A stretch of 44,007 nucleotides of DNA from Pelomyxa schiedti (lineage: Eukaryota > Protista > Evosea). The stretch is from positions 1 to 44,007 of the forward strand of contig JAHLWZ010000321.1 in NCBI GenBank assembly GCA_020536535.1. Reading direction: 5' to 3'. The notes under the pieces are model-generated. The model worked only from the letters and a program-made list of their open reading frames with translations. It was not told the DNA's origin and searched no databases. Positions 1 to 44,007 of the stretch are shown piece by piece (the first letter of the stretch is position 1; each line of letters starts with the position of its first letter). A program made the translations under genes and the position numbers.

Positions 1-406
1 ATACGTACTTCTGACAGTTTGTGTAATAAGTTTGCCAACAATCAGCAGATTTGTTAGAGCACTCGGCATTTTTCAGGCAGTCGCCATACGAGTTTACACA
101 AAGGCAACCAAGATATAGCGCTGGAAGCAGTATTTTCATTGGTGATGCTAAATGTCACCCCTACCAAGAACAAAGGAAGAGCGGAGACACACAGGAAACG
201 CAATCGTCGTACTGGGCCAGGCAAAGGTTCACTGCATCCTCGGAACAGTCGTATGTACCTCTAAGGTTATTCGTTGCGCGTTGTACAGCGGTGATAGACC
301 TCACGCCGCTGTCGCCATCGCGGTTGTAGTACGGTGAACCCGCAACCACATGCAATAGCACCGACAATGACACTAATATGCACAAACAACGACACTGCAG
401 TCGCAT
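1..406 (-). CDS. 5' part of second copy of signal-peptide/Cys-rich/TM/RING gene (runs off window)
   Basis: MRLQCRCLCILVSLSVLLHVVAGSPYY...DCSEDAVNLCLAQYDDC is nearly identical to the gene starting at 16283. Confidence 0.8.
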
Positions 407-637
407 CTACGCAGCTCTGCTTATTAAATCCGCACCTCTCGCTCTTTCGCGTGTTTTTTGCCGAAAATGCTGAAAAAAAAAAATAGCAATTTAATAATCT
501 GATAAATATATAATTAAATCTTGCAAGCGTTTAGAGGTGGCAGGTTACAGGAGCTCAGGCAAAGCATTTAATAATTTATTGTTACACAAAAATTTTTCGT
601 TGGGGTTGGACTCGCCTCCACACTCAGTCATTGAGGG

Positions 638-1068
638 TCAAGCCAGTCCGTGGTTGGCCAGGGACTCAAGCACACGCTGGTGGCTGCTTATGGTGGTGGT
701 TGCTTTGGCTTTTGTTGATGGGTGCAGGGTGGGTGTTATGGTTGATGTTGTGGGTGGTGCTGGCGACAGCAGCGTGAATTTGCGGGCGACCGCGGCGCTG
801 AGCGTAGTCCTGGCGTAGTGCGTGGGTGGGGCCGGCGATCCCGGCGCCGTTGTGGTTGTTGTTGTTGGTGGTGGTGATGATGCCGGCGACTCTGTTGGTG
901 TTGCTGATGTGGAAGCCGGTGTGGGTGATTGGGATGGCGTGGCGGTTGTGGTGGCGGTGGGTTTGGAGTATGTGCTGGCTGTGAGGATTATGGTGGTGGA
1001 GAGTTGCTGCAGCTTGAGTGTGACGTCCGAGAGCCGGCCGTGGTCGTAGTGGGTGGGAGGCGTTATCG
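638..1068 (-). CDS. 3' exon of duplicated RhoGEF copy (partial, cut by gap)
   Basis: Same sequence as 16471-16907; frame ends ...HQRVLESLANHGLA* at 638. Confidence 0.65.
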
Positions 1069-1168
1069 NNNNNNNNNNNNNNNNNNNNNNNNNNNNNNNN
1101 NNNNNNNNNNNNNNNNNNNNNNNNNNNNNNNNNNNNNNNNNNNNNNNNNNNNNNNNNNNNNNNNNNNN
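1069..1168. other. Assembly gap (100 N)
   Basis: N run. Confidence 1.
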
Positions 1169-1669
1169 TTTGTTGTGTTTGTTCGTTCAGTTGGAAAATG
1201 GCATGTACACACATAAACTTCGTCTGCACTGTATGCCTCTGGGTGCCAGGTTCGATGGACGAACCTAATATTTATTAAAGCTGTCCCTGTTGTTGTGTTT
1301 CAAGAGGGAAAAAACGAAAACGAAATACAAACAGGAGAAAGTACATTTCAAGGAGGGATGTCTTTCCCACACCACGTTGTCCCATAACCGCAACTCTGCC
1401 ACACCGCACCACCCTCGTTTTGTCGTTGTCGTCAGTCTTGACGTTCATCTTTGTAATTAAATTTTAAACGGCGACGTTGGTGGGTAGTGGTAGTGGATGT
1501 GAGGGTGATTTACTGCGAGTTCATGTTGTTGTTCTGTTGATGCTGGTGATCCGTCGTTTGCAGACAAAAAAATCTTATGTGGCTTGGTGATTTGGTTCAC
1601 GATTCCACTAGCTACTATTTCTTCTCCTTGTCCTCCTCTGTATCATTCTTTTTTTGCTCTTCTCTTCTT

Positions 1670-3577
1670 CGTCATCCATCGGGGTTGTTTGTTTCAATGC
1701 AGTTGCAGATAACCCAGCACGCTTCACGGCGAATCACCATATCGCCTGATGACAAGCATTTCACAACGTGTGGAACAACCCCACTTTTGCAAAGTGTTGC
1801 CAGGTTTTATTGTGGTGCGGTGAGGATATTATTATTTTGGGGTGAATATTACTATAATTAAAATTTAATTATTATAGTAATATTCACCCAGAAATAATAA
1901 AGCATACATTGTGCCACTGGCAAGGTTTGAGAGCTGTGTGAAAAGATCAGATCATATCAGGACAGAGAAAAGAGTGCAGCGATGTTTTTGGTAATACACA
2001 CCACCCAGCATGACTCCTTCTTAAACTGTTTGTTTATCCCGATCAGACTTCATGAAGGAAAAAAAAGAACAGTGAGAAGATGAATGATGAGTATTGTTTA
2101 TACACAGCTTGAAAAATTCCGGCATCAATCAGGACCTGCGTGAGAAAAAAATTGTGATGGAATAAAAGCAGACAATGTATGTGTTTTTGCTTTTCTTCAG
2201 AACTGTGGAGTTGGATGTTACCAGCGATTGTTGTGAGTAAAAATTAAAAAGGGATGAATGTATTTATTGAGCTTGGAGTGAAGCAAACCTTTGGGTAGCT
2301 ACATTTCCCAATGCTCGCAGAGCAGGAATTTGTAGGTTGTGATTGTTTACCTGATTGTGGAACTTAAGTTCAAGGTGATAAGGATGAGTTGATAATTGCA
2401 TACAGAAAGAAGCTGGACAAGTGTGGGTATAATTGTCCCCAGTGGATATGATCAACTTGACACAGGGCAGAGAATCAGTCAGATAAGACAAGGCCCTGGC
2501 AGAATCCATTTAAGGCGCACTTGGTTGGAAATAGGAAACAGCAGGTGTTGGTCTCCCTCAGCAACCATTGGAAAGAGCCCATGTCTGGAGCGGAAGAAAG
2601 TAAAAGGAAGTCATTTGGTGGAGGGTATGGTGCATATTGCATTCCTCAGGAATGTCATTTGATTGGGTAATCTGGTGCTTTGAGCAATGCCGGGAAAAAA
2701 CCCAATTGCATCACGTAATCCCTCCGTGCAATACCGTCCCCACAGATGTTTCCCAGTGCCCGTGCTGCCTGTGTGTGTTGTGTTAATGATGAGGCTCATT
2801 AACTCCGCGATTGTTGGTTGCGTACGGACCTGTTCACAAACATCCACATTCGGACTTGAGGAGAGCAAGGCAATCACTTGTGGCCCAATTCTACATTTGA
2901 TCACTTCCTCTGTCTGTGTTGTGCTGCCACTGCAAACTTGACAAATTAACACACCAGTGGTTGGTTAATCCGATAATCATTAATGAGAACATAGTACAGA
3001 TTATTTGTCAAAGCCCAAAGCGCTTCACATTGAAAATTTGGATCATCTGACTGAATAATAAGTACATGCATTTTACAAACGTACATACACACCAGAGATA
3101 AAAACTGAATGAGACGCGGAACAACGCCAGTCTTGATGACTTCGTCAATGGGTGGTTCTACAACCAAAAAATAATCATGATCATCACCAATTAATCGGCC
3201 GTATTAATTGCAATAATGCCCAACTAACAGGGAATAATACTTTCAGAACGCATCATTCTGATCTGAACAGTCCCGGTGAACGCGACGTTGCGATCGTTGG
3301 AGTTTGCAGACGAAGCGGCCTCCGCAACGGTAATCCTTGGTGCAAGTTCCACCATCCCCGACGTTACCGTGGCTGTTGTTTGTGAGCCCGTCGCATCACC
3401 ACCACCAGATCCAGATCCAGATCGCTGCCACCACCATCTTGTTGCGGGTTGTTGTGTTGCGTTTGTCGTTGTCTGTGTTGCTCGCCCCCCCGCTGCTGCT
3501 GTTGCTGGCGCATTTCCACAAGCCTCCCCCTCCTCCTCGTATTGAATTGAACAGTACAAGAAAATCAAATCTTGCAT
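1670..3577 (-). pseudogene. Importin-alpha (karyopherin alpha)-like, probably pseudogene
   Basis: ARM motifs in successive exons: PPIDEVIKTGVVPRLIQFL, FQCEALWALTN, EQAARALGNICGD, TFLRNAIC, ALSYLTD, IPALRALGNVAT, QVLIDAGIF, KKESCWVV, GVVPHVVKCLSSGDMVIRREACWVICN. A frame break near 2670 has no usable intron; several NLS-binding Trp positions are replaced; no IBB domain seen. Confidence 0.8.
1829..1900. repeat. 30-bp inverted repeat hairpin (AT-rich)
   Basis: Arm 1829-1858 TTATTATTTTGGGGTGAATATTACTATAAT pairs with 1871-1900 with 2 mismatches; 12-nt loop. Confidence 0.9.
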
Positions 3578-3633
3578 CTGTTATCGCTCTGGCCCTCACA
3601 CAAGGGACACAAGAGCAACAAAAACAGTCCAGA

Positions 3634-4950
3634 CTGTCGACGGCCTGTCTCCTTCACCCGCAGTACGCAGCGAAGAAAAAGTGTTTGCAATTAGTAGCAT
3701 TTGCTGTCCTGGCTTCATCATCGTCCTCGTCGTCGCGTAGTTCATCTTCCACGACAACCACAACCCCAGCCACTTTGTGTAGTGCCGCTCAAAATGTGGG
3801 TCGTGGCTCTCGCTTCATCACCACCACGAGTTCATGTTGTTGTTCTGTTGTTGTTGGAAACGTGAATATCGACGAGTGCATTGCGGAGGGCATCGTTCGT
3901 AACACCAACGACTTGGTGACGTTGGTTGCACTCGACCACGTGAATAAGCTGTTTCACTCGTTTGCTGCAATGTACCAAGCTCCACTCTCTCTCGGTTCTT
4001 TATATATAAGAAGTTCTATAACATATAATAACTTATAATATAAGTTCTATATTTATAATATTTCTCATGAACATTTACCTTTGGACTTGTTGTTTTTCAA
4101 GCAAACTCAAGACGCTTCGATTGCAGCTCGGTGGATTTGGTGTGAAGTGGCTGACGGAACGTTCAGAGTCTGTTGATTGTGATAGGATCGCAGCACAGCA
4201 CGGAATCAACGTGTGTGTGATTGGTGCCAGTGGAACTGGAAAAACATGCATTGCACAAAGATTCATTGGGAAGAACTTCTTCGAATTCCAAGAGTCCACG
4301 ATTGGTGTGGGCTTGTTGAGTGCAAACGCACCTGTCAGGGGCAGCAGTGTCAAGCTTCACATTTGGGGTATGCCATTCCACAGTTATTCCTTTTTAAAAA
4401 CAAAACAGACACAAGTGGAAGAGGTCAGTACCAGTCAGTGGTGTTTCTCCTTTTTTTTTTTTTGTTTTCCCTTTCCTCAATGCCTCTCAGTTGGGTGGCA
4501 GATCCGTAGTCACTCTGCTTGTCTATGATATCACCTGCCTTTCTTCTCTCAATTCACTCACGAGGATAATCACTGATATTCACGAAGTTAATCATGTTGG
4601 AAAGGTGGATGACAACCCCCACACCAAAACTCATCACCCTCACACAGTTACTTCTGTGTGGAAACAAGGCAGATCTTTTTGACAATCAACAGAGCTCTGC
4701 AACAGCCTGTGTGGCTTCAGCAGAAACTATTGTCACGTATTCACAAGGGCTTGAGTTTGCCAAAGCCAACCACTGTGATGGATTCGTTGAGGTGTCAGCA
4801 AAGACCATGAGGAACATTCCTCAACTTCTCACAGCCCTTGGTCTCCTGGCACTTGAAGGTGCTGCTTCTCCTGTTGAGGACCATAGTTACCCACTTGGAG
4901 GTGTAATTAAAAAGAAGAAGCGCCACAAACCTGAATGTGCATTGGCCTGA
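3634..4950 (+). CDS. Divergent Rab-like small GTPase with N-terminal extension and polybasic CaaX tail (multi-exon; start uncertain)
   Basis: G1 GASGTGKT, STIG, W|DTSGRGQY across an intron, LLVYDIT, G4 GNKAD, G5 EVSAKT, ends KKKKRHKPECALA*. The upstream frame has no ATG near 3600-3960. Confidence 0.8.
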
Positions 4951-5168
4951 CTCAAGTGTCACCTTCTGTGAGCTCACACTTTCTCACTCAGTGCTGTTGA
5001 CCGTTTGTTGTGCTTCGTGCCCCTTATGTTAATTTTTTTTAAGAAATTTTAGTTGATGGTGATCACCACGAGTTGTTTCTCCTCATTTCTACAATCATAC
5101 ACCTAAGTGTGATGTGAGCTGCTCATTTGCATCTCCACTCGATGGACAAACCTATTGTTGTGAAGGTA

Positions 5169-7144
5169 CCATAACTGGTTCACGCTGGCGCACTTTGTGT
5201 TTCATTGTCTCAAAGTGCGCCTGAGCGGACATTGAACACAAAGTGCGCCAAATGGGCACTTTGGCGAACCGACTCTGAAAAACCACGTGACACAAAGTGG
5301 AAAACACAAAGTTGTTTTCCAGGTGAACCACAACATTCTACCACCACGAACACAAAGTGCGCCGACCGACCGGCGCACTTTGTGTTTTTTGACTGGGCCA
5401 ACACCGTGACACAAAGTGCGCCATGGTGCCACTTGGCGCACTTTGTGTCATGTCAACCGTCAGTCCCAAAGTGCGCCGAGTGGCGCACTTTGTGTTTGCT
5501 CTATGCCGATGCTGGGAAACGTGAACGTGTGAGTGTGCTGCTGACTGTCGTTCACTCACCGTGTCAATTTCGGTTGCGTGCTGGGTGTTTGGTGAGGGGG
5601 AGGGGAGGCAATTGGTTGGGGGTGATGTCTCTGGTGGGTGAGGGTGATGTCTCTGATTCTGGATCTCATCCATCCCTATCTATGCCATGGAGTCTCCCAG
5701 GGAGCCGAAATTGCAGGAATGACACCACCCCACCCATCTTTCTCAACTGTTGGCAGCGGTGTGTGTGTCATGCCTGTAACAAGTGGAAACCTCCTGCTGC
5801 TGGGGTGTGTTCCTGGAGGAAATTAAGGATGGTCATCAATACTCTTGATCTGTTTGATTTCTGATTTCACTGAACACAGTGTGGACAGTGTAATCTTGGG
5901 TTCCTGTGAGGTAACACACAAGAGAACCTTCAGTTCCCAGCAATAGACACACAGTTTGAGTGAATTTTTTCCACCCCAACACAAATCCTGCTGTAAAATA
6001 CAGTGTCCAGAAGTGCGCCACTAGGAACCCAAGTGGCGCACTTTGTGTTTCAGTCAAAACCCTGTGGTCCAAGGTGCGCCCAAAGTTAACCAGGCTGTGT
6101 TTAGTGGATTCTCACTGCCGAGGGTGGCCACTCAAAGTCTCAGTGGCTTCTCAGTCACAACCAACACTTCCCACAATTTGAGTTGGACTCTGGACTCAAG
6201 TTTTACATTCTAGGGACAGAGCAAATACTATGAATGTTTTACACAAAAAGAATGAATTTGGTTGATGTGGTTAGCTTTAAGGCCACATTTAGGAAACAAC
6301 ACCTTCCTTATTCCAGTTAATCTGTTTGGAAAGAAAATATCACAGAGGGAAAAAAACGAAAGAGAGTACAAGGTTCTCTTGCTTGGGAGATTTTCCCACT
6401 CCCTTTTTTAAGAGAATTCTTTTTTCTCTCACACCCATTCGTTTCTTCCTCTGTGGGATTCTTGAGCCAACAGAAGCCACGCTGTTGTTCAATTCTCACT
6501 CAGTCAATCACCACTGCAGTCCACATTAGTGTGTTCTGTGTCACTGCCTTAATTCCATCAAGCCTGCATTAACTCTTGAGAATCAGACAGAGCGTTCGTC
6601 GTGCTACAGCTAGTTCTGTGAATGTGAACTGAGCCGAATTCGGGAAGAGGGCTGGTTCTCCCTCCCACAGCAACCGAACAACGCACCAACAACGGGAATA
6701 TGTACCCATTGTTATGGGGCGTACAATGACACCACTGCCAACAGTGGGAACCAACACCAGACCGAGAACAAGACCCATCAAAAAATCGATTTGTATCCAA
6801 AAAAAAATCGATGTGGTTCTTGCTGTTGTGTGGTCACAACGCGCAGTGAGTGGTGTGGTTGGGTGTGTTGTGCAAAGGGGTCTCCAGTCTGGTGGTTTTT
6901 GTGCCAAACGGTTGCTGTCGGGCCAAGAACGATGACCATTTTCATCGGCACGAATCACCGAATTACTTGTCGACAAGTGCGCCGCGGCGCACTTTGAGTT
7001 TTGGAAGAGGACTTTTCACGTGACCCGAAGTGCGCCAGTGGTACACTTCGAAACTGCGCCGACCCAAAAAATGGTCGGCGCACTTTGTGTTTTACAGAGC
7101 AATTTTCCTGTGGTTCAAAGTGCGCTACCGTGCGCCAGTTATGG
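5169..7144. mobile_element. Non-autonomous DNA transposon with 29-bp TIRs and subterminal motif arrays
   Basis: Left CCATAACTGGTTCACGCTGGCGCACTTTG (5169-5197) versus reverse complement of 7116-7144 CCATAACTGGCGCACGGTAGCGCACTTTG: 25/29 identical. About 20 copies of (ACAC)AAAGTGCGCC in both orientations at 5187-5495, 6011-6080 and 6975-7136. No transposase recognised. Confidence 0.8.
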
Positions 7145-7804
7145 GAAGGAGCATTGGGTTTGGTGAGGATGTTGGGAGCTGGGGGGTTGTGAGCAGGTGG
7201 ATGGATTGGGCTGTGGCTACGAACAGGGAGCTGGACTCTCTGGTCATTGTGAAGATATCTCCTGATGAGTCCTGCAATGGCCCTTGTGCCACTCCACCAT
7301 CACCAAGGCGAGTGCAAGTGAATCTGCCAGAGCAGTTCCGTTTTGATCACTGAACCTGAAATTAAGTGCAGATTTATGATGGAGGATCGCGGGTACACGC
7401 TATTATTGAGGAAACAAGATGGTTCCACTGCTTTTGTGTTGTTATTCCCGTGGGTGGACCTCCTCCAAGTGGATTCATCAACAGGCCACTTGACACATCT
7501 GAGAAGTACTGAAATGAATGCTGCTAGCCATTGTGTTAGCCAGCTCAACAAGTCCGTTTTTTGTGCCCTTTTTTCCCAACTCAACTTGATGTGCGAGTTT
7601 TGGGAGTGCAACAACACAGAAACACCATTCAAAACAGTGAGTTTTCCAGGATGCTGGCAGGTTATTTGTGGCTCAGGGTTCCTTTTTGTTGTGAAAGGTG
7701 CCCAGATTCAAGTGTTGGATCCTGACTCTGGCCTCATTGTAATCACAATCACCTTCCCTCCAGACAAGAAACTCTGGATTATTGAGAGGGACTCCATTCT
7801 TTGA
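7141..7804 (+). pseudogene. 5'-truncated, internally deleted copy of the intronless family at 8240/10807
   Basis: GRSIGF..VSRWMDWAVA..RVQVNLPE, frameshift/deletion near 7345, then LLLRKQDGSTAFV..CEFWECNNTETPFKTVSFP..VLDPDSGLIVITITFP. Confidence 0.85.
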
Positions 7805-8239
7805 CAATTCTCATCAAGAGCTGGCCCCATCAATCTGCTGGGCTGCTCCCCCCAATCAAGGTACGTTCTAAGATAAATAGATAAAACACTAAAAATCGAT
7901 ACAACATCAGGGTGACCAACTTCGTGCAGTGCTGCCAGCAAGGTCACACGAAGTTGTTTCATGCACCCTGTGAGTGGTTCCTTGACAGTAAGCTCATTTC
8001 CCTTTTGTATGAACAGTTCGTGGTCCTGCAGGGTGCACTTCTCCCCTGACATCAGTGATAGAGTATTGTGTGTGCTAGGAGATCAGAGTCCTGAGTCCCG
8101 TTCCAGGTTGGGTGATTCTTTCCAGCCTCATCGTTCAACCTCAACCCACAGATCTCCAGGAACAAACAGCAAAGAGTGATCAACTCAATTTCAGAATGAT
8201 TGATTTTCGTTGTGAACCCCTTTCTGATAAAACCGTCTG

Positions 8240-9574
8240 ATGGGAATCTCAGGGAGTTGGGGCGAACGCCCCGCCCCAACAACCACAACAACAGCAACAA
8301 CGTTGCGGTCTGTTCCTGCCCTCACCACACGCAGTCAACTCGCAGCGCTTGCCACGTCGTCGCACGCACGGTGCGGGGCGCGCAGCCCGGCGCGGGCCCT
8401 GTGGCTCCCCGGCTCCCCGTTCGCGTCGCCCTCCCGCTCCTTCCTCCGCCGCTTCCTCGGCTCTGCCTCCTTCGCCGTCTTGGTGAACGCACCCCACCCT
8501 TCGGCCAAGGTGCTGTCGTTCTCGGTGTCCCGCGCGCTGCTCGGGGTCGATGGGGCGCCGGCGGGCCGTGGCCCCGACGCCTCCTGCCTGGTGAAGGAAA
8601 TTGATTGTGGCAGTGAATGCCAATGGGTTGCCTGCTCGCCGACACACATTTTGGAATACCCGAAGGTGCGGGAAGGCGAGTACAACGTGAGACCACTTGG
8701 AGTTATGGGAACGACGGGAAGAAGGTCGATTGGGTTCAAGGATGGGGGCCATGAGGGTGTGTTGAACGGTGCGCGTGTGAGCAAGTGGATGGACTGGGCA
8801 GTGGCTTACGACCCAGAACAAGCAACTGTGATTATAGTGAGATTGCGTGGTGGCGGTGACAGTGACGGCGGTGGGGTTGGTTGTGACTTGGATTCTTCGT
8901 CGAGGAGGGTTCAGGTGTCTCTCCCTGAAAGGTTTTTCCTGAGGGAATTGCTGTTCGCCGAGTGCTCCAGGGATGAGATTGTGCTGGTTGGAACGCCGCC
9001 ACAAGAAGAGAGTAACAAAGAAATTATTGACCTGCTACTTGCTGTTGTTGACTTGAAGAGGACATTTCAAACAAAGAGCCTGAAAGTAACAACCTCGACA
9101 ACTATCACTGATGACTACTTGGTTCCCAACCTTCTATGTGAAAGTGAGGATTGGTTTAGAAACCCCCTGCTGCTGAGGAAACAAGACGGCTCTGCTGCCT
9201 TTGTTTTTCCACTGCCACTGTGTTTCTTCCTGCATGTGGATTCATCAACAGGTAAACACACACTCCTGGACAGGCGCCGGGTACTGAGCCCTGGAATTGA
9301 TGTGATTTGCCTTACGCAGGTGAGCCAGTCAGTATTTTGCATTGCACAATACTCCAACCCGTTGTGTGAGCTTTGGGACTGCAACAACACACAAAGGCCA
9401 CTCAAAACACTGAGGTTTCCCAAAAGCAAGCAGGTGATGGCTGGCTCAGGGTTCTTGTTTGTGTTGCAAGGTGCCCAGCTTAAAGTCTTGGATCCTAACT
9501 CTGGTTTCGTTGTTCTCACAATCACCTTCCCTCAAGATTACAAGGACTCCCTCTGGATTCTAAAAGTGGTTTGA
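8240..9574 (+). CDS. Lineage-specific family protein (RSQLAALATSSHARCGARSPA N-motif; beta-propeller-like C-part), 444 aa, intronless
   Basis: Long single ORF, colinear paralog of 10807-12099. Confidence 0.8.
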   Translation: MGISGSWGERPAPTTTTTATTLRSVPALTTRSQLAALATSSHARCGARSPARALWLPGSPFASPSRSFLRRFLGSASFAVLVNAPHPSAKVLSFSVSRALLGVDGAPAGRGPDASCLVKEIDCGSECQWVACSPTHILEYPKVREGEYNVRPLGVMGTTGRRSIGFKDGGHEGVLNGARVSKWMDWAVAYDPEQATVIIVRLRGGGDSDGGGVGCDLDSSSRRVQVSLPERFFLRELLFAECSRDEIVLVGTPPQEESNKEIIDLLLAVVDLKRTFQTKSLKVTTSTTITDDYLVPNLLCESEDWFRNPLLLRKQDGSAAFVFPLPLCFFLHVDSSTGKHTLLDRRRVLSPGIDVICLTQVSQSVFCIAQYSNPLCELWDCNNTQRPLKTLRFPKSKQVMAGSGFLFVLQGAQLKVLDPNSGFVVLTITFPQDYKDSLWILKVV

Positions 9575-9800
9575 TCTCACTTATTTTAACCTCGATCAAG
9601 ATTGATTGTCTTCGGTGAAGTTGATTACCAAACCTGGTTATTTGAAACCTATTTCAAAGAACCGCGTACGCCTGCGCAAAAACAGAAAACGAGAGAAAAA
9701 CACCAAATGTTATTATGTAGGCAAAAGAAAAGGGAAAGAAATCACAACAAATAAAAAAAACAACAAAACAAAACAACTCAACAACAAGACAGACATTGAA

Positions 9801-10478
9801 ATGTCAACAACAAAAGGAACAACCACAACAAGCAGCGAGAATGTATACAAACTGGTTGTGCTTGGCTCTGGCGGTGTGGGCAAATCATCACTCACCGTGC
9901 AGTTTGTCCAAGGAATCTTCTTGGAGAAATATGACCCAACAATCGAAGATGCTTATGTATGTGTGAGTGAGTGTGTGATTTTTTATTATATTTATTTGTG
10001 TATCATCAGCGTATTTCGAACTAACCTATTTCCCCAACAGAGGAAGCAAATCGATGTGGATGGAAAAGCCTGTGTTCTTGAAATCCTTGACACTGCCGGG
10101 ACTGAGAACTTCACCGCGATGCGTGACCTGTACATGAAGAATGGCCACGGCTTCGTCCTAGTTTACAGTGTGATTTCCATCAGCACATTCAGGGACATAC
10201 CGGACATGCACGACCAGATACTCCGCGTCAAGGATTCAGCCAGCGTCCCGCTGGTCCTAGTGGGGAACAAGTGTGACCTGACTGAGCAAAGGGTTGTGAC
10301 GACTGAGGACGGACACGCACTGGCAACACACTGGGGTTCCGGCGTGGTGTTCCTCGAGGCCAGTGCGAGGACAATGACAAATGTTCACAGGATATTCCTG
10401 GACCTCATCAGGCAGATTGATGCCATGAACCCCAGGCCAAAGCAAAAGAACAGAAGAGGTGGATGCAACATTCTGTAG
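9801..10478 (+). CDS. RAP1: Rap1-like Ras-family GTPase
   Basis: [27 protein letters not shown] (Rap-diagnostic Thr61), [16 protein letters not shown], CaaX CNIL; intron 9957-10040 (GT..AG). Confidence 0.93.
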
Positions 10479-10806
10479 ACATCATAAGCAACTCATCAAT
10501 GTAATTACTACAATCAGTACCTGGTAAAAAATAAACGTTTGTTTTGCCTCCCGATGCCAAACCAATGTTCTGTGTCTGACGTGTGTCCCTATAACACAGT
10601 TGGTGCAACAAGTTACGAATAATAACTGCAACAACGCTTGCGTGACGATTTACGGAAAAGTTGTTCAGCGATGTTGTCGTGAGAAATCCTATCTGCAGCG
10701 AGTGTGTTTGCCTTCAGAAACTAGAGCTCTACCTCAGGTGTCATTCACGGCGCGGCGGGTTTGGGTACTACAAATTAAATTTTCAGCAAACAAGCTACCC
10801 AAAGCA

Positions 10807-12099
10807 ATGGGGCTCAGTTCGGGGCGTTGTTCCACTCTGAAGTGCGCGCCATCCATGTGCGCCCGCGGGCAGCTCGCAGCTCTGGCCACGTCGTCGCACG
10901 CACGGTGCGGGGCGCGCAGCCCTGCGCGGGCGCTGTGGCTCCCCGGCTCCCCGTTCTCCTCGCCCTCCCGCTCCTTCCTCCGCCGCTTCCTCGACCCTGC
11001 CTCCTTCGCCGTCTTTGTCGCGGCTGGGTGCGCCGACAGCGCGACTGTGGTCTCGGCCACGGTGTCCCGCGCGCTGCTCGGCGTCGCCGGCGGGGGCCCG
11101 CGCGTCCACCGCGTCTATGTCTCGGATCCTGGGACAAGAAACTGGCGGGTGCCGTGCTCCCCGACACACCTTCTGGAGTTCTACCCCACTGATGGCGAGT
11201 ACTGCATAGCACAACTGGGTGTGAAGGGCAAGGGGAGGCCAATTGGGTTCAAGGAGAGGATGTGTGGGGGCAGGGGCGGCGACGGCGTGTTGAGCTGGGT
11301 GTGTGTCAGCAGGTGGATGGACTGGGCCGTGGCTTATGAACCTGGGAAAGCGAGAACTGTGAGTATCGTGAGGTTGTGTGGTGATGGCGATGCCGGCGGG
11401 TCTGGTGGTGACTTGGATTCTGCATCAAGTGGGAGGGTGCAGGTGCCGCTCCCTGAAGGGTTCTCCTTTCTGGAATTGCTGTTCCCAAAGTGCTCCAGAA
11501 ATGAGCTTGTTCTGGTTGGAACTCGGCAGCAAGAAGAGTGTCAAGGAGTTCTCAACCTGATACTTTCTGTTGTAAACTTAGAGACGACGTTTCAAACAAA
11601 GAGCCTCACATTTGTGAGTTCAGCAGCAATCACTGACCCAAAATTGGTTCTCTCGCTTCCCACTTCTGAGGGGTTTCGAAGGCCACTGTTGTTGAGGAAA
11701 CGAGACGGCTCTGCTGCCTTTGTTTTTCCACTCCCAGAGGGATGTGACATCTTGCAAGTGGACGCCTCAACAAGTGAAGTCACACATGTTATCAGACACA
11801 CCGCAATGCCTAAAACTGGCAGGACTTACGTAACACAGCTGAACCAGGCTGCCTATTGGGTGGCGCAGGAATCAAGCTCGTTGTGTGAGCTTTGGGACTG
11901 CAACAACACAGAAAGGCCACTCAAAACAGTGAGTTTTCCAGAGTGCAGGCAAGTGCTGGCTGGCTCAGGGTTCCTGTTTGTTGTGAAAGGTGCCTGTATC
12001 CAAGTGTTAGACCCTGACTCTGGCCTCGTCGTCCTCACAATCACCTTCCCTCCAGAAGAAAGCCACTACGTATGGATTAATCTTGAGTCCATTCTCTAA
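10807..12099 (+). CDS. Lineage-specific family protein (paralog of 8240-9574), intronless
   Basis: ATG at 10807; ARGQLAALATSSHARCGARSPARALWLPGSPF, VSRWMDWAVAY, LLLRKRDGSAAFVFPLP, LCELWDCNNTERPLK. Confidence 0.8.
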   Translation: MGLSSGRCSTLKCAPSMCARGQLAALATSSHARCGARSPARALWLPGSPFSSPSRSFLRRFLDPASFAVFVAAGCADSATVVSATVSRALLGVAGGGPRVHRVYVSDPGTRNWRVPCSPTHLLEFYPTDGEYCIAQLGVKGKGRPIGFKERMCGGRGGDGVLSWVCVSRWMDWAVAYEPGKARTVSIVRLCGDGDAGGSGGDLDSASSGRVQVPLPEGFSFLELLFPKCSRNELVLVGTRQQEECQGVLNLILSVVNLETTFQTKSLTFVSSAAITDPKLVLSLPTSEGFRRPLLLRKRDGSAAFVFPLPEGCDILQVDASTSEVTHVIRHTAMPKTGRTYVTQLNQAAYWVAQESSSLCELWDCNNTERPLKTVSFPECRQVLAGSGFLFVVKGACIQVLDPDSGLVVLTITFPPEESHYVWINLESIL

Positions 12100-12151
12100 T
12101 GAGTCTCTCGTTATTCTCGACTTCCTCACCGCTTAAATTCTCATGACTTGA

Positions 12152-15121
12152 ATGAAGTTTGAAGTTCCACAAACCGTTTTTTCGGTTTTCGAACCAACAA
12201 AAACGTCAAGAAAAACAAGCGTGCGTGTTGGTTCCCTGTCAGTTAGAAGCAATGACCGAGCCAACAACCCCCACTCCATCACCATCAAGTTCATGAAGTG
12301 CTTCCGCCGAGGCGACATTATGGGAGTTGAGCAACTTGCCCGCGGGTCGTTCGAGCGGGACCGCATGATACTGCATCGAGCACTTGCGCACGGTAGACCC
12401 CGTAGGCGGGGATATCGCATAGGCTGCATGATGGGAATGACAGCAATCAGGCCCCCCTGGATCCCCTGCCTCAAAATTCTGCTCAATTTACCCGGTAAAA
12501 ACAACGGAGAGGGATAATTGTACCTGTAGAGAATATATATATATTGCTTTGAGTACAATAAATGATAAATGAATAAATTGTCAAAAACTCTGACATAAAC
12601 TTCACCTATGCTCTATGTGTTTATATTTACTACGCAAAGAGAGTTTCCGTTATTGTTTGAAATAATTCTAACAAGGGATTACTGATACATTTTCGTGTTT
12701 GTATGAGGGAAAATCCATAATTTCTCTTGCGGCATGCCAGTACCGTGAGAGGGAGGTATTTGTCGCCACATGCATCTACTGTTCTTACAACTTTCAGGTG
12801 GTTGATGTTATGAAATTGCTTTTCGATGCAGGGGCTGATCCAAATGGAGTTGAGGGTGAGGAAACTCAACCATTCATTTACTCCAAAGCTTACAGTGATG
12901 ACTTGACTAAAGTGTTTCTATCCCATCCGAAATTCAACTTGGAGAAGGTACCTTTTGTTCACATGGAGTAGGGTTAATCACGCTCACAGGTGGATCTCAC
13001 AAAGCTTTTTGTAGAGTCCTTATGGGGTACCCTGGGGGTAATATTTTCCACAACACCAATCGGCAAGACTTTTGAGCTCCTTGAACAAACACTGAAGCGA
13101 CTAGAAAATCCAGACCACAGGGAAAGTTTCAAAACGTCAGTTTTCAATTGGGCAACAAATTTTGGACCCGCAGCTAAATTTCTTCTGGACAACTCATTGT
13201 GCACCCCTGCCGAGTTATTCAGGCGCGGCCTATACTGCACCACCAATGTGGATACTATAACTATCGCATTGAATGCTGGTGCCGAAGTTATTAAGCCAGA
13301 AGACTTCAACTATTACGATTTGTTTCGGTAAGTTCGCAATTGCTCCCACAAGCTGATTTACTCCAAAACTAGGAGTCAAAACGAAAAGTTGATTTCTCTT
13401 CTCATTGATAAGGGATTCCCATTTCCGGACATGGGCGAAGTTGCATCGCGGGGCACAGAGGTCTGGAACCTGTTCAAATCCAGAGGTTTTGAGTACGACC
13501 CTGCCAAATCCAAGAACTATGACACACCCTACGTAACCCAAACAATGCTCGAGCGAGGTGATTTTGATGAAGCGATGAGGATCAAAGGTGAACACGAGTT
13601 CCCCATACCATGGTGTGAAATTATAAAGCGACGCTTTCCCCTGGAGAATTCCATTAACATGGCAGAAATGAAGCGCTATCTTGACGCGGCTCCCCCTGAC
13701 ACCGATTGGGGCAATTTGATAAGTCTCTACATGTACTACCGCACCACGGAACCCCTTAGGGCTTGCGTTGCACGGGCCAATCCATCTCAACTCACGCAGG
13801 AACTGATTCAGGACTTACTTCGAGGCGCACTTGTGGTCGAAAATCCTGTCCCGGTGCACCTCGAAAAAATAAGCTATGCCAAGAGCTTAGGAGCCACAAT
13901 TAACCCCGAAACTGTTACTGTGGGCATCGGTGCTGCATCTGGATATCGACCCCCAAGGGAGGTGATAGAACCTCTCATTGATGATCTATTTGGATCGCTG
14001 GCCATTGAACAAAAGGAAGAGGCAGCAAATAAGATCATAACTGCTGCTGTAGGACTGGATCTCTTGTGGGTGGTAGAGAAAGTTGCTAAACTCAATGCGG
14101 GAAGGCTTCCAGCTGGAATACTTTTGAATGCCACCTCCGACGAGATGTACAGATTACTTGTATCATTAGGTGCTGTTCTGAGTGCAGAGTACGGCGTTGA
14201 TTATTTCTCCTCGAAGTCTCGAGAGCTAGAAGCCGCTATTGGGAAACATATGCTTGAACACCCTCTGGAACAGCCCCCTCTACCTGAAGAAGGATCAGAA
14301 GAAGAGGAGTACGACTACTCTCTCGTACATGACATGGCTTCCGGACTCAGGCTTCCCATTCTGAAGGCCCTGCTTTCCCAAGGTTGGAACCCAAACAGGA
14401 AAGAACCCTACCACCAAGAAACACCATTCCGAGCTGTCCTTGCATGTGCCGTAAGTGATAACGACTGCCAGCTCCAACGCGAAGCGGCATTAGCACTAAT
14501 TGCCGCCGGTGCCCAAGTGACAGTGAGTATCTCCCACCAATCTTACCACATCTAAATTCCCCCACCACCCCCAAGCACAACCCTCGCAATTCTCAACTCC
14601 CCGCGGCTTCCGTTTCCCATTTCGCCTCACTATTCACACAGGTAGATGACCTCATAGTCCTATTCCTGGACCGGAAGCTCGACGACCACAACGCACAAGG
14701 GTCGGCCCCCGATTCCATCTACTTCGCGTTCACGAAATTCGCCCAGCACCGCATAGACACCCTTGCCGCGGTGGCTTCCGCCGTTCCCCCGGCTCTGCTG
14801 CTGTCGCCGGCTTCGGCGGAATCCCCCACGGCCAAGCGGTGCCCCAGCCTGCTGTGGGCCGCGTGCCTGTATCGCAGCCCACTCGTCATCAGGGCCGTGG
14901 CTTCCTTGCTGGCTTCGGCATCGCCTTCTCCTACTACATCGAAATCCGCACATACAACAACCACTGCAGCAACAACTACAACAGAAGCAACAGAGGACCA
15001 GGCGAACGGCTTGGGGACACTCGTGGGACAAAGGAGGGAGAAGGATGGACTGACGGTGATGGAGCTACTCGCGAAGAAAGGGTGCTTTGAATGCCTCAGT
15101 GCCCTCAACTCCCTGCTCTGA
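12152..15121 (+). CDS. Ankyrin-repeat-like protein (multi-exon)
   Basis: VMKLLFDAGADPNG, LKALLSQGWNPNRKEPYHQETP, ALALIAAGAQV; ORF pieces join through short GT-AG introns to a stop at 15121; start approximate. Confidence 0.7.
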
Positions 15122-15258
15122 CTTCCCCTCTCCATAAATTCTAAATAGAAAAACTACATAGGAATTTCCTTGCTCATTTTGTTGTTGTTAGTATTACTAT
15201 TGTAGCCAGTTGGGTGGGTGTTGGGTTTGTATGTACAGGTCTTGTTGTTGTAGTTATC

Positions 15259-16283
15259 CTACACGTCATAGGTCTTGACAACCAGTGTGATTTCTTTGCG
15301 GCAAAGGGCACAGGTATGTAGTCTCTGCGAACATTCTACACAGCACAGGCGGTGGCCACAAGGCACGAACACTGTGTCCAGTTTGTTAACCATGCATATC
15401 TTGCATAGTCCCTGTAAGTCGGATGTTGGAGTTGGTTCCTTGGACGCTGTTGAAGGCGGGCCTGAGGAACCCGGCTCCGCATCAGTTGCCTCACTAGTTA
15501 CTGAGCCTTCCGCGTTTTCTTTCTCATTCTCACCTATCAAAGGGTTGAGTGTTGAAGTGGGTATTTGGCGTTACTTATACCTCCTTTTTTTGTACTCTCT
15601 AATTCTTGGCTGTTGTCGGGTATTTCAGGAACTAAGAGTGGCGGTTCTGGGCTGTGGGATGCAGTGTAGTACCCGCTGTAGGTCAACAATCTCTCAGTTT
15701 CGTGGGTTCGGTGTTGTACCATACGCCGACGAACAAAATATACAACGATAAACCACACGGCAACGAAACATATGGTAGTCAGAAGTATCTGCAAATCATT
15801 AGTGGCAGGCAGTATGAATGAGCACGACCGAAAATAACAGGATGAGCTCGGTGTTCCATGTGGAATCGTCACAGTCGCACCCGTAATGCTGGCAGTATGT
15901 GTAATAAGTTTGCCAACAATCAGCAGATTTGTTCGAGCACTCGGCATTTTTAAGGCAGTCGCCATACGAGTTCACACAAAGGCAACCAAGGTAGAGTGCT
16001 GGAAGCAGTGGTTTCATTGGTGATGCTAAAGTCACCCCTACCAAGAACAAAGGAAGAGCGGAGACACACAGGAAATGCAGTCGTCATACTGAGCCAGGCA
16101 AAGGTTCACTGCATCCTCGGAACAGTCGTAGGTACCTCTAAGGTTATTATTCGTTGCGCGTTGCGCGGCGGCGATAGACTTCGCGCCGCTGTCGCCATCG
16201 CGGTTGTAGTACGGTGAACCCGCAACCACCTGCAATAGCACCGACAATGACACTAATATGCACAAACAACTATGCAGTCGCAT
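15259..16283 (-). CDS. Type I membrane protein: signal peptide, Cys-rich ectodomain, TM helix, C-terminal IAP/MGRN-type C3HC4 RING
   Basis: MRLHSCLCILVSLSVLLQVVAG; about 10 Cys in the ectodomain; ILLTTICFVAVWFIVVYFVRRR; LCKICMVNKLDTVFVPCGHRLCCVECSQRLHTCALCRKEI; short introns, first about 32 nt. Confidence 0.85.
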
Positions 16284-16470
16284 CTCCTCTTCGCTGCTCT
16301 GCTTATTAATTCCCGCACCTTCGCTCTTTCGCCTGTTTTTTGCGAAAAAAAACCACACTGTTTTGACAGGTTACAGGAGGAGTTCAGGCAAAGCATGTAG
16401 TTATTATTGTATTGTTACACCAAAAATTATTCGTTGAGTTGGAATCGCCTCCTCACTCAGTCCTGGAGGG

Positions 16471-19400
16471 TCAAGCCAGTCCGTGGTTGGCCCGGGACGC
16501 GAGGACACGCTGGTGGCTGCTTATGGTGGTGGTTGCTTTGGCTTTTGTTGATGGGTGCAGGGTGGGTGTTATGGTTAATGTTGTGGGTGGTGCTGGTGAC
16601 AGTAGCGTGAATTTGCGGGCGACCGCGGCGCTGAGCGTAGTCCTGGCGTAGTGCGTGGGTGGGGCCGGTGACCCCGGCGCCGTTGTGGTTGTTGTTGTTG
16701 TTGTTGGCGGTGATGATGATGACGGCGGTTCTGTTGGTGTTGCTGATGTGGAAGCCGGTGTGGGTGATTGGGATGGCGTGGCGGTAGTGGTGGCGGTGGG
16801 TTTGGAGTATGTGCTGGCTGTGAGGATTATGGTGGTGGAGAGTTGCTGCAGCTTGAGTGTGACGTCCGAGAGCCGGCCGTGGTCGTAGTGGGTGGGAGGC
16901 GTTATCGAGACCATTTCCTGTTGGCGGTTGGGTATTAGGAGGGAGGTGTGGGAGAGGGAGGGGGTTATAGGGAACCTGGCAGTCGGTTCGGTATTGGGCA
17001 AGACGGTGAACCGGCTGTAGTAGCTGCTGTTTTAATTTTTCGGGGGAAACACCCTGAAGGAGTGAGATGAAGAGAAAAGTGCTTGAGATGTACTTACTGG
17101 ACAGGAAGAAATCAATTCACTGAGGATATGCATTTTTTCACTGAATTTGGTGACATAGGTCATGTAGTGCTCTTGAAATATGGGAAGCTGTAACAGAACA
17201 TTTAAGTTCAATTCATTTGCTATTGAGACTACATATTCGGTGAATATATCACAGAGTGTTGTCTTGATTTCCCATTCAGATTCACGGCGAGTCAAAAGGG
17301 TGTGAATACTAGATAAATGTCATTTTGCCGGAATGTTAATATGCATGACATACTCTTCATGTAATTGGAGAATTCTTGTTGCATCTGTGTAAAGCTGCTC
17401 TAAAGGCTTAAGCTGGTTCTGAAGTACAGTGATACTGTCACTCAATAGCAACTTCTCTGTTACAATACGCAGACCCTGCAATAAGTTTAAATCTTGGAAA
17501 GTGCACGTAAATGAGTACAACATCGTGGAGCTCATGTAGTGCCACAAGGTACTCTGTTTCTGCCTGCGCTATTTTTTTCATCACTGCTTTTCTCTGTAAC
17601 TCTATTTGAGCGTATTCCTCGCGCTTCCTTTGCAGTAGTGTCTTATCCTGAAAAGATATGAGAACTATTTTATACTTTGTATGTTACCTGTTTTTTTTCC
17701 GATTCATGAAGTTCATCTTCGATTGCACTTGCAATTAGCTTCCTCAGATCGCATATCCAGGCATCCCGGTCACTAGGGGTTGAAGTTGCTACCACAAGCC
17801 TTCCAGCAGGGCAAACAAGGGTAAAGGAACAAGTGCTTGCCCCAGAGCCAACATCTAATGCGCACCTAAAGAGTTCAACTGCACGCACAAACTGAAAGGT
17901 GACACCGCTTCCCGAAGAAAAGCCTGCTGCGAGAGAGGCTGGAGTCGGTGGGAGATGAGTTGAAAACATGGTGCTTGAGACAAGATCATCTCCTGGTTTC
18001 GACTCTTCAGAGGAGGAAGTTGTAGTAGCACTTGATTTGGAGGATCGTTTAGGGGCGAGAAGAGGTGGTGATGGAAACACCCCAGCACCAATGCCTGTCC
18101 CAGAAAGAGTAATACGTGATTTTGTTACAGAGATACTTAATGAGGGTTGCTGAGGGCCTTTAGTGCTAGACAAGAAAGATTTCTTTGTCTTGGGAGTGGT
18201 GATGATGAGGGTATGATCGAACAAGAACATGTGTTGGTTTTTGTTGTTGACCTGAACCGGGCCATATCTAAACAGGGTTTGTGCCACCTCAGGTACAGCT
18301 CCTGAAGTCAGGGTTGGTGAAGAAGATTCCGCTATTGCATGAGTGAGTGCTGGCCCGGAATACTTCCCGATGAAGTGTGCCACCCGGGTAGTTGTGGTAC
18401 GATCCGCAATAATTAAAGACCGCATTAAAAGAGTACTAGTTGGCATGTAATCTGGGTGTTCTTTTGGTGTTCGATGCAAAAGTAGGGAGATCAGGTCACA
18501 AACTAGGTAATACGTAAACTTGAAATTTCTGACAGTGGAACCATACATTTATAAAGATGGGTTATCGGCTCTTGAAAGAAGTTTTCTTGAACAGGCCCAT
18601 CGGTCTATGTGCATTAGAGTGGAACTAAAATTTGAAAGGTTACCAGCCTAGGGTCGGTGTTGACATCCATAGTTAAAACAAAACTTCTTGTAACGTAAAG
18701 GCTATACAGAGCTGGCCACGATTCCGTCTAAAAACAAGTCTGAGAAAGGATGGGAGTGCAAGGTTATAAAAACCTTGTTTAGGAGATATTCTCCAATCAT
18801 TGCATCGCTGACATGTTGTGATATGTCATTTATAAATCTGCTGGATGTTACTCATTGTAAATAATGAAGGGAAAATTTACTCCTCATGGACCGCAGCAAT
18901 TTTCTCTATGTCCTTGAGGACCTGCTTCTTGTCATTTCTAACTCCTTCATTAGTGGCTGAACTAATTCCCTTGGTTTCTTCAGACAAAAGGACTTTCAGT
19001 AGTTGCTTTAACGGAATCAGAGAGAACAATGTATAAAGTAAAGTACAGTCAAACCCTCTCGAAGAACAGCGATATAACGCCGCTCCACAGATATAATTTC
19101 TTCGGTCACGGCCATCCTCTTTGTTTCGTCAACTTTTACTTGAATCGGGGTAGGAGTGAGGTTCGCGTCAAGTTTTTCCTTTGAGAACAAGTCCCCCAAA
19201 GTACTGTCAATAGCTCGTACTGCGTCGAATATCTCTCCAACACTAGCACTCTCCCTGATGTCCGATGCGGAGTGCGTGGCCCGAGTACCTTCCTCCCCAA
19301 AGTTGGCCATACTAAGTAGTTCCTTCTCCCACTCAAATTCCGTCTCTCCAGAATCACGAGTACTTCCAGGCGTTTCAGAATTTGAAGAAGGAGTGGCAGT

Positions 19401-19811
19401 CAAAGCAATTCCGCGGGAATCATCGCGATCAATTCCTCCGCGAGTCAAAGGAGTAACAGAAACGGAAGGAGCACTAGTAGCATGTGCCGACGTCGTAGTT
19501 GGAGCGGACGACATCCCGCGTGTGGTGCAGAACCTCGGGCCAGCCCCTGACGGTCGCGCAGGCAAAGTCACTTTGTACGATTGCCACGCCGACGCGTTCG
19601 TCGTCGTCAACGGGGGCGGCGCCGCGGTGAGGTCGCTTCCTACGTCGCGCGTGGGCGACGGCCGTCGGTCGTTTTTGGTAGGAGTGGTCGCGGGTGCCTG
19701 TTGACATGACGGATCGGCCGAGATCTCGTCGGCCCTATTAACGCGGGATCTAACACCGGGCGTATGTTGTTGTCGTACCAACATGCTGTTATCGGGCGTT
19801 ACACAATACAT
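16471..19811 (-). CDS. RhoGEF with DH-PH-DH arrangement (multi-exon)
   Basis: DH1: RMAVTEEIISVERRYI...LLLHRTPKEHPDY. PH: LFRYGPV..HMFLFDHTLIIT..STPSDRDAWICDL. DH2: RKAVMKKIAQAETEYL...LLQPVHRLAQY..EMVSITPPTHYDHGRL. P/T-rich tail. Confidence 0.8.
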
Positions 19812-20370
19812 GCACCACTGGTTCCTGAAATTAACGTTTTTGATATTTTATTAGTGGGTTATTCCAACTACGAAAATCCCATCACTGCCCTTCCATGAAG
19901 TGCACTTACGGGAAACCAAAACAAGGAAGTAACCAACCAGAATAACCCCTGGAGCTTCCCCTGAGCTGTGCGCACCTCCAGTTCTCAAAGGCAAATCCCC
20001 AGCAAACAAAAAATGGAGGTTGCATCACCAAGTGGGTGTGTACCATCTGAGCGCCCACCAAGTCATTTGCGTACACGGTAGGTCTGAATATCAGGTACCC
20101 CTGAGCAGAGTTGCTCTCTGGAGCAATCTGGAAACAACGACGCTGAGCGTGGTGTCGATGTTTCTGCGAAGCCCCATGGAACCACCTGGCACTCATCTCA
20201 GATGCCTTGCCCATCGCGCTCCGCGGCGCCTCATTGTGGGAAGGTTCATTCAAAGAGGAAATCTGCGAAATCTCGTATCATCAACCGAAACAACAGAAAA
20301 CAACAAAAAAAACACAGACGCCAACAGCCCGGCACGGTCGCATCTCGACGATAAAAACCAGATCCAAGGA

Positions 20371-20940
20371 ATGGGCTGTGGTGGATCTAAAGACGACGGC
20401 GCGGCCGCAGCACCTGCCCCCGCTGCGGTATACTATTGTTATATTATTTTATTTCCTCACCTGCGTTTCTTTGTTTTCTTCCTTTTTTTTTTTTTTTTGG
20501 CGATACAAAACGCTATTAAACGATACGAACTAATTTTACAATTCTCTTTTTTTTATGCAGAAACCAGGGGGCTATGTAAAGTACCAACCATCGGCGGAGG
20601 AAATGGCTAAACGCCAAAGAGAAGAAGAGGAAGAAAAAAGATGGATGGCCGAGGCAAAGAAGACAGGTAATACAATCCAATCCTATACAATCCAATCCAG
20701 TCATCCTACACCAAACTATATGTAATACATACACACCCAAATAAGCAATCATCCACACTAACCGAAACAACACCTTAAGGACCACCGGAACCACCTGTTG
20801 CCGTTTTGCCAGAAGGAGCCTCGCAAGAGCAATACAAAGAGTATATGAAAGTCAGATACGAACACGAATGCTGGGAGAACACAATTCTTCTGCAATCCAG
20901 AAAACTCAAAGCCGCTGCTGCCGCTTCAGGGGGTTCATGA
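20371..20940 (+). CDS. Small (~90 aa) N-myristoylated/palmitoylated protein, 4 exons
   Basis: Exons 20371-20427, 20561-20666, 20780-20840, 20901-20940 give MGCGGSKDDGAAAAPAPAAKPGGYVKYQPSAEEMAKRQREEEEEKRWMAEAKKTGPPEPPVAVLPEGASQEQYKEKLKAAAAASGGS*; all introns GT-AG. Confidence 0.7.
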
Positions 20941-21184
20941 TGAACTCCTCATCTTTCATGTGCCAATGTGTGCTGTATGACGGTACTGCATGTAAACAGC
21001 AACGCCATCACAGAACACAGTCACAACATCAACCCCACCCAATTTGTCATGATAAGTAAATACCGCATAAATAAGCCACAAAGTTTGCTTGTTTTATTTC
21101 TTTCCTTTGTAAATGAGAGAGTTCTATGGCTGAGTGCGTTGTATTCCAAAAAGAAAAATTTAGCAATTAGAAGGCTGTACCCTC

Positions 21185-23019
21185 CTAGGCTGAAGTACCA
21201 AGGAGTTCCTGGAATCCTTATGTTGTGTGTAAGATTAGTTGTTCAGGATAAATGTGGTGAACCTTTCTTTTGTGCCTCAGTGAGTGTTGTGGGGAACCGG
21301 ACAGTGATGTCAACCATTAAATCACCCTTGTCTTCTGAGGAATAGTACCCTTTCCGGGGCATCCCTTCATCTTCAATCTCAATTACTGATCCTATGGTGG
21401 CACTTAGTTGGGAACCTTTAGGAAGGTTTCTAACCTGGCTTGGTGACGGTGTCTCGTTTGACGGTTACCTTGTGACCATCAAGGTGCTTTATTTCTTTGG
21501 AGAAGCCAACCAGTGACTGAGGAAAGGTAAGAAACTGCTGGGTGGTAGGGAAATGCTTGCCTCAAGGAGTGAGATAGTCATTGAGTACCGCAGGTTGTCG
21601 CCTTCTCTAGTAAATTTGTTGTGATCCAAAGTTTTCACAATGAACCTGTGGTCGCATATAAATAAACATAGAAGAAGAAGCTGCTCAGTACTTAACATCC
21701 CCAGGTAAGGTATCAGGTTTTTCATCACCAGCATCTTCAAAAAGGATTGTGTCACCATCCTTCATTCCCTTTTCCACTACCACGGTCATTGGAGTTTCGT
21801 CCGTTTCCACTTTAGTGCCATGACAGTGAGGACAAGTACCCCCTGTGTGCACCTTGCCTTTTCCTCCACATTGGTCGCATCTAAGTTTTATGTTGGATCA
21901 CTAGTAATATTAAAGCTACACACGTAGTCTGACTCTGCTGAATGAATCCAGGAGCAAGCTGGATGACCTGCTTTCGTACTCCTGTACCTCCACAGGCAGT
22001 ACACTTGTGTACGGAATAGGGATCCGCCGCACCAGTGCCCTCGCATTGGTGGCATAGGACCTGTTTTCGGTGTACAATCTATAGACATTAGACAGAGGAA
22101 GTGGGTGTTGGGAACAAACCCGGAAAGTTCTTCCTTCATACAAGTCTTGCAGTGTAACTTCCAGCTCAATTTCTTGAGTTGGCATTTTCTGCTCTTGTTG
22201 TTGCACTAAACAAAGTTAATATATTAGAGGGAGTAAAAAGATGCCTCACTAGATCCGCCATCGAAATTGAAGTTAAAACTAAAGGTGCATTGAGTTCCCA
22301 GTAATGAGATGAGGAATTCAGATATACCCAGAGAAAATATCAAAAGGATTTTGGAATTGGTGACCAGAGAGCCCTTCTTCTCCGTATTGGTCGTACAATC
22401 GTCTTTGGTCAGGGTCCGAGAGAATTTCATACGCTATATATTATATTGATCCTTTGGCTAAAAAAAAAAGTCAGGTTGCTGTTACCATTAGAAATCTCTT
22501 GGAACTTTTCAGGGTCCCCTCCCTTGTCAGGATGGTGCCTAAAACATAACCATTAAAAATTGACATGCCATCCGCGCACTTGTCAAAGTGTCAACTCAAA
22601 GCACACATAAATAGAAAGAAGAAGAAGAACGGGAAAAAAGCAAAAACCCCGCCCCATCAGTCGCACCAGACACACACACGTACGTTGGAACGAGTTGCCG
22701 ATACGCCTTTTTGATCTCAGCCTCTGTGGCGTCGGGCTTCACTCCCAGCACGTCATAATACTTTGTCCTGCTCCCCCCGCCGCCGCCGCTCGGCTGCGGG
22801 CCCCCCCCTCCTGCCGCCCCCGCCTCCCGCTCCGGCCCCGCCGGGGCCACCCGACGTGAAGAACGTGCGGGCCGACGCCGCGGGACCAACCAGCGACATG
22901 AACACCACCACGAACAGCACGGCCGACAGCACCACCAGCGCCACGTACCGGCGCGAACACCCCGCCCCCGCCGCGTCCCCGTGCCGCCGCGCCCCGCTCG
23001 ACGTCGTCGTTGGCCGCAT
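21185..23019 (-). CDS. Type I DnaJ/Hsp40 with N-terminal signal/TM segment (Scj1/ERdj3-like)
   Basis: YVALVVLSAVLFVVVFMSLV; KYYDVLGVKPDATEAEIKKAYRQL; HHPDKGGDPEKF; zinc-finger repeats CHQCEGTG, CTACGGTG, CDQCGGKG, CPHCHG; GDLMVDITVRFP. Apparent frameshift in the C-run near 22800. Confidence 0.88.
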
Positions 23020-23266
23020 CTCGATGATGTTGTTCCCCCTGCTGCTGGTGTTTTTTTCCTGCTTCATCGAAAAAATATGCCTCAATCAATTCTGAAAACT
23101 ACAGCAAAAGTTAAAGGCTGCCACGTGGTGGGGGCTATGTCCCTCTGCGAATCTTCTTAAGAACATCTTCGTTGTGCTGCACGCGAAGTTAAAAAAAAAC
23201 CTTAAACGGTGATATCTCTGAAACTAGTTGCATTATTTTTCGGCTGCACATTTTGAAATGATAATG

Positions 23267-24332
23267 TCAGGGTGTTTCTGGCTTTTCTTCAAAGTGGGGA
23301 GTTGTCTTTGTTGTGCCCAGTGGTATAACACGACGTACTTCCCATGGTGTATCCTCTGTTGTTGTTGATTAGGTTGTTGGGGGGAATATGAGAGAACGGA
23401 AAATTACCGGCAACTCTTGTGTTAATATAAATCTCTTGAACCATAAATTCCATTGGCACCCAAGCGTCTTGGTATTTTTTGGCTAGTGCCTCGGCTTCTG
23501 CTTTTTCCCTGGATAGTGTTAGATTTGGGGAAAGGAAATAGAACATTCTGATATCACACTTGAAATAACCAATGCCGATGTGAGGCTCAAAAGGAGTTCC
23601 ATGCCAATCGGGGAACGCCTCTGAGCATATCTTGAAAAGCACATCAAGTTGGCCGGGTGGATCAGTGATGGGGTCCTGTTTCTGAAATTAGGCTAAATGG
23701 ACATTCTGGGGGAAGCCAACCAGGAACATGGTGCTGGAACCCTTATTGTTGAACAGTTTTATCTCATCTATTTTAACCTTGAACGGCTGTATCCTCGACA
23801 TGTGTGCCCGGAGAATATCGGCTGCTGGGCCAACTCTCCCATAAGGTACAAACGGAGCCAGCAACGTAACGTGAGGATATGGTGGCCGTTTAATCTTTGG
23901 GTTCATGTGGTTCTTCTTAATATCCACTATTGTTCAAAGAAGCAAATGGGGTTAAAAAAAAAAAAAATACATAGCAAAAGAGGTAAACATTATTACTAAT
24001 TTTAGGTGTAACATAGAAAGGCTAATTGTAATTCAAATTTTAAAATTAAATTAAAATTAGGGCAATTGGGGGTAATGTAATTTACCAATTGGCTTCCACA
24101 GAGCCGGGGGAGGCATAACGACGAGCGTGCTCGCCGCCGAGAAGTCGTTGAACGCTCCCATCGGCGTAGGGGGCACCGGCGCCGAGGCAAGCGCCGCCTC
24201 CATCGTCGCCGCGTCCTCGGGTGTAGCCGCCGACGCAACGAGGCGGTCCCGTATGTCCGCGAAGTGGGTCTCCCCAAGTTGGGTGCGCAGGGAAACCAGG
24301 AACCGCACACGACTGTTGGCCACTGCGCTCAT
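23267..24332 (-). CDS. 2H phosphoesterase / 2'-5' RNA ligase-like protein
   Basis: TLVVMPP..W, PHVTLLAPF, IQPFKVKI, FEPHIGIG, EFMVQEIYI: paired H-x-[T/S]-like motifs of the LigT/2H fold. Confidence 0.8.
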
Positions 24333-25148
24333 CCCCACCGATGAAGAAATATTTCTCTTTTTGTTTTCTTCTGAACGGAAAACCCTGGAGGGGAACACCA
24401 GGCGGAATTCATCAATTCGGAAATATGAACAAATATCTTATCCCACTACGAACTACATAGTGATTAGTGCTGCTGGGTGGTAAGTCGGAAATTTGCACGT
24501 GCAGGGCATCCAGTTTTTCTATCAACTTGGCAGTTCGGAGTTTTAGCTGTATTTTCTGCAAGGTCTCATTTGGTCATCAAGGGTAGACCGCATCAGATTC
24601 GTCATTGAAGTAAGGATCAGATACTGCAGAAGTTCAATCATCAGTATCACAGTGGCTTCTGGCGAACTGTGATCGTCACTGCCTGTTGATCCTTGGTCCT
24701 CCCTGCTGATCTTTGTTCCTCATTACCTGCCGAACCTGCGTCTTCGCCCTATGATGTATTTGTGTCCTTGCCACTACTGTCCACAGGCACTTTTGACTGT
24801 TGTTATTGCCTTTTTCATTGCAGGGGTTTTTTTGGGTCTCTCCACACTTGAACTCAGTTTTCCTTGGCCTTTTCTTTGGAGAACACTTCGTTGGTGCATG
24901 GATCGGCAGGTGTCGATGTGACCACATTTCGCTGTAATGGAAGTCGAAGTGGCAAGGGGCGGTCGGCTACGCCACCCACGACAGGGGACGAGGACTCTGT
25001 TGTGGGCGGGGTGACTCGACGTCGACGCTTGGGAGAGGCGACGGGGATCGGTGGTGATCTCTGGGCCTACAATGCAGTGCACCGTACACGCACGATCGAA
25101 GCGTTGAGCCGTTGATGGCCTTACGAGATCAGTTTTTGATTACAGACG

Positions 25149-26839
25149 ATGGACAAGGGCGGTGACGCCCCAAAGGGGGACCGGGAGGAGGCCGAGGAGG
25201 AAGAGGAGGAACGAGTGGTCGACGTGGGGGCGTGGTACTCGGACGACGGCAGGAGCCTGGACCTCACCCACGTGCGCGTCCTCGCGATCCCCAGCGACCC
25301 CCCGCTTCTGGCCTCCCTCGTCGACGTCGACCTCACCCACGCGGGGCTGCGCGGCCAGCCCGCCAACTTGTCCCACCTCCGCGACCTGCGGACCCTGGTG
25401 CTCCGCGCCAACGCCGTCGGCCCCGACCTCGGCTTCGTGGCCAGGGAGTGGCCAATTGCCCCAATTGGTCCCGGTGGTGTTGGTGACGGCGGGGCCCAGA
25501 GCCAGAGCCAGAGCCAGAGGCAGCAATTGGTGCAGTTGGAGCGGCTGGATCTGTATGAGAACGCAGTGGAGAGGGTTGGGCCTGGGGATCTGGTATCTGT
25601 TGCTGGGAGCCTCAGGGTGCTGGACCTGNNNNNNNNNNNNNNNNNNNNNNNNNNNNNNNNNNNNNNNNNNNNNNNNNNNNNNNNNNNNNNNNNNNNNNNN
25701 NNNNNNNNNNNNNNNNNNNNNNNNNNNNCCAGAGCCAGAGGCAGCAATTGGTGCAGTTGGAGCGGCTGGATCTGTATGAGAACGCAGTGGAGAGGGTTGG
25801 GCCTGGGGATCTGGTATCTGTTGCTGGGAGCCTCAGGGTGCTGGACCTGAGCTTCAATTTGATGAGGGAGATTGGCGTGGGGCTCGAGGCGCTCACGAAT
25901 TTGACTGAGCTGTATTTCGTGCAGAATAAGCTTCGCAGAATCTCTGGACTGTCAACACTGGTCAATTTGCAGGTTCAACCTCTCAGTCTACTTGATCCCA
26001 AAAGTTCGAATATATTATCTAGTGCCTATAAATTATAGTGCATTTCAAGTAATCCTGCATATTGGCTTTTACTTGAACTAAGTAAATGCATTGATACTAT
26101 GTGAAAACTCACTATTATGGAGAACGCTATTCTCGTACTAATACTACTTCCTCCTTTATAACAATGTTATCAAAAGATTTTAGAACTTGGCTCCAATAGA
26201 ATCAGAAAAATTGAGGGATTGGAACACTGTACTTCCTTGCGCAGCTTGTGGCTTGGCCGAAATAAAATCCGCAAGCTAGAGAACCTTGGGACACTGACCC
26301 AACTCCGGCAACTTGGACTCCAGAGCAACCGGCTCACTAACATCGAAGGCCTGGAGTCCCTCTCTAATCTGGAAGAACTCTACATCTCACACAACGGAAT
26401 CACCCAGATAACAAACCTCCAAACCCTCACTAACCTCAACACACTGGACATTGCCGGAAACAATATCAACACTCTAGAGGGCCTTGATAACTTATCTTCC
26501 CTTGAGGAGCTATGGTGCAATGACAACCCCATACAGTCACTGCATGAATCGCTACGCAGGCTCAGGTCACACAACACAAAGCTTGCAACGGTGTACCTGG
26601 AAAGAAGCCCCGCTCAACTTCAGGGTGGTCCTCAGTATAGGAACATAGTCTACAGCTACTTACCTTGGTTGACTCAAATAGACGCCTTGCCTGTTGTTCC
26701 TTCACAAATGTCAAAACTGTTGTTAGAGTCTCTTCAGCAGTATGAAGCCAGTTTAGTTACCACTACAACAACAACAGAGACAAGTACAAGAAGTGGTGTT
26801 ACAAATGAACCACAACCTGTTGAACAGAATAAATCCTAA
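25149..26839 (+). CDS. SDS22: Protein phosphatase 1 regulatory subunit 7 (SDS22)-like LRR protein
   Basis: LERLDLYEN, LRVLDLSFN, LTELYFVQNKL, LELGSNRIRKIEGL, LWLGRNKI, LGLQSNRL, LEELYISHNGI, LEELWCNDN, LRRcap VYLERSP..YRNIV..LPWLTQIDA. Confidence 0.88.
25629..25728. other. Assembly gap flanked by ~120-bp overlap duplicate (artefact)
   Basis: Sequence after the Ns repeats ~25509-25628. Confidence 0.9.
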
Positions 26840-26852
26840 TTCTGTATTTCTT

Positions 26853-29126
26853 TTATACAAACAAAATCTTGTTGCTATGACTGTGACAAACCTTAGAACA
26901 TAACAAGATACGAACAGTAAAAAATGTACCTTTTTAGATGAAGGGGTTTTCGGCAGTGGTTTTGCAGTTTTAATAAACGTTTCCCACTTGACTGTTTTAA
27001 GGCGTGGAATGGCTTTTACATGTGAATAAAGTTCCTCCCAAGTGAGAGTAACAACTGGTGTTGCAGTCACTCCCTTTGTAAGGAGTGCAATACATTGGGC
27101 AAATTCAGCCTGCAATGGGGTTATTAGAATTGTATTTTAAAAACTTGAGCTGTGGGTGAAAATGGTGGAGATAGTGAAGAAGCTATGTTGGGTTTTTTTT
27201 GCTTCGTTTAGAAACCTGCAGGAGAGCTTGTCGCATGGATCTTATCCAAGCAATCATTACTCTCATGAAGAATTGCTCACCTGCACAGAAATACAAATCC
27301 CATATGCGGACCACACAGTCAAGAGGTAGTACTTTGCTCATCAAAGTCAAAACACAGTCAATAACAAATATATCGACAGTTATCCCGAGAGAAGAAAAGT
27401 GACTGTGAACCTGTAAATTTTTGAGCATGGTTGGATTTAGAATGAGGGATTTACTGCTGGAAGATAAGCTCGCAGCATCATATCAAAAGCACTGAGGTAA
27501 TTCTCCAGTCCAATTCCACCGCTACCCCCGCCACTACTACCACTGCCAGAAAAGGAGCGGTGAAGCCTGGAGTTGAATATATTCGCCAAGCACATGAAGC
27601 ACGCATGCTCCTTATCAATGTTTAAGAGAAGGACAGCACAAACATGAGACATCCCGGGTATGTACCTATCAAGCTGTAAGCAAGTTTACAAAAGCGGAGG
27701 AAATCTCACCCTATATCTGGTCGATATGCAACATAAGCTTGAACAAGTGATTTTAGAGGTTCATAAAATGGACATCCGACCTGAAGCGTTTCAATTAAGT
27801 CAAGAAATCCAAAGAAATGGAGTTAGCACCTTGAATAAATTCAAGTAGGGAAATGTTGCTTCAATGTCTGTTTCTATCAGGCGTTGTGACTCTGCGCGAC
27901 CCAATGAATGTTTGATGATAATACTGTACTGGTGTTGCATAACTTGATACAACTCAGCAGATATCACTTGAAAAAAGTATTAGAAATTGTTGACAACTAA
28001 TGGAATGGAGTGGCTCACTCAAATCATTGGATACAAGTTTTTCCCACACAGCTCCTCTTACACTCGGTGGCACGCAAACTTCCAAAAGTGCTTTCAGTAC
28101 TTTGTCTTTGTGAGGATTTGCAGGCCATGGCTTGGAAAGTATCCCTTTCCAAGTAGGAAGAGCCGATACTATGAGAGCTTCTCTCTATATAATTATTACC
28201 AGATAAAACAACAGGCAAGGAACCTTTTGTTTCTGCAGTCTGGCCTCAGCACTCTTTTTTTCCATGATTTGCTTAGACAAAGCATTCGCACCAGAGGGCG
28301 ATGCTCCCGAGGCCGGGTGTACTAAAGCCGGAAGGGTAGGTGTACTGCTTGGAGTGATTCTCGGTGCAGTGCCAACGCTTCCAGAGCTGCTATTGCCGCC
28401 TTCACTTACACCTCCACTGCTTCCAACACTGCCACCCATATTTAGCAATACACTGCTGGAACTATGCCTGCGGTGATGGTCCAGCTGCGTAGACGAAGTG
28501 GAGCTGCCAGTGCTGTCAGATGAACACCAAGAAACAGCATCATCACTTCCACTCAGGCCTCCTTCACTCCCCCCGCTCCCAAGAGCATTACTGGGGGGCA
28601 AATAAGTGTTCAATGAACCAGAAGCAGCGGAAGATGACGGCGACGCTACTGTAGTAGTTCCAGTATTACTATGCTGATGTTGTGTGTTTGTGTGAACATA
28701 AACAGGTGCATGGCCGTGTCCCGGAGGAGCAACTGCATGCGCAGCACTAGAATTAGAATTAGAAGAGGCATTTGTAGTAGTAGCCGCAGTGGTGGAGGAA
28801 TCTTGTGGAGACATAGACAATGGCGGAGTTGGTGGCGGTGACGTCACAGTTGCATTCGCAGAACCCCCGCCACTACCACCACTCCCCTGCGTTGTTGTCA
28901 ACGATGACGTGGCTGATGTTGCTGATGATGCCGAGGCCGAAGCAGATGAAGATGATGAGGACGACGATGGTGATGATGGGGGGTGGTTGGACGATCCGCC
29001 CAGGGACAGGTGCAACGAGAACGGCCACTTGTTGCTGGTCTTGGTGCCGATCGGCGGAGACGTGGTTTGTTGGGGGCCCGACGCGGTCGGGTGTGGAGGT
29101 GCCGGCGCAGTTGCGGCTGACGTCAT
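26853..29126 (-). CDS. TBC (Rab-GAP) domain protein, TBC1D12/14-like, long Ser/Thr-rich N-terminus
   Basis: VPPSVRGAVW, IETDIEATFPYL, AYVAYRPDIGYIPGMS, CFMCLANIFN, LPLDCVVRIWDLYF; last exon uncertain. Confidence 0.85.
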
Positions 29127-29707
29127 TGAGAACTGACAACTGCACCACTTCCCTGCCTTGCTGCTAGCGACGTGCGCCGAAAAAAAAATCGTACGAAGCG
29201 CAGCGTATGATTGCAAAAAATGAACAGATGTTTGTTCAGTTTTAATCAAATCACGAGATCTTACTGCGCGGAGGTATCTGTCGAGACAGCGGGAAGAATC
29301 TTCGGCAGGAGGGAAGTGGGCACTTGTGAATGCGATCATTGTACTCGAGATCTTCACCTGGGCAGTGAGACACACACTTCCGGGAAGGACTCATTTTTTT
29401 TGTCCTTTGGTTGACGACAATTGCAACTTTTCGACCTATTTTTGTTGTGCATCGGCGCTGACAACGACGTGCCGTGGTAACACCCCCACACCCCCTCGTA
29501 CTCACCCCACACACCCATAATTTCTTCCCGTGCGTAGGCGGCGACGCGTCGCCGCTGTGGCAAACCAACTTGGCACTGACCTCCCTTGCTTGCCAAAAAA
29601 AAAAAAAAGGCCCTCTGAGGAACGCTTTGACTCGTTGTTTTTTATAGCTCCCCTTTGTCTTTACTTGTATTCTACACGATTTTTCCCATAATCGACGATC
29701 GTCGTGA
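29127..29707. promoter_or_regulatory. Putative bidirectional promoter between divergent TBC and SAPS genes
   Basis: 580-bp head-to-head spacer, CpG-rich, with perfect palindromes at 29538-29555 and 29693-29704. Confidence 0.45.
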
Positions 29708-32700
29708 ATGGCGTGGAGGGAGCACCTTTTCAAATCACCTGTCGATTTGTTGGTGGAAAAGAGTTCAACAACATTAATTGACTTGTTGGACGAACCTGAT
29801 TTGCTTCAAGAATGCAAATATCCCAGTCAGAACCTAATTGACTTGTGTGTCTCTTTTTTTCTTTTTTTTTTTCCACCCATCAATTCATTTTGGTGACATT
29901 GCTCTACAATAAGTCTCACCCGACCAGAGCACTTACAAGCTTTATGCTTCTACATATCACAACCACAACCACAAACAGATGACAACACGGCCGTCAAGTA
30001 TCAGTTTCAAACTCTGGGGAACCTCTAACTTTATGTGAAGGTATCCTTACATAGCCTGTGAGATTCTATGTTCAGAGGTGGGACCCATCATTGACGCGCT
30101 GTTCAGACAACAGGAAAACACTAACTGTCCTGTGGAAAATGGGGAAAACAGTGGAAACGACCCTGTTTCTTCCTCATCAGGGGTCATGTCCCCCTTGGAT
30201 GCTGTATTCTCCTACGTAAGTGCAGAACCTCCCTTGCCTCTCGAACAGGCCAATTACTGTGCCCGAGTCTGCCAGACACTTCTGGCCAAGCGGACAACAG
30301 AGGTATGATCGTTTGTAATCTGCTATGGTTAACATGTGCACAGACCTTAGACTTTCTCAAAACAAAACGAGATTTTGTTCCCAATGTTGTTCGAAATCTC
30401 AGTCATCCAGCCACACTGGAGTTCCTTATCAAAATCATCAGACTTGAAGAGAGTCCGGAATCTTGTGGCGCAGTTCAGGTAGAACTTATATTGAAACCAA
30501 TTTTCCAATGCCTATCCAGTGGCTGTGTGATTGCTCCTTGGTTGACAATATTGTGTCACTTTTCCACCCCCAACAACCACTCGAGGTATCTACTTTTTTT
30601 CCCCTTCATAGAACTCAAACATTTGTAGGTCTTTGAGATTGCGTCACAAGCACTCACTGACATCATTGTCGCAGCTTCAAATGCCTCCTCACCATCTTTG
30701 ATAATTTATCAGGTATGGAATTAGAGCTTTAATCTGGTTGTTTATGAAAACCAGCTACAAACTGATGATGTTGCTGCTAAATACTTTGAGTACTTGATGT
30801 GCGAGCAGGTATGTCTCTTTCTTTTTGGAAAAAAATTCATTTCTATAAGGCTCCATCCGCAAGTTTAACCTATGGGTTGCCTCCAATGACACTTCTATTT
30901 ACTCTGCTGTCAGCAACTTCTTTGGAAACAACAACACCATTAAATGACCTTCCAGGTCTGTTTCATACGGTAATTGGATATTTCCCAAGGTTACAATACC
31001 TCCTCATTGGATCACACTAACCAGAAATAGGTTCAGCGAACTTTTACGAAAAGATATATTTCCCCCAGTAACTTCGAATACCACAAGTTCCGATTGCCCA
31101 CAGGTACTTTCTGAGACTTTTCCAAATACTGAGCAAATCTTAGGATCCTAATTCTACCACTCAACCTCCTGAGACTTCCTCAACCACTGAGATTTCAGAA
31201 GCATCCACATCGTCAGTATCTGCTGCATCTGCTTCATCGGCGTCTGTGTCCTCAGCCTCAGCCTCAGCCTCAGCCTCAGCCTCAGCAGAGCAAGAACAAG
31301 CATCCTCTGTAGCTCCTCCACTCGGCTTAAGCAAACTCAAGATCTGTGAATTCATTTGTGCATTCTTCAAAACCAACTTTTCTTGTGTCATGGATACTTT
31401 CATTCAGTCACCTATCATTCCTACAATACTCGTAAAACCGTCAGTTACATAACTCCTTCTAACTTGAGGCAGGACCTATTCTTTAAATACCCCTGGCATT
31501 CTCTGCTTCACTTTGTCATTGATGATTTGTTGGCTGGGCTTTTTGTTGCTCAACATGCTGCTCTGTTAACGCATGTATGTTATGTTAATGTAAAGGAATA
31601 AATCAAAACACACCTAGATTTTCTCGGAAACAAGCTTCCTGAGAAATATTGTGCAAGCAGAAAATGAAAGTTTCGTTGAACAGTACTTTTCTCACGCTAC
31701 TGCGCGATTTTCCTAAAAGAAATAAGACAAACAACGGGGTTTTCCAGAGGCTATGTGGGAACTCTTTCGAAGATTTCTGCCGCGATAAATCATCTAGTCG
31801 AACCTGAATATTGCGAAATTGCATCCACAATTTCTCAAATTCTTGCAGGTATTGTTATTTCGAATTCTTCGGAAACCAACACTCAAAAGACACTCCCGGG
31901 TGGCCTGAATACACACAGGGTATTCTTGCACAACGACTGGCGAGAGAAAGTGGCCTATTGGGTGGAAAGCGACCTGTTCCTCTCCCACGTGCGTTTTCCT
32001 CCTCACTGTTTCGGAAAACTCATAAATAATCAACAGCCAACCGTATTGACGAAAACGGAGCAGTAATACCACTACCCCCCGAAAGTAACAATAACGACAC
32101 AGGCTCACCAAATATGACCTCACCTAATCCCTATGACACCAATGATGGCCAGTATGCCATACCTATTTCTTTTCCTTAACTAACAATTCCCCAGATTTGA
32201 TGATTCACCCGTTGACTCCCTACTTCTTCATATTCCCTCTAACACTTGCCCAGGCTGAGTTTGTTAGTTTCGATCAAATTATTTTTGATCAGCAGCGGGA
32301 AGATCTAAATCACGATCCAGACCAATCCAATGATATTTGTGATGAATTCCAACCACACTTTATGCCAAATAGGCATGAGCTATATCAACTTCCACCAGAT
32401 TCAACCGAAGGTGAATCTGAGGTTCCTGTTGTTGTTGGTGGGAGGCTTGAGCTTCCAGCTCCTGTGGAAATCTCCACAAACCTAACGCTAGATCCGAGCT
32501 TCTTGGACGGTGGATTCCAAGATGTATGCGCCGCTTCAATTGCTGTAGTTTGATAATATCTAGGTCCCGTTACATGAAAATGAGCACAATGAAGCTCCAC
32601 TGCAATCTGTACCATCCACTACAACCCCAATCACCACAAGTGAACCACAAAATAATGAAGCCGACACCAAGCCGGAAGAACCCAAGACCGAAGAAAGCAA

Positions 32701-33193
32701 ACCTGAGATTCCGCCTGTATCTGTATCCAATACTGCCACTGTACCCGTGGAGGAGAAATCCTCCACCTCGGTAATCCCTACTCCCCCACTTCAAACCATA
32801 GAATCCACTCACTCCCCACAGAACAACAGTGACAGCAACAACAGTCCCACCGACAACAGCAACAACAGTAACAACAACAGCACACAAAGTGACAAAACCT
32901 CTCCCAGCAAACGAGCACCAACACCCTTCCCACAAGCCGATTCGCCGCAACCACAACCCGTTCCCAACCCGGACCTACTCAAACTAGCCACAGATACCAC
33001 AACAGCACCCACAACACCAACAACCACAACAACACCACTCACAACATCCACACCAGCAGTAACACCCACACCCACACCCACAACCACAGAGCCACCATCA
33101 CCACCCTCACCACAAATAACACCGGAACCGGAACCAGAACCCAAACCTATCTCCACAGATACTACAACCGAATCCCAGGGTTCTAACAGCTAG
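29708..33193 (+). CDS. SAPS-domain PP6/SIT4 phosphatase regulatory subunit (multi-exon)
   Basis: TLIDLLDEPDLLQECK, YPYIACEIL, LGLSKLKICEF, DLFFKYPWHSLLH, GYVGTLSKIS; acidic and P/T-rich tail; (TCAGCC)n microsatellite near 31250. Confidence 0.88.
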
Positions 33194-33419
33194 GCTAGCT
33201 TCTTATACCATACAAACCATACCGTACCGTAACTCCCACCATTACTTCGCCATCATGGTACCGTGATGTAGTTTTCTTTATGTTGTGTGATGTTCATCTT
33301 TTGGCAAGAAGAAGAAAAGGTTTTGTTTAAAACTTGTTATTTTTTCCCCCTTCGCTTATCATCAAACAAAATTGTGTGCGAAGGAACGCAAAATGAGACC
33401 TAACGTACTCTTTTTTTTT

Positions 33420-33519
33420 NNNNNNNNNNNNNNNNNNNNNNNNNNNNNNNNNNNNNNNNNNNNNNNNNNNNNNNNNNNNNNNNNNNNNNNNNNNNNNNNN
33501 NNNNNNNNNNNNNNNNNNN
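33420..33519. other. Assembly gap (100 N)
   Basis: N run; may hide a first exon of the next gene. Confidence 1.
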
Positions 33520-33582
33520 TTTCCTTTGACTACAGAAATTCACCACGACTGGACTCGGGTGGAGAAAAAAAAGCGCTGGAAA

Positions 33583-36500
33583 ATGGACCCAAGCAATCAC
33601 AGCATCAGCCGTAACAATACCTGCACAAATGGTATCACGAAGCACTGTATCACATCTGGCGATAATGTCGCACGCAATCACACCCAAAGCAATCAGGGTG
33701 CCGGTGGCTACAACAACGAGCAGCAGAGTGACGGGGATAATGAAGCTGAAAACGTGACTTTGGTTGATGGAGGCGAGGATGCTGTTACTTCCGGGGATGA
33801 TTATCTGTCATACGACTCGAGAAACGGCGCGAGGACCACGTCTCCAACTTACCAAACAAATATGAGTAATTCCATGTACAATCTCGCACCGCCAATGCAT
33901 CGTGCCCCTCTACCACAACAGACAGATCCATACGGTGGGATGTACGTGAACAGCATGCAGCCTCCATCACATCCCCCTCACGTTTTCCATACCCAACAGC
34001 AGTCATTTCAACAGCAATCTCCCCCTCCCGTGACTCAAAGGATATCCAACTATGTCAGTGATATAATTGATCTGCTGTGTGAGGTTACATGTGAAAACCA
34101 AATTATGCATCTGACCTTTACTAGTTCCCAAAAGAGGGAGTGCGATTGGAAGACGTTGCTGCCCTGTTCGCAGCAAAGTACAGGAGAAGAATGTATCCAC
34201 ACAGGTAGAAATAATTAATAGTCCCGCTTGAGCATTGTATTAAGAGATGTAGGGCTGGGCAACTGGTGAAGACCCACCCGGATCTGTTCCACACCACTGT
34301 TGCCGCAACGCCCACGTTTTATGGTGTACCTGAGACCAAACTGGTACTTTACAACTGGGCTCCTTCTGATATCCCTGGTAAGAAGATGCTACCTATGCTA
34401 CAGCTAATCTTCTTCGCCAGACGCTTCAGTTCCGTACCGTGCTCAGTACTACAGGTACTCAGCACTCATTCGAGTTTCAACTCACTATCTCTATGTAGCA
34501 GTACACTGCAGCATGACATTGGTGCTGCTTTGCTGGAGTTTCTCAAGCAAAGGACTGAGGGCGTACCCCTTTATCAACTTCACGAAGAATTTTGCCTTGG
34601 TGAGTACATCTGTGCATACGAGTTGTTAACATAACGCAGCTACCGGCAACGTTTTGCCTACTGCGCGCCTCAGAATCAAAGGTGTTGTAGCCAAGCTAAG
34701 AGATATTCAGCTCGACCCATTGGACAAACTGTTCAGGTAACTTTGCTGAGACACCCTAATTCTAACTCGTTTAGGTGCTGCTACAAACCGAGATCCAATG
34801 GCATTTCAACTACCTACCACACTAGTGGGAGCAATTCGAGCCCTTTACCACCAACCAATATCAATACAAGCAATAATTCTCTAAGCTGCGCCACAAACGG
34901 AAGTACACCGGCAAAAAGTGCTCCTATTCCTATCCCCACCCACCAGGTATTGCCTCAACAGTCCAGTTATGCCCTTCCTAGCCAATTCGCTCCTTCACCG
35001 GCCGTTCGTAATGTCCCGTTTAATTCTGGTGCCACGTCATCCACGCTCACTTGCTCTTCTCCTGGTGAGGGTCAATACATCTACCAAACTAGTGCTGCAG
35101 AATACCTCCCAATAGTGAGGGATCCCAAAATTTTAGCCAACATACGGTATGAATTCTTGCATATTCAGTGGGGCCTCTGAAATATGTACAGGTCGCTGTT
35201 GGAGGCTGCTGGGGGAGAGCTTGCTCTATGTGGTACCTTTCTTCCCTCTTTGGCGTGACATATCAATATTTTCCAGATTTGAGACTTGCGTACAAACAGC
35301 GTTATTCAAATCAAGATCTCAATCTTCCTTGTCCTATTATCAGATATCTTGAAGTGAGTTTTAAATCCTTAACAATCCCTAATATACAATCAGGAGGATC
35401 CCTATATTGGCATTGTGATGCGGAATAATTCTCATGCTGTTGCGTATTTGAGGTAGAGACTATTCACTTGCCTTCTTGTGCACTTATTATGCACAGATCT
35501 TATACCGAAGTGCAGCAATTCATCGCCAACAGCGAAGCCTCAAAGGGCACAGAGTCCGCTAGTTCCAACCAGCCAGATGGCACAGCCGGAGCTTCAACTG
35601 TAAAGCCATCAGTTTCCTATGCCAGTGTATGCAAGGGTACTTCCCCTGACAGCGGACAACGTGTAACGTCCCAAGAGGTCTGACCCTTTTCCTGCCAATT
35701 TTGTTCATCATTGACATAGATACCACAGTACCTGTGTTATGTCTGCAATAAAACTCTTCGTGATCCTGTTACCTTTGCTGGTTGTTACCACACAATATGC
35801 CAAAAATGTGCCTTCAGTCAGTTCTTGACAAATGTAATTACTGTAAAACTTCTCGTGAACTAATTCCTCTAGGAGCAACCATACATCTTATGTGGGCTTG
35901 GATGTGGTATTTATCATATGTCCTCGGCCTTCTCTTTGACCCCTTATAGGTTGTTCAATGACAAGGTCACAGGCGTCACAAATCAATGTCGCTTTGCAAC
36001 AGCAACTAAAACAACATGCACCATCAACTCAAGAAGCTCCGCCTTCAGCTGCACCTTCAGTTCCACCTTCAGAGTCCGCCGATATGTGTAGTTCTCCAGG
36101 CTGCAAGTTTGCATATCGTTATTCACTCATTCTTCTTAACTTGCCCGTGCAGACAAGTCGGCGTTGTTTTGTGCAGTGGATGCAATTGCCTGTGGTGTTC
36201 ACATCACAACTCGGTTATACACAGGTAATTAAATCCCAGTTGATGTAACTCACCCTTGGTACAGTCTGCTTCCATCGAACGTTCTCGTGAACCATCATAG
36301 GACAACTCCTGCTCCCCCTCAAACTCCCACCCCCAGTCTCCCTAGTGTGCAGCAATCTGCCACTTGTACCATTCATACTTCCGAGAAACGCACTTTCTGT
36401 TGCACAACATGCCCAGATTTACCCCTGATTTGCAGGTGAAAATTTGAGTAATGAATTCCTGATGTCCAACCAAATTGTAGCCATTGCTTACTTATAGGAG

Positions 36501-38624
36501 CTCACAAGGGTCACTCGTGTCTCTCATTTGAAGATGCCAAACCCCACTTTGATGTATGTCTCCACTTGGGTATATTTCTTGTTCCTTCTAATCAAGCAAA
36601 GGAAATGCTTGGGAAAGATAGTGCGGAGCTGAATACCAAGTTGAGAGAATTTAAGGTACATTCTGTCTTCTATTATCTCCTAAAAAGTATTTAACCACTG
36701 TTAAGGATTTCCGATCAAAGGTCTATCTGCCTCGTTTAATTTGAAATTGTAACTAAATGCACCGCAGATTCTCAAAGTAAAGAATGATTTGATGTACAAT
36801 GAAGTCAAGCAATGCTCTACTGTGTCCTCAAAAGTAAACCCTGTTGCACCAATTTTAAACTAAAACCACGATTACAGGTTTCAGCTCTGCATAAACTGCT
36901 TTCCGCAAAAGAAGAGGAACTTCTTGGTAGGAAAATACTCTTAAAACAAACACAACTAAATGCGGAAAGGATTCGTGCATACCGTTTTCCAGAAGAAAAC
37001 CAAGTCTCTTGATAACCAAATCAAGCAAGTTTCATCCTGGGCATCCACAGTTACTTCTGGGGTATTTATCCATCGTAGTACTTAACGCACTGACACTCTT
37101 AAGCTGGAGGCTTGCAACAATGCTGAAAACTACACACAGCAAGATAGCGGAAATTTCATGTGGCAAGCAACAGAGGCAATGAAAGCTGCATCCACCGTCA
37201 GATGTGCACCACGGCTCGAGGTAGGAGCCTCGAATGACTTCTCATACTCACTGTCCTCCACATTGCCAATTGGTAGTTTTCCTCGATTCCCTTGAAGTTC
37301 TTCTGACGCTTTCTCACAGAGCAGACCGTGCAACAGCTACAATTCTTCGACACAGCGGCACCCTCGCAACCCACATCCCAGATAACAGCCTCTTCTACGT
37401 CGACATGCACCGCTGCCTCAAACGCACCCTGCGCCGCTTCGATTCTGAGAACTCCATTTGATATGCAATTCAGAGGCTGGGACGAAGCACAGCAGTCCTT
37501 CTTTTCCTTTGGATTCCCAGCCATGCCCTCTTTGAACAACATCGTCGAGAAACAACAAACAATTCCACAGAATAACAGCAACGCCGCCAGCACAGGTTCC
37601 TCATCCGCCGCAGCTCCATCATCAACCCCTTCACCATCTCCATTCACCATTAATATCAATCCACCCCAGCCCACTACCATGACAATTAAGTCCATCACAA
37701 GGGTCTCTCCAAGGACAACTGTATCCGCCAAGCCAGCACCGACTTCAGCCTCTAGTTCAAATGTCGCACCAGCTAAACCGGCACAAGCAGGCACGTCTCG
37801 TCACTCTTATGCTAAGGATCTAACGTAACATAGAAACGCCTGACACAAAGAATGCTCCAACTTCCAAGTCTACTTCAAATAAGCAGAAAAGTCCTGATCA
37901 ACAAGTTAAATCAGACAGTGCTACACCCGCACCGCTGCCTCCTGGGGAAGTTATTTGGAAGGGAATAGTTCAGTCAGAGCAAGGCCCTTTTAGCTGCATA
38001 GGCTGCGCGCTACGCACCTCCGAAAAGTCGAACTCGAACTCTAACACTGTTGAGCTTCCCAAGGAGCTACGTGTAGATACTCTGTCACCCCTAGCAAGCC
38101 TCCCGTAAGTACCCACAATGTCCTACAACGTTCTAACCTTGGCTGTTTCTAGGCCCGATACCATTTCCGCCAACAGCATGTTTATTGAGCTTACTTGTGA
38201 CGTGTGTACCGCCTCATTCAGCGCCTTCCTTGCTCATCTGGTTACCAAAGGAGTGTAAGTAACCCCCGCAACACCTCCCAAGTACTAATTCACCGACAGA
38301 GTTGCACACACCAGCCACCCCGGAACAATGCTACTAGCTATCCGTACCACAGAAGCTCTATCCCACACCAACGCAGCCGCCTGTGTCAAGTAAGCAAACA
38401 ACTAATCACGCCAACAAACAAACTAACGCAATCGGTACAGGAAAGCGATGTGCCTCCCTCCCACAGCGGGCTCCGCAACCGAAGCCAGTGGTGGACAGCT
38501 GCACCTTGTCATGTTAGTTGGCGCTACTGCCTCCGCCTCACAACCACCACCTCCCACTGCCGCACCCGTCGATCAAGACAAGCAAACAACCACTGCAACC
38601 AACAACAACGCAAGCACTGAGTGA
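33583..38624 (+). CDS. Multidomain protein: 3x LOTUS/OST-HTH-like, RING, B-box1, B-box2, coiled coil, SPOC-like
   Basis: Manual splicing. LOTUS-like: PKEGVRLEDVAALFAAKYRRRMYPH..GLGQLVKTHPDLF; LLEFLKQRTEGVPLYQLHEEFCL; LLEAAGGELALCDLRLAYKQRY..IIRYLEEDP. RING: CYVC..DPVTFAGCYHTICQKC..CGLGC. B-box1: CSSPGC..VLCSGCNCLWCSHHNSVIH. B-box2: CTIHTSEKRTFCCTTC..ICSHCLLIGAHKGH. SPOC-like: VIWKGIV..LPKELRV..FSAFLAHLVTKG. Confidence 0.75.
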
Positions 38625-38702
38625 AGAGAGGTGAAGTAAAATAGTATGAGCTGTGTTTTAGAAAAAAATTTTTGGGAAGTAGGGTGACAGATAGGAGAGG
38701 TT

Positions 38703-40319
38703 TTAAATTGCAGCAGAGTGCTTATGTATGAGCTCAGTGATGGTGTTGGTGATAGTGGTTGGGTGTAAAACAGGAATCATGTAGGAGGGTGTGTCATCAG
38801 CCTATAGGAAAGTAAAAAAGAAGATTGGCTGGGGAGGAACTTACATGGATGACGGTTGCTGTGGGGTACTTGTGTTCATCGTAGGAGTCATTTTGCCCGA
38901 GTATGATGACTACATTAGATGGGACAGAGTCTGTTTCACTAATTTGGAACAGGTTAGGAAATCCGGAAACGGGGGAATGTTTCTTACTCCCGCATCATCT
39001 GTATTTCATTGGATGCCGTGTCATAAGTATTAGAGCGTGAAAGCATTATCTGTGCATAAAATGAACTTCATTGGAAAAGAAGAAAATGAGGGAAGCCGAC
39101 GAACCTGAGACAGCTGGGCATCATTTGCCGGGAGTTGTTTGAGCATAGGGGATAGCCTATGCTTTCCGGCCATCAACTGAAGTCTCACCAGTCCAAATTT
39201 TGTAAGTAACCGTTGAAACTTAAGAGTCCACAGCAAAGAACTTTCTTCAGGGCTTCCTATTGCCGGCACGTCTGGGGCAATAAGTACGGCCCCTGCGAAT
39301 TGAGTTGAGGGTATCTTGTTTGCAAAACTCCTGTATTAAAATATTTGGTATGAATTTGACGGTGATAGAGTGGCCTACATCGAAAAGAGTGACCCGTATT
39401 CCTGACCAACAACAATAAAACTGTCATGTTTCTCCATTCTGCTGTGCAACGCTTGGTGTAAATTGTTTGTGAAGACAGACAGCCTCTTTTCTTTGGATCC
39501 TTTTATTTGTGAATTATTCCCAATTATTTTATTTCTATGGATCCTATTNNNNNNNNNNNNNNNNNNNNNNNNNNNNNNNNNNNNNNNNNNNNNNNNNNNN
39601 NNNNNNNNNNNNNNNNNNNNNNNNNNNNNNNNNNNNNNNNNNNNNNNNGTTTCTCCATTCTGCTGTGCAACGCTTGGTGTAAATTGTTTGTGAAGACAGA
39701 CAGCCTCTTTTCTTTGGATCCTTTTATTTGTGAATTATTCCCAATTATTTTATTTCTATGGATCCTATTATATCACCTGATCGTGGAGAGAACCCGTAGC
39801 CCTCCCTGTCATATGAGCACGAAGCAATGCCCTCTCTTTGCAGTGATTCCTGCACAAGGACAAACACATTGTGTCCCTGCATCAAGCCACCCTCCAAAAT
39901 TACAAGGGGACCTCCCTCCGGGCCCACGCATTTCACGTGCAGTGCTTCACCAAAGTGTCCAGTACCTATCACTTGGCCAGAGGGTTTCAGTTTGGAATCC
40001 ACAAGGTGCCTCATAGCCAAATTAAACAGAGTAATAACCAGAAGAACCACTACCACACCCTATAAGCGTACGTCAGGATAAGGTTGTCCACTTTAGGCAG
40101 CTACTATGTAGGTAATACATAACATTTATTATAATCCCACTAACAATCAATGGAATACTATACCTCCAAAGTGTAGTCCAGCCCGACCCATAATCTCGAC
40201 GTCGGCTCGTGGAGCTTTTTCTTGGGTTTTGACTTAGGAATCGTACTGCTAGAATTCGACGATGTCGACTTCGATGCAGGGGACTTGGTTTTGTTTGTGC
40301 GTCTTCTGCTCTTTTCCAT
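38703..40319 (-). CDS. Membrane-anchored alpha/beta-hydrolase fold protein, probably catalytically dead
   Basis: TM segment, then LHVKCVGPEGGPLVILEGG, CSYDREGYGFS, FIVVGQEYGS, GAVLIAP, PSYMIPVLHP..ITELI*. Confidence 0.82.
39549..39648. other. Assembly gap flanked by ~120-bp overlap duplicate (artefact)
   Basis: Sequence after the Ns repeats ~39428-39548. Confidence 0.9.
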
Positions 40320-40599
40320 TTTTTCTGATCAAAAGAACCAATAGACCGTAACTCGCGGGTAATGTGTTTGTTCTGGCTGGAAAGTCCCGGTTACAAACAG
40401 CAGTGTAGTACTACAATAGGGAAGTATCAACAGTACTCTGCCTCAGGCTAAGTAACAACAGATTTGTCTCTACGATCTGAAAGACGATGCGGGGTGGGCG
40501 TCGTCGTGGGCGGGAGGGTCATGGCATCGTCCAGAGCATGTTCAACAAAGTAGTGGAGGGCCGGTGGCAGGGTGAGCCTAAAGCGTGCGAATATGGTGA

Positions 40600-42700
40600 G
40601 CAGATTCATCCTCTTGGCTGAGTGCTCCAGCTGGACTTCTGTTGTGATCGTTGTATCCGTGGAATCAGTACGTTAACTTGGCGAAGTCTGAGAGATATGC
40701 CACAATGTCTGAGCTCCGTCACTGCCCCTCCACTGAGCTGTATGTTCTCAACTACGAAAGCACTCAGGGGCTCGAACTGTTGCTCTCTCAGGGATTTCTG
40801 TATCTCACTGCACCCATCACACTCGAAATCTGGAACGTTGCAAATCAGGAAACTCTGCATTCCTGGCTTGTTTTCACCACCCTTGGCATATCTGTTCACA
40901 ATTTTCTTGAACCTTGTGGCCTAGTTCACTGCAGATTCTCTCAATTTCACGTGCTTCTTTTTCAATGATGTCCAGCTGCAGGGAATCCTTGCGTTTCCTG
41001 AATGGCCAGGATGTTGGCCATAACTTGAATGGGTTATTGGGCCACATGCCCTTCCTGTCCTGACCACTGAAGATGCACTTTAGCAAATTTGCTCGTCCTT
41101 GTAAGATGTGTGGTCTGGGGATGTTGTGGGCTGAATAGTGTTGTTGTCCTCATGTGTGTTATCACAACAACTTTGTCTCTTAACTATTTACACAATACAG
41201 AGGGGTTTATAAGGTGGGTTGGTTGGCTGGTGTCTGTTAGCTTGAACTCACCGGTCTTAATTACTCTTCTCCTGCAGGGGTATCACCATGGATCTATAAT
41301 TGGGATAAAGTAACATAAAGAGGAAACCACACAAAAGTGTGCAAACAAAGTGCACCACTTTTGTGTGGGTAAGAAGAAGAAGAAGAAGAAGACAGGGAGG
41401 AGGAGGAAGTATTTGTTTTGTGAGGAGAGTGTATGATTTTAAAAAACATTATTACTATGTGGTGGCCCTCCTCCTCTTTGTAATGTTTGTTTGTTTAATG
41501 AGAGTGTATGATTTCTGTGAATGGACATAATTAGTTGGCCAACTTGGGTCCCAATCATCACCCCAAGAATGGGGTGATTGCTGTGTTCAAAGTTGAAATA
41601 CTCATAAGTGGTAGGGTAGGTGATGTGGTTGTCGCACTGTGGCGTTGGCATCTACATTGGTGTTGGTGCTCTGATCTGTGGTCCCAGAGCCAACAGTGTA
41701 ATCAATATTAGTGCTAGTATCTGGCTGCCACTCAATATCAGTGGGTACCAGCCAGGTATTCTTCTCTTTTACCATCTGTTAGCTTCTGTTGGCTCAAAAA
41801 TAAGCCCCACAGAGGAAGAAAACGAGTGGGAGTGAAGAGAATAAAGGGTTCTCTTGTTTGTTCTCGTCGTTGTTGTGTAAAGGGATAAAAAGGGAGTGTG
41901 TAAAATCTTGCAGAGTGGTTGTGTGATTGGGTTAAAAGGCCACGATGTTCAAGTGTGCATGTAATCAAAACCGCCTGCCACGTTGTTTTTGCTGTATTTG
42001 TGCACCCAGCTGTGCTGATCATTACCTTTGCTGTCTCATTCTGGTAATAGTCCAGATTTGGCTCAGTCCTCAGTCTCTCCAATCCCGCTAAAGTGTGCCA
42101 GACTTTGGAGCCTCACAAGCAAGGCCAAGTTCGTGTACTTTGTGGAAGTACACACCAATATCTCACCTTGTCTCTTCTCTATGCTGCATTGCACAGCCCA
42201 CTGCCAAGGGGAACATATACATTTTGTACTTGGGATACTTTCATGGAAGTGAGCCCTAAAGTCACTGCCAAGGATAAAAATGTTATCAGAAACATAGGCT
42301 CACCCCTCTCTGTCACAAGTCCTTTATATTGCTCTATCCAAGGAGTAGTCGAATCCAAAGCTCACCTCCCTGAGCAAAATGTATTCAAACACAAGTTTCG
42401 CGTTGACACAAGCTCCAACATCACCAGGGTTTCCAGCCCATACAAGTCCTTGCATGCCTCCAGGATAAGTTTGAAACCCTTGGCACTGCAATCTTCAAGT
42501 GAGCCACATAGCTCTCGCTCTGTATCTCGGCCCTGCGTTCACCACTCTGCTTCCTCCCACGCTCACGTTTTGCCAGTCTGTAACATCTTCTCCATCCTCA
42601 TCTTCATACACACGCTGCTGTGCTGCCGCTGCTCGGCGGGCGTTTTCTTGTTGCTGTACTCATTGCGGATGCAGTGACCACACTCCCTGCACTGCAGCGC
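40600..42700 (-). pseudogene. Decayed coding/TE-derived sequence, partly homologous to the interior of the 5169-7144 element
   Basis: Broken minus-strand frames (40606-41086, 41738-42600); inverted homology of 41782-41910 with 6388-6477; degenerate motif hairpin at 41327-41368. Confidence 0.5.
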
Positions 42701-44007
42701 TGTTCGCCCTTATTCTCCTTAGCTCCTCGGCCTGCCACAAACCCAAAAAAAAAGAAGGAAAAAATCTCGTTCGTTTTCCTTCCGCGACAGCGAAGACTTG
42801 TTACTCCTGGCTCTGAGAAGGATGAGGACGATGACGAAGCCCCGAATGGCCGCCTGGCAGCGAGCCGGGGACCAAAGGGGCGAGGGAGGGGAGGACGCAG
42901 GGGGGAACGAGGCACCAGCGGTGACGGCGGGCGTCGGGGAGAGCAGTGTCACGGAGCGCAGGGGGAGAAGGGAAGACGGGGGGACGACGCGTGATGCCTG
43001 CCGAGAGGAGGGCCAGATGGCCAGCGGGCGAGGGAGGAGAGAGGGGGCCACCACCAATGGCGCCAGGGAGGGACCGACACGCGGAGCGGACGGAGGAGCG
43101 GGGACGGCTGGCTGGGTTCCACGGGGTAAGGGCACCACGGACTGGGCCTCGGGTGGCGGGTTGGCGGACGCCGCTGCCTCGGCACCGCGGGAGAGAACGT
43201 GGCGATAGGTGCCGCCGCCGAAAGTACGGGGAAGGTCGACTGCGCCGCATGGGCTGGACAGAGGGACGGCCGCGGGGCGTCCTGCGGTGCAGAGGCATTG
43301 GGGGGATTGTGTGCCGGAGCGAAGGGGAGTTATCACCAGTCCTGGGACCTCCCTGGCACGGGGGCGTGGCCCAGTGGAGAAGGCTGGACAGCCACCCACT
43401 GTTTTACCAGCGCCCGGGACACCAAGGAGGCTAGGGCAGTACTGGGTTCTCAGAATACCCATGTCCCTCCTAGCTAACACACAAGCCAAACCCCGCTACC
43501 TCTACACAGCAGGCCACCGCCCACGGCAGACCCGCACTCCAACCCATGCGGCCATCCCCGAACCGCCAACGAAAAGCAACACTCGCCCCGCGCTCCCCCG
43601 CGCTGGGAGACAACGTCGGCGCCAACAGAACCGCCCCCAAAGGAGCCGCAGGGGCGCACCCCCCCCCCCAGGAGACACCAGCACCAGCCGACACCGCCGC
43701 GCCGACAGCCCCCCGCGCGGCTGCGCCCTGACAACCGCTGGCAACGCCCCCCCGCACCAGCCGACAACGACCGCCAGCCAGCACACCCACCACCCGAGAG
43801 CACCCCGCGCGCACGCCCGCCCCGGCATCCCCAGTACCCTCGGCGCCCCCAGCCACGGCCCCCGCCCCGCCACCGCCGCGCGCCACGACTTGCCCCTCGC
43901 ACACCTCGGTTCGGCTCTCCCCCGGGCCCCCCCCTCGCCGCCCTTGGGCCCCTGCTTGCTTGCCGACTCGCCACTGTCTTCTGCTGCTTTTTTTTTTTTT
44001 TTTTTTT
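42700..44007. other. Very GC/CpG-rich, strand-skewed low-complexity region ending in T20
   Basis: G-rich then C-rich on +; short repeats such as GCACCAGCCGACA; poly-T 43988-44007; no recognisable protein. Confidence 0.6.

Follow-up and report, generated by a model that had tools for sequence, protein, structure and literature searches.

Pelo_4127 of the amoebozoan Pelomyxa schiedti: a predicted, divergent TRIM-type E3 ubiquitin ligase with a probably SPOC-like C-terminal domain

Introduction

What kind of protein is encoded between positions 33583 and 38624 of contig JAHLWZ010000321.1 (assembly GCA_020536535.1) of Pelomyxa schiedti, an anaerobic amoeba, and what might it do in the cell? A preliminary description of the window, that is of the whole stretch of 44,007 nucleotides analysed here, was made from its letters alone and saw in this region one gene encoding three LOTUS (OST-HTH) repeats, a C3HC4 RING finger, two B-boxes, a coiled coil and a C-terminal SPOC-like domain. 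It proposed that the product is an RNA-linked silencing ubiquitin ligase, possibly directed against transposons. Here we examine the gene and its modules in turn.

Results

Gene structure and transcript

The region is a single gene on the plus strand, as had been proposed. Its coding sequence starts with the ATG at 33583, ends with the stop codon at 38622-38624 and consists of about 28 exons, which are separated by 27 short introns of the GT-AG type (38-57 nt) and continue the reading frame exon by exon. The NCBI entry for the gene, "hypothetical protein Pelo_4127 [Pelomyxa schiedti]", has a length of 1214 amino acids, compared with 1278 amino acids in our model. The two models agree, the removal of the 42 nt intron 37062-37103 included, and the NCBI protein is identical over its exons. 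The module coordinates given earlier were within a few bases of ours for every module (Table 1).

In addition to frame continuity and the independent NCBI model, RNA data confirm the single gene: spliced RNA contigs verify 13 introns in the part from 36107 to 38440, and an RNA contig carries a non-templated poly(A) tail of 17 A after position 38668. The segment 37062-37103 is retained in the only RNA contig that crosses it. Between 33583 and 36011 there is no spliced RNA contig; the sole RNA-library contig in the 5´ half (33968-34370) shows no splicing and may derive from DNA. An in-frame ATG is missing from the RING exon and the preceding coding exon lies about 40 nt upstream, thus the RING exon cannot be the beginning of a separate gene. 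Two 5´ ends of cDNA, at 36012 and 37754, are recognisable by their template-switch oligo sequence. Upstream of the gene, a scaffold gap lies 64 nt before the ATG at 33583, and the frame is open as far as this gap.

Table 1. Features of the Pelo_4127 gene (positions in the window)
Feature	Residues (aa)	Position	Strand	Remarks
Whole gene		33583..38668	+	CDS 33583-38624, then 3´ UTR to poly(A) site 38668
N-terminal low-complexity region	1-153	33583..34041	+	Q/S/N/P-rich; within exon 1; from translation
Candidate module L1	154-229	34042..34377	+	predicted introns 34084-34124, 34205-34252; LOTUS identity unsupported
Candidate module L2	248-312	34499..34736	+	predicted intron 34600-34639; LOTUS identity unsupported
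Candidate module L3	354-427	35103..35452	+	predicted introns 35147-35191, 35233-35276, 35354-35393; LOTUS identity unsupported
RING finger	491-538	35735..35954	+	split by predicted introns 35834-35872, 35907-35949
B-box1-like zinc module	582-612	36087..36222	+	RNA-confirmed intron 36107-36152 within
B-box2	647-681	36365..36514	+	split by intron 36436-36480
Coiled-coil/helical region	~690-855	36539..37357	+	nine exons
Intron GT..AAG, 42 nt		37062..37103	+	in-frame TAA 37083-37085; removed in NCBI model, retained in the only RNA contig across
Low-complexity linker	~856-1036	37358..37943	+	S/T/P/A-rich; contains GC-AG intron 37791-37833
SPOC-like domain	1037-1181	37944..38522	+	four exons; RNA-confirmed introns 38105-38152, 38255-38299, 38390-38440

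A TRIM-type core in an internal position

The succession of RING, B-box1-like module, B-box2 and coiled coil is, as judged from sequence and structure prediction, a solid TRIM-type E3 core, and Pelo_4127 is thus a predicted E3 ubiquitin ligase. The C3HC4 RING with the ligand pattern C-x2-C-x12-C-x-H-x2-C-x2-C-x14-C-x3-C-x-C (first cysteine at 35735) passes three Pfam RING models over residues 485-545: zf-C3HC4_2 (score 27.5, cut-off 27), zf-RING_UBOX (25.3, cut-off 25.2) and zf-C3HC4 (25.0, cut-off 21). The single exon 35720-35860 alone reaches 28 bits on zf-C3HC4_2. The last zinc pair has a non-standard C-x3-C spacing and hangs on two predicted, unconfirmed introns. The RING does not start at the N-terminus but well inside the protein, at residue 491 of the 1214 in the NCBI entry and near residue 555 of the 1278 in our model, which bears out the unusual internal location of the TRIM core reported before.

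Of the two B-boxes that had been claimed, B-box2 is clearly recognised (residues 640-690; Pfam zf-B_box 28.9 bits, cut-off 24.1). Its ligands follow the pattern C-x2-H-x8-C-x2-C-x6-C-x2-C-x5-H-x2-H, a PDB phmmer search matched it to the B-box2 of MID2 (E 6e-4), and the intron that splits it is supported by an RNA contig whose loose end continues at 36481. The B-box1-like module has about eight Cys/His ligands (six Cys and two to three His) and sits in the right place between RING and B-box2, but it received no B-box call by Pfam. The stretch covering both modules is homologous to that of other Pelomyxa TRIM-like genes (33-40% identity) and weakly matches the tandem B-boxes of MID1 in the PDB phmmer search. 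In the same type of search, the TRIM core matched MID2, TRIM3, MID1, TRIM72 and TIF1-beta, and the alignment with the B-box-coiled-coil part of TRIM3 extends over about 200 residues.

The coiled-coil region, which includes a micro-exon of only 15 nt (36706-36720), has RNA-confirmed introns except for 37062-37103. Modelling residues 640-860 with ESMFold2 supports the coiled coil and predicts a homodimer, with a score of 0.67 against 0.00 for the best control. Among 30 solved homodimers, 21 reached the mark applied here, whereas none of 23 solved monomers did so; with eukaryotic proteins only, 17 of 29 homodimers and none of 30 monomers reached it. Three runs agreed in at least 90% of the contacts, and each of them gave the partner a pLDDT of 84 (at least 83). 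Since the contact pairs sum to about 1488-1491, with the dyad near residue 744, the packing of the predicted dimer is antiparallel, and the later helices pack back onto the dimer centre. It may be that the model passed this test by memory of solved TRIM dimers.

The N-terminal extension

The first 153 residues gave no family match. For the three candidate modules that follow, the loose hydrophobic pattern on which the LOTUS assignment had been based is visible in the translations, and L2 extends in our model into exon 7 (from 34775). The assignment itself was not supported by any of the searches. The OST-HTH model PF12872 had no match at E <= 10 in the whole protein or the isolated pieces and none in a six-frame scan of the window, and a PDB sequence search with the repeats retrieved no LOTUS chain. 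Against an HMM built from 32 bacterial (Bacteroidota) OST-HTH domains, L1-L3 obtained negative bit scores; hhalign probabilities were between 0.1 and 1.6%, the best being that of L3 (1.6%), which aligned in the expected register (P 0.03 in a single comparison). Furthermore, the modules do not resemble each other: the z values of the pairwise local alignments were -0.2, -1.0 and -0.7, so that no score exceeded the mean of the shuffles. For residues 150-432, AlphaFold2 run on the single sequence gave an unusable model (mean pLDDT 33). LOTUS as the identity of L1-L3 is supported neither by Pfam, PDB and the bacterial profile nor by mutual similarity, and the label "RNA-linked" was derived from the three LOTUS domains.

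Fusions of OST-HTH with B-box/RING ligase domains were reported in other protists in 2010 (Anantharaman et al. 2010, PMC2848206). Thus, even if it were true, a LOTUS-ligase fusion would not be new; in contrast to those proteins, Pelo_4127 has no OST-HTH support by profile, structure or repeat test. The LOTUS domains of the orphan proteins MIP-1/2 from C. elegans were missed by simple profile searches (PMC8331183).

The C-terminal domain

The earlier assignment of the C-terminal domain to SPOC finds partial support: protein language model features and a weak co-linear similarity to SPOC exons of the same genome speak for it, but the Pfam SPOC model is not matched. In the ESM feature search, the best cluster was SPOC with 181 shared features and a score of 0.91, a value that 4-10 of 100 shuffled proteins reach in the tool's own calibration. 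SPOC was found in 16 of 30 matches, and the ten best family-bearing matches all belong to the SPOC clan. Smith-Waterman comparisons were made with two Pfam-positive canonical SPOC exons from the P. schiedti genome, C757 (SPOC model positions 5-56) and C857 (positions 39-101). Only 17 of 5000 shuffles scored as high as observed or higher with C757 (p 0.003), and 133 of 5000 with C857 (p 0.03). The order of the two alignments is the correct one, and for both pieces the best window in the whole of Pelo_4127 is the C-terminal domain, whose W-x-G start and L-P-x-x-L segment align with the genuine SPOC exons.

The SPOC models PF07744 and PF23121 gave no match to the domain at E <= 10, nor did any other Pfam or NCBIfam model match it, and a PDB sequence search returned no SPOC chain. 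A six-frame scan of the genome for SPOC yielded five matches at four other loci and none at Pelo_4127. The AlphaFold2 single-sequence model (pLDDT 36) is unusable, and fold searches with Foldseek and VIA gave noise. We regard the SPOC assignment as plausible and put its chance at about two in three.

SPOC domains contain a highly conserved arginine that binds phosphoserine (R1248 in PHF3, R3552 in SPEN), and the versions in SPOCD1 and TASOR do not read phosphorylation (PMC10111866). In the weak and thus tentative alignment with C857, the arginine of this exon, equivalent to that of FPA, faces a leucine in Pelo_4127, so that the phosphoserine-reading residue seems to be absent.

Relatives and family context

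No relative of Pelo_4127 other than itself was found among 1.84 billion representative proteins, word searches found none, and neither the N-terminal extension nor the C-terminal domain has a paralogue in the P. schiedti genome. The gene is single-copy and not part of a tandem cluster. The genome contains at least 150 B-box matches, and the most similar paralogous cores share 29-40% identity; Pelo_4127 thus belongs, as a divergent member, to a large TRIM-like/B-box expansion in this amoeba. Piwi-domain proteins are indeed encoded in the genome (at least four loci), but nothing links them to Pelo_4127. A role in silencing or against transposons is speculative, since it is drawn from domain analogies only.

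Discussion

We favour the interpretation, with a probability of roughly 60%, that Pelo_4127 is a divergent TRIM-type E3 ligase with a probably SPOC-like tail and an N-terminal extension that is not supported as LOTUS. The coiled-coil dimer would present two RINGs for binding of E2~ubiquitin and at the same time offer two C-terminal domains for the capture of targets. The target-binding end is probably a divergent, beta-rich SPOC-like domain, which would more likely serve simple protein-protein docking, a function proposed for SPOCD1 and TASOR, than read the phosphorylated Pol II CTD. The approximately 490 residues before the RING contain low-complexity sequence together with the modules L1-L3, each about 70-80 residues long. 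Pelo_4127 occurs in one copy and is a divergent part of a very large expansion of B-box/TRIM-like genes, in which the C-terminal module differs between genes.

The TRIM-type ligase could also carry a different target-binding tail, with the C-terminal domain being a lineage-specific orphan fold and not SPOC; it would in this respect resemble many further genes of the Pelomyxa expansion, whose tails vary. The negative outcome of every HMM and sequence search for SPOC would fit this, as would the lack of relatives in the protein collection and of paralogues in the own genome, and the conserved arginine is not aligned. Since two independent weak signals, the ESM features and the co-linear similarity to two SPOC exons, point to the same family, we regard an orphan fold as possible but rather doubtful. 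The architecture as originally read, in which three LOTUS domains bring in RNA or a Vasa-type helicase, neighbouring proteins are ubiquitinated by the TRIM core and the SPOC domain ties the complex to Pol II or chromatin, is in our view unlikely. It could draw on the hydrophobic pattern in L1-L3, the register of L3, the known protist fusions, the Piwi-domain loci and the precedent of MIP-1/2, whose domains also evaded profile searches. Against it stand the unmatched PF12872, the PDB search, the negative bit scores and low hhalign probabilities, repeats no more alike than shuffled sequence and the low pLDDT of the model, and a SPOC domain that has probably lost its arginine speaks against reading of a phosphorylated CTD.

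Another alternative concerns the transcript. If the mature mRNA retained the stop codon TAA at position 37083, it would mainly yield a shorter protein of about 790 amino acids (NCBI numbering) that ends in the coiled coil, and the SPOC-like part would stem from a minor spliced form or an internal start. The only contig across 37062-37103 indeed keeps this segment while its other introns are all spliced, the template-switch ends lie at 36012 and 37754, and an in-frame ATG (36084) is located just upstream of B-box1. However, contigs display the commonest form only, the NCBI annotation splices the segment out, and the segment itself has the features usual for introns of this gene: a length of 42 nt, GTATTT as donor, CTGAC as branch-like motif and AAG as acceptor, which three RNA-confirmed introns also use. 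Moreover, no stop interrupts the frame over about 430 codons downstream, a stretch with five confirmed introns, and we therefore consider this explanation quite improbable.

Compared with animal TRIM/RBCC proteins, the preferred TRIM-type ligase has the same order of RING, B-box1-like module, B-box2 and coiled coil with normal spacing. A predicted antiparallel dimer is common to both, as is a variable C-terminal module as presumed target binder. The closest animal TRIMs by sequence are TRIM3 and MID1/MID2, and by logic the TIF1-type proteins TRIM24/28/33 with their chromatin-reader tails. Differences are the RING near residue 491 instead of at the N-terminus, the non-standard last zinc pair, the B-box1 without Pfam call and the SPOC-like tail, which occurs in no TRIM class. 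In addition, the host is an amoebozoan, whereas a restriction to animals was described for every TRIM subfamily apart from TRIM37-like proteins (PMC3503706). With other TRIM-like genes of P. schiedti, Pelo_4127 shares the RING-B1-B2-coiled-coil scaffold, its core being 29-40% identical to several of them, whereas the long pre-RING extension and the single copy set it apart. SPOC proteins of the TLD-SPOC (PHF3, DIDO, Bye1, SPOCD1) and RRM-SPOC (SPEN, RBM15, FPA) types likewise have a C-terminal domain of about 145 residues, but a Pfam search of the whole Pelo_4127 protein found no TLD, PHD or RRM partner (family definitions in PMC10111866). With, apparently, a leucine at the position of the PHF3/SPEN arginine, Pelo_4127 is in that respect nearer to SPOCD1 and TASOR. 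A SPOC review nowhere mentions a RING or ubiquitin ligase, and the combination of a TRIM core with a probable SPOC-like end has not been described before.

It is conceivable, if unlikely at present, that Pelo_4127 founds a new TRIM class: a dimeric ligase with a genuine SPOC fold and possibly winged-helix modules in the long arm before the RING, which would dock on and ubiquitinate the transcription or RNA-processing machinery. Such a class would correspond, in a protist, to the TIF1 TRIMs that read chromatin, but would be equipped with a different reader.

Results

Inspection of 33583-38624 shows a eukaryotic stretch made of many short open pieces, with the frame shifting between them. In an exhaustive HMMER search, exon 25 alone (37836-38102) retrieved a protein of 1214 residues that matches the exon at 100% identity, and a word-index search gave this record as 'hypothetical protein Pelo_4127 [Pelomyxa schiedti]', with the contig studied here as its source. 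Pelo_4127 is a real gene, already annotated as a hypothetical protein; residue numbers follow the NCBI record. In our own model, 28 exons with a total of 1278 codons run from the ATG at 33583 to the stop at 38622-38624; its frames were verified per exon by a local script. The 13 introns of its 5´ half were predicted from four features: GT..AG ends, a size of 38-57 nt, a branch motif resembling CTRAY and preservation of the frame. Both models agree except at two places. After 34736 the NCBI record drops about 247 nt (34737-34983), whereas our model keeps an open 372-nt exon 7 from 34775, which we prefer since all other introns of the gene are 38-57 nt long. Before the RING, the record has a 42-nt intron (35678-35719) in place of our 57-nt choice, and here the NCBI version looks better. 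The segment 34737-34983 is open in frame and has no RNA coverage. The searches were made with single exons or with the Pelo_4127 record, from which the approximately 64 extra exon 7 residues are absent.

RNA evidence came from contigs of four single-cell RNA runs, all from a single study, which were compared with 33530-39100 (see table for introns). The contigs of one run cover 36012-38668 nearly gap-free, thus both B-boxes, the helical region and the C-terminal domain are joined in one RNA. After 38668, one RNA contig carries 17 A's and the genome only seven, placing the transcript end there on the + strand. The single gene proposed in the preliminary description is therefore upheld for this part by RNA, and for the junction with the upstream part by the RING exon, which has no in-frame ATG of its own and starts about 40 nt after the preceding coding exon. 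We rejected the alternative of two genes, one LOTUS-like and one TRIM, on the latter grounds; judged from the sequence, such a split is unlikely.

Some RNA contigs depart from the spliced model. The 42-nt segment 37062-37103 contains a TAA (37083-37085), has the usual intron features of the gene and is removed in the NCBI model, but is kept in the RNA by the only contig that crosses it. Since no stop interrupts the frame past 37103 over about 430 codons and five confirmed introns, we interpret this contig as a case of intron retention. In the 5´ half there is a single contig (33798-34370); it still contains two predicted introns and could stem from DNA or pre-mRNA. The true start may be located further upstream and the N-terminus may be longer, since the frame is open from the annotated ATG back to a 100-N scaffold gap (33420-33519) that stops 64 nt before it.

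Introns and micro-exon of the Pelo_4127 gene seen in RNA contigs, and alignment of two SPOC exons from other P. schiedti contigs (C757, C857) with the C-terminal domain
Feature	Position	Strand	Evidence
Intron	36107-36152	+	spliced RNA contig
Intron	36225-36264	+	spliced RNA contig
Intron	36436-36480	+	RNA contig loose end at 36435, continuing at 36481
Intron	36554-36601	+	spliced RNA contig
Introns	36656-36705 and 36721-36767	+	spliced RNA contigs; either side of 15-nt micro-exon
Micro-exon, 15 nt (five codons)	36706-36720	+	RNA contigs
Intron	36834-36877	+	spliced RNA contig
Intron	36927-36969	+	spliced RNA contig
Intron	37273-37319	+	spliced RNA contig
GC-AG intron	37791-37833	+	RNA contigs
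Intron	38105-38152	+	spliced RNA contig
Intron	38255-38299	+	spliced RNA contig
Intron	38390-38440	+	spliced RNA contig
SPOC exon C757	SPOC model positions 5-56; domain residues 7-55		17/5000 shuffles reach observed score
SPOC exon C857	SPOC model positions 39-101; domain residues 44-96		133/5000 shuffles reach observed score

Three RNA-confirmed introns of the gene have an AAG instead of a YAG acceptor. Within exon 1, one RNA-library contig skips 54 nt (18 codons) in frame at 33914-33967; this skip has non-canonical ends (CA..AT), situated between short direct repeats. It is no normal intron and might reflect either a deletion in one allele or a jump of the reverse transcriptase. Two contigs have a template-switch oligo directly before 36012 and 37754, showing that cDNAs begin at these points within the gene, and the genome has no GGG upstream of either end. 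With an in-frame ATG at 36084, just ahead of B-box1, an isoform lacking the RING could conceivably arise from an internal start; fragmented RNA would account for the cDNA ends equally well. On the + strand upstream, the gene at 30305-33193 has a match to SAPS (SIT4 phosphatase-associated; PP6 regulatory subunit) and a long T/P/S-rich tail (32747-33193). Downstream, a gene on the - strand (38638-39052; introns 38801-38843 and 38939-38987, seen as CT..AC) converges on Pelo_4127, and its contigs run to 38638, within the Pelo_4127 3´ UTR (38625-38668).

The centre of the protein was described as RING, two B-boxes and coiled coil, and most of this stands. Scanning 20 open pieces exon by exon with Pfam gave matches only for the RING half-exon and, weakly, for a B-box half. 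As isolated pieces, the RING is above three Pfam cut-offs (the single RING exon reaches 28 bits by itself) and B-box2 is above its own. The last zinc pair of the RING is C-x3-C-x-C instead of C-x2-C. B-box1 (aa 582-612) is the part that did not receive a B-box call in Pfam; it has eight Cys/His ligands, and the stretch from B-box1 to B-box2 is 33-40% identical to other Pelomyxa genes. A PDB sequence search with aa 485-860 found the MID2 B-box2 (E 6e-4), the TRIM3 B-box-coiled-coil over about 200 residues (E 1.7e-3) and further chains of MID1, TRIM72 and TIF1-beta. When two copies of aa 640-860 were folded with ESMFold2 (three runs, three controls), the homodimer scored 0.67 against 0.00 for the best control, a pass that shows likeness, not binding, and may in part reflect solved TRIM dimers that the model has learned. 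Of proteins solved as homodimers, 21 of 30 reach this mark; of those solved as single chains, 0 of 23 do (eukaryotes: 17 of 29 versus 0 of 30). Between runs, at least 90% of contacts were shared, with a partner pLDDT of at least 83. Since the positions of the lowest-error contacts (744-744, 740-751, 736-754, 729-758, 718-769, 704-787) sum to a constant, the predicted coiled coil is antiparallel and has its dyad close to residue 744; residues 828-855 are predicted to fold back onto it, as is the arrangement in TRIM proteins.

The C-terminal domain was not recognised by the family profiles. For aa 1037-1181, neither SPOC nor SPOC_AIPP2, a profile of the SPOC clan, matched in Pfam even at E <= 10, and NCBIfam and the PDB sequence search were empty. 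In the search of exon 25 against 1.84 billion representatives, only Pelo_4127 and four other proteins were found, which have Ig repeats or C2H2 zinc fingers and were taken as noise. Exon 25 alone gave no usable match in the ESM Atlas and nothing relevant in the PDB sequence search. AlphaFold2 without an alignment yielded an unusable model of aa 1030-1190 (pLDDT 36), with which Foldseek and VIA searches returned noise. Word-index searches with aa 150-430, 485-800 and 1030-1200 found no relative beyond the protein itself within the length window of the tool, and neither the N-terminal stretches nor the C-terminal domain had a detectable paralogue in the P. schiedti genome.

Two lines of evidence point to SPOC. 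The ESM Atlas feature search with aa 1034-1186 placed a SPOC cluster first with 0.91, a value that in the calibration of the tool is attained by 4-10 of 100 shuffled proteins. The number of shared features was 181 of 256; a count of at least 170 is typical of true family members (9 of 10) and occurs in 1-2 of 10 chance matches. SPOC accounted for 16 of the 30 matches and SPOC_AIPP2 for one more, and the ten best family-bearing matches all belong to that clan. Furthermore, two Pfam-positive SPOC exons of the same genome (see table) align with the domain in the correct order, and sliding both pieces along the whole protein gave the best scores at the C-terminal domain. Taken together, the features and the co-linear exons suggest a SPOC-type fold with a probability of roughly two in three. 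The exon on C857 also aligns with the solved SPOC domain of Arabidopsis FPA, and the arginine common to both faces a leucine in Pelo_4127. This arginine corresponds to the 'highly conserved' PHF3 R1248 and SPEN R3552 (PMC10111866). The SPOC claim of the preliminary description is made probable by features and exon alignments but not supported by Pfam, NCBIfam or the PDB, and the domain appears to lack the conserved arginine. In a six-frame genome scan, PF07744 (SPOC) gave five matches at four other loci (contigs C857, C888, C757 and C644) and none in the window; with these canonical matches, and C857 aligning with FPA, the amoeba also has ordinary SPOC proteins.

The three stretches before the RING (aa 154-229, 248-312 and 354-427) do show in translation the hydrophobic pattern on which a threefold LOTUS call had been based, yet no test gave it statistical support. 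PF12872 (OST-HTH) did not match at E <= 10, neither with the whole protein nor with each stretch, and the PDB sequence search found nothing relevant for the N-terminal region. Pairwise scores between the stretches were at or below the shuffle mean. Against a positive-control profile built from 32 OST-HTH domains of Bacteroidota genomes, the stretches had negative bit scores, and the hhalign probabilities were 0.1-1.6%, whether each stretch was compared by itself or all three as an alignment. AlphaFold2 without an alignment was unusable for aa 150-432 (pLDDT 33). Tests of this kind can miss the LOTUS domains of orphan proteins; we consider a LOTUS fold here less likely than not. No clear canonical LOTUS gene was seen in a six-frame scan of the intron-rich genome: the sole PF12872 hit (C769:33549-33626, 14.6 bits) was a false positive in a class II fructose-bisphosphate aldolase-like gene.

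In the whole genome, the B-box model had at least 150 six-frame matches above cut-off (309 candidates). Judged by these translated matches, the B-box/TRIM-like expansion is very large for an amoeba with a genome of 52 Mb. Piwi-domain matches were found at a minimum of four loci (contigs C803, C249, C877 and C848; best E 3e-40), showing that Argonaute/Piwi-type small-RNA machinery is present in P. schiedti; nothing connects these loci with Pelo_4127.

Discussion

The product of Pelo_4127 is a TRIM-type ligase whose tail is probably SPOC-like and whose long N-terminal arm is unexplained. TRIM ligases that combine two B-boxes with a coiled coil have been regarded as an invention of animals, and outside animals only the TRIM37-like subfamily was found (Marin 2012, PMC3503706); in contrast, the TRIM-type protein described here is from an anaerobic amoeba. 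OST-HTH domains fused to B-box, U-box and RING domains have been reported for several protist groups (Anantharaman et al. 2010, PMC2848206). The novelty, if borne out, is thus not a LOTUS-ligase fusion, which is already known, but the SPOC-like tail on a TRIM scaffold. Most SPOC proteins have been sorted into TLD-SPOC and RRM-SPOC families in a review that never mentions RING or ubiquitin ligases (PMC10111866); TFIIS-like and RRM domains are the only partners with which SPOC has been described. If the tail is a SPOC domain, we would not expect it to act as a phosphoserine reader, by analogy with SPOCD1 and TASOR, for whose SPOC domains the same has been argued (PMC10111866).

The practical lesson is the narrower one and concerns a pattern-based LOTUS call made without statistical backing. 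If the SPOC-like tail is confirmed, SPOC would gain a new partner, direct ubiquitin ligase activity, and TRIM proteins would gain a new type of tail, the SPOC fold, in an anaerobic amoeba. This would support the view that, outside animals, the TRIM scaffold served as a platform into which many different binding modules were plugged.
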